NCBI GenBank assembly: GCA_965644315.1
Contig: CBFFRQ010000018.1
Location: 1,116,001 to 1,180,000, forward strand
Origin: Caecitellus pseudoparvulus
Lineage: Eukaryota > Protista > Bigyra: Bicosoecida
Direction of reading: 5' to 3'
DNA: 64,000 nucleotides
Every line of letters begins with the position of its first letter. The stretch's first letter is position 1. The position numbers and the translations under genes are program-made. This document shows positions 1 through 64,000 of this stretch, one piece after another. A model generated the notes under the pieces. That model had not been told where the DNA came from. It made no database searches and worked only from the letters and a program-made list of their open reading frames with translations.

Positions 1-1086
1 CTGGACATCTCTGCCCGCGCCGCCGGCACACAGGCCATCACGCGCAAGTTCCCCATCGGGCCCGTGTCCATGGTGTCCCCCTTCAACTTCCCCCTGAACC
101 TGGCGGCACACAAGGTGGCGCCAGCCATCGCGGCGGGGTGCCCCTTCGTGCTCAAGCCCGCCAGCCGCACACCGCTGGGCGCCCTCATCATCGGCAAGGC
201 CCTCGTCAAGGCGGGGCTTCCGGAAGGCGCCTTCTCCATCGTGCCCTGCCCCCGCGAGGCCGCTGACGCGTTCACCACCGACGAGCGCTTCAAGCTGCTG
301 TCGTTCACGGGCTCCCCTGGCGTGGGGTGGGCCATGAAGGCGCGGGCAGGCAAGAAGCCCGTCGTGCTGGAGCTGGGGGGCAACGCCGCTGCCATCGTGG
401 ACAGCGCCGTGGACCTGCCCCACGTCGTGAAACGCCTGGCTCTGGGCGCCTTCTACCAGTCGGGGCAGTCCTGCATCGGCGTGCAGCGCATCTTGATCCG
501 CTCCACGGTGTACGAGGAGGTGAAGGCTGCCCTGGTGCGGGAGGTGGGCAGCCTGAAGGTGGGGGACCCCCTGGAGGAAGACACGTTCGTGGGCCCCCTC
601 ATCACCGCCAAGGATGCTGATCGCATGGAGGAGTGGACGGAGGAGGCCCTGGCCGCCGGCGCCAAGGTCGTCGTGGGGCACCGCAAGGAGGGCTCCTTCT
701 ACTGGCCCACGCTGCTGGAGGGCGTGCCGCCGCACTGCAAGGTGTACCGGGAGGAGGCCTTTGGCCCCGTGGCGGTGCTGGAGCCGTACCAGACGTTTGA
801 GCAGGCCGTGCAGCGCGTGAACGACAGCAAGTTCGGCCTGCAGGCGGGCGTCTTCACGGAGGACCTGCGGCGCGCGTTTTACGCGTACGAGCACATCGAC
901 GCGGGTGGCGTGGTGGTGGGGGACGTGCCATCGTTCCGCGTGGACTCCCAGCCGTACGGCGGCGTGAAGGACAGCGGCCTGGGCCGGGAGGGCATCCGCT
1001 ATGCCATCGAGGACATGACTGAAACCCGCATCATGACCCTGCGCAATGTGGGCGCCTTGCGGGGGGAGGCTGCTGCTGCGCAGTGA
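1..1086 (+). CDS. Aldehyde dehydrogenase, ALDH family 21 / RNP123-like (5'-truncated by window edge)
   Basis: Frame is open from base 1 (LDISARAAGTQAITRKFPIGPVSMVSPFNFPLNL). ALDH motifs: PFNFPL, KPAS, FTGS, LELGGNA (catalytic Glu), SGQSCI (catalytic Cys), EAFGPV, PYGGVKDSGLGREG. Confidence 0.93.
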   Translation: MDISARAAGTQAITRKFPIGPVSMVSPFNFPLNLAAHKVAPAIAAGCPFVLKPASRTPLGALIIGKALVKAGLPEGAFSIVPCPREAADAFTTDERFKLLSFTGSPGVGWAMKARAGKKPVVLELGGNAAAIVDSAVDLPHVVKRLALGAFYQSGQSCIGVQRILIRSTVYEEVKAALVREVGSLKVGDPLEEDTFVGPLITAKDADRMEEWTEEALAAGAKVVVGHRKEGSFYWPTLLEGVPPHCKVYREEAFGPVAVLEPYQTFEQAVQRVNDSKFGLQAGVFTEDLRRAFYAYEHIDAGGVVVGDVPSFRVDSQPYGGVKDSGLGREGIRYAIEDMTETRIMTLRNVGALRGEAAAAQ

Positions 1087-1196
1087 CGCGCAGCCGTGCC
1101 ACAATTCAAAACCCGCCCCCTTGCACACACACAACGCAGTGCGGCGCTACGTGCAGCAGGCTCGCCTAACAGCGTCTTGGGCAGAGGTTTGCCGGC

Positions 1197-4100
1197 ATGG
1201 AGGGGGCCTTCGGCCCCTCAGGGCCCGAAGCCCTGCACACCAAGCTCGACGAGCTGCGAGCGGCGGCACAGGGGGGCGACGCCCAGCTGGCGCAAGTTGT
1301 CAGCGTCCTGGACGCGCTGTGTTTGGCCCTCGACATGCAGCCGCCCATTCCCCCAGCGGCGTACTTGGCCGGCTTGCTAGCGCTCGTGGAGCGCTCGGGG
1401 GCTGGCAGTGCCCAGGAGGTGCGTCATCGAACACAGAGCCGGCACCCTGTTCCCTGCCGCGCCTGCCTCTGAGCTGTGCAGGAGCAGGCACGACGACCCC
1501 TGAGCCCCGCAGGTCTTTTATCTACTCTCGGTGATTGTGCCGTTTGTCCCCGTCTCTGTGCTGCGCTCCCACGCGGACAGCACGACGAAGCTCTTCACGG
1601 CAGCGCTGCAGGTGCGGAAATTGCTCCCCCCACACACCGCACGCAAACAGCCCCCGCCGCACTTGGCCCCGGCTTTCACAGGCACCTGGCGTGACGGGTG
1701 ACCCCATCATGTTGCGCAGTGTCATCGTGTCCCTCTCTGCCTGTCTAGCTGCGCTCGATGTGGACGAGGGCAGCTGGGGCAGCGGTGGGCGCCTGGGCCT
1801 CTTCGGCGCCCTGCTGAACCTGTGCGTGGACCCCCGGGACCGCGTGCGGCGCGCGGCGCAGAGCGGCGCACACCGCATCCTGTGCCGCCACGCCCTCGCC
1901 GCCAAGCGCTCCGAGACCCTGCTCACCAAGGCCTCCGTGCAGTTCTTCTCGGGCATCCTGCGCGCGACGACGCTGAAGGACTCCGTGCGCTCCGTGCACA
2001 CCATGTCCTTCCTGCGCTCCGCCCTGCCCCTGCTGCCAGCCGCCTCCATCGGCGCCGTCCTGGAGGCCGTCCTGCAGCTCCTCGTCCTGGGCAGCAGCAA
2101 GCTCAACCTGCTGGCTCTGCGCACCGTCATGAACGTGGTGGAGGCGCCCGCGGCACAGCTGTCCCTGGGGCTGCTGGCCCAGCTCGCCTCCGTCCTCGTC
2201 AGCATCGCTCCCAACAAGGACGACCCTGGGCCCGCGGCGGCATACCAGTACCTGCTGTCCGCTGTCATCGTTCGCCTGGCGGCGTCAGAGACGGCGGCGG
2301 GGGGGGGGGACGCCACAGCCGTCACCGCCGCCGCCGCAGGCACCTCTGTGCTGGGGTACATGGGGGGCGAGGGGGGTCCCCAGGGTGACTTGCGGGGCTT
2401 TGACCGGGAGGAGCAGGGCGGCGGCGGCGTGGAGGGCGCGGCGCCGGGCGCATCCACCAAGGGCGCCTTCTCAGGCCTGGGCGGCGCCGTCGTGCGGCTG
2501 GCTCCAGATGGGCTGCCCGAGACGCTGCTGGGGCGGGACGCGCCGCAGTGCCCCCGCACGGCGGCAGCCTTGACGGCCGCCCTGCCCGTCATGTTCGCTG
2601 CCTTTCTCTCCGAACGGGCGGCGGTGCACGTGGCTGCCGCCAACGCCCTCACCAGCCTCCTCCTCGCCACCGTCACTGCGCCCATGGTGGCGTCCACCCT
2701 GGCCGCCATCCGCGCCGCAGCCAAGGCCAACGGCACTGCCTTGGTCCTGGACGGCGCCCTGGCCGCCCTGACTGGCTACCCGCCCGTGGGCACGGCCCTG
2801 CCCCCCGCCGCCCAGGACACACCCGTGGGCACGCTGGTGCTGTGCTTGGAGGGCCTGTTGTCCGTGAAGCACCAGCCAGCGTGGCCCATCGCCCTGCCCA
2901 TGCTGGCGGTGGCCTTCAGGCACCTGGGCCTGGCCGCCGTGCCCCTCCTCGGTCGCCTCCTCCTCGCCCTCGTGGAGCTGCGGGCCTCCCTCATCGCCGC
3001 CACGGCGCCGGCAGCCGACCCGGGCTCCGTGCGGGGCGCCTCCGCCGCGGCAGCTGCCGCAGACGACGAGGCAGAGGACACGCAGCTGAACCGACGGGAG
3101 CGCTCTGCGGGGCGCAAGGGGCGCGGCGAAGCGGACCCCACCCTGGACGCCGCCGTGGGCGGCATGTCGGGGCTGCTGCAGCGCATGCTGTGGCGCATCC
3201 TCGGCTCGGCGCTCCGGGCCGTGGGCGTCTCGGCGTTCCTGTCCATGGTGCCCCTCGCGCCGGGCGTGCCGCCGTCCCCCGCAGAGACGGCCGCTGCCGA
3301 GGCAGAAGGCAACGCCACTGGCGCCCCCAGCACAGGGGCGGTGTCTCCCGGTGTCGCGGATGAGCGGGTGTGGGTGCTGCGCCTGCTGAAGCAGCACGCC
3401 AAGTACACCGCCACGGAGCTGGGCACCTTCACCGGCGTGCTGCTGCCGGCGGCACAGCAGTGCGAGGTGGTGGCTGCCGCCGCGGAGGGCGCGACGCTGC
3501 CCGGCAACGCCCGTGCCATGCGTGCTCGCGCCAGCTCCATCTGGGCGCTCTTCCCCATCCTGTGCCAGTGCCCCTCGGACGTCCCAGAGGCCTTCGGCCC
3601 GCGCCTGGGCAAGCTCGTCCTGGCGGTCCTGGGCAAGGCGGACCCCCGCTACCCCGACCTGCCAGGCCACGTGTGTGTGGCGCTGGAGACGCTGGTGACA
3701 CGCCTGCGCCTCGCAGCGGGCCTGCCGCCCCCCGTGCGCCCCGCCTACATGGGCCTCATGGGTGCCGGCGCCTCTGGAGACGACACCTCGTCTGTCGGCG
3801 GTTTCTCCGTCACCTCCCGGTGGGCGGGGTCCACCGCCGGCGGCAGTGTGGCAGGCAGTGTCTTCCGCGGCGGCGGCGCCAGCGTGTTTGGCGGGGAGGA
3901 CGAGGAGGCGGCCGAGGCGCGGGCGTCCCGGGCCCGGCGCGCTGCCAAGGCCTCCGAGGGCGGCGTGGGGGACATGTCAGCCGGCGCGCCGGCGGAGGCA
4001 CGCCACCCCGTGCTGGTGGCATCCATGGGCGTAGGTGGCGCCTCCCCCAAGCTGACTCGGGAGGAGGCGCTGGCAGCCCTGGACGCCGTCACTGCCGTCG

Positions 4101-6472
4101 CGCACCGGTACTTGCCCGTGCTGTTCAACGTGTACGAGCGCGTGGCGGGCACTGTCGGGGCGCGCACCTCCACCCGTGCCACACGCGTTCTGCACGCCAT
4201 CGCCGCCTTCGTGGCTGTGGCCCCTGAGGACCTCGTGGCCACCTTCACGGGGCGCCTGGTGGGGCGCACGGCAGATGCCCTGCAGACGGTGGCCTCTGCC
4301 GTGGGCGGGGCGGTGGAGTCTGCCACAGCAGGCGGCCGCCTGGTGCTGAAGCCCGGGCAGAGCCTGCGCCTCAACAAGCGCAAGCTGGCCATCCTGGCAG
4401 GGGAGAGCCCCGCCGTCTCCAACGCCCTCACGCGCATGACGGCGCTGCTGTCCCTGGCCCTGACCCTGGTGCCCCGCTTGTCCCCAGCCCAGGCCGGCGA
4501 GCTGTTCAAGGTCATCCACCCGGCGCTGTCGGAGGCTGCCCTGCCCACCCAGCAGAAGCGGGCGTACCAGGTGCTCCTGGCCCTGCTCACGACCCAGCCA
4601 GCCTTCATGGAGACTGAGGCGACGAAGGCTGACATCGTGCAGCTGCTTCGGGCGTCCCTCTTCGAGGTGTCCCCGTCGGCACGCAAGGCACGCCTGCGGT
4701 GCCTGGAGGCTGTCGTGGCGGCCCTGGACCCCCTCAGCCCCGCAGACCGAGCCATCATGGCCGGGCTCATGGGTGACGTCATGTTGTGCACGAAGGACCC
4801 CAACGGCAGTGCGCGCACTGCCGCTGTGAACCTCCTGCTCACCATTGTGTACGCGCTGTCACAGGTCGCTGCGACGGCTGCCCCCCTTGGCCTCGAGGTG
4901 GGCGGCGGCGTGGGCGCCGTGGAGGGCGAGGGCGAGGACGACCGCCCGACCACTGAGCTGAGTGGGCAGCGCCTGGTGGCAGACGCCCTGCCCCTCATCA
5001 TGACGGGGCTGACCAGTGACTTCTCACCAACGGTGGCGGCGGCGGTGCAGTGCCTCAGCCGTGTCGTGTATGAATTCGCAGAGGTGCCAGAGGTGGCGGA
5101 AGCACTGCCCAGCCTCCTGAACTCTGCCCTGGCCCTGGTTCCCCGTGCAACCACCGAGGTCATGAAGGCCGTCGTGACCTTTGCACGCGCCGTGGTGGTG
5201 GCCTTCCCACCTGCGGCAGTGCAGGGCATGGTGCGGGGCATGCTGGCGACGCTGATGAAGGTGCCCAGCGAGAAAGCCCGCGCCAAGTCCCGCGCCGGCG
5301 TGAAGCTCCTGCTGCTGAAGCTGCACCGCAAGTTCGGGGAGGCGTTCCTGGAGCCCCTGGTGCCCACGGAGGACCAGGCGCTCCTGCGGTACATCGCCAA
5401 GCAAGCCGCACGCAAGGTGAAGAAGCGGCACTCGGCGCGGGCCACCGCCGCCGCCGCCATGGCTGCCGTCACAGCGCCCGGCGCGGAGGAGGAGGGGGAG
5501 GGCGACGTGGAGCTGGGCGGCGACGCCGACGGCGCCAGCGTCGTGTCCTCTGCCACAGGCGGCACGCGGGCGCCGGTCTCCTTCGAGGCGCTGCTGGATG
5601 AGGAGGACGCAGGCCTCGCTGACGCCATGACCTCGGCTTCGGGCGGCACGTCCTTCACCGGGGTCACTGCGAACGTGCCGGAAGACGAGGCGCTGTTCCG
5701 CGTCATGAAGGCGAGCCAGGGCGGCGGGCGCAAGGCCCGGCGAGGCGCGGCCTCAGGGGGCAGCAGCTGGATCCAGGAGACCGGCGACGAGCCACTGGAC
5801 CTGCTGAGCCCCACAGCTGTGCGGCATGTCGTGGGCACCGACCCCGCCAAACTGGCCCAGTGGAAGCGCACAGCGTCCGCCTCCTCTGCAGCCTCCTCTG
5901 CGACGGCTGCAGAAGATGGCTCCCTGGCGATGGGGGACGGCATCAGCTTGGACGCCGACGGCCGCGTGCGCATCGAGTTCGGTGCCGGGGACGGCTCTGA
6001 CTCCGACTCCGACTCCGACTCCGAGGATGCCTCGGGGAGGCCTTCCCACCACCGGGAACGCAAGCCTGGCAAGAAAGTGGCAGGGGGGGCCATGGGCGCG
6101 GCAGCGGCCGCCGCGAGTGCACATGCCAACTCCCAGGGCTGGGACCTCAAGCGCCCTGGGCAGCGAGGAAACCGCTCGGCAGCAGCCGCCGCCGCAGGGG
6201 AAGCTGGCCGGTACACCGGAGCTGCCTTCCGGTCCAAGAAAGCCAAGGGCGACGTGCAGCGGAAGGGCTCCAAGTTTGAACCCTTTGCGTACGTGGCATT
6301 GGACCCCCGGGCCATGTCGGGGCGCGGAGGCGCGAAAAGTGTCGCTCGTTTCCACAACGTTACTGCCAGCACCATGAAGCGAGGCTCTGGCAAGCGTGGG
6401 CGCTCCGTTGCGAAAATTGCCGCCGCAGCCCTCACGAAGGAGGAGCGTTCCAAGCGCAAGAGGTCGCGTTAG
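1197..6472 (+). CDS. RRP12: RRP12-like HEAT-repeat ribosome biogenesis factor. Predicted exons 1197-1418, 1513-1611, 1682-6472
   Basis: GT-AG introns 1419-1512 and 1612-1681 join the frames in phase 0. Long helical repeats, and a C-terminal YTGAAFRSKKAKGDVQRKGSKFEPFAYVALDP matching the RRP12 tail; also DPRDRVRRAAQ and QQKRAY motifs. Confidence 0.88.
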
Positions 6473-6853
6473 GGGGCGCTTGGACCCCGTGGCGCCTTGC
6501 CCGAAGCTGGAGCAGGCCTGTTCTGGCGGCGGAGCGGAGGCAGCTCTCCTCCCGACAGCGCCTTGCCAGCTTGACGTGCCGGGCGTGGCGTGATCACCTG
6601 CTCCACGCAGCACTGCAAGTGCCCGCCCTCTCCAAAACAAAACCCTGCACTAGACAATACAGTACGGGCTTCTGCTTGCCTCCTGCACTAACACAAGCAA
6701 GTTCTCTGGCCCACGTTGCTTCGCGGCGCAGCAGGAGCAGCCCAGCTCGCACAGGACAGCGCCATCCTGCACCCGGCCACGTGCTAGAGCGCGTGGCGCA
6801 GCAGTGCACGAGTGCGAGGCAGGCTGCTGCTCCGTGCACGTGCCTCTGTTGCT

Positions 6854-8278
6854 ATGGAAGGCCCTGTTGGAGGCTCACGCCGCCCCAGGCAGCAGGAGTC
6901 TGCGGGGGACTGCAGCCTGGCGCAAAGCCGCCCAAAGCGCCGGCGCTTCTGCGCTCCTCCGAGCGCCAAGCGCTGCTCGCTGCCAACAGAGGCAATAGAG
7001 GGCATGCGATCGTGGATGTTCCACAAGGACCACGTGGATTTCCCGTACCCCACCCCAGAGGTGCGTGCACGACGGAAACACGAGGGGGGTGCCTCACGCG
7101 ATGTGCAGGAAACGCCCCCCGCACGCATCGTGCTCGGCACGGGCTGCGACAGCACCCAGGCGCGTGGCCTTGGCAGCAACAGTCTGCATGCTGCCGCTAC
7201 TTGTGCTGCCAGCGTCTTTGCTTTGCTGGGCGCCCAAGCCCCAGTGCGCCGTATGCGCATTGCTGCGCTCGGCACCTTCAGAACGAAGCGCGACGCCCTC
7301 CCGCCGCTGCAGGAAAAGGAAGCCTTTGCCAAGCAGTTCAGCATCTCGACCAAGCAAGTCAACAACTGGTTCACGAATGCGCGCAAGCGCCTGTGGAGCA
7401 AGACGCACGTGCAAGCCGCCAGCACAGCGGAAGCTGCAACGCCCTCCTTCGCTGCTGCCCGTGCTCAGCGCAAGTACGCTGAGATTGAGGAGCTGTCCAA
7501 CGGCCGCATTTCGGCCCTCGAAGCCAAGGTGGGCCTCACGGGCGGAGAGCTGGACACGCCGCCCGCTTCGGGCGGCGTGTCTGCCCCAGCAGTTGCCGCT
7601 GCACAGCTTGCGGAGTGTGCCAAGGAGCTGGCGGAAGCGGCTGGCGTCCTGCACCAGGCTGCAGAGTCCGCGCAGTCGCGGGCCCAGGAGCAAGTCGCCA
7701 CGCATGATCGGACCTTGGGTGGGCTGCTGCCGGCCGAGTGTGTGGATGTGCGCGAGGTGGAGGCGAGCGGCCAGCGCGTGCTGGCTCACCTGACCAGTCG
7801 CAAACCCATGCAGTCTGCCGTGCCGCCTGCACCACTGCTGCCCGCGGGCGCCATGGTCGCAGCCATGCACCTGCGGGCGTGCACCCTTGCCTCCAAGAAG
7901 AACCTGCAGCAGTTCACCAGCAGTGTGCGGCACTGCTACGCCATGCTCAGCGCGCTGAGTGCGTTGCAAGATGGCGTGTCTGCTGCGCTGGCAGGCCGCC
8001 CAGCCCCTGGCCTGTTGGCGATGACGAGGACGCTGCAGGAGCAGGAGCGCTCGCTGGCGCAGGGCTGGAAGGCCCGCCAAGTCATGCGCACGGTGTCAGG
8101 CAGCACGGCTGCGTCTGCAGCCAGCGCAGTGGAGCTGGAGGAGCAGCCTGCCACCGCGAGCCCAGTGGCTGTGTCTGCTCCTGGCACCGTCTCTCTCATG
8201 TGGGGCTTCGACGGCGACTCCTGCGACTTCGACGACGATCTAGACTTTACCACCGGCATGCTGCTGAACTTGGACTAG
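6854..8278 (+). CDS. TALE-class homeobox transcription factor, with in-frame intron 7061-7312
   Basis: Removing GT(7061)..AG(7312) gives a contiguous homeodomain LPTEAIEGMRSWMFHKDHVDFPYPTPE|EKEAFAKQFSISTKQVNNWFTNARKRLW, with the TALE PYP loop and helix-3 WFxNAR. Confidence 0.9.
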   Translation: MEGPVGGSRRPRQQESAGDCSLAQSRPKRRRFCAPPSAKRCSLPTEAIEGMRSWMFHKDHVDFPYPTPEVRARRKHEGGASRDVQETPPARIVLGTGCDSTQARGLGSNSLHAAATCAASVFALLGAQAPVRRMRIAALGTFRTKRDALPPLQEKEAFAKQFSISTKQVNNWFTNARKRLWSKTHVQAASTAEAATPSFAAARAQRKYAEIEELSNGRISALEAKVGLTGGELDTPPASGGVSAPAVAAAQLAECAKELAEAAGVLHQAAESAQSRAQEQVATHDRTLGGLLPAECVDVREVEASGQRVLAHLTSRKPMQSAVPPAPLLPAGAMVAAMHLRACTLASKKNLQQFTSSVRHCYAMLSALSALQDGVSAALAGRPAPGLLAMTRTLQEQERSLAQGWKARQVMRTVSGSTAASAASAVELEEQPATASPVAVSAPGTVSLMWGFDGDSCDFDDDLDFTTGMLLNLD

Positions 8279-8358
8279 GCTGGCGCTGCTCCGCAATTCG
8301 GTGCACCGTCCCACCCGCACACCCCCTCCCGGTGTCAGGAAGGGGGGTCCATGACAAT

Positions 8359-8458
8359 ACACATGTGCGCGCGCTCAGCACTCCCTCGCCTGGCACACAC
8401 ATGTGCGCGCGCTCAGCACTCCCTCGCCTGGCACACACATGTGCGCGCGCTCAGCACT
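8359..8458. repeat. 38-bp tandem repeat, about 2.6 copies, intergenic
   Basis: Unit ACACATGTGCGCGCGCTCAGCACTCCCTCGCCTGGCAC; ATGTGCGC starts at 8363, 8401 and 8439. Confidence 0.95.
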
Positions 8459-8616
8459 TCCTCTCAGTCGCTCACACCCGCACACGTCCTCCTCCCCGCG
8501 ACTTGTCCATGGTCCGCCGACAGAGCAGTCAGGGCAAGCCGCTGGAGGAGGAGGGGCTGTGAGCGGCTGGGGTGGGCTGCCACGCTCGGCCGCTGAGCCC
8601 AGCCACAGAGCGGGCC

Positions 8617-10930
8617 ATGGCAAGCCCGCACAGCCCTGCAGGCCTGAACCAGTTCGCCACACTGCAGTACGACGATGCGACCATTCCTGCCGTGCCCCTC
8701 CCAGCAACCGTCATGGTGCGTGCTTGGCCCGGCGAGAACGAAGAGGCCAGTCGCGGGGCGCACTGCCGCTTCCTCGATCCCTGGTCGCAGGCTGTGGATG
8801 TGGAGGCCACAGGGGACCGGCTGGGTGTAGACAAGCTTGTTGCCATTGGCGCAGTGCTGCTGCGGATCGAGTCCCCGTTTGAAGCCGTGGAGGTGGAACG
8901 CCGGGTGTGGCGTTTCAAGGTGGACTACCCCGCCGACTTCGAGCCTGACTGCGTCAAGAACTTCTGGAGCCACCATGCTGACATCTTGCGCGACGTGAGT
9001 TCCAGCGATGATTCAGGCACATCTCTCCTGTGGCTGCGGTGTATGGGGCCCGCGCTGCACGTGCCTGTGCTGTGTCCCACCACTTGCCAAGGCGGCGTGC
9101 ACAACCAATTTCCGCGCACCACAGCTGCAAACTGGAGCCCAAGAGCCCCTGACCGCCATCACCGCCTTCCACGAGTGGTTCTCGGGAGTGTGCAGCCACC
9201 CTGTGTATGGGAACTTCTTCCTGGCCACCGACAACCCAGCCTTCGACGTCGCATTTATCAACCTGTATGTGTGCACTTTGCTGCACAAACCACCCCTGTC
9301 CAACCGCGGGGCGCACCCGCCGCCGGGCTGCGAACAGCTGCCCGAGCGGGCATTCCTGCAACCCATAGATGTTCGCTCCATGGTGTCCGGCCTCCCAACC
9401 TCCATGCTGACCGCGGGCAGGGCACGCCGCCATGACTTCGTCCCGGCACCGTGGGGCAGTGCCAAGGCACTCATCCGCAACGTGCTGTCTGCCAGCTGCC
9501 CAGGCCGCAAGACGCACATGCCGGATGAGGACGCCTTCATCATCGCCTGGCACTTCGCCATGGCGCTGTCGTACGTGGGAGAGCAGGCGCAGGCCCTGCA
9601 GCAGCACCTGACGGGCGCTGCTGCCATGGGCATCACAGGCAACGACATCGCCGTGCCTGGCTCCTTCCTCCACGCAGCACTGGGGCTGGGCCACCACCCC
9701 TCCCGGGCGGGCACTTCGCAGTCTTCCTCCCAGGTCCCAATGCGTGGGCGCTCCCGCTCCGCCAGCATGCCAGCCAGCATGCCAACCAGCATGCCAGCCA
9801 GCATGGCCACGACCGTCACCTTCTCGCCCCAGGCTTCCCCCCAGCTCGCAGGGGACTTCGGGATCACCCCCCCTGCACTGGCCCTGCCAGAGCACCAGGA
9901 GCAGAGGCCTCGCACGTACGTGGAGGACGCCATTTTCCAGATGCAGGTGCGGCCGCTGCCGCTCACCACCCCTGCCCAGGCATCTGAAGCTCACAAGTGG
10001 GTGGACGTCGTCGCGGAAATCGCAAGAGTGTGCCAGGCCGACGGCAGCGATGGGCCCCCACCCATCTCCCGCCGCGCTAAGCGCCGCTTGGACATGTATG
10101 TCGTGCACGCCAATGCCTGTGCGGTGTTTGAGGTCAAGGAAGGGCACTACCTTGTGGAGGAGACGGGTTGCTGGCTGCCCTGCCATGCCCTGGACAAGCT
10201 GGCCTTCTCCCTGCTGGCCTTGAACCTGGCCCGGTGGCGCAAGGGCGTGTTTGACATGGAGTCCCCCACCCACGGCTTCGTGGCCGACCACCGGGGCGCC
10301 CCCATTCCCTGCCACATGCTGGACTCCCTCCTGCGGGCTGTGATCGAAGCCAAGATCCCCCGCAGCTCTGTGAAGACGCTGCCGTACAAGGCCCCCGTGC
10401 CAGGCCGCGCGCTGCCCAGTCCTTGGAGCCCTCAAATGGCCGCGTACGAGCAGGCCCTAGAGCGAGCAAGGGCAGGGCCTGCGACACCACCGGCTGCAAC
10501 CCTCACCACTGCCACTCGGCTCAGCCCGTACAAGGGCTCGCCCCTGGCGGAAGGGCACTCGAGCCCTGCGCAGCCTGGCCTGTTCCCGCACCACCCGGAC
10601 TTGCCAGGCCATGCAGGGTCCCCGTCCCACAACATGCTGGGCATGATGATGCGATACGGGATCATGCCACAGAAGGCAGCAGCGCACACTCGGCCCAAGA
10701 CGGCGACAGCCAAAGTTGCAGCCGCCACACCCAGCCCTGCCACCGAGGTAGACCCCTCCGAGCCGAAGAAGAAGCCGTCATCGTCGGCTCGCAGACACCT
10801 GCGCCGTAAACGCGCACAGCAGCGCATGAAGGAAGCTGAAGCAGGGAGAGGGGGGCGTCCAGGTGCTGGGCGACCGTCCCCTGCCCGCCCCCCGGCCGTT
10901 TCCGCGGCACCCCCCCCTTCGAACCCTTGA
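8617..10930 (+). CDS. DEDDh 3'-5' exonuclease (DnaQ-like / RNase AS-like) with long uncharacterised C-terminal region. Exons 8617-8715, 8791-8994, 9125-10930
   Basis: Two phase-0 GT-AG introns (8716-8790, 8995-9124) assemble ExoI VMAVDVEATG, ExoII LATDNPAFDVAF and ExoIII THMPDEDA. Confidence 0.82.
9761..9805 (+). repeat. 12-bp coding minisatellite (ASMP/TSMP x ~3.75)
   Basis: gccagcatgcca gccagcatgcca accagcatgcca gccagcatg. Confidence 0.85.
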
Positions 10931-11050
10931 GCACTGCTGCTTGACAATTCACGCTTGGCATAAACCTTGCGGGGTAGACCCTTGCACCTCCTGTCGTTGA
11001 GCACCACCCGCCGCTGGTCTCAACCAGGGGACACACGACCTTGACTCGAC

Positions 11051-12916
11051 ATGTCTGCCTCAGCAGCGCTGAGCGAAGCGGCGCGGTCTGATGCAGGCTC
11101 CGGAGATGGCAGCAGCGTCGCCATGTTCAGAACGGAGGATCTGGACAAAGAAAAGTTTGCTCTGGAAATGCAGCGCACACGGGACCTCACGCTGATGGAG
11201 CGCCTGGAACGCAAGCTTGTGCACGCGCGGAAGTCACTCGAGGAGAAACGCCGTGCGATGTCAAGCTATGAAAGCACCTTCCTCGTGGGTGGCACGGTGA
11301 AACAAGTGGAGCCAGCAGCCTCAAGGGAAGCCAGAACGGGCTCGACTGCCAAGCACCGCCTGTATGCCAAGCCCAAAGCGCGTTTCGGCAAGCACGAGGC
11401 TGTTACTGGCACCCGCAAGGTCATCCAGCGGCACCTTCGACAGCTCTCAAAGCTAGAGGCAGTCATGGGCAAGAAACTGAACACTGCTCAGCATCGGAAT
11501 ACGAAAATGAGGGAGTCTGTGAACAACCTGCGAAGGGAACACCTTGTGTACGATCGGCTGTTCGGCAAGATGCAAGTTGAGATAGCTGAGGTCAAGGCCA
11601 ACATCGCCCGCACTAAGGCCAACATCGAGCGGCGGTACAAGCAGCGAGATGCGGTGCGGGGGAAAATGAAAGAAGCCATAGAGAAGCTGCAAGAGGCCCA
11701 GTTGGTCGCAAAGATGGAGTGGCAAGTCCTAGACAAGGGCTTGGTGGACACCTCCGCGCAAGCCCAGGACAGCAAGGATGAGGGCGACGTTGCTGGCGCA
11801 GGAAGCCTGACCCAGCAACAGGAAGAAGCGCTCAAGGCCCAGCAGCAGAAGTCTCTCTGGGCAATCGGGAAAGATAGAGTCCTCCTAGACCAACTGCAGG
11901 CCCGCAGGGACACGTTCGCGGCCGCGCTGGACGCCGTGCGCGAGCAAACTGGCTTCAGTGACTTGGAGGAGCTCGTGGGGCGAATGGAAGAATTCGAGGA
12001 ACAGAAGTTCGCAACTGTAACTGCAATCAACAAAGCTATGCTGGAGATCGAGGAGCGCGAAGCAGCAGTGCAGCGAATGCGCAAAGAGTTCGAGGAGAGG
12101 GAGGCACAGAACTCGGGCTTGACATCCAGCAAGCACGCTGCTTTGCAGGCCATGCAGCAAGAGCGCGCTGCGACAGTGAAAGCTGTGGAGAAAAAGGAAG
12201 CAGAGATCAAGGAAGTGCTTCGAGACCTTGGCGCCATGCTTCAGCCCGTCCAGTCGCTCTTTGCAGAAGTTGGCGCTGGGTCCCTGCTCAACTCAGCAGC
12301 CACGGACATGGCCCAGACGGCCGGCGCCATGCCACAAGAAGGCCCTGCAACTGCTGAGCCCCTAGGTGAAGCAACAGGGTTGGCTGAGGAGAGCAAGACA
12401 GACTTGGCCAGTCCGGGACTCGGGGGAAGCATGCGCATGTACTTGGCTTCCCCTTCCTTGCAGGAGAGCATGGCTGAAGGTGTCAGCGTGAACAGCCTGG
12501 CTCAGTTCACGGCAATCCTGGAGCAAAGCGTTGCAGAAGTCTTACAACAGTACGCTGTCGTCCTATCGCAGCCCCAGGCTTCATCAGCAGGCGCGGCCGC
12601 GGTCGCCGCCTTGAGCAGCCACGGCGCTGCCGGGGCCGCCCGCACCGTCAAGACGGGTGCCCCAGTGCCTCTTGGACCAACTGAAGGCACCAACTCCTCT
12701 CGCACCGCAATCACTAGCAGCGCCCTCCTTGCTGCTCTTGTGGAACCTGAAGCAATGGGTGCCTCCGATGACGAGGAGGAGCAGCCGCTGACACCCTCCC
12801 AGCTGAGAGCTCAAGCGGCGGCAAAGCTCCAAACGCAGACGTTCTTGGCAGCTAGAAAGGCCTCTCAGCAAGCAGCTCGCTACCTTTCTCACACTCAAGA
12901 GCGACGAAAGAGGTGA
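11051..12916 (+). CDS. Outer dynein arm docking complex subunit DC2/ODA1 (CCDC63/CCDC114)-like coiled-coil protein
   Basis: Extended coiled coil containing MRESVNNLRREHLVYDRLFGKM and TGFSDLEELVGRMEEFEEQKF, resembling the DC2 family signatures LR..IdnLR.Er..f and TG..di..LV..F...E..NF. Confidence 0.72.
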   Translation: MSASAALSEAARSDAGSGDGSSVAMFRTEDLDKEKFALEMQRTRDLTLMERLERKLVHARKSLEEKRRAMSSYESTFLVGGTVKQVEPAASREARTGSTAKHRLYAKPKARFGKHEAVTGTRKVIQRHLRQLSKLEAVMGKKLNTAQHRNTKMRESVNNLRREHLVYDRLFGKMQVEIAEVKANIARTKANIERRYKQRDAVRGKMKEAIEKLQEAQLVAKMEWQVLDKGLVDTSAQAQDSKDEGDVAGAGSLTQQQEEALKAQQQKSLWAIGKDRVLLDQLQARRDTFAAALDAVREQTGFSDLEELVGRMEEFEEQKFATVTAINKAMLEIEEREAAVQRMRKEFEEREAQNSGLTSSKHAALQAMQQERAATVKAVEKKEAEIKEVLRDLGAMLQPVQSLFAEVGAGSLLNSAATDMAQTAGAMPQEGPATAEPLGEATGLAEESKTDLASPGLGGSMRMYLASPSLQESMAEGVSVNSLAQFTAILEQSVAEVLQQYAVVLSQPQASSAGAAAVAALSSHGAAGAARTVKTGAPVPLGPTEGTNSSRTAITSSALLAALVEPEAMGASDDEEEQPLTPSQLRAQAAAKLQTQTFLAARKASQQAARYLSHTQERRKR

Positions 12917-12942
12917 GCAGAGGGGTTCAAAAACTGAGTGGA

Positions 12943-14099
12943 TTAACCCATGGCGCGTTGCAGCTCCTGCTGCACCGCTTCGCTGGCCTCCATCTCCACA
13001 GCAACATCCAGAACCGAAGCATCGTCCCCCCGGCGCTTGTGGGCGTCTGCGCCGCCTGCAAGCAGAGTCTTGACAGCCAACAGCGCCAATTCATCCGGCT
13101 GCTTCATCACAGCGTACATCAAGGGGGTCTCACCAGCCTCACCTTCCCCCGCATTGACGTCGGCCCCTGCCTCGATCAAGGCTGTCACAACTGCCATGCT
13201 GCCAGCATCTGCGTGATCCACTGCGACGTGCAGAGCACTCTCTCCCACGTCATTCTGAGAAGCGTTAGGGTCGGCCCCTGCCGCCAGCAGCTCGCGCACC
13301 TGCTCCACATCCATGTTCTCCACAGCCAGCTGCAGAGGGGAGGCGAGCTCCACTCGCCTTGCTTCATCTGCTTCGCTGAGCAACCCAACATCCATTCTGG
13401 AAACTGAAGGACCCAGAGACATGCCAGTGTCACCTTCTTCCTCTTCCACGCCAGCAGAAACCTCAGCCACCTCCACGCTCTGCAGCTCAGAGCCCAGCCC
13501 AGCCTCTCCGCGCCACCGCGGACAGAGCTCGTCTACAAGGGCCACGTAGCCTTGCATGGCTTGCCCCCGAGGCATGCCGCCAAGACCGCTCCAAGCTTTC
13601 CTGTCGCAACAAGGTGAGGCAAGGGGATTGACCTGGCGGGGCTTCTCACAGAGCAAGACCCGGGGAAGGGGGGCGCACTCACCACTTGGCGTGCTTTGTG
13701 AAGTCCAGCTCCAGCGGACCAGGCTGCGGCGCAGTGCACGTGCCAGACTGGGCTTGCTTGAAGAGAGCATACAGCCTGAGTTTCTGCAAAAGGATGACCC
13801 ACCAAACGCAAGTCCTGCACTTGCCCTGCGCGCCTTGTGGAGCAGGGTGCTGTGGATACCTTTTGTCTGGATGCATCAAAATCCGCACTTGCGATGTGCT
13901 TCACAGCATGGTCAAAGAGCTGCTGTGTGAGAGCATCTGGTGCTTCATCAACACATGAAGGTGTAGCTTCTGTTCTGCGCGGCCCAGCCTCTGCTGGTGC
14001 TCCGTTCCAGAAGTACCACGCAAACCCTGCCGCTGCGACTCCAACGCCGCCCGCAAGCCACCAGGCCCACGACGGGACCTGTGGAACCCTTGCAGCCAT
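12943..14099 (-). CDS. Acyl-CoA-binding domain + ankyrin repeat protein with N-terminal membrane anchor. Introns 13784-13859 and 13601-13682
   Basis: Spliced ACB domain LFDHAVKHI...KLRLYALFKQAQSG...AKW|KAWSGLGGMPRGQAMQGYVALV. Ankyrin repeats GESALHVAV, GADVNAGEGEAGETPLMYAV. Hydrophobic N-terminus WAWWLAGGVGVAAAGFAWYFW. Confidence 0.9.
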
Positions 14100-14159
14100 G
14101 CCTAGCACGTGGGCATCTACAGTGCTGGCAGCAGAGTGAATTGCAATTTAGTGTGAGCT

Positions 14160-15928
14160 TCATGATGACTTAGCCGTGCCGGCACCGTCTCTGACTGTGG
14201 GCTCATAGTGGCGCTTGGGCCGAGCTACACACTCCCTCTGCACCCTGAACCTTGAGCCTGCTGTGGAAAGCCGAGCCTCAATTCGGGGACACTCATCGTC
14301 CAAAGCAGCAAGCAACTCGTCCACTGGGTCTGAGAGGCCCTCGCTTGCTTTGGGGGCTGTGGTGGTCTGGGCTTCGCATGCGCTCGGCGGGGCACTGTCT
14401 CCTCCTGAAACTGTCACTGCGCTCTCGATCCACCCGTATTGGGAGGGCACCAACTCGATAACGGTTCCAGAAGGAATCGGCATCTGTACTGCTGCATCGA
14501 GGGGTATGCCTCGAAAGTACGCCATCAGGACTTGCAGAGAAGAGAGGTGCCCCACTACAACGACAGGGCACCTGCAGCGCTCGATATCCACCACCAACGA
14601 CGTCAGCCGCGTAGCTACGTCGCGAAGGCTCTCCCCACCTGCGATCCTAAACAGCTCCGGGCTTTCGCTGTGCTGCCATGCCTTGAAGGCGGCAGGATCC
14701 AGCTCCGCAAGCGACCGCAGAGGCAGCCCCGCGTATACACCGGTGTCCATAGGAAGCAACGCTGACAGCGGCGTGGCAGCACCCAAGTCCATTGCTCCTG
14801 CTGTTTGGATACAACGCTGGAGCGTGCTCGTGAAGGTCGCGAACCGTGGCGTAGGTTCAGGGGCTGCTGCCATCGACGCTGTGCCGCCTGCGCTGCACTG
14901 CCCTGCAGCCAAATCATGAGCCAGCTCGGGCGTGGCCTTGCGCGAGGAAGATTGCACAACACCTGCAGTCTCTGCGGCATACACGCCCACTGCTTTGCTC
15001 CACGCCAGTCCCTGCTGGTCAAGTGACAACAAGGTGCTCAAGTCAGCTGTGGCCCCAGCCTCAGCCGCCTTGGCAGCCACACCGGGGGCTACACCTTGCG
15101 CTGACACTGATGCCCGCTGCAAGACCGCATCTTGCACTGCCTGCCTGTCCCCACACTGCCCAGACCGCAGCAAAAACACTGGCCTGGGGTAAATGTGGAT
15201 GCTCATCAGGAAGGCCAGAATGCTGTGTGCCAGAGAACCAAAGATGTTCCGCGCCACGACTTTGCTTTGCAAGTCAATCAACTTGATGTAGGCGACCTCC
15301 CCGCCCTCGGCATCCTCCAGCGGCTCATACACCGCCTTGTAGTTCTCAATGCGGGCCGACAAGTCTTCCAAAGCTTGCTGCAGCGGCATGCGAGCGAAAT
15401 CCGGGCTCCCACACACTTTCTGCAGCATGTTCGAGGCCAACACTCCGGGTTGGTTGCAGATGCACTCCACGAAAATGACTCCCACATGAGACCGTACTGG
15501 CTCTACGCGACTCAGAATGCGCTGCCGACGTGCTCGAGTGGTGTTCGTTGCATCAAACAGAGCCACGGCTCCACCCTCCTCACACAACCACGAAATGGCT
15601 TCATCCAGTACTTCCATGGCCAGCTGCTCGCGGTACTGCTTGGCTTCGCTGTTGTCAGAAGAGAAGAAGCTTGCATCAGCACGACTGCCAACGCCATCCC
15701 CCGAGTGTTCATCTGGCTCAGGGCGCTCCCGTCTGTGCTTGCCCACATTGAACACTTTACACTGGTATCCTGTCCATGTCAAGTACCCCCTCAACTTGTG
15801 AGCCACGTACGACTGTGCAGCATCCAGGCGTGGTGGGGAGGGCCGAATTCCGCAGGCCAGGAGCGTCGCACCTTTCCACGCGCGGGCAGACCAACTAAGG
15901 CCAGAATGAACTTCTCTGGTGTATTCAT
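14160..15928 (-). CDS. 6-phosphofructo-2-kinase / fructose-2,6-bisphosphatase. Intron 15813-15871; true start may lie further upstream
   Basis: Spliced P-loop LVGLPARGK|SYVA, FNVGKHRR, FDATNTTRARR, FVECIC, SPDF, RIENYKAVYEPL. C-terminal His-phosphatase fold (TSTLQRCIQTA, GGESLRDV, VVGH). Confidence 0.92.
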
Positions 15929-16210
15929 GGCAGAAACATAGAGTGTATTCCCGCTGCTGCCGTCGGCTCGCCGACCGGAAGCAAACGCCCCCCCCGAAAC
16001 TTGATGGAGCCAGGCAATGCGGGCGCAGCTTCGCAGGCGCAAGTCCGCACGATCCAACCGCAAACAAAAACCTACGTGATGAAAATCAAAATCTTCGCAT
16101 GCACGAGAGGTGTATATTTTCTGTTTTACGCTTCCCCTGCCACTCCATCGCGGAGGTGGCGTACAGGGGCTCCCTGAGCTTCCCACGGGTGGCAACAGCG
16201 AAGACTCGCA

Positions 16211-16771
16211 ATGGCATTGCGCTTCGTTTATTTGGTACGCCCTGGCTTGATTTCAAGGCTGTTGGCCCCCCAGATGTCTGCCTGTGGCCGGCTCCCGACG
16301 GCTCCAAGCAAGACTGCGGAAATCGCCTGCATCACCACACGAAGTGCGCTCCAGCGTCAAACAGATACCACATCTGGTAAAATAGACATGAAAAGGGTGA
16401 ATTCTTTGTTTCAAGAAGTCGTATCTGGTGTGGAGGACATGCATTCAGACAACCCAGGCTTTCAAGTCACGCAAGGACCTGACACCGTACGTGGCCCCCA
16501 CTCTGGCGCACTGCTCGCCCACCCACCCAAGGCTCTCCTCTTGACCCTGCAGCTGACGATCGATACTCCAGGAGGGCAACTGAAGATGTGGGTCACTTCA
16601 GACATTGGGAAGGAGCTACTTGCCTTCACAGCCCCCAAGACTGATGGCTTGCACACGTACACATGGAGTGCGGCGCAAGAGATGTGGACCAGTACAAAAG
16701 ATGGCCACTTTCTGAAGGAGCTCTTGGCCAGGGAGCTCGTGTATCACTGCAAAGGTTTCCCCAAGTTTTGA
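16211..16771 (+). CDS. Frataxin/CyaY-like protein, probably mitochondrial, with likely in-frame intron 16487-16552
   Basis: Arg-rich presequence, helix-then-beta-sheet layout, and a C-terminal WTSTKDGHFLKELLAREL resembling frataxin W...rDG..L.elL..El. The canonical QIWxSSP motif is degenerate. Confidence 0.6.
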   Translation: MALRFVYLVRPGLISRLLAPQMSACGRLPTAPSKTAEIACITTRSALQRQTDTTSGKIDMKRVNSLFQEVVSGVEDMHSDNPGFQVTQGPDTVRGPHSGALLAHPPKALLLTLQLTIDTPGGQLKMWVTSDIGKELLAFTAPKTDGLHTYTWSAAQEMWTSTKDGHFLKELLARELVYHCKGFPKF

Positions 16772-17041
16772 CTCTGTACAGGCTCGCCTCGGGACGGCAA
16801 CTTCTAAGTTGCTGCGTCGACTGGGCAGAGCAGGGCTCCACTCTCTCATGTGCGCACAAATCCAATGCACTCTTCACTGAGGATCAGACAAAAGTGCAAG
16901 ACCGGTGCTGGGTTATGCTAGATTCCTTCCCCCACTGCCTGTGGGATTCTGGGAACCAGTGGTGAGAGTGTGTCAGGAACGTGGAGGGAGCCGTACACGC
17001 CGAAGGATTCCGGGAGCCCAGCACATCCAGGTTGGGTCCCC

Positions 17042-20000
17042 ATGGCGGGGATCGGCATTCAGGCCAGGTTTTCCTTGCTTGCTTTCGTCCTAGTCTTGCT
17101 ATGCTGTTCCTGCCCCGTTCCAGGAGCTGCAAACCGCGGGCTTAGGTCCAAGGCTGGCAGGGTCATGCTGCGACATGCACCGCCAGACGGCCGTGTGTGG
17201 ACTGCCATCACACCCCAAAGCACCAATGCGGCAAACTTTGAGGATCTGGAGGTGCTCCGGTTTATTTGCTACTTGAATTGGCCCAGAAACAATCCCCGTG
17301 ACGACTGGACCGAGGGATTCGGCAGGGCCAAGCGCAGTGCAGCTGCTCTGGCTTCACCAGATTCACAAGGGCAGCCTGCGGATCAGGAGGCCAATGGTGA
17401 GGGTGAAACCAGCGCCCACTTGGCGGCATGGATGGACAAAGTCCAATGTGGTGAGCTTGAGTGGGAAGTCACTGCCTTCGATTGCGGAACCCAGGCAGGT
17501 CACATGCCAACACGAGTGCTGGCCCTCGACAGGCCTGCATTCCTTGCACATTGTGCAAATCCGGACCAACTGCGCTTTGGAACACCACAAAGGTCCGTAG
17601 TCTTTCCCAGTAGTACTGGTGGTCCCTTGTCACAGCTATACAGCGACTTCCTCCAGCTGCCGAGGCACGAGCACACCCAGTTGCAGCAAGTAGCCAAGTT
17701 GCACATCCTACACTCCAGAGCCAGCATGCAAAAGTGGCTGAGCCTGCACGTGGATTTGAGAATGGGGGATGTCTACTGGAAGGACGGATTGTTCCCGCTT
17801 GCAAAGTCTCTTTCTGAGCAATGCTCCCATCTCGCTGATGACCCTCGGCTGAGATCTCCAAAGCTCACTGACGTGGTTGCCTTGCATCCGCCTGAACTCA
17901 GCGCGTACGATGCCGTCCGCGTGGTATTGGCACACCAAGCATCACCGTACGAATCTGCTGGTGACCACAAAGGTGGTGGTTTTGATCACAAAAGAAACAG
18001 CAGAATCGGCATTGCTTGTGCAGCCAACCAATGCCAGGCAGCACATACCGACACCCAGCTCCACGCAGCCGTGTGTATTCACGAGCGAAACGCAGATACA
18101 ATGTCACTTTCCGATCGCCGTCACCTACAGGCAACTCCAGAAGCAACGGCGACACCATCCAGTACTCAGAGCCCAACACCCTCTACCAGCGTGTCGCCGT
18201 CGGCATCGGGCACCAGCAGCGTGTCGCCGTCGGCATCGGGCACCAGCAGCGTGTCGCCGTCGGCATCGGGCACCAGCAGCGTGTCGCCGTCGGCATCGGG
18301 CACCAGCAGCGTGTCGCCGTCGGCATCGGGCACCAGCAGCGTGTCGCCGTCGGCATCGGGCACCAGCAGCGTGTCGCCGTCGGCATCGGGCACCAGCAGC
18401 GTGTCGCCGTCGGCATCAGGCACCAGCAGCGTGTCGCCGTCGGCATCGGGCACCAGCAGCGTGTCGGCATCGGGCACCAGCAGCGTGTCGCCGTCGGCAT
18501 CGGGCACCAGCAGCGTGTCGCCGTCGGCATCGGGCACCAGCAGCGTGTCGCCGTCGGCATCGGGCACCAGCAGCGTGTCGCCGTCGGCATCGGGCACCAG
18601 CAGCGTGTCGCCGTCGGCATCGGGCAGCAGCAGCGTGTCGCCGTCGGCATCAGGCACCAGCAGCGTGTCGCCGTCGGCATCGGGCAGCAGCAGCGTGTCG
18701 CCGTCGGCATCGGGCACCAGCAGCGTGTCGCCGTCGGCATCGGGCACCAGCAGCGTGTCGCCGTCGGCATCGGGCACCAGCAGCGTGTCGCCGTCGGCAT
18801 CGGGCACCAGCAGCGTGTCGCCGTCGGCATCGGGCACCAGCAGCGTGTCGCCGTCGGCATCGGGCACCAGCAGCGTGTCGCCGTCGGCATCAGGCACCAG
18901 CAGCGTGTCGCCGTCGGCATCGGGCACCAGCAGCGTGTCGCCGTCGGCATCGGGCACCAGCAGCGTGTCGCCATCGGCATCGGGCACCAGCAGCGTGTCG
19001 CCGTCGGCATCGGGCACCAGCAGCGTGTCGCCGTCGGCATCGGGCACCAGCAGCGTGTCGCCATCGGCATCGGGCACCAGCAGCGTGTCGCCGTCGGCAT
19101 CAGGCACCAGCAGCGTGTCGCCGTCGGCATCGGGCACCAGCAGCGTGTCGCCGTCGGCATCGGGCACCAGCAGCGTGTCGCCGTCGGCATCGGGCACCAG
19201 CAGCGTGTCGCCGTCGGCATCAGGCACCAGCAGCGTGTCGCCGTCGGCATCGGGCACCAGCAGCGTGTCGCCGTCGGCATCGGGCACCAGCAGCGTGTCG
19301 CCGTCGGCATCGGGCACCAGCAGCGTGTCGCCGTCGGCATCGGGCACCAGCAGCGTGTCGCCGTCGGCATCGGGCACCAGCAGCGTGTCGCCGTCGGCAT
19401 CGGGCACCAGCAGCGTGTCGCCGTCGGCATCGGGCACCAGCAGCGTGTCGCCGTCGGCATCGGGCACCAGCAGCGTGTCGCCGTCGGCATCGGGCACCAG
19501 CAGCGTGTCGCCGTCGGCATCGGGCACCAGCAGCGTGTCGGCATCGGGCACCAGCAGCGTGTCGCCGTCGGCATCGGGCACCAGCAGCGTGTCGCCGTCG
19601 GCATCGGGCACCAGCAGCGTGTCGCCGTCGGCATCGGGCAGCAGCAGCGTGTCGCCGTCGGCATCGGGCACCAGCAGCGTGTCGCCGTCGGCATCGGGCA
19701 CCAGCAGCGTGTCGCCGTCGGCATCGGGCACCAGCAGCGTGTCGCCGTCGGCATCGGGCACCAGCAGCGTGTCGCCGTCGGCATCGGGCACCAGCAGCGT
19801 GTCGCCGTCGGCATCGGGCACCAGCAGCGTGTCGCCGTCGGCATCGGGCAGCAGCAGCGTGTCGCCGTCGGCATCAGGCACCAGCAGCGTGTCGCCGTCG
19901 GCATCGGGCACCAGCAGCGTGTCGCCGTCGGCATCGGGCACCAGCAGCGTGTCGCCGTCGGCATCGGGCACCAGCAGCGTGTCGCCGTCGGCATCGGGCA

Positions 20001-23000
20001 CCAGCAGCGTGTCGCCGTCGGCATCGGGCACCAGCAGCGTGTCGCCATCGGCATCGGGCACCAGCAGCGTGTCGCCGTCGGCATCAGGCACCAGCAGCGT
20101 GTCGCCGTCGGCATCGGGCACCAGCAGCGTGTCGCCGTCGGCATCGGGCACCAGCAGCGTGTCGCCGTCGGCATCGGGCACCAGCAGCGTGTCGCCGTCG
20201 GCATCGGGCACCAGCAGCGTGTCGCCGTCGGCCTCGGGCACCAGCAGCGTGTCGCCGTCGGCATCAGGCACCAGCAGCGTGTCGCCATCGGCATCGGGCA
20301 GCAGCAGCGTGTCGCCGTCGGCATCAGGCACCAGCAGCGTGTCGCCGTCGGCATCGGGCACCAGCAGCGTGTCGCCGTCGGCATCGGGCACCAGCAGCGT
20401 GTCGCCGTCGGCATCGGGCAGCAGCAGCGTGTCGCCGTCGGCATCGGGCAGCAGCAGCGTGTCGCCGTCGGCATCGGGCACCAGCAGCGTGTCGCCGTCG
20501 GCATTGGGCACCAGCAGCGTGTCGCCGTCGGCCTCGGGCACTGTGTCGCCATCGGCCTCGGGCACTGTGTCGCCATCGGCCTCGGGCACTGTGTCGCCGT
20601 CGGCCTCGGGCACTGTGTCGCCGTCGGCCTCGGGCACTGTGTCGCCGTCGGCCTCGGCCAGTGTGTCGCCGTCGGCCTCGGGCACTGTGTCGCCGTCGGC
20701 CTCGGGCACTGTGTCGCCGTCGGCCTCGGGCACTGTGACTCCGTCGGCCTCGGGCACTGTGTCGCCGTCGGCCTCGGGCACTGTGTCGCCATCGGCCTCG
20801 GGCACTGTGTCGCCGTCGGCCTCGGGCACTGTGTCGCCATCGGCCTCGGGCACTGTGTCGCCATCGGCCTCGGGCACTGTGTCGCCGTCGGCCTCGGGCA
20901 CTGTGTCGCCGTCGGCCTCGGGCACTGTGTCGCCAGCGACCTCGGGCACTGTGTCGCCATCGGCCTCGGGCACTGTGTCGCCGTCGGCCTCGGGCACTGT
21001 GTCGCCATCGGCCTCGGGCACTGTGTCGCCGTCGGCCTCGGGCACTGTGTCGCCGTCGGCCTCGGGCACTGTGTCGCCATCGGCCTCGGGCACTGTGTCG
21101 CCGTCGGCCTCGGGCACTGTGACTCCGTCGGCCTCGGGCACTGTGTCGCCGTCGGCCTCGGGCACTGTGTCGCCATCGGCCTCGGGCACTGTGTCGCCGT
21201 CGGCCTCGGGCACTGTGTCGCCATCGGCCTCGGGCACTGTGTCGCCATCGGCCTCGGGCACTGTGTCGCCATCGGCCTCGGGCACTGTGTCGCCATCGGC
21301 CTCGGGCACTGTGTCGCCGTCGGCCTCGGGCACTGTGTCGCCATCGGCCTCGGGCACTGTGTCGCCATCGGCCTCGGGCACTGTGTCGCCGTCGGCCTCG
21401 GGCACTGTGTCGCCATCGGCCTCGGGCACTGTGACTCCGTCGGCCTCGGGCACTGTGTCGCCATCGGCCTCGGGCACTGTGTCGCCATCGGCCTCGGGCA
21501 CTGTGTCGCCATCGGCCTCGGGCACTGTGTCGCCGTCGGCCTCGGGCACTGTGTCGCCGTCGGCCTCGGGCACTGTGTCGCCATCGGCCTCGGGCACTGT
21601 GTCGCCATCGGCCTCGGGCACTGTGTCGCCGTCGGCCTCGGGCACTGTGTCGCCATCGGCCTCGGGCACTGTGTCGCCATCGGCCTCGGGCACTGTGTCG
21701 CCGTCGGCCTCGGGCACTGTGTCGCCATCGGCCTCGGGCACTGTGTCGCCGTCGGCCTCGGGCACTGTGTCGCCATCGGCCTCGGGCACTGTGTCGCCGT
21801 CGGCCTCGGGCACTGTGTCGCCATCGGCCTCGGGCACTGTGTCGCCGTCGGCCTCAGGCACTGTGTCGCCGTCGGCCTCGGGCACTGTGTCGCCAGCGGC
21901 CTCGGGCACTGTGTCGCCATCGGCCTCGGGCACTGTGTCGCCGTCGGCCTCGGGCACTGTGTCGCCATCGGCCTCGGGCACTGTGTCGCCATCGGCCTCG
22001 GGCACTGTGTCGCCGTCGGCCTCGGGCACTGTGTCGCCGTCGGCCTCGGGCACTGTGTCGCCATCGGCCTCGGGCACTGTGTCGCCAGCGGCCTCGGGCA
22101 CTGTGTCGCCATCGGCCTCGGGCACTGTGACTCCGTCGGCCTCGGGCACTGTGACTCCGTCGGCCTCGGGCACTGTGTCGCCGTCGGCCTCGGGCACTGT
22201 GTCGCCGTCGGCCTCGGGCACTGTGTCGCCATCGGCCTCGGGCACTGTGTCGCCATCGGCCTCGGGCACTGTGTCGCCATCGGCCTCGGGCACTGTGTCG
22301 CCGTCGGCCTCGGGCACTGTGTCGCCATCGGCCTCGGGCACTGTGACTCCGTCGGCCTCGGGCACTGTGTCGCCGTCGGCCTCGGGCACTGTGTCGCCAT
22401 CGGCCTCGGGCACTGTGTCGCCATCGGCCTCGGGCACTGTGTCGCCATCGGCCTCGGGCACTGTGTCGCCATCGGCCTCGGGCACTGTGTCGCCATCGGC
22501 CTCGGGCACTGTGTCGCCGTCGGCCTCGGGCACTGTGTCGCCGTCGGCCTCGGGCACTGTGTCGCCGTCGGCCTCGGGCACTGTGTCGCCGTCGGCCTCG
22601 GGCACTGTGTCGCCGTCGGCCTCGGGCACTGTGTCGCCATCGGCCTCGGGCACTGTGTCGCCATCGGCCTCGGGCACTGTGTCGCCGTCGGCCTCGGGCA
22701 CTGTGTCGCCATCGGCCTCGGGCACTGTGTCGCCAGCGGCCTCGGTCACTGTGTCGCCGTCGGCCTCGGGCACTGTGTCGCCATCGGCCTCGGGCACTGT
22801 GTCGCCATCGGCCTCGGGCACTGTGTCGCCATCGGCCTCGGGCACTGTGTCGCCATCGGCCTCGGGCACTGTGACTCCGTCGGCCTCGGGCACTGTGTCG
22901 CCGTCGGCCTCGGGCACTGTGTCGCCATCGGCCTCGGGCACTGTGTCGCCGTCGGCCTCGGGCACTGTGTCGCCGTCGGCCTCGGGCACTGTGTCGCCAT

Positions 23001-26000
23001 CGGCCTCGGGCACTGTGTCGCCATCGGCCTCGGGCACTGTGTCGCCATCGGCCTCGGGCACTGTGACTCCGTCGACCTCGGGCACTGTGTCGCCAGCGGC
23101 CTCGGGCACTGTGTCGCCATCGGCCTCGGGCACTGTGTCGCCATCGGCCTCGGGCACTGTGTCGCCGTCGGCCTCGGGCACTGTGTCGCCGTCGGCCTCG
23201 GGCACTGTGTCGCCATCGGCCTCGGGCACTGTGTCGCCATCGGCCTCGGGCACTGTGTCGCCATCGGCCTCGGGCACTGTGTCGCCATCGGCCTCGGGCA
23301 CTGTGTCGCCATCGGCCTCGGGCACTGTGTCGCCATCGGCCTCGGGCACTGTGTCGCCGTCGGCCTCGGGCACTGTGTCGCCGTCGGCCTCGGGCACTGT
23401 GTCGCCGTCGGCCTCGGGCACTGTGTCGCCATCGGCCTCGGGCACTGTGTCGCCATCGGCCTCGGGCACTGTGTCGCCATCGGCCTCGGGCACTGTGTCG
23501 CCGTCGGCCTCGGGCACTGTGTCGCCATCGGCCTCGGGCACTGTGTCGCCGTCGGCCTCGGGCACTGTGTCGCCATCGGCCTCGGGCACTGTGTCGCCAT
23601 CGGCCTCGGGCACTGTGTCGCCGTCGGCCTCGGGCACTGTGTCGCCATCGGCCTCGGGCACTGTGTCGCCATCGGCCTCGGGCACTGTGTCGCCGTCGGC
23701 CTCGGGCACTGTGTCGCCATCGGCCTCGGGCACTGTGTCGCCATCGGCCTCGGGCACTGTGTCGCCGTCGGCCTCGGGCACTGTGTCGCCATCGGCCTCG
23801 GGCACTGTGTCGCCGTCGGCCTCGGGCACTGTGTCGCCATCGGCCTCGGGCACTGTGTCGCCATCGGCCTCGGGCACTGTGACTCCGTCGGCCTCGGGCA
23901 CTGTGCCGCCGTCGGCCTCGGGCACTGTGTCGCCGTCGGCCTCGGGCACTGTGTCGCCGTCGGCCTCGGGCACTGTGTCGCCATCGGCCTCGGGCACTGT
24001 GTCGCCGTCGGCCTCGGGCACTGTGTCGCCATCGGCCTCGGGCACTGTGTCGCCATCGGCCTCGGGCACTGTGTCGCCGTCGGCCTCGGGCACTGTGTCG
24101 CCATCGGCCTCGGGCACTGTGTCGCCGTCGGCCTCGGGCACTGTGTCGCCGTCGGCCTCGGGCACTGTGTCGCCATCGGCCTCGGGCACTGTGTCGCCGT
24201 CGGCCTCGGGCACTGTGTCGCCGTCGGCCTCGGGCACTGTGTCGCCATCGGCCTCGGGCACTGTGTCGCCATCGGCCTCGGGCACTGTGTCGCCATCGGC
24301 CTCGGGCACTGTGTCGCCATCGGCCTCGGGCACTGTGTCGCCATCGGCCTCGGGCACTGTGTCGCCATCGGCCTCGGGCACTGTGTCGCCATCGGCCTCG
24401 GGCACGTCGTCGGCCTCGGGCACTGTGTCGCCGTCGGCCTCGGGCACTGTGTCGCCGTCGGCCTCGGGCACTGTGTCGCCATCGGCCTCGGGCACTGTGT
24501 CGCCATCGGCCTCGGGCACTGTGTCGCCGTCGGCCTCGGGCACTGTGTCGCCGTCGGCCTCGGGCACTGTGTCGCCATCGGCCTCGGGCACTGTGTCGCC
24601 GTCGGCCTCGGGCACTGTGTCGCCGTCGGCCTCGGGCACTGTGTCGCCATCGGCCTCGGGCACTGTGTCGCCGTCGGCCTCGGGCACTGTGTCGCCGTCG
24701 GCCTCGGGCACTGTGTCGCCATCGGCCTCGGGCACTGTGTCGCCGTCGGCCTCGGGCACTGTGTCGCCATCGGCCTCGGGCACTGTGACTCCGTCGGCCT
24801 CGGGCACTGTGTCGCCGTCGGCCTCGGGCACTGTGTCGCCATCGGCCTCGGGCACTGTGTCGCCGTCGGCCTCGGGCACTGTGTCGCCGTCGGCCTCGGG
24901 CACTGTGTCGCCGTCGGCCTCGGGCACTGTGTCGCCATCGGCCTCGGGCACTGTGTCGCCATCGGCCTCGGGCACTGTGTCGCCGTCGGCCTCGGGCACT
25001 GTGTCGCCATCGGCCTCGGGCACTGTGTCGCCGTCGGCCTCGGGCACTGTGTCGCCGTCGGCCTCGGGCACTGTGTCGCCATCGGCCTCGGGCACTGTGT
25101 CGCCATCGGCCTCGGGCACTGTGTCGCCATCGGCCTCGGGCACTGTGTCGCCATCGGCCTCGGGCACTGTGTCGCCATCGGCCTCGGGCACTGTGTCGCC
25201 ATCGGCCTCGGGCACTGTGTCGCCGTCGGCCTCGGGCACTGTGTCGCCATCGGCCTCGGGCACAGTGTCGCCGTCGGCCTCGGGCACTGTGTCGCCATCG
25301 GCCTCGGGCACTGTGACTCCGTCGGCCTCGGGCACTGTGTCGCCGTCGGCCTCGGGCACTGTGTCGCCATCGGCCTCGGGCACTGTGTCGCCGTCGGCCT
25401 CGGGCACTGTGTCGCCGTCGGCCTCGGGCACTGTGTCGCCGTCGGCCTCGGGCACTGTGTCGCCATCGGCCTCGGGCACTGTGTCGCCGTCGGCCTCGGG
25501 CACTGTGTCGCCGTCGGCCTCGGGCACTGTGTCGCCATCGGCCTCGGGCACTGTGTCGCCGTCGGCCTCGGGCACTGTGTCGCCATCGGCCTCGGGCACT
25601 GTGTCGCCATCGGCCTCGGGCACTGTGTCGCCGTCGGCCTCGGGCACTGTGTCGCCGTCGGCCTCGGGCACTGTGTCGCCGTCGGCCTCGGGCACTGTGA
25701 CTCCGTCGGCCTCGGGCACTGTGTCGCCATCGGCCTCGGGCACTGTGTCGCCGTCGGCCTCGGGCACTGTGTCGCCATCGGCCTCGGGCACTGTGTCGCC
25801 ATCGGCCTCGGGCACTGTGTCGCCATCGGCCTCGGGCACTGTGTCGCCATCGGCCTCGGGCACTGTGTCGCCATCGGCCTCGGGCACTGTGTCGCCATCG
25901 GCCTCGGGCACTGTGTCGCCATCGGCCTCGGGCACTGTGTCGCCATCGGCCTCGGGCACTGTGTCGCCATCGGCCTCGGGCACTGTGTCGCCATCGGCCT

Positions 26001-29000
26001 CGGGCACTGTGTCGCCATCGGCCTCGGGCACTGTGTCGCCGTCGGCCTCGGGCACTGTGTCGCCATCGGCCTCGGGCACTGTGTCGCCATCGGCCTCGGG
26101 CACTGTGTCGCCGTCGGCCTCGGGCACTGTGTCGCCATCGGCCTCGGGCACTGTGTCGCCATCGGCCTCGGGCACTGTGTCGCCGTCGGCCTCGGGCACT
26201 GTGTCGCCATCGGCCTCGGGCACTGTGTCGCCATCGGCCTCGGGCACTGTGTCGCCGTCGGCCTCGGGCACTGTGTCGCCATCGGCCTCGGGCACTGTGT
26301 CGCCGTCGGCCTCGGGCACTGTGTCGCCATCGGCCTCGGGCACTGTGTCGCCATCGGCCTCGGGCACTGTGTCGCCATCGGCCTCGGGCACTGTGTCGCC
26401 ATCGGCCTCGGGCACTGTGTCGCCGTCGGCCTCGGGCACTGTCGCCGTCGGCCTGGCACGTCGCCGTCGGCCTCGGGCACTGTGTCGCCGTCGGCCTCGG
26501 GCACTGTGTCGCCATCGGCCTCGGGCACTGTGTCGCCATCGGCCTCGGGCACTGTGTCGCCATCGGCCTCGGGCACTGTGTCGCCGTCGGCCTCGGGCAC
26601 TGTGTCGCCGTCGGCCTCGGGCACTGTGTCGCCATCGGCCTCGGGCACTGTGTCGCCGTCGGCCTCGGGCACTGTGTCGCCATCGGCCTCGGGCACTGTG
26701 TCGCCGTCGGCCTCGGGCACTGTGTCGCCATCGGCCTCGGGCACTGTGTCGCCGTCGGCCTCGGGCACTGTGTCGCCGTCGGCCTCGGGCACTGTGACTC
26801 CGTCGGTGTCGGGCACTGTGTCGCCGTCGGCCTCGGGCACTGTGTCGCCGTCGGCCTCGGGCACTGTGTCGCCGTCGGCCTCGGGCACTGTGTCGCCATC
26901 GGCCTCGGGCACTGTGTCGCCATCGGCCTCGGGCACTGTGTCGCCATCGGCCTCGGGCACTGTGTCGCCGTCGGCCTCGGGCACTGTGTCGCCATCGGCC
27001 TCGGGCACTGTGTCGCCGTCGGCCTCGGGCACTGTGTCGCCAGCGGCCTCGGGCACTGTGTCGCCATCGGCCTCGGGCACTGTGTCGCCATCGGCCTCGG
27101 GCACTGTGTCGCCATCGGCCTCGGGCACTGTGTCGCCATCGGCCTCGGGCACTGTGTCGCCATCGGCCTCGGGCACTGTGACTCCGTCGGCCTCGGGCAC
27201 TGTGTCGCCATCGGCCTCGGGCACTGTGTCGCCATCGGCCTCGGGCACTGTGTCGCCATCGGCCTCGGGCACTGTGTCGCCATCGGCCTCGGGCACTGTG
27301 TCGCCATCGGCCTCGGGCACTGTGTCGCCATCGGCCTCGGGCAGTGTGTCGCCGTCGGCCTCGGGCACTGTGTCGCCGTCGGCCTCGGGCACTGTGTCGC
27401 CGTCGGCCTCGGGCACTGTGTCGCCGTCGGCCTCGGGCACTGTGTCGCCATCGGCCTCGGGCACTGTGTCGCCATCGGCCTCGGGCACTGTGTCGCCATC
27501 GGCCTCGGGCACTGTGTCGCCGTCGGCCTCGGGCACTGTGTCGCCATCGGCCTCGGGCACTGTGTCGCCATCGGCCTCGGGCACTGTGTCGCCATCGGCC
27601 TCGGGCACTGTGTCGCCATCGGCCTCGGGCACTGTGTCGCCGTCGGCCTCGGGCACTGTGTCGCCATCGGCCTCGGGCACTGTGTCGCCGTCGGCCTCGG
27701 GCACTGTGTCGCCATCGGCCTCGGGCACTGTGTCGCCATCGGCCTCGGGCACTGTGTCGCCATCGGCCTCGGGCACTGTGTCGCCATCGGCCTCGGGCAC
27801 TGTGTCGCCATCGGCCTCGGGCACTGTGTCGCCATCGGCCTCGGGCACTGTGTCGCCATCGGCCTCGGGCACTGTGTCGCCGTCGGCCTCGGGCACTGTG
27901 TCGCCATCGGCCTCGGGCACTGTGTCGCCATCGGCCTCGGGCACTGTGTCGCCGTCGGCCTCGGGCACTGTGTCGCCGTCGGCCTCGGGCACTGTGTCGC
28001 CATCGGCCTCGGGCACTGTGTCGCCGTCGGCCTCGGGCACTGTGTCGCCGTCGGCCTCGGGCACTGTGTCGCCATCGGCCTCGGGCACTGTGTCGCCGTC
28101 GGCCTCGGGCACTGTGTCGCCGTCGGCCTCGGGCACTGTGTCGCCATCGGCCTCGGGCACTGTGTCGCCATCGGCCTCGGGCACTGTGTCGCCGTCGGCC
28201 TCGGGCACTGTGTCGCCATCGGCCTCGGGCACTGTGTCGCCATCGGCCTCGGGCACTGTGTCGCCGTCGGCCTCGGGCACTGTGTCGCCGTCGGCCTCGG
28301 GCACTGTGTCGCCATCGGCCTCGGGCACTGTGTCGCCATCGGCCTCGGGCACTGTGTCGCCGTCGGCCTCGGGCACTGTGTCGCCATCGGCCTCGGGCAC
28401 TGTGTCGCCATCGGCCTCGGGCACTGTGTCGCCGTCGGCCTCGGGCACTGTGTCGCCATCGGCCTCGGGCACTGTGTCGCCATCGGCCTCGGGCACTGTG
28501 TCGCCATCGGCCTCGGGCACTGTGTCGCCATCGGCCTCGGGCACTGTGTCGCCGTCGGCCTCGGGCACTGTGTCGCCGTCGGCCTCGGGCACTGTGTCGC
28601 CGTCGGCCTCGGGCACTGTGTCGCCGTCGGCCTCGGGCACTGTGTCGCCATCGGCCTCGGGCACTGTGTCGCCGTCGGCCTCGGGCACTGTGTCTTCGTC
28701 TGTGTTTGCTAGTGCAAGTGTGTCTTCTTCAGTGTCTAGCAGCGCAACTGCTTCTGTGTCCGGTTCGTGCACGAGTTCTGTGTCACCTTCCGTTTCTGGT
28801 AGCATCATTTCATCTGCTTCTGTGTCGTCAAGTGTTACTCGGACGCCTTCTGGGTCTCCTTCGCTGTCTTCGAGTAGCAGTGTGTCTCCGTCAGTCAGCG
28901 CCTCGGGAAGTGAGACAAGAACAGTGCTTCCGACACTCTTTTCTCCGCTTGTATCGGTGTCGCCTTCCATGAGCGCCTCTTCTACGGCTAGCTTTACGGC

Positions 29001-31695
29001 TTTGATATCTCCTTCATCGACTTCTTCAGTGTCTGGGTCCTGGTCTCCGTCCGCTTCAAGGTCATCGACGGCAACTGGCTCTCCTTCCCCAAGCTCTTCA
29101 CCTTCTTTTTCGCCCTCAGCATCGCCGAGCATTCTTGCGTCCGCGTCACCTACTTCGGGGGTTTGTTCAGCTGCTCGATGCAGTGCTCGCCAAGACTGCT
29201 CAGTGGTTTCACCCAGGGATGATGCCCGCACAGCGTCTTCCTCTCAACTCGACGCCGCATGGGGTAATCTCACCTCTCTCATTGTCCAAAGAGCATCGGA
29301 GGTTGTTGCTCTGGGGACATGCCAGTGCAAGGAAGGCTTGTTCGGGCCGGGCTGCATGTCAAACACGACTTTTTTTTCTCCGACTTGTTTTGACGGCCAA
29401 CTTTCAGGCAATGACACAGACGTGGACTGCGGTGATCCAGCCTGTGGGATTTTGTGCGACGCTGGACAGCTGTGCTCGTCATCTGACAATTGCAGGGGTG
29501 GTTTGGCGTGTGCATTCGGAGTTTGTGGCCACAGAAACGTCTCTGACTCCCCTCCGCCACTTATTGCGAGTGTGACGATGCTCTTTCCTGGGCTTGCAGT
29601 GGGTATGACGGCTACAATGGAGTTCGGCAGCCGTGTACTCTCCCTCGCCAAGGAAGCTGTACCGCAAGCAGGTGGACCTGTAGTCGACCAAACGATTCAC
29701 ATTGCGCGTGTTGAGGCAGCACTGGACACTCCCTCTCGCCGCCTTGGCCTGCAGCCTGTGTTTCTCCAGTCACATGATGGACTTGCTGTTCTGACACGAT
29801 CAAGGCACGCTTCGAGCAGTTCGTTCCGAGCGAGGCTCCTATCCTCAGACGAAGCAACGTTCAACATTTTTGGCACACGAGTAACTTTCGCCATTCCCCT
29901 TGCTGTGACAGGGCAAAGCTGGTCTGAAGCTGTGCAGGTGGGATACTCCCTGTTGAGTGTACTTGCCAATGCTTCCACCGAAGCGACGCTCCTGATGGAG
30001 TTGCACCAGGGCATTGACGGCTTTCCTGCCTTTTTCGTTGCAGCAGACGAGGATTCAGGCATGGTAGTTGACACAAGCGGGCTTGAGAACACAAACCTCT
30101 TTGCTTTGATCAATGAGGGCACTGTCGTGCCGCAAGTGTCGCCAAGCCCACCTTCTGGAAGGGCAGGTGGGCCTGGGTCCGACTCCAACAGGCTGCTGGG
30201 CGTGTATCTGGGTGTGCCGTTGGCAGTTCTTGTCTTGTGCTTGGCGGGTGTGTTTGCCGTGTGGCGGTGGAGGCGGGAAGAAAGGCGCCGCCCTCGACGT
30301 GACGTCGGCGAACGCATTTACCCAGTGCGCCCCCGAGCACTGTCTCGAGCAGACCGCGTTCAGCGTCAAGGCAGGCCTGAGCCTGGCACAATCCAGCCAG
30401 AGCAAGCCAACTCTGGTGACCCTGTCGCTGAGCGAGCTCGGCGCGTCATCGACAGGGTTACGACCCGAAAGAAGTCTCGGTGGTCCATTTTCCAACCACC
30501 CTCTGGAGAGCAAGCCCCATTGCCTCCTAGTGCGCCCTCCGCCGGAATTTCCAGCGGTGGTCAGCCAGGCGCTCTGGGACCACATCGCCCTCGCAGCCAT
30601 GCGGGGTCTTCTCGCCGCACCCTGGCTCCAGGGGCTGCAGCCGCCATAGCAAGGGTCATGGCATCAGCCGAAGGGGCAGGTGGTGCAGGAGGTGAAACGA
30701 AGCCTCCGTCTATTGCATCCATCTTGACTTCTGGGAAAGCGATGGAGCTGCCCGAAGAGGATGAACATGAATCTGGAGCGTTCAGATCACGCGCACTGTC
30801 TCGGGCAGAGCGCACGCGGTTCGCCAGTGCAGGCAAGCCGCCCATGCCGCCTCTCGCGGAGGAAGGCCGCAGTGGAAGTGGACGTGGTGGCCGCCTGCAC
30901 GTCGGACCTTCTCAGCCAGTCGACGCGACAGCCTACGCCAAGTGGATTGCCAGCCAACATGAGCAGCCGAGGGAGGGAGGACTTGCATCGAGGGGGGCGG
31001 CGGGTGGACGCACCCCGCATCAGCAGCGGTCTGATGCACCAGAGCCAACGGATCCCACGAGTCGCTCCAGGGCACGGGCAAACTCCCTGGTGCGAGCTCA
31101 GGCTGCGCTTTCGAGCAGCACCAGGGTTCGGAACCCTTTGCTTGCGCATCGAAGTGCACAAGCAGGCCGCAGAGCAGCGGAGCAGCCTAGCGAGTCTGAC
31201 TCTGCCTCTTCCACCGTGCGTGTTCCAGCAGCTCGCAGGCACCTGGCTCCCTTGGCAGGTGCATCGGCCCGCCAAGCCGCCCGCATGCAGGGCGCTCAGC
31301 CCAGCACCAGGACCTTGGTAGACAACCCACTGCACAATGCTGGCGCTGCACGGACGCTGCCAAGCGCAGGGCAATCTGCAGGAGGGGACGTCCCCCAGGC
31401 ACGAGGCAGAGCCGTAGCTCACAGCACAAGCCGCAGCTCACAGTCGAGCGACGTGGAGAACCCTTTCCTTCAGGCAATGGCCAGGCAGGCAGGCCGTGGC
31501 CAGCAGTCTACACGGCGCCCGTCAGCCCTGCTTCCGAGACCCAGTGCTCCACAGCGGCCCGCAATGCCGAGCCAACTCGCAGCGGCCATGAGCATGCCCA
31601 CAGCAGGCAGCGCGGGGCACGACACCCACTTTGAGTCTCCCATGCTGGCCCCCAGTCGAGCGCGCTCAAGCAGGGGATCAAACAGGAAGAAGTAG
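17042..31695 (+). CDS. Giant (~4,900 aa) mucin / serine-rich-repeat type I membrane protein, with an apparent frameshift near 26441-26460
   Basis: Signal peptide (FSLLAFVLVLLCCSC), ~360 aa N-terminal domain, ~10.5 kb of SPSASG repeats, EGF-like and Cys-rich modules, TM helix LLGVYLGVPLAVLVLCLAGVFAVWRW followed by RREERRR, long cytoplasmic tail. ORF 16970-26797 supplies the N-half and ORF 18016-31695 supplies the C-half. Confidence 0.85.
18185..20539 (+). repeat. Coding tandem array A: 30-bp unit encoding TSSVSPSASG, about 78 copies
   Basis: Consensus accagcagcgtgtcgccgtcggcatcgggc. Two units lack 6 bp (near 18461 and 19540). Confidence 0.97.
20540..28692 (+). repeat. Coding tandem array B: 24-bp unit encoding TVSPSASG, about 340 copies
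   Basis: Consensus actgtgtcgcc(g/a)tcggcctcgggc. Variation is dominated by the synonymous Pro codon CCG/CCA. Confidence 0.97.
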
Positions 31696-31760
31696 CGCTG
31701 TGGTGCTTTGGCGACCAGGCACTACGCTAGGACAGTTCATTGTGTGCAACGGGCAGCGGA

Positions 31761-32030
31761 TCAGGTGCCGCGGCGCTCCATGGCGAGACGCTCCATGCGC
31801 TTGTTCTGAATGCTCCAGTACACGGCCAACACGACTGATAGCAGCAAGAAGGCAGCACCGGATATCCTCCCGAAGAGCTTCATCTCTGGAGTGGCGATTT
31901 GGGGCTCGGGGTCTTCAGATGTGCCATTGCCCGTGCTGTTTGCAGCGAGCACCCTCGGCACTCGGGTTGCCTCGATGAGAGATAGCCACCCAACCAACAG
32001 CGTCAACAGAATATGTGCTTTGAAATCCAT
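31761..32030 (-). CDS. Small (89 aa) single-pass membrane protein of unknown function
   Basis: From ATG 32030: signal peptide MDFKAHILLTLLVGWLSLIEA, N-glycosylation sequons NST and NGT, TM helix ISGAAFLLLSVVLAVYWSI, basic tail. Confidence 0.6.
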   Translation of the reverse strand: MDFKAHILLTLLVGWLSLIEATRVPRVLAANSTGNGTSEDPEPQIATPEMKLFGRISGAAFLLLSVVLAVYWSIQNKRMERLAMERRGT

Positions 32031-32725
32031 GGCGTGCACAGCTCTACCCCTTGGCGCTCTGTGCAAGTGGAAACGAGCAGGCTCGTGCAGTCGCCGCGAC
32101 AGCAAGGGACACCAACAAAGCCGTGCCCTGTCAGGCCCTGGAGTCGAGGTCGAGGTACAACCAACACAGTTCTGCTTGGTACAGAACCACTGCATGTTGC
32201 CATGCAGGCACCTCAAGGTAAAAAGCCGCCGCCCGGAGGCCTCACACGGCACTTGTAGCAGAGGGGTTGCGTTGGGCACCACACTCACACCTTGCGAAGC
32301 ACACAATGGAACGCTGGGCCAGGCAGACGGGACGATCAGCACCCGAGAGATGATGCTTAACCCTATCCTCTTATGGCGCTCAAGGGCGCAGCAGGCTTGC
32401 TTGAGAGCAGCACAGCAGCTTTCTGGGCTCAGCAAGCGTCCTTGTGAGTGGAGTACGTCGCCGCGTCAGGCACTGGGACCACGGTGGTGCTGGTCATGAT
32501 AATACTTCCAGAACATGTGCATGGGAAGTGCATGGATTGAGATTTGCGCGCACTCCATGGTATGTGTGCGCTGAAAAACAGGAAGCAAAGCGTGAGAATG
32601 AGGGTGCTGTGCGGGGACAAGAGCAACTCCTCCGAAAAAAAAACACACAGCAGAGTTCACAAAGCGTAGTGACTCAGTTCTCTCTCCCCTAGCTCTCCCT
32701 CCTGTCAAAAAGCAGCACATTTGCA

Positions 32726-33556
32726 ATGGCGCAAGCAAGCGTTGCGCCTGCGTTTCAGCCTCCTGAGCTTCACAACTTCCCGCCCCTTTTCACGTGAGCT
32801 CAGACAGCAAGCACGCCATGGTACTTTGCAGGCACTTACCTTTACCTTTCTGCAGGCTTCAACCTGTAGATGCGACTCGTGAAAAGCAAATGATGCAGTG
32901 GCGCACCATCATCCTCGATTGGTGTGCTGCGACTGAGCAGCGGGAGTTGTCTTTGGCCAGTGCAGAGATCTTCGAGAACAAGGCGATAAAGAGTGAGCCC
33001 GCAGTCCCCTAGCTATCTCCCCTGTTGAACCAGGCACCAGCATCAATGGCTTCCTTCGCAGGGTCGCTGGACACGGAAGGCCGCACTGCTGTGGTGGACT
33101 TCCTGGTGTCGAAAGGTGAGCTCGGTTTGCTGCCTCGTCTGCCACTGCCAACCTGCGGCACAATGCCGCATTATTTCGCTTGTCCTTGAGCAGGAAATGC
33201 AAGTTGGATTGATGCCGCAGGCAAGACTATGTTCAGAGTACTGCCGAAGCCCGTTGCCGACCTCGCGACGGAGCTGGGTGCCTTTGCCAAAGCAAACGCG
33301 CTTCACAGCACAGTGTACACAGTGTTCGAGCTTCACTCTGGGGCCCTTTTTTCTGACGCCCGTAAGGCTTGCTTTGATTTGCAGCCCGATCCTTGCTCAC
33401 TCGTCACCGCACATGCATGCTCCCACTGCAGCATTCCGAGGGGAAGACCCAGAAGTGCTGCTGAAGGCATGCCAGGTACTGCACGCCGCCAAGCGGGTGC
33501 AACTGCTGGATGGTGGCACTGCGGATGAACATGGGGTTAAATTCTTGGATGTGTAG
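32726..33556 (+). CDS. VPS25: ESCRT-II subunit VPS25 (about four short introns)
   Basis: Spliced HNFPPLFT|LQPVDATREKQMMQW (family motif FPPFFTLQP...TR.KQ...W), IFENKAIK, TVYTVFELHSG, and C-terminal GVKF. Confidence 0.9.
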
Positions 33557-33564
33557 AAACCTAG

Positions 33565-35926
33565 TCATTGGCCCACAGGCAGTGTGCTGGCATGCTTGCC
33601 ATGCGGCGCTGCCCCTTCACTCTGCGGTGCTCTGTCGGCTGCAGCCTTCGGACGCCCTTTGCTTCGCTGCCACCTGCCTCTCGTCTTGCGCCCTTTGTTT
33701 GAACGCTCACTGGCTGCACGCCTCGCTTTTCGCGCTGCATGGGAGTCTGTGGTCCGGGTGCCCATGTTATCTCGAGAGCCGCTCATCCGGGCGGACTGGA
33801 TCGGAGTTGCACCACCCTTTGGCTCCAATTTGCTCTGTTCACAATGAACATGGGTCATCTGTTTCTGGCGAATGGGTACTGGCGGCAATGTGGACAAATT
33901 CAGGGCTCGGGCGGCCAAGGGTGGTCGCACAAGCGGCTGCTTTGGCCGCGTCGACCCTGCACAGTTCTTTGCTGCCCCAGCAGCCGACTGTGGCTGCTTC
34001 TCCTTTGGTCCCCTGGGAGCTGTTGCGCACTGTGGGAGGGCCCGCGTTTCTGCGGAAGCTGGTGCTTGAACAGGGACAGTTTCGCAAGAGCACCCCTGGC
34101 ACTTGCCCAGCGAGCCGTGCTGTAGCCTGGCACACGCCTTGTTCAAGCACATGACAACGCCAGCGAGAAGACGAGCCTTGCGGGACCGTTTCGGCGCGGC
34201 AGCTGCAGGGAGCTGGACCACTGGGGGCAAATCAGAGAATGCAAAGTGCCCGGCAGCCATGTCCTCCAACACAGCCTGCAAGTCTTCTGCTCGCAGCGCC
34301 GCAGTGGCCTGCGCTGCCTCAGGTGCTTGACCCGGCGTGAGGAAGCCACGCCACATGCCCTTTTCGAAGGCGCCTCCTCCACCAACGATGCAGCCATGCC
34401 TCACAGTGTTGCACGACATGTCCAGAACAATGCAGCAGCGTTTGCCCGTGTCTCGACAGGAGCGCAGCCCGCGGCCCACTTGCTGCAGGTACAGGGCTCT
34501 GGAGGACGTGGGCCTGGCCAGAAGCACCGCCCCAAGCCGGGGCTCATCGAAGCCCTCAGATAACACCCCAACACTGCACAGTACTTGGATGTCACCCGCG
34601 GAGAGTGCCTCCAAAAGCCTCTGCCGCTCCTCGTGCGGCATGCTTCCATCTAGGTGCGCTGCGGGCACCTCGGCGCTCTGGGGGCAGGGCAGGAAGGGTA
34701 TGCACACCTGTGCTGCACGGAACTTGGCAAGCACACACTCACAACAAAAGCCTGGGCTAGCTTCTGGCTGTGGGCCACATCCACGCAAAAGGCAGCAGTG
34801 CGCAGGCCAGCTGCGTGCACTTGCCAGCTTTCCACAGCTGCGTCAAGGTACTCAGCCTGGCAAAGCAACTGACTCAGGGCAGAGGGTTCATAGTCAGGCT
34901 GGGGCAGCCAAGGGTTTGTGGTTGGCTGCTTCTCTCGCCTACGGTGCGCAGCGCGTCTTCGGTCCCTCCTCAATGGAAGCGAGGCCAGGTCCGCCATGAG
35001 AGCCCCCTGCGAGTAGCAGAGCAAGTGCTGTGCTGCTGAGGTGTGGGAAACGATTTGCAGGGGCACGTACGTGGTGCACTGCATGGGTAATGGGCGGCAC
35101 CAGGACTGCCTGTTTCACCAACTGGTCCACGCCAGGCCCCATGAGCAAGTGGGAAAACACTGCGCCGAGGTGCTCCGTGGCCTGTTCCAGCGAGCGAGGC
35201 GAAGTGGGTGAAAGGCAGAAGGGAAGAAGAATGCGAGGAGCGCCATCGACTCACTTTGGTCCTGATTGGCGTTGCTGTCAGCCCTACGACGAACGTGCCA
35301 GCTGCCCGGAAATCGGCCAGCAACTTGTGGCAGCCCCTGGCGTAGGCCCCGTGTGCTTCGTCGACTACAACCACGTCAAAGGGGCGCTCAGATTCCAATT
35401 GCTCCTTCATGCACAGCGTGATCGTCGGGGAGGAGGGCGCCCTCTCAGAGGGCGCCTGTGCGGACCCGCCCTCCCAAGGATCCAACGCGCCGTCGTCCAC
35501 ATGGCCAGGGCCTGACTCCAGCTTTGCTCCGCGAGCAAGCAAGGCCTGGACACTGGCAACGGTAATGGCCGCACCCGTTTCATCTGTGCTGCCCCCACAT
35601 ATGCGCCCTACTCGTGCAGGCAGGCCGTCCACATCTTGCAGGCCACACAGATCTGCACCCGCCTGCAGCGCTTCCGCAGCCTGGTCCAGCAGCTGCTTGC
35701 GATTCACCAGGAAGCCCACCCGGGAGGCCAACCCACGCCGAAGACAAGACAGCAAGAATGCAACAGCTGTGCGGGTCTTGCCAGCTCCGGTGGGCAGATA
35801 AACTAGGGGGGACACTGGTAATGTGTCTCCTGCCAGGCTTGAGGCCCGGCGAAATTCCGCAGCAGCTCCTTCCAGCAGCAAGCTGCACAGCTCACGCTGG
35901 TAGTCTCGAAGCTCGAAGCAATCCAT
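33565..35926 (-). CDS. SF2 DEAH-box helicase, Irc3/RadD(YejH)-like (ResIII + Helicase_C), multi-intron
   Basis: LRDYQ (Q motif), LPTGAGKT (I), VVDEAH (II), GLTATP (III), AAFCVDVAHS (IV), LSEGFDEP (V), LARPTSSRALYLQQVGRGLR (VI), and a later CLNKAC..KCQGC Cys cluster. Confidence 0.85.
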
Positions 35927-36335
35927 GTATCTTTGGGTGGGGTTGTTCACGGCGTCTCAAGCTCTAGCAGCTCGTCGAAGCCTTCCAACTTCCTTCACAG
36001 GCGTTTGTGACACTTGTGTCACTGCCCGAGCACAGGACGTGGCTGGCGCCTGGACTTCGGCTGCGCTGTGGCCGTGCTCTCAGGCCAGCAATCCACGCTA
36101 CGCTGACGTCAACCTTGCTAGGAAATGCAGTGTGGCAGCAGGGGCAGAGGGGTATGGATTGATTTGTGCACAGCGCCTCTTCGTGTGCCTCTACGCGCTT
36201 TCAATTGGCGTAGCAAGACTGCACGTCAAGGGTGTTCGACAGCACCGCACAGCGGCCGTCCTCCATGACCACCTGGAATCCAAACACACGATCGCCAGAC
36301 CCAAGACCCCCGCGTTGCATCGCTCCTCGGGGTGC

Positions 36336-37766
36336 CTACTGCTCCCCCTGGCCCCGCAAACGGTGAAGCAGCGCCGCCCCAGTCCTGCGGGGTGCTGCCC
36401 CAGACGCCGGCTGGGAAGGCAATGTTCCCGGAGGGGTCCCAGTGGGCGGAGACTGCAGCACAGATGCCAAGAGCTCCTTGGGCGACTGCCCTGCAGGGCC
36501 CTGGGCCCTAGCACCCCCCCTCATGTGAGCTAGCAAAGCCGCAGCGGAGGACGTCGAGCCAGAACGCCCTACCCCGCGCGCCGGAGGAGGCTGCACAAAG
36601 CCAGTGACATTCGGGAACGGAAGTTGACTATGCGGTGCGGGCACGGGGAGCGTGGATGGCACAGGGACGCCGTGGATGGGAGTCGGAGCAGCAGGCGGGG
36701 ACGGCTGGGGCTGAGGCACGCCGGCCGAGTTGGGCTGCGTAGCGCTGCTGTGGCGAGCAGCCACTGCGTCGGCATGGTACACCAGTGTGGGCCCGCCGAA
36801 CTCCGCAGCAGAGCCGTCGTAGGTGTAGTCCAGGCCGGTGAGCTTGCTGTTTGCGCTGAACATATCATCCACCGTCCACCCTGACTCGCCCTCATCCTCG
36901 GAGCCAAAGGTGGCTGCGTTGTGCATGTCTGCTGCCCGCCCGGCCCGTGCCTCCTCCTGGGCTGCTGCCCTGGCTCCTGAAGCGTGCCCGGTCGCCGCGC
37001 CCCGCCGCCGACCAGCCCGCCGAGGCACGCGGGTAGGCATCTTCCCGCCTGCCTTCACAAACTCCCGAAGCCACTCCAAGATCGGGAACATCGGCCAGAA
37101 ACGCTGCACTCCGGGGCGCCGCTTGTTCTTGGGCCTGCGCAGGACAGCCTTGGTGTCCCAGCGCCGAACCTCGCTCACCTCCTTCCGTGTTGTGGGGGCG
37201 TAGGCAAAGTCCTGGGGCGCCCCGACGACCACGTACAGGCGCACGAGCTGGTCCCCGTTCATCCACTCAACGTACACTTTATCGTCAATGAGAGGGGTGG
37301 GGTCGAAGCCGGTCTCTTCCGCTGTCTCGCGGGCTGCACACTGTGCCGGGCTTTCACCCGCGTTGAGCTTGCCCCGCGGCGCGTTCCAGCACTTGCCGCT
37401 CCACGACTTGCACAGCACCATGCCTTCGCAGGATTCAGTGAAGAGCACCGTCCCGTACACTGGAATGCTCTTGATGTAGTCCTTGAACTCCTGAAAGTAC
37501 TGCGCATGCCGCTCCTTGTACGCTTGCAGCACCGGGTTGCGCTCGAAGAGCAGTTTCGTGAACTCCCGAGCTCGAAGGTGGGGCACATGCTCCAGTTGGT
37601 CCACGTAGAAGTCTTCATAAAACCAGTGGGCCTGCTGAACTTGCATGAACAGACGGTCAGCCGAGGGTGGCTCGTCGTCTGGCAGGTTGATGAGGAACCT
37701 GACTGACAGGTCTGCCAGGGCTTCATTGACGTCCAGGGGCACCTCTGCCTCGAACTCCTCTGCCAT
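36336..37766 (-). CDS. DCP2: mRNA decapping enzyme subunit 2
   Basis: BoxA ALADLSVRFLINLP...LFMQVQQAHWFYEDF, IPVYG, Nudix box PRGKLNAGESPAQCAARETAEETGFD, PTTRKEVS. Confidence 0.95.
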   Translation of the reverse strand: MAEEFEAEVPLDVNEALADLSVRFLINLPDDEPPSADRLFMQVQQAHWFYEDFYVDQLEHVPHLRAREFTKLLFERNPVLQAYKERHAQYFQEFKDYIKSIPVYGTVLFTESCEGMVLCKSWSGKCWNAPRGKLNAGESPAQCAARETAEETGFDPTPLIDDKVYVEWMNGDQLVRLYVVVGAPQDFAYAPTTRKEVSEVRRWDTKAVLRRPKNKRRPGVQRFWPMFPILEWLREFVKAGGKMPTRVPRRAGRRRGAATGHASGARAAAQEEARAGRAADMHNAATFGSEDEGESGWTVDDMFSANSKLTGLDYTYDGSAAEFGGPTLVYHADAVAARHSSATQPNSAGVPQPQPSPPAAPTPIHGVPVPSTLPVPAPHSQLPFPNVTGFVQPPPARGVGRSGSTSSAAALLAHMRGGARAQGPAGQSPKELLASVLQSPPTGTPPGTLPSQPASGAAPRRTGAALLHRLRGQGEQ

Positions 37767-38219
37767 GACTCGGGTGTCCTAGTAGGCAATGCTTCGTTGC
37801 GGTCGACAGGCAGTGGGAGGACTGCGTGGCACGGAGCGCTTGGCTGTGAAACGCAGGCGCAACGCTCAGCTTGCTCAGCGCAGCGCATGCAGCACGTCAG
37901 GAGCTGCGAGACTCAATGAGAGGACGCCAAGCAATCAAGACGCCGAATTTTGATTCAGCGCAGTGGCCACTTGGGTGTGCAAGGGTGCCAGTGCCACACC
38001 GTGGGCCCCTTCACCTGCATCTGTCCAGTCGGCTGTCAGCGGTGGCTGCTCAACAAACCCACCGAATGCAGAAACTGGACGCCGCGAAGAATGTGCATGA
38101 GGGCTTTCGTGTGACTCAGATCTGAGTCAACGGCGCTGGGCGCTCCCCACGGCCCGCGCTGGCGCGCCAAGCCTTCTCCCAAGTCGCTTCCCCGACACTC
38201 CGCAGGCACACACAGCACG

Positions 38220-39440
38220 ATGCAAGTTGGGCGGGACTCGCTGCTGGCGCTGTCACACTTCGCACCCAGCGCGACAGTGGGAGGCTTGAGCGCTCTGGTC
38301 TTGCTCCTGATCCTGTGCAAGTCTTCGTTGATGCCTTGCTTGGGCGCGGCCGTCTTGGCGTGGACAGCTGCATGTCACACAGCCTGGCTCTGGCCCTGTG
38401 CCGTGCTGGTGCTTGTTGCCGGACTGGCGACTGACCTTGGCCTGCTGCGGGGGCAGGCGATCAAACCTAGCGACATGGTGGTGGCCAACACGCAGCATTT
38501 GCTGGCAGCTGTGCGCGCCGCTGGCACCTTCACACCGCCTGTGCCCACGGGTGATACGCCAGTGACCCTGCGCGACCCTCCTGTTGACACGCCCAAACCC
38601 CCGGCAAGCGCCGAAGAGCGCACCGATGCAGACACCGCAGGCACCCCTGATGCAGCTCCAGGCGCAGGCGGCGCCGCTGCAGCAGCGGGGCCCCCCTCAC
38701 CAGGAGGCGGCGCGCTTGCAGTGCCGAACACATACGACCCTGACCACGGGCACCATGTCTTCGCGGACATTCCCCACTCAGCGGAGAAGGTGCGCGGCGC
38801 CAACTACCTGCACGACGGCGTGAAGGAGGCTGCCAAGCCGTCCCTCTTCAGCGCTGTGCACGTGGAGTGCTTCTTCTCAGCCGTGCGCATGACGCACGTG
38901 GCGCAGCGCCGCAATGGCTTCCTGCAGCGGGCACGCGCGGCAGGGGACACACGGCAGTACTTCATCATCGCCTACAACTGCCCGCCCAAGCCGTACGTGA
39001 CCATGATCATGTATTTCGCAGCTGAGGAGCAGAACCTGGCGCTGTACCCGCCCTTCCAGCGCCTGTGGGAGTCGTTCCACTCCCAGGACGACGAGTGGCG
39101 CAACCAGCGCTTTAAGCTCATCCCCTCCATCCCCGAGTGCCCCTGGGCCGTCAAGTGGGCCGTCGGCAACACACGTCCCGTCCTCCTGGCACGGCGCCTG
39201 GCCCACGACTACCACATCTCCCGGGAGGGCAAGTATGTGGAGATGGACTGCGATGTGGAGTCCTCGGCGTGGGCGACACGCATCGTGGGCACCCTGCGAC
39301 ACAACATGTCCTCCATCGTCATTGACCTGGCGTTCACGCTGGAGGGGCGCAGCGAGGAGGAGCTGCCTGAGGCGGTGCTGGGCGCCATCCGCTTGCGCTA
39401 CATTAATTTGAAGCAGTGTGCGACGCTGCGGCTACAATGA
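38220..39440 (+). CDS. EDR2 C-terminal domain (DUF1336) protein with hydrophobic N-terminus
   Basis: KVRGANYLHDGVK, RNQRFKLIPSI, WAVKWAVG..PVLL, YVEMDCDVESS, IDLAFTLEGRSEEELPEAVLGAIRL. Confidence 0.88.
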   Translation: MQVGRDSLLALSHFAPSATVGGLSALVLLLILCKSSLMPCLGAAVLAWTAACHTAWLWPCAVLVLVAGLATDLGLLRGQAIKPSDMVVANTQHLLAAVRAAGTFTPPVPTGDTPVTLRDPPVDTPKPPASAEERTDADTAGTPDAAPGAGGAAAAAGPPSPGGGALAVPNTYDPDHGHHVFADIPHSAEKVRGANYLHDGVKEAAKPSLFSAVHVECFFSAVRMTHVAQRRNGFLQRARAAGDTRQYFIIAYNCPPKPYVTMIMYFAAEEQNLALYPPFQRLWESFHSQDDEWRNQRFKLIPSIPECPWAVKWAVGNTRPVLLARRLAHDYHISREGKYVEMDCDVESSAWATRIVGTLRHNMSSIVIDLAFTLEGRSEEELPEAVLGAIRLRYINLKQCATLRLQ

Positions 39441-39475
39441 ACGACTCGCTGAGAGGGGTGTGCAGTGCGCACCGG

Positions 39476-42400
39476 TCACTCGGCGCCGCCCTCCAACACG
39501 GCGTCGCGCATGGCCACCTCCTGCACCATGCGGTACAGAGTCTTCCGCGTGACAGATCCAGCGACAGAGTACCCCCTGTTGCCCAGCCACGCGCGCAGGT
39601 GCTCGAAGCTGATGGTGGGGCGCAGGTCCAGCTCCAGCTTGACGTCCACGGGGGGCAGGTCCGCCAGGGGGCCTTCGTCGGCACGCCCCCTGCGGCTGCC
39701 TGGGTGCCACACCGCCGCTTCGGAAAAGGTCAGGCCGTCAGGCAAATGCTCGGCAAAGTCTGCAGAAAAGTCGGCCGCCTGGGCCTCCGTCAGCGCCGGC
39801 CGCCGTCGGCCCCGAGCCTTGCCGCACGGCGCCCCTCCTCCAGCCGCCGCGCTGCCTTGCGCGAAGCCCTTCTGTGGCGCCCGCTCCCCCATGCGGGAGT
39901 ACGTCAGGTGCCTGGCGCCGCCGAACGCCTGCTTGACGGTCAGGCCCACGTGCATGTGAGGGAAGTGCCCCAGCACCTCCAGCACCCGCTCCCGGACACC
40001 CGGCCTGACGTACTCCTCCAGCCCCCGCTGGCGCAGCAGCTCGGCGGCCTGGGGGGCGTGCTGCACCACCATGTCCAGGAGGGCGCCCCGGCGCTTGCGC
40101 GTGTCGGAGGGGGGCAGGGCCAGGTCGCGGTTGCGCAGCCACGCCATGAGGTAGCGGTTGTGGGCCTTGGAGGCGTCGTCCAGGACAGCCAGCAAGCCCC
40201 CCCCCTCCAGGCCCGTGAGGGGCCCCTCGTCGAAGACATACCGCAGCCAGCGCTTGGGGGGGCCTTTCAGCACCACGCCTTCGTGGATGGGCAGGATGAG
40301 GTGCCCTGCTGCCGTGTGCAGGCCCTGGGCGGGCAAGGTGCCTTCCGCCACGAGGCTCGCCACTGCAGCTTCGAAGGCGGCGTCTTCCTCAGGCGTCGTC
40401 AGCGGCACCATCTTCTGCCGAGTGCGGGCTTGCTGGGCGCTCAGGCGCTCGCCGTCGGGGTTGATGTCCACGAGGGGACAGGGGCGTGGCGAGCCAGGTG
40501 CCTCGCCGGCGCCCCCCCCCTCCTCCTCGCCACCACTGGCTTCCGACGCAGACTGCAACAGCTCGTCCTCATCCAAGCTCTGCAAGAGCCCCGCCTCCTG
40601 CTCCTGGCTCACGGCTTCCTCCTCCTCACTGGTCTCGCCGCCGCTGGCCTCGGCTGCGCTGGCCACCTCCCATGGCAGCGCCCGCCTGCGACGGTGGCGG
40701 GGAGGCTGAACCGCTGAGCCAGCGGCGGCCACACCCTCGCTCGCCGCACCCCGCTGCACCATGACATGCTCCCGGACTTCTGCCGGGGTGGACAGCAGGC
40801 CTGCGAGGGGGTCAGCCTTGCTCAGGCGGGGAGCACCACCCGTCTCCGACGCCACCAGGTCGTAGATGCTGTCGGACACGCGCGCCCGGCGAGAGCGACG
40901 GGAGGGGCTGGAGGCAGACGAGGCGCCCGGTCCCCCCTCTCCACGCAAGGCAGCGTACGCTGCGGCAGCCTTGGGGGGGGGTGGCTCCGACGCCGCCGCC
41001 CCCTGCAGCAGGGCCATGGTGGCTGGGGAGGGCCGGACGCCGTGCTGCTCCATGAGCTCCACCACCGCGTCTGCCAAGTGTGGCGCATCCTGCGCCACCG
41101 CCCCCGCGATGACCACGTCGCACATGCCGTGCGAGGGCGCCACGCCTGCAGCGCTGCACTGCTGCAGGAAGGCGAGGGCGTGCTCCACGACGCCGCAGCG
41201 CACGGCCGCATGCAGGGCGGCCTGCAGCGCCTGCTCCTCAGGCACGCACCGATGCTCCGTGATGCAGCTGTGCAGCGCGGCGAAGGAGAGGCCTGGGTCC
41301 CCCCCCGCGCCAGCTGCCGTGACGAGCGCAGTGAGGGCTGCCTGAGGCAGGGGCGGTCGCGCACGCAGGGCCTCGGGGAAGGCGGCGCCCCAGGGGAAGG
41401 CCGGCTGGGCGGTGGGGTCCAGCGGCAGCGGCGGGGGCAAGGTGCCCCCTGCCCCGCCAGCCTGCGCGAAGTCCTCCCCAAGCACAGCCGCCAGGAGTGG
41501 CGACAGGGCAGAGTCCGGCGTATCCATGTCGGGCGTCAGCGCTCCCCGCAGGAACAGGCGCGCCCGCGTCATGCCCCAGTGCCACATGGCACCCTCCTCC
41601 TCCTCGCCACTGCCCGGCTGTGCCGCGTCGGGGCCAGGCAGGCCCGAGTCTGCCAGGTGGTGCAGTGCCAGGTGCGGCGCTGCGTACAGGTGCATGAGGG
41701 GGGGCAGGATGCGCGGGTCCAGGGGGATGCCGTCAGCCAGCGCAGCCGCCACTGCCGCCTCTGCCACCACCACGTGCCGGTCCACGGCCAGCAGGCTGCC
41801 GTCGCGAAGGGGCGTCCACACGGGGGGTGCCGCTAGGCCAGCTGCAGCCGTGGCGGCGGCACAGCGGATGACAGCGCCGTAGTGCCAGGGCGCTAGACCG
41901 GGGGCCTCCCCCGCGCTGGCTGCGGCACGGGCATCCTGCATCCACCGCAAAGCCAGCCACGGCACCCACCCACCGTCGTCCGGGATGCCAGTCACGGATG
42001 CGGGGGGCTCGCCGTCCAGGGCAGGCACGGGGAACGGCGCCTGCCAGCCGGGCTGCAGCAGGTGACCTGGGCAAGACACGTCCACAGCGGCGGCCTCGGC
42101 AGGCGCGGCACGTTCGTTGGCAGGGACGCCCCAGGGCCAGGTCTTGAAGGCGCCTTGTCCAGAGGCATGCGCGTCCCAAGCAGCCTGCCACGCGTTGCCC
42201 ACTGCTGGGGGGTGGGCTGCCGCCGTCGCGAGGGAAGAGACGACCGGCACACTCGTACTGGCACGGTGCTCCAGGAGGAGCCCCTGGCGGATGTCGCCGC
42301 CCGCAGCCGATGGCGGCAGGAGGTCCCCCACGACAGGCGCGTCGGAGGGGGGGGTGGACAGGGTCTGGGGTGGCCGGTGCCCCCGCAGACCTGCGTACCG

Positions 42401-43822
42401 CGGCTCCATGCCGGGCTGTACCACGCCCAGCATGTCCTGCACAGTGGGGCTGTGATGCGCAACGGTGTCGTCCGCCCTGCCACCTGCGGCAGCCGCTGAG
42501 GCAGGCAGGTGCCGTGCCCGGCGTTCAGCCTCCGTGGCACTCCTCAGGGTCGCGCGGAGGGCCTGGCGATAGGCGCGAGCCATGTCCTGGGCGGAGGGCG
42601 GTGCCGCCCGCCGCCCGTGCACGTCGCGCTGCCACAGCAGCAGCACCTCGGCGGCGATGTCCGGGGATGCCACCGCCGCCGCAGCAGCCAGGAGGTGCAC
42701 GAAGGACTCCCCCGTCGGCTGCAGGCCCGAGGCGACGGCGTCGTCGTACAGGCTCAGCGCCATGGCAGCACTGCCCTCCGCCGCACAGGCCAGCAGGGCG
42801 GAGTTGTACATGTCCATGGAGGGGGGCACGCCCGCGGAACGGCAGGCGTACAGGGACTCCACCACGACGCCCCGGTGGCCGCCTGCCGCGGCGCAGGCGG
42901 CATACGCCTCCCACGCCTCCAGCGTCAGAGGGGGTGGCGGCGGCGGGGAGGTGGGCGCCCCTGACCCTGGCAGAGTGGCAGTGGGGATGGGGGCGGTGGT
43001 CGGGAGAGGCTGGCGGCCCCCTCGAGCCACCAGGGCACGCCAGTAGCGAATGCCCCGTGTGGCCTCCCCCAGCACACGGCAGGCTCGCAGCACATCCACC
43101 AGCAGCGCACTGGTGACGGGCAGGCCCATGCCGTACATGCGGTCGAAGACGGCCAGGGCCTCGGCGTGCCGGCCCTGGCCACTCAGCCAGCCCATCCACG
43201 CCTGCGCTGCTTCCGGTGTCGGCGGGGCGGCCATGCCCGCCATCACCTCCAGCACCTGCCCCACACCCTGGAAGTGGCCCTGCGTTGCCAGCGCGGTGAG
43301 CAGCGCTTGGCTGGCAGGGAGACGGCTGTCGCCGGCGCTGCGCACGCGCAGAGGCGCGATGAAACTGCAAAGTGCGTCTACGCTGGAGCAGCTTTGCAAG
43401 GCATGCACTAGCCGCGCCTGCATGTCCCCCCCGCGCTCTCGGAGAGTGGGGGCGGCCAGCAGCGCCTGCCATGCACCCGCCGCGGCCTCTGTCACTGGCT
43501 CTGGCTGCGACAGCCAGAGACTCAGCGCCGACAGGAGCGTCTCAGCCGGCACACTGGATCGCTGTTGCACGGCAAGCGCAAAGGCTTGTGCGGCGTGCTG
43601 CGCATCCTGCTTCGCCACGGCCGACTGCAGCGCGGCTGGGGCGCTACCAATTTCCGCAACCAACCCCACGTCATCAGCAGCCGTCCCCTTGGACCGTCGC
43701 AGTGGAAACGCTGCATAGGTACCGCTCCTGATGAGACCTGTGAACACCCAGGGCTGTCCAGCAGCACTTGATGCAGCCACCTGCCTGGCCGCTCGCTTCG
43801 AGCTCCGAGACAAGCGGAACAT
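39476..43822 (-). CDS. Pentatricopeptide repeat (PPR) protein, probably mitochondrial
   Basis: 35-aa PPR-like units (GRHAEALAVFDRMYGMGLPVT; MYNSALLACAAEGSAAMALSLYDDAVASGLQPT; VVELMEQHGVRPS). First ATG gives a presequence-like MFRLSRSSKRAARQV. Confidence 0.8.
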   Translation of the reverse strand: MFRLSRSSKRAARQVAASSAAGQPWVFTGLIRSGTYAAFPLRRSKGTAADDVGLVAEIGSAPAALQSAVAKQDAQHAAQAFALAVQQRSSVPAETLLSALSLWLSQPEPVTEAAAGAWQALLAAPTLRERGGDMQARLVHALQSCSSVDALCSFIAPLRVRSAGDSRLPASQALLTALATQGHFQGVGQVLEVMAGMAAPPTPEAAQAWMGWLSGQGRHAEALAVFDRMYGMGLPVTSALLVDVLRACRVLGEATRGIRYWRALVARGGRQPLPTTAPIPTATLPGSGAPTSPPPPPPLTLEAWEAYAACAAAGGHRGVVVESLYACRSAGVPPSMDMYNSALLACAAEGSAAMALSLYDDAVASGLQPTGESFVHLLAAAAAVASPDIAAEVLLLWQRDVHGRRAAPPSAQDMARAYRQALRATLRSATEAERRARHLPASAAAAGGRADDTVAHHSPTVQDMLGVVQPGMEPRYAGLRGHRPPQTLSTPPSDAPVVGDLLPPSAAGGDIRQGLLLEHRASTSVPVVSSLATAAAHPPAVGNAWQAAWDAHASGQGAFKTWPWGVPANERAAPAEAAAVDVSCPGHLLQPGWQAPFPVPALDGEPPASVTGIPDDGGWVPWLALRWMQDARAAASAGEAPGLAPWHYGAVIRCAAATAAAGLAAPPVWTPLRDGSLLAVDRHVVVAEAAVAAALADGIPLDPRILPPLMHLYAAPHLALHHLADSGLPGPDAAQPGSGEEEEGAMWHWGMTRARLFLRGALTPDMDTPDSALSPLLAAVLGEDFAQAGGAGGTLPPPLPLDPTAQPAFPWGAAFPEALRARPPLPQAALTALVTAAGAGGDPGLSFAALHSCITEHRCVPEEQALQAALHAAVRCGVVEHALAFLQQCSAAGVAPSHGMCDVVIAGAVAQDAPHLADAVVELMEQHGVRPSPATMALLQGAAASEPPPPKAAAAYAALRGEGGPGASSASSPSRRSRRARVSDSIYDLVASETGGAPRLSKADPLAGLLSTPAEVREHVMVQRGAASEGVAAAGSAVQPPRHRRRRALPWEVASAAEASGGETSEEEEAVSQEQEAGLLQSLDEDELLQSASEASGGEEEGGGAGEAPGSPRPCPLVDINPDGERLSAQQARTRQKMVPLTTPEEDAAFEAAVASLVAEGTLPAQGLHTAAGHLILPIHEGVVLKGPPKRWLRYVFDEGPLTGLEGGGLLAVLDDASKAHNRYLMAWLRNRDLALPPSDTRKRRGALLDMVVQHAPQAAELLRQRGLEEYVRPGVRERVLEVLGHFPHMHVGLTVKQAFGGARHLTYSRMGERAPQKGFAQGSAAAGGGAPCGKARGRRRPALTEAQAADFSADFAEHLPDGLTFSEAAVWHPGSRRGRADEGPLADLPPVDVKLELDLRPTISFEHLRAWLGNRGYSVAGSVTRKTLYRMVQEVAMRDAVLEGGAE

Positions 43823-44001
43823 GCTGGTTGGCTGGTCTCTCTCGCGAGGAGGCTGTGGTAACTGCCAGGACGCCCTGAGCAGCGACAAGGAGCCCCCAGG
43901 AGCCCCATGCCTGGACTTGTATCAGTGACTGGACTTTGAATTTGGGGTGCCTCTGGGCATGGATGGAGGTGAGTGAAGGGGCCCTGCGCCGCTCAAGCGC
44001 C

Positions 44002-44645
44002 TCACGTGGAAGCAGAGCCACCAGAGATCTTGTCCTTCACCACTGCCGCACTGCTGGCAGCTGCGATGTCCTTGGCGTCCATCACGGAGCCGATGCCGCC
44101 GACGATGAAGGCGGAAAGGGCTGCCTGCAAGTCCCCCCCGGCTTCCTGCAGCGCTGTGGTGGCCTGCTTCTTGCTCAGCCCGAATTCCTGACATACCGCG
44201 ATACATGAGGGGTGCAAAATCAAGCATGGCGCCTGCACGAGGGCCCTTGCACTCACACTTTGCATGACCTCCACGTCTTCATCCGCCACGGCCACAGCCA
44301 AGCGCCGCCGAAGTCTGCGAAGAGCGAGAAAGTCACACTCCCATGTCACAGGCGCACAGCGAGAGGACGCCAGGCAGCACAGATGCGACCCACTCGGCAG
44401 CTTTGTCTGCCTTCTTCGCGGCTTCCGCGTCTGCGAAAGCTTGCAGGGCCTGCGCGAGGATGGGAGGGGGTGTGCGGTTTGCCTCCAATTTCCGCGTCGA
44501 CACAAGCACGGCTGTCCGGCGCCTGCCAACTCTGACATGGACCACTCACAGCAGTGAGATCCTCTGAAGCCCCTGATGCATCCACGGCTTGGTCTGCCAC
44601 GCGGTCCGTGACCTTGTCCAGGCTGGCAGCAGTGGACTGGTCCAT
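44002..44645 (-). CDS. HYPK: HYPK-like (huntingtin-interacting protein K; NAC/UBA-like domain). Introns 44450-44549, 44315-44393, 44188-44256
   Basis: Spliced LDKVTDRV...ELRRRLAVAVADEDVEVMQS|EFGLSKKQATTALQEAGGDLQAALSAFI matches the HYPK pattern LErVTDy / V..eDV..i..E.el....A...L.e..Gd...AL. Confidence 0.78.
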
Positions 44646-44932
44646 GACTGGCGCTGTGTGCAAATGTGCTGCCCGGGACAAACCTCGATTGGATTGGCAG
44701 CTTCGCGAGAGCAGCCCTTGAGAGCGAGGGGCGGAATAAAGGCCTAAGGGGCGCCTACAGCATGAGGACTGGGCAAGTTCCTGGCCAGTTGAAAGTGTCC
44801 ACGTGAGGTAGCTTGGCTCGAGACACTCAAGACAAAAACTGCGCTGCCTGCCACTTCCAAAGGAACACAGTCATTCGCAGGGCGCGCGGGCACCCACCCC
44901 CACCCGCTAGCCGCAGCACCAAAAGACTTAGC

Positions 44933-45939
44933 ATGGAGAGCCTGGTGCTCCCACGTGCCCCGGGGGCGTCTGGCCTGACGCCGCGGGCGGACGGCGTGCA
45001 GGCAGGGCAGCGCCTCGTCAACACGCCACTGCGCTTCACGGAGCCCACTGCTGCAGCGTCGTGGAAAGGCGTCGAGACAAGCTGCGTCCCGGGGGTGCAG
45101 CGGTCAAAGTGCAGTGCTGACATGCCAGCCTTCATGCAAGTCCCCGAGGTGAGGGTGGGCTGGTTGCGCAGCATGGGCGTTTCAAGCGTTGACCCGCCAG
45201 CAAATGCACTCCCTCCCACTGCTGGGCTGCCGCGCAGGTACAACGATACCAAGGCCGCAACAGGCCACAATGGGATTGGATTACTCGCAAGCCGCGCTTT
45301 CATCGCACTGCGTGCATGGAAGACACTGCCACGTCGGTGGACGCGCCTGCCTGGTTCACGAACCCATACATGGTGGAGCGCCGCATGCAAGCGCCTGCGC
45401 ACAAAGTGCTGCGGCACAGCCACGGCGTCATGCTGGCACTGCAAGAAGACGGCATTGATTGGGAGGTGCAGGGCGCTCAGCACGACAAGCCGGAGCTGGG
45501 CTGCACCATGACACACAATCGCCAGTATGGCCCTGGCCGGCACCAAACCAGCCGCCCCCGGCCCCCGCACCGCCGGCGCACCAGCCTGCACAAGCTGTCA
45601 TCGTCCGCCATTGGGCCTTTGGAGCCTCTTGAAACTCGGCGAAGCGCCACTGCTCCAGCACACGCCACACGTGGCTTCCCAGGGGAGACCCCGCGTCAGA
45701 GTCTGCGCACGCCACACCCCGCGCTTCCCCGCGCCACGGCATCAAACGCGAAGCGCACACGACACCCAGCACGACGCCAGAGGGAGCCTTCTCTGGGCCT
45801 CCGCGACACCAGGGGGCTGGAGACCTCGCAGTTTGCAAGGCTGGACTGCACCGTCGCACACATCACAGCCCTCGCCAGTGCTCGCAGCAGTCGCCAAGGG
45901 CTCCCGCCCAGTCAGCGCCAGCGTCGGCGGGGGAGGTGA
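44933..45939 (+). CDS. Hypothetical protein. Exons 44933-45148 and 45238-45939
   Basis: A phase-0 intron GTGAGG(45149)..GCAG(45237) joins ORFs 44813-45511 and 45316-45939 and fills the gap between HYPK and PSMB6. No recognised domain. Confidence 0.5.
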
Positions 45940-45963
45940 CTGGGCCATCGCGTGCATTCAAGT

Positions 45964-46951
45964 TTAGTGGGCGGCACCCCCGCCGGCTGCCGTGGCGGCC
46001 TTGGCAGCCGCGGGCGCAAAGCCCTCCACGTGCTTGGGCACGTCAGCGCCACCGCCCTCTGCGTTGATCATGAAGGGCAGGGCATCCCCAGCTGTGAACT
46101 GGCGGTCCACGCCGTCCTCGTCGATGACGACGATGCGCGCCACGCCACCGGACGAGCCGTCACGGGCCATGGCGTGAGACAAGGACGACCGCACGAACGC
46201 AATGCACTCCTCCTTCGTCATGCCCTTGCGGTAGGTAGCATCCACAAGGCCGTAGATGAACGTGCTGCCACTGCCGCCGATGGCGAAGTCCTGCTCCACG
46301 CTGGTGCCGCCAAGAGGGATGCTGTACACCTGTCCACCCCGCACCTTGTCCCACCCTGCGCAGATGATGCCTGCCATCAGCTTGTCCTTGTGCTCGTAGC
46401 AGATCTGCTTGAACAAGTTAGCAGCTGTCTTCACCGTGGGCAGCGAACCCTTGTCCATTCTGCAAAAGGGAGGGCGCAAGCACCGCTGCGAGCTGCGTCG
46501 TGGCTGCCAGGCGTGAAACGCCAGCACGCACGCATGCTCCGCCAGGAATCGGCGCACGTAGTCCGACACGGCTTGTGTGTCGGCTGCTGAGCCAGACCTG
46601 CAGCAGTAGATCCGGTCGTGGACAGCAGTCAGCTTGTCTGACACACGGTTGGCCACGTAGATGCCTGCAGGAGGGCGCACAAAGCAGGCCGGGTGACTGA
46701 CAAACCCCGCGAAACGCCAACCGCACCACGCCGCCGCCACGCTGCCCCACGACGCACCAGTGGATGTGCGGGAATCCGCGCCCAACACGACTCCGCCGTC
46801 ATAGCGGACTGCCATGATGGTGGTCTGCGGGAAAGAGGCGCTGGAGTGCACGCTGGCTGGACGCTGCCGACGGATGCCCAGGCTCACGCACGCCTGTGGA
46901 CACAGCCTGTGAAGTGCCGCTTGCCGCGGCGGCGTCGATGGAGGAGTCCAT
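45964..46951 (-). CDS. PSMB6: 20S proteasome catalytic subunit beta1 (PSMB6/PRE3), three introns
   Basis: VSTG|[64 protein letters not shown]. Confidence 0.96.
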
Positions 46952-47125
46952 GGCGGGGAAACCCAATGAACAAATCCCACACGACTCAAGGTCACTATCA
47001 GCAAAGCCTGCTCCAAGCGCGTCCCTGGCGTTGGTGGTGGTTGTGAATTGACGCGGACGTCCCTGCCGCAAGGCCACGCACTGCCTCGGGCAACGCGGTG
47101 AAAGGGAGCGCAAAGTGGCACAGCC

Positions 47126-48606
47126 TCACTCTGCAGGCGGACGCCACACTGCGTCTGGTGCCAGGAACTGCGCCTCGTGGGCAGAGCGGGCTGCAGACAG
47201 GTCAGCCGCCGGCGGCGAGCGTGGCACTGCCTCCCCCAGCAACCCACCTAGCCCTGCCACTGCATCCTGCACGCGCTGCCGGGCAGCATCCTGCACCAGG
47301 GGCTGCCGGTGGAGTCCGACTGCATCCACTGCTCCGCGCTGCGCCATGGCCACGCCCTCCACACCCTCCTCCAGCCCCACGCCACTCCCGTCCGCTCGCT
47401 TGGTCATGGCCACGTGCAAGTACAGGTGTACCCTGCGCTGGAAGATGCCCTCCAGCGCCCTGCAGGCCGCCCGTGAAATGGCAGACAGTGTCGCTGCGCG
47501 CCGGCCCAGGAGCATGTTCACGTGGGCTCGACGAGGCACGAGGATGTCCTGGTGGATGACCAGCTCCCCCTTCCGCGTGACTCGCCAGCCACGGTTCACC
47601 TGCTGCGCCTGGTAGGGCACCTCCTGATGCAAGTTGCGGAAGAGGGCTTCCCGGATCGCCTCCGTCACGCGTGCCAAGTTCGTGCGGTCGGAGTGTATGC
47701 CGGAGGGGTACCGCCACTCGCCCGGCGCAGCCACTAATGCAAGGGCTGACCGGAGGCGTAGCACGCCATCACCGTGCCAGGCTGACGTGCAGTGCAGGGG
47801 AGGGGGGTCGGCCCTGGCCAGGCCGTCTGGGGGCAGCAGCCCTGCCTCCATCGCAGCGGCCTCGAACGCGTCCGCCACGGCGTCCTGCTTGGCCATGAGC
47901 AGTTCCCTGCACTTGGCACGCCTGTCCCGCTCTGCACGCCCCGACAGGCCACGCCAGTTGTGGGCGCCGGTGAGCAGGTCAGCCTTGTTCAGGGCCAGGA
48001 AGAAGTGCGCCTTGCGGGAAGCTGCCGTGTCGGCGACACGCCGAATCAAGTCCCTGTCGGACTGGGTGAAGCGTTTCGCGATGTCTTGCACAAGCAGCAG
48101 CACGTCTGCCTGGCGTAGCGCAGACTCTGCCTCTGTGATGAGCTTGCGCTCGTACCGTGCCCGATCTCTGCGCGGACAGTGAGGAAGCAGGGCCGTGGGC
48201 AGGGCTGCGGAGATCCAGAGCAGCCGGCGGCGAGACGCACGACGGGTTGACGAAGCCAGGGACATCATGGAACACCAGCTGGGTACCACCTTCACTCCAC
48301 AGACCGATGCACTCCCTTCTCGTTGTATTCGCCTTCTGGGACACAGCTGCCACCTGCGGGGAGGCAGCCCAGCAGCAGTGCTTGGTTCCTGCAAAACGCG
48401 CACGAAACGCAGGTTGGCCACCGCTCACGCACAGTGGAGCCAATCATGCGGTTCATGAGGGAGGACTTCCCTGCGTTGGGAGCTCCAATCAGCGCCACGT
48501 CTGCCGTAAGTCGCGCGCCTGAGCTCATGGCCCGCACGAAAGCCTGTGGTCCATGGGCAAGCGGCCGGCAGGCCCAGGCCGAAGCGAGGAGCTGTGCCGC
48601 CGCCAT
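47126..48606 (-). CDS. ERAL1: Era-family GTPase (ERAL1-like, mitochondrial), two introns
   Basis: G1 [11 protein letters not shown]2 KANTTR, G3 DVPG, G4 NKAD, G5 [11 protein letters not shown] region [17 protein letters not shown], presequence-like N-terminus. Confidence 0.88.
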
Positions 48607-48707
48607 ACCCCACGGGAAAGAAATTGGAGGGCGCAGAGACAGGCACGGATCAAAGTTCGGGCAAGGCGTGCATTCCTTCGCGAGGGGCGTGGGATTTTGC
48701 CGGGGCG

Positions 48708-50485
<1,778 letters not shown>

Positions 50486-50837
50486 GCTGCGCCTCCACGC
50501 CACGCAGGCTCCACACCAGGTTCAGCGAAAACACTGGCTTCGGAGTCGGTCGGGAGGGTTGAAAGGGTGTAGTTTAGTGTACTTGTGTTTAGTAAATTGA
50601 ACAACTGGACATTCGAAATGTGAATCGTGCTCATTCAAACTGTCGAGCAAGCACGTACAGAAACTGAAGCTAGACAGGAAGGCCAGTCGAACAAGCTCAA
50701 TAGTGTCCCTGCAACGGGGCTCACTTTCCAAGCGAGGGGGCACACCTTGTATCCGAATCTTAAATTCCAGAAGCCCCCCAGGTTGCATTCCCTGGCATTT
50801 TGTTGTGCTTGCTCTCCTGCTTCTGCTGGTAAGAGAC

Positions 50838-51350
50838 ATGGCCGAGTCTGTGGCAAGCCGCACGACCGTGGCGCGGGCGCCCCGATTGGGTGTCAGGACC
50901 AGCGAGTTCACGACGTTTACCTTCGATCCTGAGGTGCCAGACCACGTGAAAGCTGTCGCAGCTGGCTCCCTGGGCGAGGGTGCGGGGAATGCCTTCCTCT
51001 TGACTGCGAGCAACGCAGCGAAATCCGCACTGCAGCGCTTCGGCCCTGACCTGAAAGCCAGAAGAAAACACGTGCTCAGCAAACTGCGAGAGGCACTCCC
51101 TGCCAACTGCCACGTAGAGACAGGCTCTGAATCAACCAGCGGACGCCTCTCTGCGCAAGTTGTGCTGCCTGTTGAAGAGGAGTCCACTGCATGCAGGGTT
51201 CGGCTGCGCACGGCTGTGGCTCTGCGCGCACGAGCTGCGCTCGAAGAGGCGTCAAAGGAAGCTTGCATTCTCACCCCCACCCTGTCGTTCAAGACTGTGA
51301 GTGGCTCTACCTGCGACGAGGAAGCAGGTTCTGCACAGGCACAGGCGTGA
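50838..51350 (+). CDS. Hypothetical protein (~170 aa)
   Basis: ATG-initiated ORF with protein-like composition, filling the gap between katanin and TFIP11. No recognised domain; its 3' end overlaps the TFIP11 3' end by 44 bp. Confidence 0.4.
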   Translation: MAESVASRTTVARAPRLGVRTSEFTTFTFDPEVPDHVKAVAAGSLGEGAGNAFLLTASNAAKSALQRFGPDLKARRKHVLSKLREALPANCHVETGSESTSGRLSAQVVLPVEEESTACRVRLRTAVALRARAALEEASKEACILTPTLSFKTVSGSTCDEEAGSAQAQA

Positions 51351-54237
51351 ACGGCTTGCCAGGCCCTCCTTCCTTCCACACCACGCCGCCTCGCACGAGG
51401 ACGCTAATGTCCCCCAGCCGGTACACTGCAGCGCCGTCCACACGCTTGCCAGTGGGAACAAAAGGCAAGCCCAGTCCAGCAGCAGCATGCCCGATGGCGT
51501 CCAGCAGAGACACACGGTGCTCGTCCAAAGCTGGCGCCGCCTCGGGAGCACTTGGCTGACGGGAGGGTCGTGGAGCCTTGGCGCCCTCCTCCTCAACATG
51601 GCCTTCTGGCTGAGGGGCCAGGCTTCGCCCGTCAGACTGTACCAAGGCAACACGGGCTTGGGCCAAGGGCATGGTATCTGGGAGTGGTGGCAGCTGGGTT
51701 GCGGCTGCGCCTCCAGCCATCCGCGTGGAGGCGTGGTGCCCCAGCACACGCAGAGCCGTCTCCAGGACGTCTTGCACCACTGCAGCCTCGCGCAGCGGAG
51801 GGGGAAGGGCGGAGAACACCCCATCTACGCACTGCACTGCCGCTGACAAGCCAAGCTCCTGCGACGCGGTGGCGGCGTTAAGGTGCGCTAGCCAACGAGG
51901 CAGGAAAGCGCTGGCAAGCATTGCCACCAGCTCAGCATCTGGCAGAATCCCTTGCCAGGCTGCCAGCCAAGTCAGTGCTGGTGGGGGGTCGCGACGCACG
52001 CTGGCGCCCGCCTCCGCCAGGGCATCCACCAACCGTGGGGTGACGGTGCGTGCCAGCGACTTTTGCATGGTGGCGGGGGGGAGAACTGGCTGCAAGGCAG
52101 CAAACATGGCAGACGCCGACGCGTCAGAGGGATGCCAACCTTCCAACGCCCCCTCCAGTGCCTTGACGATGCCCGGCATGGCACTCGTCAGTGCAGGCGC
52201 GACCTCCGGCACACGGCTCCACGGCTGTAGCCAGGCGTGCAGCGGGATGGAGTCGCTGTCTGGGTTCCAGCTGCGAGCTGTGGACACCAGAATGGGGGCC
52301 ACATGGTGCACCAGCCAAGACTGCTGCGCGGCCTCTGAGAGGAGCGCGTGGGGAGGGGTCGCCCCCGCGCCCTGTAGAGCGGCCACTACCTCCAGCACTG
52401 GGCCGCTCTGCGTGCGCGGGTTCCAGGTGTCCGCCGCCACGCCTCTGCGAAGGAGGGGCCCCAGGGCAGCGTCAGTCACACTGTGCAGCATGCGAGTCAG
52501 CCGCTGCACATGTCGTGCAGCTGCCCCGCCATCTTCCTCGTGCGTCACGCCCTGCTGCAGCCCCGCTCCATCCACAGTGACCGCCACCCCCACCAGGCGC
52601 AGCCAGGGGCTTATTGCGGCGGTCAACGCTGCTGCAGCCCCCTCCGACACAGGGCTCCACTCCTCTGCAGCGAGAGCCTGCGGCAGGCAGTCTGACAGCA
52701 TGCCAGGCAACGCGCTGGACACGGACAGCTCCATGGCTTGCTTGGGGTGGGCGTGCATGAACTGCGCCACTGCGTCTGCGAAGGCTCGCACGCTGGGCAG
52801 CCCTTGGCGGGCTGGCGCGGCGGCTGCTTGCACAGCACCCCATGCTTCAGCAGCGCGCGCCACAGCACTTTCTTCCGCCTCCAGGCTCTCCACCGTGTCT
52901 TGCAAGGCCCGGATGTCCCCCCGCAGTTGGCCGACATTCGCCTGCGCAGCCCGCGCACGAGCACCCACCCGAGCCACGTCCCCAGCAGCAGCCTCCATGA
53001 CAAGGTCAAGGTTGTGCAGGAGCTCTTGGCCCAAGGCCATGGTCGCCATGAAGGAGCGCTGTGAGGCTGCCCCCATGCCGCCCGAGGCCGCCCTGCCTTC
53101 GCCGCCGTTCAGGTCACTGACGGCGCCGACGACGCGAGGCGCCCCACCCGCCGTCATGTCCACGACGAGGGTGGAGCCCCCTGTCGGGCCCGTGTCCGAC
53201 AGCACCTCTGCAGCAGTCTTGTACACTCGCTTCGGACGCTTTGGGGCGCGCGTGGCTGGTGCAGCGCCAGCCGCTGTCGCCGGCTCAGAGTCGGATGCCT
53301 GGTCTGGGGACTGTGCTCGCTCGCTGGCCTCCCGAGCGCGCTTCATGCCACCCAGCGGGTCGTTGTCCCGCAGCTCTTCAACGATAGCCTTATTCTGTTT
53401 CATGTGGGTCGCCTCCTTGAACCCTGCGGCGCCGAGGCCAAGCTTGGCCGGGCGGGCCTTCACGCCCACCGGTTGAGAGATGCCTTGCTCGCGCTTCCCC
53501 AGGCGTCCTTTGAAGCCAAATCGGCTCAAGTACTTCCCTGCAAAGCCACTGGAAAACTTGGTCCACGACCCAAAGTTACCCTGCACGGCAGCAGGCGCCG
53601 CTGACTGGCTGGGCGCTGAGCCCGGGCCCGCCCCAAGCCCAGCACGCTGGCTGGCACCCCCGAGACCTGGGCGGGTGGCTGGGCTCGGCGCCTGAGCCCT
53701 CGCCGCGCCTGATGCACCACGAGGCACCGAAAATGCAGGGAGTTGGCGCTCCAAGTCCTCATCGTCGGAGGAGTCTTCACCTGCCTCCTCGTCGGAGCTG
53801 CCACCGTGATGGCCAGGCTGCCTGGACGCGTGCACGACGCGAGGGGCGTCGCCAGCGGCACCAGAGCTGGAGACAAACGTCAGCCCTGCACGCGCTCCAG
53901 CCTTGGGCGGCGCCGGCGCTGGCTTGTCGCCGTCGCCAAACACGCCGTAAATGGCAGCGTCCTTGCCTTGTGCCTGGGGCCTGCGCCGCCTCCTTCGCGC
54001 GTAGAACTCCCCTTCCTCCCACACCCCATCCTCAAAGTCTGCACAGTGCGGGAAGGGAAGTGTATGGCACCTCAGCGCGGGGTGGCTCTGCAAGGGCCTG
54101 CTCGCACCTCGATCGGTCGTGAAAGCCATCCTGTGTGGAACGCACATGAAACGCTTGTCCTCGGCCCGCGCCGCTAGCACACGCGGCAGAGCAGCAGGTA
54201 CGCACCCCCTATCGCTGGCATCACTCTCTGAACTCAT
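51307..54237 (-). CDS. TFIP11: TFIP11/Ntr1/STIP spliceosome disassembly factor (G-patch + GCFC domain); probable short introns near the 5' end
   Basis: TIP_N DFEDGVWEEGEFY...AIYGVF, G-patch GFAGKYLSRFGFKGRLGKREQGISQPV..RPAKLGLG, ELLHNLDL, WNPDSDSIPLHAWLQPW, WHPSDASA. Confidence 0.92.
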   Translation of the reverse strand: MSSESDASDRGCVPAALPRVLAARAEDKRFMCVPHRMAFTTDRGASRPLQSHPALRCHTLPFPHCADFEDGVWEEGEFYARRRRRRPQAQGKDAAIYGVFGDGDKPAPAPPKAGARAGLTFVSSSGAAGDAPRVVHASRQPGHHGGSSDEEAGEDSSDDEDLERQLPAFSVPRGASGAARAQAPSPATRPGLGGASQRAGLGAGPGSAPSQSAAPAAVQGNFGSWTKFSSGFAGKYLSRFGFKGRLGKREQGISQPVGVKARPAKLGLGAAGFKEATHMKQNKAIVEELRDNDPLGGMKRAREASERAQSPDQASDSEPATAAGAAPATRAPKRPKRVYKTAAEVLSDTGPTGGSTLVVDMTAGGAPRVVGAVSDLNGGEGRAASGGMGAASQRSFMATMALGQELLHNLDLVMEAAAGDVARVGARARAAQANVGQLRGDIRALQDTVESLEAEESAVARAAEAWGAVQAAAAPARQGLPSVRAFADAVAQFMHAHPKQAMELSVSSALPGMLSDCLPQALAAEEWSPVSEGAAAALTAAISPWLRLVGVAVTVDGAGLQQGVTHEEDGGAAARHVQRLTRMLHSVTDAALGPLLRRGVAADTWNPRTQSGPVLEVVAALQGAGATPPHALLSEAAQQSWLVHHVAPILVSTARSWNPDSDSIPLHAWLQPWSRVPEVAPALTSAMPGIVKALEGALEGWHPSDASASAMFAALQPVLPPATMQKSLARTVTPRLVDALAEAGASVRRDPPPALTWLAAWQGILPDAELVAMLASAFLPRWLAHLNAATASQELGLSAAVQCVDGVFSALPPPLREAAVVQDVLETALRVLGHHASTRMAGGAAATQLPPLPDTMPLAQARVALVQSDGRSLAPQPEGHVEEEGAKAPRPSRQPSAPEAAPALDEHRVSLLDAIGHAAAGLGLPFVPTGKRVDGAAVYRLGDISVLVRGGVVWKEGGPGKPFTPVPVQNLLPRRR

Positions 54238-54683
54238 GATGATCCCAGATCACGATGTGCTTCCCAGCTACCACCCCACAGCGGCCGTCAGCAGTGATGG
54301 CCAAGCCCTGCTGGCTCAGCAGCACTTGCACGGGACCACTCCTCCTCGGCTGACCACAGGCGGCGCGACGGGCGTGACAGGGCACAAGCGCCAGGAAGTT
54401 TACGACTGAACTCGCCACACAAGAACAGTCTTTCCCAGCTCGTGCTCCCCCCCCGTGAGTTGGGTGGGTCTCTTGAGTTTGGCCCAGGCTTGACTTGTTT
54501 TTTAGGCCAGAGAGAGAGTGCCACTTCCCTCTCCTCAGCACATTTGTATTCACGCAAGATCAGGGCCCTGCACATGCGCCCTCGTCCCTCCTCGAATCCT
54601 CAGCTACTGGCTTTGCGTGGCTCGTGCACAGGCTCAGCAGAGCACGCACTGGCTCACGTCTCTCCACTTGGTCTGCTGCCGCC

Positions 54684-55660
54684 ATGGCCCTCGCAGCATG
54701 TCGAGCTGCAGCGCGCTGCCTCCAAACCCACTGCCACACGACCCCACATGTCCGTCAGTTTAGCAACAGCTTGATGGACATGGACATCAGCCCACAGGTG
54801 TGTTGGGGAGCGAGGTGCTTGCGGAAATTGGACGCCACCCACGTCACTTCTCGTTGGCTGCCCGTGTGTGCAGATGGATGCCTCCCAGACTGTGGTGGAC
54901 GGCTGGGACGATTACGGATACAAGGTCAACGGCATTTACATGCGCGGCAGTGTCTTGTGCTTCCCAAGCTTCACATTGCTGTGGGATGTGCAGCAGGTGA
55001 GCAAGCGACAGCGTGGCCTGGTGTCCTCCGCCTCTGCGGCAAGGCCTGCACGCGTGCATGCCCTCTCGCCTACGCACAGATCGCGGATGTCACACATGAG
55101 AGCCTTTCGCCTGTGCTCATGTTCGCCCCCCGAGTTCGTGAGTGGACGGGGTGGAAGCCTGTGCCTGAGTGCATCGCCGCAGCGCTCTCGACCTCCCACA
55201 ACCCCGCACAGGCGTGCTGCTCATCGGCACTGGGGAGGAGATGCAGAATGTGAACCCTCTGCTGTACGGGCACTTTTCCAAGCAGGGCGTGGCGGTGGAG
55301 CACATGTCCTCTGACAACGCCATGGCCACCTTCAACGTGCTGAACCAGGAGGGCCGCCCTGCCGCCGCAGCCCTGCTGTCTCGCAAGCCCCTCCCTCGGG
55401 ACGAAGCCTGCTTCTACGCCAATGGCTCAGCAGACATGGTGCAGGGCCTGGCGCAGCAGTCCCAGCGCAGCACCTACGACGTGTACGACGTCCCGGCAGC
55501 GTCCAAGGCGTGCCGGGGCGAGGACGTCGCGTCCGGGGCGCTGGAGGCTCGTCTGCGGGATGCGGGGGCGCTGGGCGGGGCGCCGACGCCAGAGTGGCTG
55601 CAGGGCGCCGCTGGGACGCCGCGTCCGCCCAGGGCCCACGAAGGGCGCGACGAGCGATGA
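54684..55660 (+). CDS. NDUFAF3: NDUFAF3 / Mth938-like complex I assembly factor, three introns
   Basis: VDGWDDYGYKVNGIYMRGSVLCFP..LLWDV, LLIGTG, VEHMSSDNAMATFNVLNQEGRPAAAALL, presequence-like N-terminus. Confidence 0.9.
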
Positions 55661-55686
55661 GGGACAAGCGCAGTGCATTACTTCTT

Positions 55687-56618
55687 CTAGAGGTTCTTGG
55701 AGGACACACTCAAGTTCAGGCGCCGCTTCTTGAAGGTCCTCTCGATGTGTTTCTTCATCGCGCCCACGGCCGGCGAGGAGTCGGGGACATTCAGCCAGAC
55801 CTCGATGCGCCAGCTCTGGGCATTCGCCTTGCTCTTGTCGCTGATGTTGGCGCCGTTGACGATGCTGGGCTCGTCTGAGATGGAGCCCCCCACGATCATC
55901 AGCAGCATCTCCTTCCACACCTCCATGGCGTCCTTCACGTCGTCCTTGCGACCTGTGGGGCCACGAGGGGGGGGACACTGTGGCACTGTTCACCCCAGGC
56001 ATCAGCTCAGGCAATGCACTCACGCAGCGCCATCCGCACATCCACACGGCTCTTGTTCACCTGCTCCCCAGCGGCATTCTTGAACTCGGTGAAGGGCTCG
56101 CAGCCCTTCCTGAACAGCAAGGCCTGCTTGACTTCGCTGCAGCGCAGTTGTCCTGGGTTCTTCTCATCTTCGCGGTGGATGACTGCAGCCTGGGTCTTGT
56201 CGTACCCAAAGTACTGCCTGTGGTTTGAGAGAGGCAGGGCACGGTTCAGCTACCAGCGAGTGCTTGAGGCAGGGCAGGGGGCAAGTGCGAAGCTTTAGAG
56301 GCACATGCAGCTGTCGAGAGAGCAGGCATGGAGCCTTGGCGGGCATGGAGACGCCCTGGCTCGTCGGCGCCGGCACAGGGGCCATGCTGGCGCAGCGCCA
56401 AGTTTGTGTGCGTGCGGAATTGGTGCTGCAAGCGTTCGCACTGACAGGGGTGTGGGCAGCAGGGTGAAGGCAGTCCAGAAGGCCTCAACAGTGTCCACTT
56501 CACAAAGCTGGAGGTGGCGCTCTTGCCACGGCTCTTTGTCCACATTCTTGGCGCGCTGCTCCCAGAAAACCCAGGTGTCGGCCAGGGCATGGTGAGTTGG
56601 GCCCTCGGCAGCAGCCAT
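55687..56618 (-). CDS. eIF4E-family protein, divergent, two introns
   Basis: HALADTWVFW, EPWQ, VDTVEAFW, LLFRKGCEP, EVWKEMLLMIVG, VNGANISDK, RIEVW. Confidence 0.85.
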
Positions 56619-57648
56619 GATTGGCGCTGTCTTGGGACAGGGGGGTGGTTGAAGGGCGCGTGTCGCCCTGATCTCTGAAAGGTGATGGGGAATTCGTCAG
56701 GACAGGAAGGGTATGATGATGGAGTATGGCTCCCTGCATGCTTTGCGCCTCCTGTTCGGGAGCCACACCGTGGCACGACATTGGTGGGTGTGGAGAGTTG
56801 CTGGCGCTGCAGCCGGCGACATGGAAGGGGTTGCACCGGGCCTGGCGGCTAGCGCGGCTGGGGCTTGCGTAGCCAGAGGTGGGTTCAGGCCAAGGCATGA
56901 CGGCCAGCACGGGGTCGGTTCCAGGGTGGCCATTTGCATCGGCTACTGCTCGGCGAGGCAGTCACGCCGTGCGAGAAAAACACAAACACTCCAACAAGCT
57001 GCAACTTTTTGACATTCACCCGTACGTACTGAACACCCCCACACCAAGCATGTGCTGCACCTGGCTCGGGGCTGGGGTGGATGCCACGCGTGTAGCAGGC
57101 AGTGCTGGCTGTTGTGCTGATGTGGCTTGACGCTTCGAACGTTGCGCTGGCCTTCGGCCTCTGCGGCGGCCTGCCTTGCATTTCACGCTTTCACCTGCAA
57201 TGAATCGCCTGCACAGACACAATCGATCAGGTTTCGCTTCTCTACACCGTGCACCATGTGCCGCAAGTGAGTTGAAGGTTCAGCTCAAGGCAATCAGCTG
57301 ATGGGGCAATTTCCGCAAGTCGCACACGCGTTTCTGGAATTGTACCCACTTCCCAATCGCAGAGTCACGTGCTCGACCTGTGGAAAGGCCACATGGGCAG
57401 GTGCGTCCCCAGGCGAGGTGCCATATCGGCTGTGGCGAGCTGCAGGACACGCTGTTTGGCTTGCCTTCACCCCGCAGGCTGTGGCGCCCACATCGACTCT
57501 GCCCTGGCGGGCGTTGCTGAGGGAGACCGCTGCGCTGGGTGGCGCACTGGGCACTGCCCACAGGCAGCCTCTGGCACTGCCTCTGCCGCACAGGGCTCTG
57601 GGTGTGTTGTCAGCGCAAAGTAATGCATTTGTTCTGCTGCAACGCACG

Positions 57649-60600
57649 TCACTTGGAGCTGCCTGGCGGTGGCTGGATAGTGGCCCGTCCGACGGGGAAG
57701 AAAGACAAGTCCCCCGCCTGGATCTTCGCGGCAAGGTAGCTCTCAATGCCGGTGTACTCTGTGCCCACCTTCAGCCGGAGGTAGGCCATGGCGTAGATGT
57801 AGGCCCACATGTTGTGCTTGTGCTGCACGTGGTAGTCGAAGCCAGAGCCCGACCGGTCAAAGCGAGAGCGGTCCAGGCCACAGATGAAGCAGAAGCCCTC
57901 CTGGTTCTCCTGCACCTCATTGCGGTGGTCTCGCGCCGCCGAGAAGGAGTCAATGATGATACCCGTCACGATGGAAGCCATCACGATGGTGACGACGATG
58001 AAGAAGGCCACATCGTACAGCGCACGCACTGCGCCTGCTGACTGAGCCTCCTCGCCGCCGCTCAGGAAGTCCCCCACGCCACCCCCCGCGCGCAGGCCAA
58101 AGTTCAGCGTGAAGGCGACGCAGTCCGCCATGTTTCCGCACTGCCCCTCGGGGAAATCCCCCGGGAACATGCTGTACCCGAACAGGGCAAAGGCGTACAT
58201 GAGCAGCAGCCAGAGGGCGCCTGTGGCCACGAGGGAGCCCACGTACTCGCGCAGGGCAGCGAGCGTCTCCCGCAGGAGCTCTGAACGGAGCACATAGTCA
58301 AACAGGTGGAACGCGAAGAGGGCTGGCGTGTTGAGCGGGACGGCCGTGATGGACAGCGCGGCGTACAGCAGGGTGAACGCCGAGGCGGGGTGGCTGGCCA
58401 TGCTCCACATGACGTGCCAGAAGCGGCTGCCCCGCCACAGCGCCACCAGCCACGTCGCTGCCGTGGTGCCCACCACGCCCTCCAGGCAGCTCCACCCTGT
58501 TCTGGCCAGGGACCAGGTGGCAGGCTGCGGCACCGCCTGGGGGGGCGCGTCCTTGGGCGGCGCCATGTCGTCCTGGTTGGCGGCCGCTTCTTGCATGGCG
58601 TCCAGGGCAGCGTCAGCGGCTTCCCCCGCCTCGTCGTCAACCTCTTGCAGCTCCTCCACCTGCATGCCCATGTCGATGCCGCGGGCGGCGCCGTCCTTGC
58701 CCTCCTCCTCGTCCTGGTCAGCCTCGTCCAGCCAGCCTGGACCCCGCCGCAGCAGGATGCCGATGCAGCGCAGGGTGGACAGGGCAGCGTGGACGACGCC
58801 GAGGGGCCACAGGGCGGCACACGTGCCGGGCAGGGACAGACCAGAGTAGCACAGCAGGAGGAGGATGTTGAGCAGGATGGCGAGGTAAAAGGTGGTGTTC
58901 AGGAGGAAGGGAATGCGGTGCACTGCCGGAGACAGGCGCAAGCGTGGGTTGGCCGTCAGCTCAAACAGCAGCTGGTCGGCAGAGTTGAAGAAGCCCTCCA
59001 CGCGCGTGTACGCGTTGTCCCGGTTGACCGAGTACACCACCTCGTCTTGGTGCTCCTTGAAGTCCCTGTCTTGCCTGTGCCGCAGCACGACGGGCGGCAG
59101 GCGGAAGACAAAGGGAACTAAGTCGCCCTCCACCAGCACCTCCACGTGGGCCACCCGCCCTGTCGTCACCTGCAGCATGCCCTGCACTGGGTGTGTCGCT
59201 AGCATGCGCAGGAAGGCTGCTGTGCTGGGCTCCATGACGGTGTCCAGGTGCTGCAGTCGTTCGCCCAGTGCAGGGTGTGCGAAGGCTGGCGTCATGGCTG
59301 GCACCGCCTCGTCAGGCGCGACACTTGACAGGGCCGACACGACAGAGCCATGCCCCAGTTTCTGTGCCGCGGCAGCCAGCAGGTGGGCAATGTCCAGGTC
59401 GGGTGACAGGCCGTGCCGCAGGCCCAAGCGCACGAAGAAGGCATGGTACTCTGCAGCCAGGTCCAGGCTGGCCGTGCTGGCCTCCCACTTGCCTTCCGAC
59501 AGGCGCTGGGCCTCCAAGTCCGGGTCCACATCGGCAATGCCGGGGGCCTGGGCTGCAGCCTGCCGAGCTGCCGGCAGCAGGCGAGCCAGCAGGCGTGGGA
59601 AGTGCTCCATGTTCAGCACCTGTGCTAGGCGCCCGTGCACGAATGAGCCACTTGACGGCCCTTCCAGCTGCGCGTTCAGGACGCGGAGCACGGTGGCCTG
59701 CATCTCCAGCAGCAGGGCTGCACGTGGCGTCAGCAGCATGCGCTGCTCGTCTGCTTTGATGGCCGCTGAGCCTGCGTCATGAATGACGGTCACGGTGTAC
59801 GTGGCCCAGGCCCTGGCCCCCTCTTCACCCAGCGTCTCTTCGTCCAGGCACTTGTGAGCCAGGGGGGGACGTGCCTTCGTCAAGGCGTCCAGCCGAGAGC
59901 GGCCCCACTTGGCAGGCAGGGCGGCGGGGTCCCCCGCGCCCCGTTTCAGGGCAGTCAGCGCCAGCGGGTGCCAGGAGCCGAAGTCCGACGTCGGCGGCGC
60001 ATCTGCTGTGGGGTACTCACTGTGGCTGTACGCGTTCAGGACGGCGTCTAGCAGCCAGCTGAGGGACTCGTACAGTCGGGAGTGCGCCAGGTCCAGCTGG
60101 TTGCCGGAGCAGGGGCCCTGCGTCAACTCGGTGAGGGTGTTCAACAGCTGCAGCACAGATGCCAGCACGCGCGCGATGACACAGGGCTCGAACCACGCGT
60201 CGTAGTACACGATGAGGTACCACAGCGGTCCCGCCCCGCACACCATGTCTGCCAGGGTGTCTGCGATGGCCTGCACGACGTTGTGCTGCACGGTGTGTTG
60301 TGGCTGCTCGCGCAGGAGGTTCTGCCACTGCGCGTTGTGCCCCTCACACAGCTGCTGCACGAGGGCGAGGGCTCGCCCCATCTGGCTCCACCGCCCCATG
60401 TTGTGCCGCAGTTCCCGCGAGAAGGCGCCCGCTGAGCGTGGGGGGCCGCTGCCGCCCACACCGTCTCCGCCCGCCGTCGCACTGGCCAGGGAGGCAAGGT
60501 CACTCCCTGTGTCTGTGCGGGCGACTTCGCTCGCCATGAACGACGCCGAGTCCCCGCCATCTTGCGACGCCCCCAGGTCAAAGGCGGACGGAGGTGCCTG

Positions 60601-63600
60601 GCAGCTTTCGTCACGACGGCTGTGGATGAGACTGGGCCCGTGTGCCACGGACCGCACGAGCCACTGCAGAGCAGCAAGCAGGTCGCTGCTGTAAGCTGCG
60701 TTGTACTCCTCCAGCAGGGCATCTTGCGCGGGAATGTACCCACCCTCCAGCAACAAGGCGCCCAGCTTGAGCAGTTGCTGGAGCACGGCCTGCGCCCCTG
60801 CAGAGTCGATGTCCATTCCGTCTCCTGGTCCAAACTGGCACAAGACCCCCACGATGAGCTTGGAGACGCCCAGAGTCAGCAAGCGCCGGCGCCCACCCGG
60901 CGTGCGGCAGTGGGAAATGAGCAGCTTGAGGTACGCCTTGAAGACGGATGGGGCAGTGGCGAGCCATGGTGCCGCCACATGCTCCACATGGCGCACCATC
61001 TGGTGCCGGGGGCTGGACCCTGCCGCCGCCCCGATGCTCTCATAGTCTGGCGCAGTCAGGGAGAAGTACGCATTGGCGGCACCAGCGTCGATGCTGAGCA
61101 GCGTGATGAGTTGGCGCAGGCCGCGGAAGGCCAAGGCTCCCGCCGGCCCGCCCTCCAGCGCAGGCTGGTTGTACGCCGTGAACATGCCGCGGTACATGGC
61201 AGTGGCGTGCTTGCGCCACCGTCGTGAGCCGTGCACCATGCGCGCCATGGCGTGGCCCGCCTCGGCCATGGGCAAGGCAAGGGGGGCGCAGGGCACCGGC
61301 GGCGCCGTGGGGAGACGAGCGCCTTCAGGCTGCAGCATCTGGGCCCCGAAGTCCCGCAGCAGGTCGATGATGTACTGGATGTCGGTGTCTTGGCTGGGGC
61401 GCGCGTGCGGCACGTATGGGTTGTGGGACTCCTCAGCTGAGGCGCCCACCGCAGAGACGCCAGATGCCCGCATGAAGCCGGCGGGGTCGTGCATGTGCAC
61501 GAGGCAGGACAGCAACGCATCCACGGCGTCTTTGCTGAGACCCTGCACCGCCTGCAGGCCGGGTCCGACAAGGGGCTGGTGCTGGGCCCTGCTCGGCGGC
61601 GCGTCACCCTCGCCCACCTCAGCTGCCGCGAAAAAGGGCACAGCCAGCGCGCCGCCGCCACGCAAGAAGCGGCTGGACAGCAACAAGCAGGCGATGTCCA
61701 GGAGCACGGCGAAGAGCACTTGACCTGCTGCCCGGGTGCCCTCCATGTACAGCGTCATGCGCTGTGTGTAGCTGGAGTGGAAGTACCCCACCAAGAAGGG
61801 CAGGGCGTGCTTGAAGAGATACCGCCCACTGGCTGCCAGCAGCGCCCCCACGCCGCCCTGCCCGCCGCTCTCGTCCCCGTGCAACTGGCTGCCGTCCACG
61901 AAGGCACCCTTTGCCGTGCGCAGTAGAGCAGCTGTCGTGGGCGGGAAGGTGCCCAAGGTGCCACTCGCGTGGCGCTCTGCGGCAGCGCGCAGGGCCTCGA
62001 ACTGCTGCAGGTCTGAGTGGTAGGCAGCGTGCAGCCACACGCTTGCGACGACGGCGAAGTCGGCCATGAGCACTGACACGATGCTGGTGTTCTCCAAGCT
62101 GGACACGCTGAACTTCAGGCCTGCGTCAGCCGCCACAACCCGCGCCGTGTGGGTGCCGTCAGCTGGCAGGTTCCCCGCCTCCACGCCGTACACCTGCTCG
62201 AAGAAGCGCAGGAGGGCCGCCTTGACGCCGAAGTTCTGCACCGTCAGCAGCGCGCCCACGATGCCGTGCATGGGCACTGCTGCCTGGATGAGCTGCCCTG
62301 CTTCCTCGCGCTGCCGCACAGCCCTGCCCCTGTCATACCGCAAGCGGTTAGGGGAGCACGTCACCAGCAGCCTCAGCATGTGCTGGTAAAAGGATGCCAG
62401 GCTGCGCTCCTCGCCCTGCACCAGCGTGTCGTCGATGCCCCGGGCAGGGCGCGGCTCTGTTGATGCCGACGCTGCTGCTGCTGCTGCGGCGACTTGAGCT
62501 GGGGCCAGGTGCACTTGGCTGTTGCGCCGGGAGCGGCTGATGCCGGGCGCCGAGCCAGTGGACACCACCCGCCGCAGCATGTCGAAGCGGGAAGAGGGGG
62601 GCGCCTCCTCCGTCCCACATGCCGTCAGCAGGGGGTCCACCTGCAGCGCAAAGTGGCACAGCGTGTGTGGGGATGCCAGGTACGGCAACAGCCCCAGCGG
62701 GTGGGCCCGCGTGGACGCCAAGTCCACCGCCGGCTCCTGCACGTCCCCAATGTGCGGCCCCTTGGCAGCCTTGGCGGTCCAGCTGCTCGCCAGCTGCGGC
62801 TGTGGCGCATCCACTTCACACAGCTGCCGCACGAGCATGTCCTGGGCAGCCTCGTTGCCAGTGTTGTCCACCAGGGCGAACAGCACCTTGAGCAGGCGGA
62901 TGCGACTGCGAGTGCTGGTGGCGCTGCGCACCCGCTGCACCATGTGGGACACTGTCGAGTGGTGCACGTGCTTGCTGGTGCCCGGGCTGCCCACAGCAAG
63001 GCAAATGACAAGGTTCAGGACGCCAAGTCCCCACCCCTGCTGCAGGAGGAAGTAGTTCACGTGCGGCCGCAACAGCGCCTGCACTCGGGGGCTGGCCTGG
63101 GCCAGCTCCCGCAGCCCGGTGTACACCAGGCGCAGCATCTCCACGACGGGGTGAGCTGGTGCCTGAATGGACAAGCGTCCCTTGCCAGGCGCCTCATCCT
63201 TGCTGGCTGCTTCACGCATGCGCTGCAAGAAGTTGCTGGGGAGGGGCTTGGACACTGCCTGGCGCAGCAGCTCTGCGACACGGGTGCCTCGAAGGCGGCT
63301 GCTCACGGTGCCTCCCCGTGCCGCCCGACCAGCTGCTGTGCTGGCGCCGAGGACGTGGGCTGCCTTGTGAGCCGCCAGCATCTGCCGTGCAGGGATGCGG
63401 GCCGTGGACAGGAGGACATCCACGAGGCCGCAGCCAGCAGCGAGGCTGGCTGTGTCTGCGGCACCCACTTCTTCCACTGCTAGCTGCAGGTGCTGTCGAA
63501 TGCTGCGCAGGACAGCTGATGCCATAGGCGCGACGGTGGACAGGCGGCTTCCGTTGATTTCAGCGGCCGAGTGCGATGTCCGCTCCAGCAGCATGAGGGA

Positions 63601-64000
63601 GCGCAGGCGAGTCGTGTGCCTGGACAGCCCGTGCAGCAAGCGCTCGTGGGCTGGCGTGGGCAGCGTCATGGACCTGCGCAAGGTGCCCACCAGCTCCAGG
63701 GGCACGTGCTGCAGGCGCTGCAGGAGCTGAGCAGCCAGGCGCAGCAGGGGGGGCCACGCCTCAACGGCAGTCTGGCGCAGGAGCACCTCCCGCAGCCCAA
63801 ACCGCTCCGCAACGGCGACAAACCAGCCCGGGCCGTGGGCTGTGCGCGCGCCCGAGGGCTTCTTGAGCAGGGCCACCGCCCGTGTGGCGTCCCGCATGGA
63901 GCGTTCGCCGCCATCTGCAGCCAAGGCCACGACATCCTGCACCGCCCACACGAGGGCAGTGTCCAGGATGCGGTGCATGAGGAGGAGGGCAGCGCGCTTG
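57649..64000 (-). CDS. Inositol 1,4,5-trisphosphate / ryanodine receptor-type Ca2+ release channel, IP3R-like (probably 5'-truncated by window edge)
   Basis: RIH-associated domain QQLCEGHNAQWQNLLREQ and TLTELTQGPCSGNQ; pore GLRAGGGVGD; S6 IVTGIIIDSF; Zn motif CFICG...HVQHKHNMWAY. Confidence 0.93.
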   Translation of the reverse strand, partial: KRAALLLMHRILDTALVWAVQDVVALAADGGERSMRDATRAVALLKKPSGARTAHGPGWFVAVAERFGLREVLLRQTAVEAWPPLLRLAAQLLQRLQHVPLELVGTLRRSMTLPTPAHERLLHGLSRHTTRLRSLMLLERTSHSAAEINGSRLSTVAPMASAVLRSIRQHLQLAVEEVGAADTASLAAGCGLVDVLLSTARIPARQMLAAHKAAHVLGASTAAGRAARGGTVSSRLRGTRVAELLRQAVSKPLPSNFLQRMREAASKDEAPGKGRLSIQAPAHPVVEMLRLVYTGLRELAQASPRVQALLRPHVNYFLLQQGWGLGVLNLVICLAVGSPGTSKHVHHSTVSHMVQRVRSATSTRSRIRLLKVLFALVDNTGNEAAQDMLVRQLCEVDAPQPQLASSWTAKAAKGPHIGDVQEPAVDLASTRAHPLGLLPYLASPHTLCHFALQVDPLLTACGTEEAPPSSRFDMLRRVVSTGSAPGISRSRRNSQVHLAPAQVAAAAAAASASTEPRPARGIDDTLVQGEERSLASFYQHMLRLLVTCSPNRLRYDRGRAVRQREEAGQLIQAAVPMHGIVGALLTVQNFGVKAALLRFFEQVYGVEAGNLPADGTHTARVVAADAGLKFSVSSLENTSIVSVLMADFAVVASVWLHAAYHSDLQQFEALRAAAERHASGTLGTFPPTTAALLRTAKGAFVDGSQLHGDESGGQGGVGALLAASGRYLFKHALPFLVGYFHSSYTQRMTLYMEGTRAAGQVLFAVLLDIACLLLSSRFLRGGGALAVPFFAAAEVGEGDAPPSRAQHQPLVGPGLQAVQGLSKDAVDALLSCLVHMHDPAGFMRASGVSAVGASAEESHNPYVPHARPSQDTDIQYIIDLLRDFGAQMLQPEGARLPTAPPVPCAPLALPMAEAGHAMARMVHGSRRWRKHATAMYRGMFTAYNQPALEGGPAGALAFRGLRQLITLLSIDAGAANAYFSLTAPDYESIGAAAGSSPRHQMVRHVEHVAAPWLATAPSVFKAYLKLLISHCRTPGGRRRLLTLGVSKLIVGVLCQFGPGDGMDIDSAGAQAVLQQLLKLGALLLEGGYIPAQDALLEEYNAAYSSDLLAALQWLVRSVAHGPSLIHSRRDESCQAPPSAFDLGASQDGGDSASFMASEVARTDTGSDLASLASATAGGDGVGGSGPPRSAGAFSRELRHNMGRWSQMGRALALVQQLCEGHNAQWQNLLREQPQHTVQHNVVQAIADTLADMVCGAGPLWYLIVYYDAWFEPCVIARVLASVLQLLNTLTELTQGPCSGNQLDLAHSRLYESLSWLLDAVLNAYSHSEYPTADAPPTSDFGSWHPLALTALKRGAGDPAALPAKWGRSRLDALTKARPPLAHKCLDEETLGEEGARAWATYTVTVIHDAGSAAIKADEQRMLLTPRAALLLEMQATVLRVLNAQLEGPSSGSFVHGRLAQVLNMEHFPRLLARLLPAARQAAAQAPGIADVDPDLEAQRLSEGKWEASTASLDLAAEYHAFFVRLGLRHGLSPDLDIAHLLAAAAQKLGHGSVVSALSSVAPDEAVPAMTPAFAHPALGERLQHLDTVMEPSTAAFLRMLATHPVQGMLQVTTGRVAHVEVLVEGDLVPFVFRLPPVVLRHRQDRDFKEHQDEVVYSVNRDNAYTRVEGFFNSADQLLFELTANPRLRLSPAVHRIPFLLNTTFYLAILLNILLLLCYSGLSLPGTCAALWPLGVVHAALSTLRCIGILLRRGPGWLDEADQDEEEGKDGAARGIDMGMQVEELQEVDDEAGEAADAALDAMQEAAANQDDMAPPKDAPPQAVPQPATWSLARTGWSCLEGVVGTTAATWLVALWRGSRFWHVMWSMASHPASAFTLLYAALSITAVPLNTPALFAFHLFDYVLRSELLRETLAALREYVGSLVATGALWLLLMYAFALFGYSMFPGDFPEGQCGNMADCVAFTLNFGLRAGGGVGDFLSGGEEAQSAGAVRALYDVAFFIVVTIVMASIVTGIIIDSFSAARDHRNEVQENQEGFCFICGLDRSRFDRSGSGFDYHVQHKHNMWAYIYAMAYLRLKVGTEYTGIESYLAAKIQAGDLSFFPVGRATIQPPPGSSK

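Follow-up and report, generated by a model that had tools for sequence, protein, structure and literature searches.

A gene of ~14.6 kb occupies positions 17042-31695 on the plus strand (14,654 nt) of the 64,000-nt stretch of DNA analyzed here (the window), and would encode a protein of ~4,880 residues if its frame were intact. ORF reading and hydropathy place, in order, a signal-peptide-like segment, a head, a stalk, a Cys module, a transmembrane (TM) helix and a cytoplasmic tail, in agreement with the layout proposed in the initial annotation:

17042-17134, plus strand: start codon and N-terminal hydrophobic, signal-peptide-like segment of 31 aa (residues 1-31; Kyte-Doolittle maximum 2.26)
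17135-18184, plus strand: orphan head, ~350 aa with 8 Cys, pI 6.5 (open frame of ~405 codons in DNA of 56% GC, matching the frame in which the array reads as S/T)
18185-20536, plus strand: 30-nt array encoding T-S-S-V-S-P-S-A-S-G, 76 full units plus two 24-nt units
20537-28692, plus strand: 24-nt array encoding T-V-S-P-S-A-S-G, ~335 units
26435-26475, plus strand: frame break, two aberrant units of 20 and 21 nt instead of 48 nt (-7 nt)
28693-29160, plus strand: 156-aa flank, degenerate and Ser-rich, whose S/T-x alternation slips phase once
29161-29526, plus strand: Cys module, aligned with three paralogues
29527-30183, plus strand: juxtamembrane domain of ~220 aa with an invariant R-R-L-G motif, homologous to paralogues on contigs C32 and C68
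30184-30270, plus strand: single TM helix, then an Arg cluster on the cytoplasmic side (Kyte-Doolittle maximum 2.49)
30271-31695, plus strand: 474-aa cytoplasmic tail (pI 11.8) with abundant Ala/Arg/Ser/Pro and three V-x-N-P-(L/F) motifs, followed by the stop codon at 31693

The start codon is the first ATG past an in-frame stop at 16919. Hydropathy exceeds the threshold only in the TM segment, at the N-terminus and in one marginal stretch, and by hydropathy the predicted topology is that of a type I protein, with a signal-peptide-like segment, one TM helix and a cytoplasmic tail. The frame of the head is the S/T frame of the adjoining array, and the frame of the tail is likewise the S/T frame of the array on its own side. 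No ORF spans the whole gene in this assembly; the earlier view of 17042-31695 as a single reading frame is not confirmed, given its length, which is not a multiple of 3, and the 7-nt loss inside the 24-nt array.

Tandem Repeats Finder reports 78.9 copies of the 30-nt unit at 18187-20541 (97% match) and 341 copies of the 24-nt unit at 20519-28694 (96% match), while cutting the arrays at anchors gives counts of 76 and 335 units, respectively. The resulting stalk of ~3,500 residues (10,509 nt) has units with 50-60% Ser plus Thr and 10-12.5% Pro, and the proposal that Ser or Thr stands at every second residue in both arrays is borne out: alternate positions are 99.4% S/T, and the remaining positions 6%, across 2,766 residues that all keep one register. 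Ser is spelled by TCG alone in the array, and the Pro codons of the 24-nt array are CCA and CCG, intermixed without a period. The array unit is essentially restricted to this locus, with 297 matches in the window compared to 299 genome-wide. Contig depth at the array end relative to the flank varies between sequencing runs by a factor of 47 to ~1,400, a crude sign of variable repeat number.

Three in-frame deletions of two residues, placed by the initial annotation near 18461, 19540 and 24405, are indeed present as short units at 18449 (24 nt), 19523 (24 nt) and 24401 (18 nt), each lacking 6 nt. These deletions preserve the register, as claimed, because the unit has a 6-nt sub-periodicity; they fail as a sign of constraint, however, since this sub-periodicity suffices and selection is not needed. 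The degenerate flank, which was also expected to keep the alternation for the most part, does so around a single slip near 28927, with 37 of 39 positions in register before it and 33 of 39 in the other register thereafter. Unlike the array, the flank spells Ser with all six codons, and because alternate S/T positions are kept despite this diversity, the S/T-x alternation looks to be constrained at the level of the protein. The array is open in all six frames, which is compatible with a non-coding satellite whose open frames are by-products of a stop-free unit. Such an origin is nevertheless extremely unlikely given that head and tail both share the reading frame of the S/T repeats, which by chance would be a 1-in-9 coincidence, that the flank conserves Ser with diversified codons, and that, as discussed below, the tail is under selection and paralogues share the architecture.

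The aberrant units of the frame break start at 26435 (20 nt) and 26455 (21 nt), and their joint loss of 7 nt can be read as three small deletions within 41 nt. At this point the S/T frame switches from position mod 3 = 2 to position mod 3 = 1; the frame of the head (mod 3 = 2) ends at a stop at 26795, whereas the mod 3 = 1 frame is open over 17986-31693. The post-break coding part aligns without gaps to a metagenome scaffold in ENA (L011) at 97.6% identity, and pN/pS is 0.33 in the tail frame compared to 1.16-1.42 in the two wrong frames. By part, pN/pS is 0.42 for the flank, 0.36 for the juxtamembrane domain and 0.27 for the TM helix and tail. As judged from these ratios, the tail frame is under purifying selection. 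Moreover, no indels are found inside the post-break coding sequence in contigs of four runs from four studies, the sole indel in these contigs being at position 31701, 6 nt past the stop. The genes neighboring the related scaffold's copy are DCP2, PPR and EDR2, which is a eukaryotic context.

We regard an assembly or polishing error as a somewhat likelier source of the 7-nt loss than a true lesion, such as a null allele, because the part after the break is still selected and is free of indels in the four other runs. The packing of three separate small deletions into 41 nt also counts for an artifact; clustered small deletions in GC-rich repeats are a common residue of long-read assemblies. ORF-splitting indels that Sanger sequencing did not confirm have been reported for PacBio/Illumina assemblies of Cafeteria burkhardae (PMC8547959), a precedent that would count here if the present genome belonged to that species. 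There is a lesser, although appreciable, chance that the break is real, in which case the present haplotype would carry a null or truncated allele or the gene would be a young pseudogene. The product would then consist of the signal peptide, the head, ~3,130 stalk residues and ~120 out-of-frame residues up to the stop at 26795, and would be secreted without an anchor. The loss is, after all, present in the assembly as given, the odd unit at 24401 has similar small clustered deletions, so that such events may be genuine, and one run (X1) contains two tail alleles, with 0 and 15 differences over 30084-30318, so that a broken allele could exist beside an intact one. Against a real break, the downstream 5.2 kb is open, selected and indel-free in other strains; any lesion must therefore be very recent. 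An exact search for the 34-nt break junction in JGI metagenome contigs gave no match, a result that favors neither reading. Selection on the tail despite the break would also be expected if recoding, or an intron whose length is 2 mod 3, carried expression past the break in vivo, or if the break served as a repeat-mediated on/off switch, and GT donors are abundant in the units, with AG in rare units. The canonical 24-nt unit lacks AG, however, and neither a bypass nor a switch has a precedent in the organism; we consider both very improbable.

The head has no match in Pfam, NCBIfam or PDB, no relatives among 1.84 billion protein representatives, and no paralogue detected within its own genome. 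It contains no N-glycosylation sequon, and an identity as leishmanolysin finds no Pfam match and no H-E-x-x-H motif. Structure prediction (AF2) yields no confident fold (pLDDT of 30). On the other side of the stalk, the Cys module comprises an EGF-like C-x-C...G-x-x-C element with an insertion of ~35 aa, followed by a Cys knot with a D-G...T-D-V-D-C-G motif. This module has no match in Pfam, but its Cys, DG and TDxDCG columns are invariant in the alignment of the gene with its three paralogues. The juxtamembrane domain (AF2 pLDDT of 37, likewise no confident fold) is 28-31% identical to those of the C32 and C68 paralogues. No SEA or NIDO-AMOP-vWD match is found in this region by Pfam at E <= 1, and a PDB sequence search with the cassette-family profile gave no match, although the domain may have a remote SEA-like fold. 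The suggestion of a signaling tail is not borne out, in that Pfam detects no signaling domain in it and only the V-x-N-P-hydrophobic motifs recur.

Pairwise searches with this membrane-proximal cassette match paralogues on C32 and C68 (E = 1.7e-9 and 3.3e-9), and a profile search adds a fourth member (2.4e-8), so that the cassette is present in three other genes of the genome (G000), located by cassette homology as follows:

C32:352086-357593: paralogue
C68, ~121-130 kb: paralogue
C68:439747-442443: paralogue

The RRLG columns are invariant across the cassette family. All three paralogues have a leishmanolysin head (Peptidase_M8), accompanied in two of them by a CAP domain; in those two, M8 (1.1e-51) and CAP (1.5e-15) sit on (SGSVTAAVTPSS)n stalks, with 27 units in one and 112 in the other, and the remaining one has its M8 head on a (GTPAVTPA)n stalk. 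They resemble the present gene in the Cys module, the juxtamembrane domain, the TM helix, the V-x-N-P-hydrophobic tails and the presence of an S/T/P stalk of tandem repeats that separates the head from the cassette. All tails are enriched in NP motifs (p = 0.028, 0.022 and 0.0038). The paralogues differ in that their heads are M8 with or without CAP, whereas that of the present gene is an orphan, and in that their stalk units are unrelated and non-alternating, with stalks 3 to 10 times shorter. Relatives of the same architecture thus exist in the genome as regards cassette and TM helix, but the orphan head and the alternating stalk are not shared. The cassette is private to the lineage. Because the cassette recurs in three genes of the same genome on unrelated stalks, the gene is, on this homology, a member of a family, specific to the lineage, that sets heads on mucin-like stalks. 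That paralogues have recognizable extracellular domains on other stalks fits the idea that the stalk projects the head. Frame agreement, purifying selection and the paralogues support the view, put forward in the initial annotation, that the locus codes for a putative type I surface protein of very large size, in which a Ser/Thr-x stalk separates the orphan head from a membrane-anchored base rich in Cys.

The best explanation, to which we assign a probability of about 0.7, is that the gene encodes a giant type I membrane protein, mucin-like and exposed at the cell surface, of a marine protist with GC-rich DNA. The signal peptide would direct the protein into the secretory pathway; the ~350-residue, Cys-containing head would be followed by ~3,500 residues of (S/T-x)n from two homogenized tandem arrays; and the cassette (interrupted EGF-like element, Cys knot, juxtamembrane domain and TM helix) would anchor the protein in the membrane, leaving a basic, probably disordered tail with short V-x-N-P-hydrophobic motifs. 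The family would mount different heads on fast-evolving Ser/Thr/Pro stalks above a common cassette. The composition of the stalk suggests that it is densely O-glycosylated and hence extended, and it may then act as a spacer or brush displaying the head hundreds of nanometers off the membrane. Mucins extend by 0.25 nm per residue, and ~3,500 residues would therefore reach ~0.9 μm. Candidate glycosylation enzymes in this genome comprise PMT-family proteins at 2 loci, P4H-like proteins at 5 and proteins with Glyco_transf_7C at 7. Of the last, the three scanned are all GT7- or CHGN-like rather than clear ppGalNAc-transferases. The single GT60-type match forms a fusion with a prolyl hydroxylase, an arrangement that resembles the cytoplasmic Skp1 pathway.

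A stalk that repeats strictly every two residues, with V/P/A/G in between, and whose alternation is retained in the degenerate flank might instead be a regular beta-type or silk-like fibre that serves as coat or thread. One Pro and one Gly per 8-10 residues, together with a type I anchor and a family context indicative of display at the cell surface, make this quite unlikely. An adhesin or tether resembling bacterial serine-rich repeat proteins (SRRPs), with a head that binds prey, substrate or virus and a signaling tail, is a possibility that we hold only tentatively. The S/T-x alternation is like that of SRR regions, the family puts enzymatic or binding heads on stalks, and the NP motifs of the tail could couple to endocytic adaptors; as context only, starving Cafeteria up-regulates extracellular proteins of the adhesion type (PMC7852580). 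The head has no recognizable binding fold or relatives, however, the tail has no signaling domain, and the stalks of the paralogues are non-alternating; moreover, long mucin domains may equally be anti-adhesive or protective coats. We can speculate, although with low probability, that these proteins form a capture-and-processing platform of a phagotroph. The S/T-x register would itself be under selection, as the codon diversity of the flank suggests, because it spaces glycans evenly along a rod about a micron long; the heads, an orphan binder in this gene and leishmanolysin/CAP in its paralogues, would be carried at a distance from the cell by stalks of tunable length, the V-x-N-P-hydrophobic motifs would bind EH-domain or similar endocytic adaptors and so couple to uptake, and RRLG would be a site of shedding or maturation.

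Free-living heterotrophic flagellates are among the major grazers of marine bacteria and, to our knowledge, almost nothing is known about their surface molecules. At present this is an orphan gene with a broken frame, the value of which is that of a well-defined lead. If intact and expressed, it would have one of the longest mucin-type stalks described for a unicellular eukaryote, would be the largest of the four family members found here, and would imply that alternating Ser-x stalks arose independently of bacterial SRRPs. In the family there are concrete candidates for molecules that recognize prey, mediate attachment, form a protective coat or interact with viruses.

In bacterial SRRPs (Fap1, GspB, PsrP, SraP), a long alternating Ser-x stalk holds a non-repeat region off the cell, and their hallmarks are an extended aSec signal peptide, the order SRR1, binding region, SRR2, an LPxTG motif, and SecA2/SecY2 and GtfA/B genes. 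The proposed convergence on SRRPs holds for the very long stalk of alternating Ser-x composition, on which O-glycosylation would be expected in both cases, but does not extend to the aSec signal peptide, SRR1 or LPxTG. An ordinary 31-residue hydrophobic N-terminus adjoins the head directly, with no SRR1 before it, and a TM helix and the 474-residue basic tail stand in place of a C-terminal LPxTG; the gene is eukaryotic, and the operon logic of a linked SecA2/Y2-Gtf locus is inapplicable. Ser/Thr-rich tandem repeats are also common to protist mucin-like and proteophosphoglycan coats, including the Ser-rich repeats of Leishmania PPG, Trypanosoma cruzi mucins and Toxoplasma CST1 (PMC6817596, PMC5225312). 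These proteins form a heavily glycosylated surface or wall layer, whereas glycosylation here is putative; they are GPI-anchored or secreted, come from parasites and are unrelated in sequence. Among known proteins, those that come nearest by analogy of architecture are the membrane-tethered or signaling mucins of eukaryotes, such as animal MUC1/MUC4/MUC16 and fungal Msb2/Hkr1 (PMC3431866, PMC3491010, PMC6817596), the likeness to SRRPs being analogy only. Although there is no sequence homology with these mucins, and Pfam detects none of their SEA, NIDO/AMOP/vWD and HMH domains in the present protein, they have in common with it a signal peptide, an ectodomain of great length made up of Ser/Thr/Pro-rich tandem repeats (VNTR), modules of Cys-rich/EGF-like and juxtamembrane type beside a single TM helix, a cytoplasmic tail, and a variable repeat number, seen here between paralogues (27 versus 112 units). 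Compared to these mucins, the orphan N-terminal globular head, the strict two-residue S/T-x register and the lineage-private cassette are peculiar to the present protein.

Hydropathy shows a type I layout for the predicted protein encoded at 17042-31695 on the forward strand, the parts of which are listed here with the two repeat arrays as delimited by Tandem Repeats Finder.

Features of the gene, all on the forward strand
Residues 1-31: signal-peptide-like segment with a hydrophobic N-terminus
Head: about 350 aa, 8 Cys, pI 6.5, lacking an N-glycosylation sequon
Stalk: about 3,500 aa
18187-20541: 30-nt array, 78.9 copies, 97% matches
20519-28694: 24-nt array, 341 copies, 96% matches
Degenerate Ser-rich flank: 156 aa
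29161-29526: Cys module
Juxtamembrane domain: about 220 aa
30184-30270: one TM helix, with an Arg cluster directly after it
Tail: 474 aa, pI 11.8

The initial annotation of this interval makes no mention of a break, but its 14,654 nt are no multiple of three and the frame switches inside the array. Position mod 3 = 2 is the frame of the head and of the array's first 8.2 kb, and it reaches a stop at 26795; the last 2.2 kb of the array, together with everything 3' of it, occupies the frame in which position mod 3 = 1, open from 17986 to 31693. The switch falls in a pair of aberrant units, 20 nt long at 26435 and 21 nt long at 26455, which are 7 nt short in total; this loss is best explained by three small deletions (2, 2 and 3 nt). 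The two pieces on either side of the break were translated and searched separately and never joined.

Coding signatures indicate that the gene is real and that the part 3' of the break is functional. The head ORF has ~405 open codons in DNA of 56% GC, takes as its start the first ATG that follows a stop, and shares the frame of the array's Ser/Thr register before the break, just as the tail ORF shares it after the break. A marine-metagenome scaffold from ENA (L011, protein P0001), which begins at the array end, aligns to 28639-32138 of the window at 97.6% identity and without gaps. Relative to this scaffold, pN/pS in the tail frame is 0.33 (42 synonymous and 38 non-synonymous differences), compared to 1.42 and 1.16 in the two wrong frames, with segment values of 0.42 for the flank, 0.32 for the Cys module, 0.36 for the juxtamembrane domain and 0.27 for the TM helix plus tail. 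Moreover, over 28660-32300 the contigs of four runs from four studies (three on coded organisms, the fourth on a marine metagenome) are roughly 97-100% identical to the window and show a single indel, at 31701, six bases 3' of the stop codon. Read evidence consisted, for all runs, of Logan contigs over the sequence flanking the array; the label 'RNA?' on one run is a guess, and the contigs of that run sum to roughly one genome.

Three further observations concern this 3' region. Divergence between 28693-32138 and positions 55-3500 of L011 drops steadily away from the array, the successive values being 6.0% (flank), 3.3% (Cys module), 2.0% (juxtamembrane domain), 1.8% (TM helix plus tail) and 0.2% (1/443; 3' of the stop). 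In sequencing run X1, the same 235 nt (30084-30318) occur in two contigs with 0 and 15 differences, so that this sample holds two clearly different tail alleles. Contigs in three runs match the window only over 33 nt of the tail (31258-31290) and have unrelated sequence on either side, implying that this short segment is common to another locus.

We favor an assembly artefact as the origin of the break, with a probability of about 60%. A real and recent lesion is appreciably less probable, even though the assembly itself states the break and the unit at 24401 has similar clustered deletions, because the 5.2 kb 3' of the break are open, selected and free of indels in other strains, and because three separate small deletions lie within 41 nt. 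With two tail alleles in run X1, a lesion could be a heterozygous null. Conversely, the authors of PacBio/Illumina assemblies of Cafeteria burkhardae report ORF-splitting indels that were unconfirmed by Sanger sequencing (PMC8547959), a precedent that argues against a lesion here if the source genome and technology are comparable. The exact junction has zero matches in a scan of metagenome contigs, a result that is uninformative on the choice between artefact and lesion. Bypass of the break in vivo is improbable.

Counted at a fixed anchor, the 30-nt and 24-nt units number 76 and 335, with five odd units besides, and in the frame of the upstream ORF they translate as T-S-S-V-S-P-S-A-S-G (30 nt) and T-V-S-P-S-A-S-G (24 nt). 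Alternate positions are 99.4% Ser/Thr, versus 6% for the other positions, in one unbroken register of 2,766 residues, the few exceptions being isolated units in which Ala, Pro or Leu takes the place of Ser/Thr. The 24-nt unit is nearly exclusive to this locus, 297 of its 299 matches in the genome assembly (215 contigs, 30.6 Mb) lying inside the window. A higher-order repeat was sought among the CCA/CCG (Pro) variants of the array and none was found, the variants forming a mixture without a period. In collapsed repeat contigs at 28660-28694, summed depth relative to flanking single-copy contigs is ~47x, 350x, 700x and 1,400x in runs X10, X11, X5 and X1, respectively; this crude depth, which is not a copy number, hints at wide variation in array length among strains.

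Three in-frame deletions that had been noted in the arrays are indeed present, at 18449, 19523 and 24401, with 6 nt lost at each. Since the array unit is composed of 6-nt sub-repeats (TCG-NNN), slippage would naturally drop two residues, and the register would be kept without any need for selection. In the degenerate flank, where the initial annotation also saw the alternation largely maintained, 37/39 positions are in register up to one phase slip near 28927, and 33/39 thereafter. The array uses TCG as its only Ser codon, whereas the flank alternates Ser/Thr while using all six (TCT 24, TCG 13, TCA 12, AGC 9, AGT 7 and TCC 7). This codon diversity, the sole evidence to this effect, suggests a protein-level constraint on the alternation and so favors the initial annotation on this point.

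Mucins extend by 0.25 nm per residue, and at this assumed value the 3,500 residues of the stalk would reach about 0.9 micrometre, in agreement with the micron proposed from the sequence at the outset. Tandem repeats rich in Ser, Thr and Pro, when they occur in secreted proteins of eukaryotes, usually carry O-glycans and are extended (PMC6817596); on this basis the stalk would be a glycosylated spacer or brush, presenting the head well away from the membrane. Candidate glycosylation-related loci in the genome include two of the PMT family and five that are P4H-like. Fusion to a prolyl hydroxylase led us to discount the genome's only GT60 domain as a sign of mucin-type O-GlcNAc; the domain lies at G000:C81:254814-256295 on the reverse strand, in one 927-aa frame that combines a PF13640 2OG-Fe(II) prolyl-hydroxylase-type domain (1.7e-19) with the PF11397 GT60 'GlcNAc' transferase (1e-46). 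Given this shared open frame, the protein looks like a fused form of the cytoplasmic Skp1 hydroxylation/glycosylation enzyme pair. Glyco_transf_7C was found at seven loci, which were rejected as ppGalNAc-transferases, the three that were scanned all being GT7- or CHGN-like and not clear members of that family. CHGN-like ORFs (chondroitin GalNAc-transferase family, 724-803 aa) are present at G000:C18:147500-151800 (L017) and G000:C13:137000-141200 (L018). Each stalk unit contains one Ser-Gly dipeptide and, together with these ORFs, this raises the alternative that the stalk may carry glycosaminoglycan-type decoration rather than mucin-type glycans.

The head is opaque to every method that we applied. 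Pfam and NCBIfam searches gave nothing meaningful, and an exhaustive HMMER search of 1.84 billion representative proteins returned 0 hits at E <= 0.001. Searches for paralogues within the genome, for relatives among JGI metagenome contigs and for matching PDB sequences all came back empty. Leads from the ESM Atlas, some in metalloprotease clusters, were at noise level (0.76-0.80), and the head has no HExxH motif. An AlphaFold2 model built from the single sequence is unusable (pLDDT 30.5).

The Cys module and juxtamembrane domain, in contrast to the head, have relatives within the genome. They match loci on contigs C32 and C68 (E 1.7e-9 and 3.3e-9; 28-31% identity), and a profile search added a fourth member of this membrane-proximal cassette at C68:440614-441006 (E 2.4e-8). 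The first two loci, G000:C32:352086-357593 (L008) and G000:C68 about 121000-130000 (C68a; L007/L009), are near-identical genes in which Peptidase_M8 (leishmanolysin, 1.1e-51) and CAP (1.5e-15) domains come first, and a stalk, this cassette, a TM helix and a tail follow. Their main difference is the number of S-G-S-V-T-A-A-V-T-P-S-S units, a 36-nt repeat present 27 times in C32 and 112 times in C68a, which implies rapid change of stalk length inside one genome. The gene of the fourth member (C68b, G000:C68:439747-442443) combines an M8-like head with a (G-T-P-A-V-T-P-A)n stalk, followed by the cassette, a TM helix and a short tail. These predicted proteins show a family whose heads, catalytic or orphan, sit on Ser/Thr/Pro tandem-repeat stalks that differ greatly in both unit and length.

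In a four-row alignment that excludes C68b, the Cys columns, D-G, T-D-x-D-C-G and a juxtamembrane R-R-L-G are invariant. The dibasic R-R-L-G, at about 29737-29748 and in the aligned L008 and L005 columns, is retained among paralogues sharing only about 30% identity, and could be a candidate site of proteolytic maturation or shedding. Outside the genome, a word-based search with the Cys module found just a 97%-identical metagenome fragment and one with the C68b module found nothing, absences that are weakened by the organism's own proteome apparently being missing from the databases. The base gave no leads in an ESM Atlas look-alike search and no matches in a PDB sequence search, and its AlphaFold2 model from the four-row alignment is unusable (pLDDT 37.5).

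Neither the Cys module nor the tail has a meaningful Pfam or NCBIfam match, and nothing points to the signalling function that had been proposed for the tail. Although the paralogue tails do not align with one another, each of the four family tails contains two or three V-x-N-P-(L/V/F/M/A) motifs, those in the window being at 31132-31143, 31324-31335 and 31459-31470. N-P exceeds the expectation from composition in the tails (p 0.028, 0.022 and 0.0038), including those of the L008 and L015 loci, and the motifs suggest a candidate adaptor-binding short linear motif.

Convergence on bacterial serine-rich repeat proteins (SRRPs), as put forward in the initial annotation, stands for composition, alternating Ser-x being the sole SRRP feature of the gene, but does not extend to an SRRP-like system. 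An LPxTG anchor, the SRR1-BR-SRR2 order and an extended signal peptide were each sought in the gene and found to be absent, and the accessory secretion/glycosylation locus is inapplicable to a eukaryote. The architecture is instead like that of membrane-tethered or signalling mucins, in which a signal peptide, VNTR mucin domain, Cys-rich and juxtamembrane modules, TM helix and tail follow one another (PMC3431866, PMC3491010). Neither a SEA or other mucin-associated domain nor homology to mucins was detected, so that the gene belongs with them by kind only. On the basis of its sequence, we regard the gene as encoding a lineage-restricted, mucin-like stalked surface protein, a previously undescribed variant that is frame-broken in the assembly, and one whose size and strictly kept two-residue register make it remarkable.
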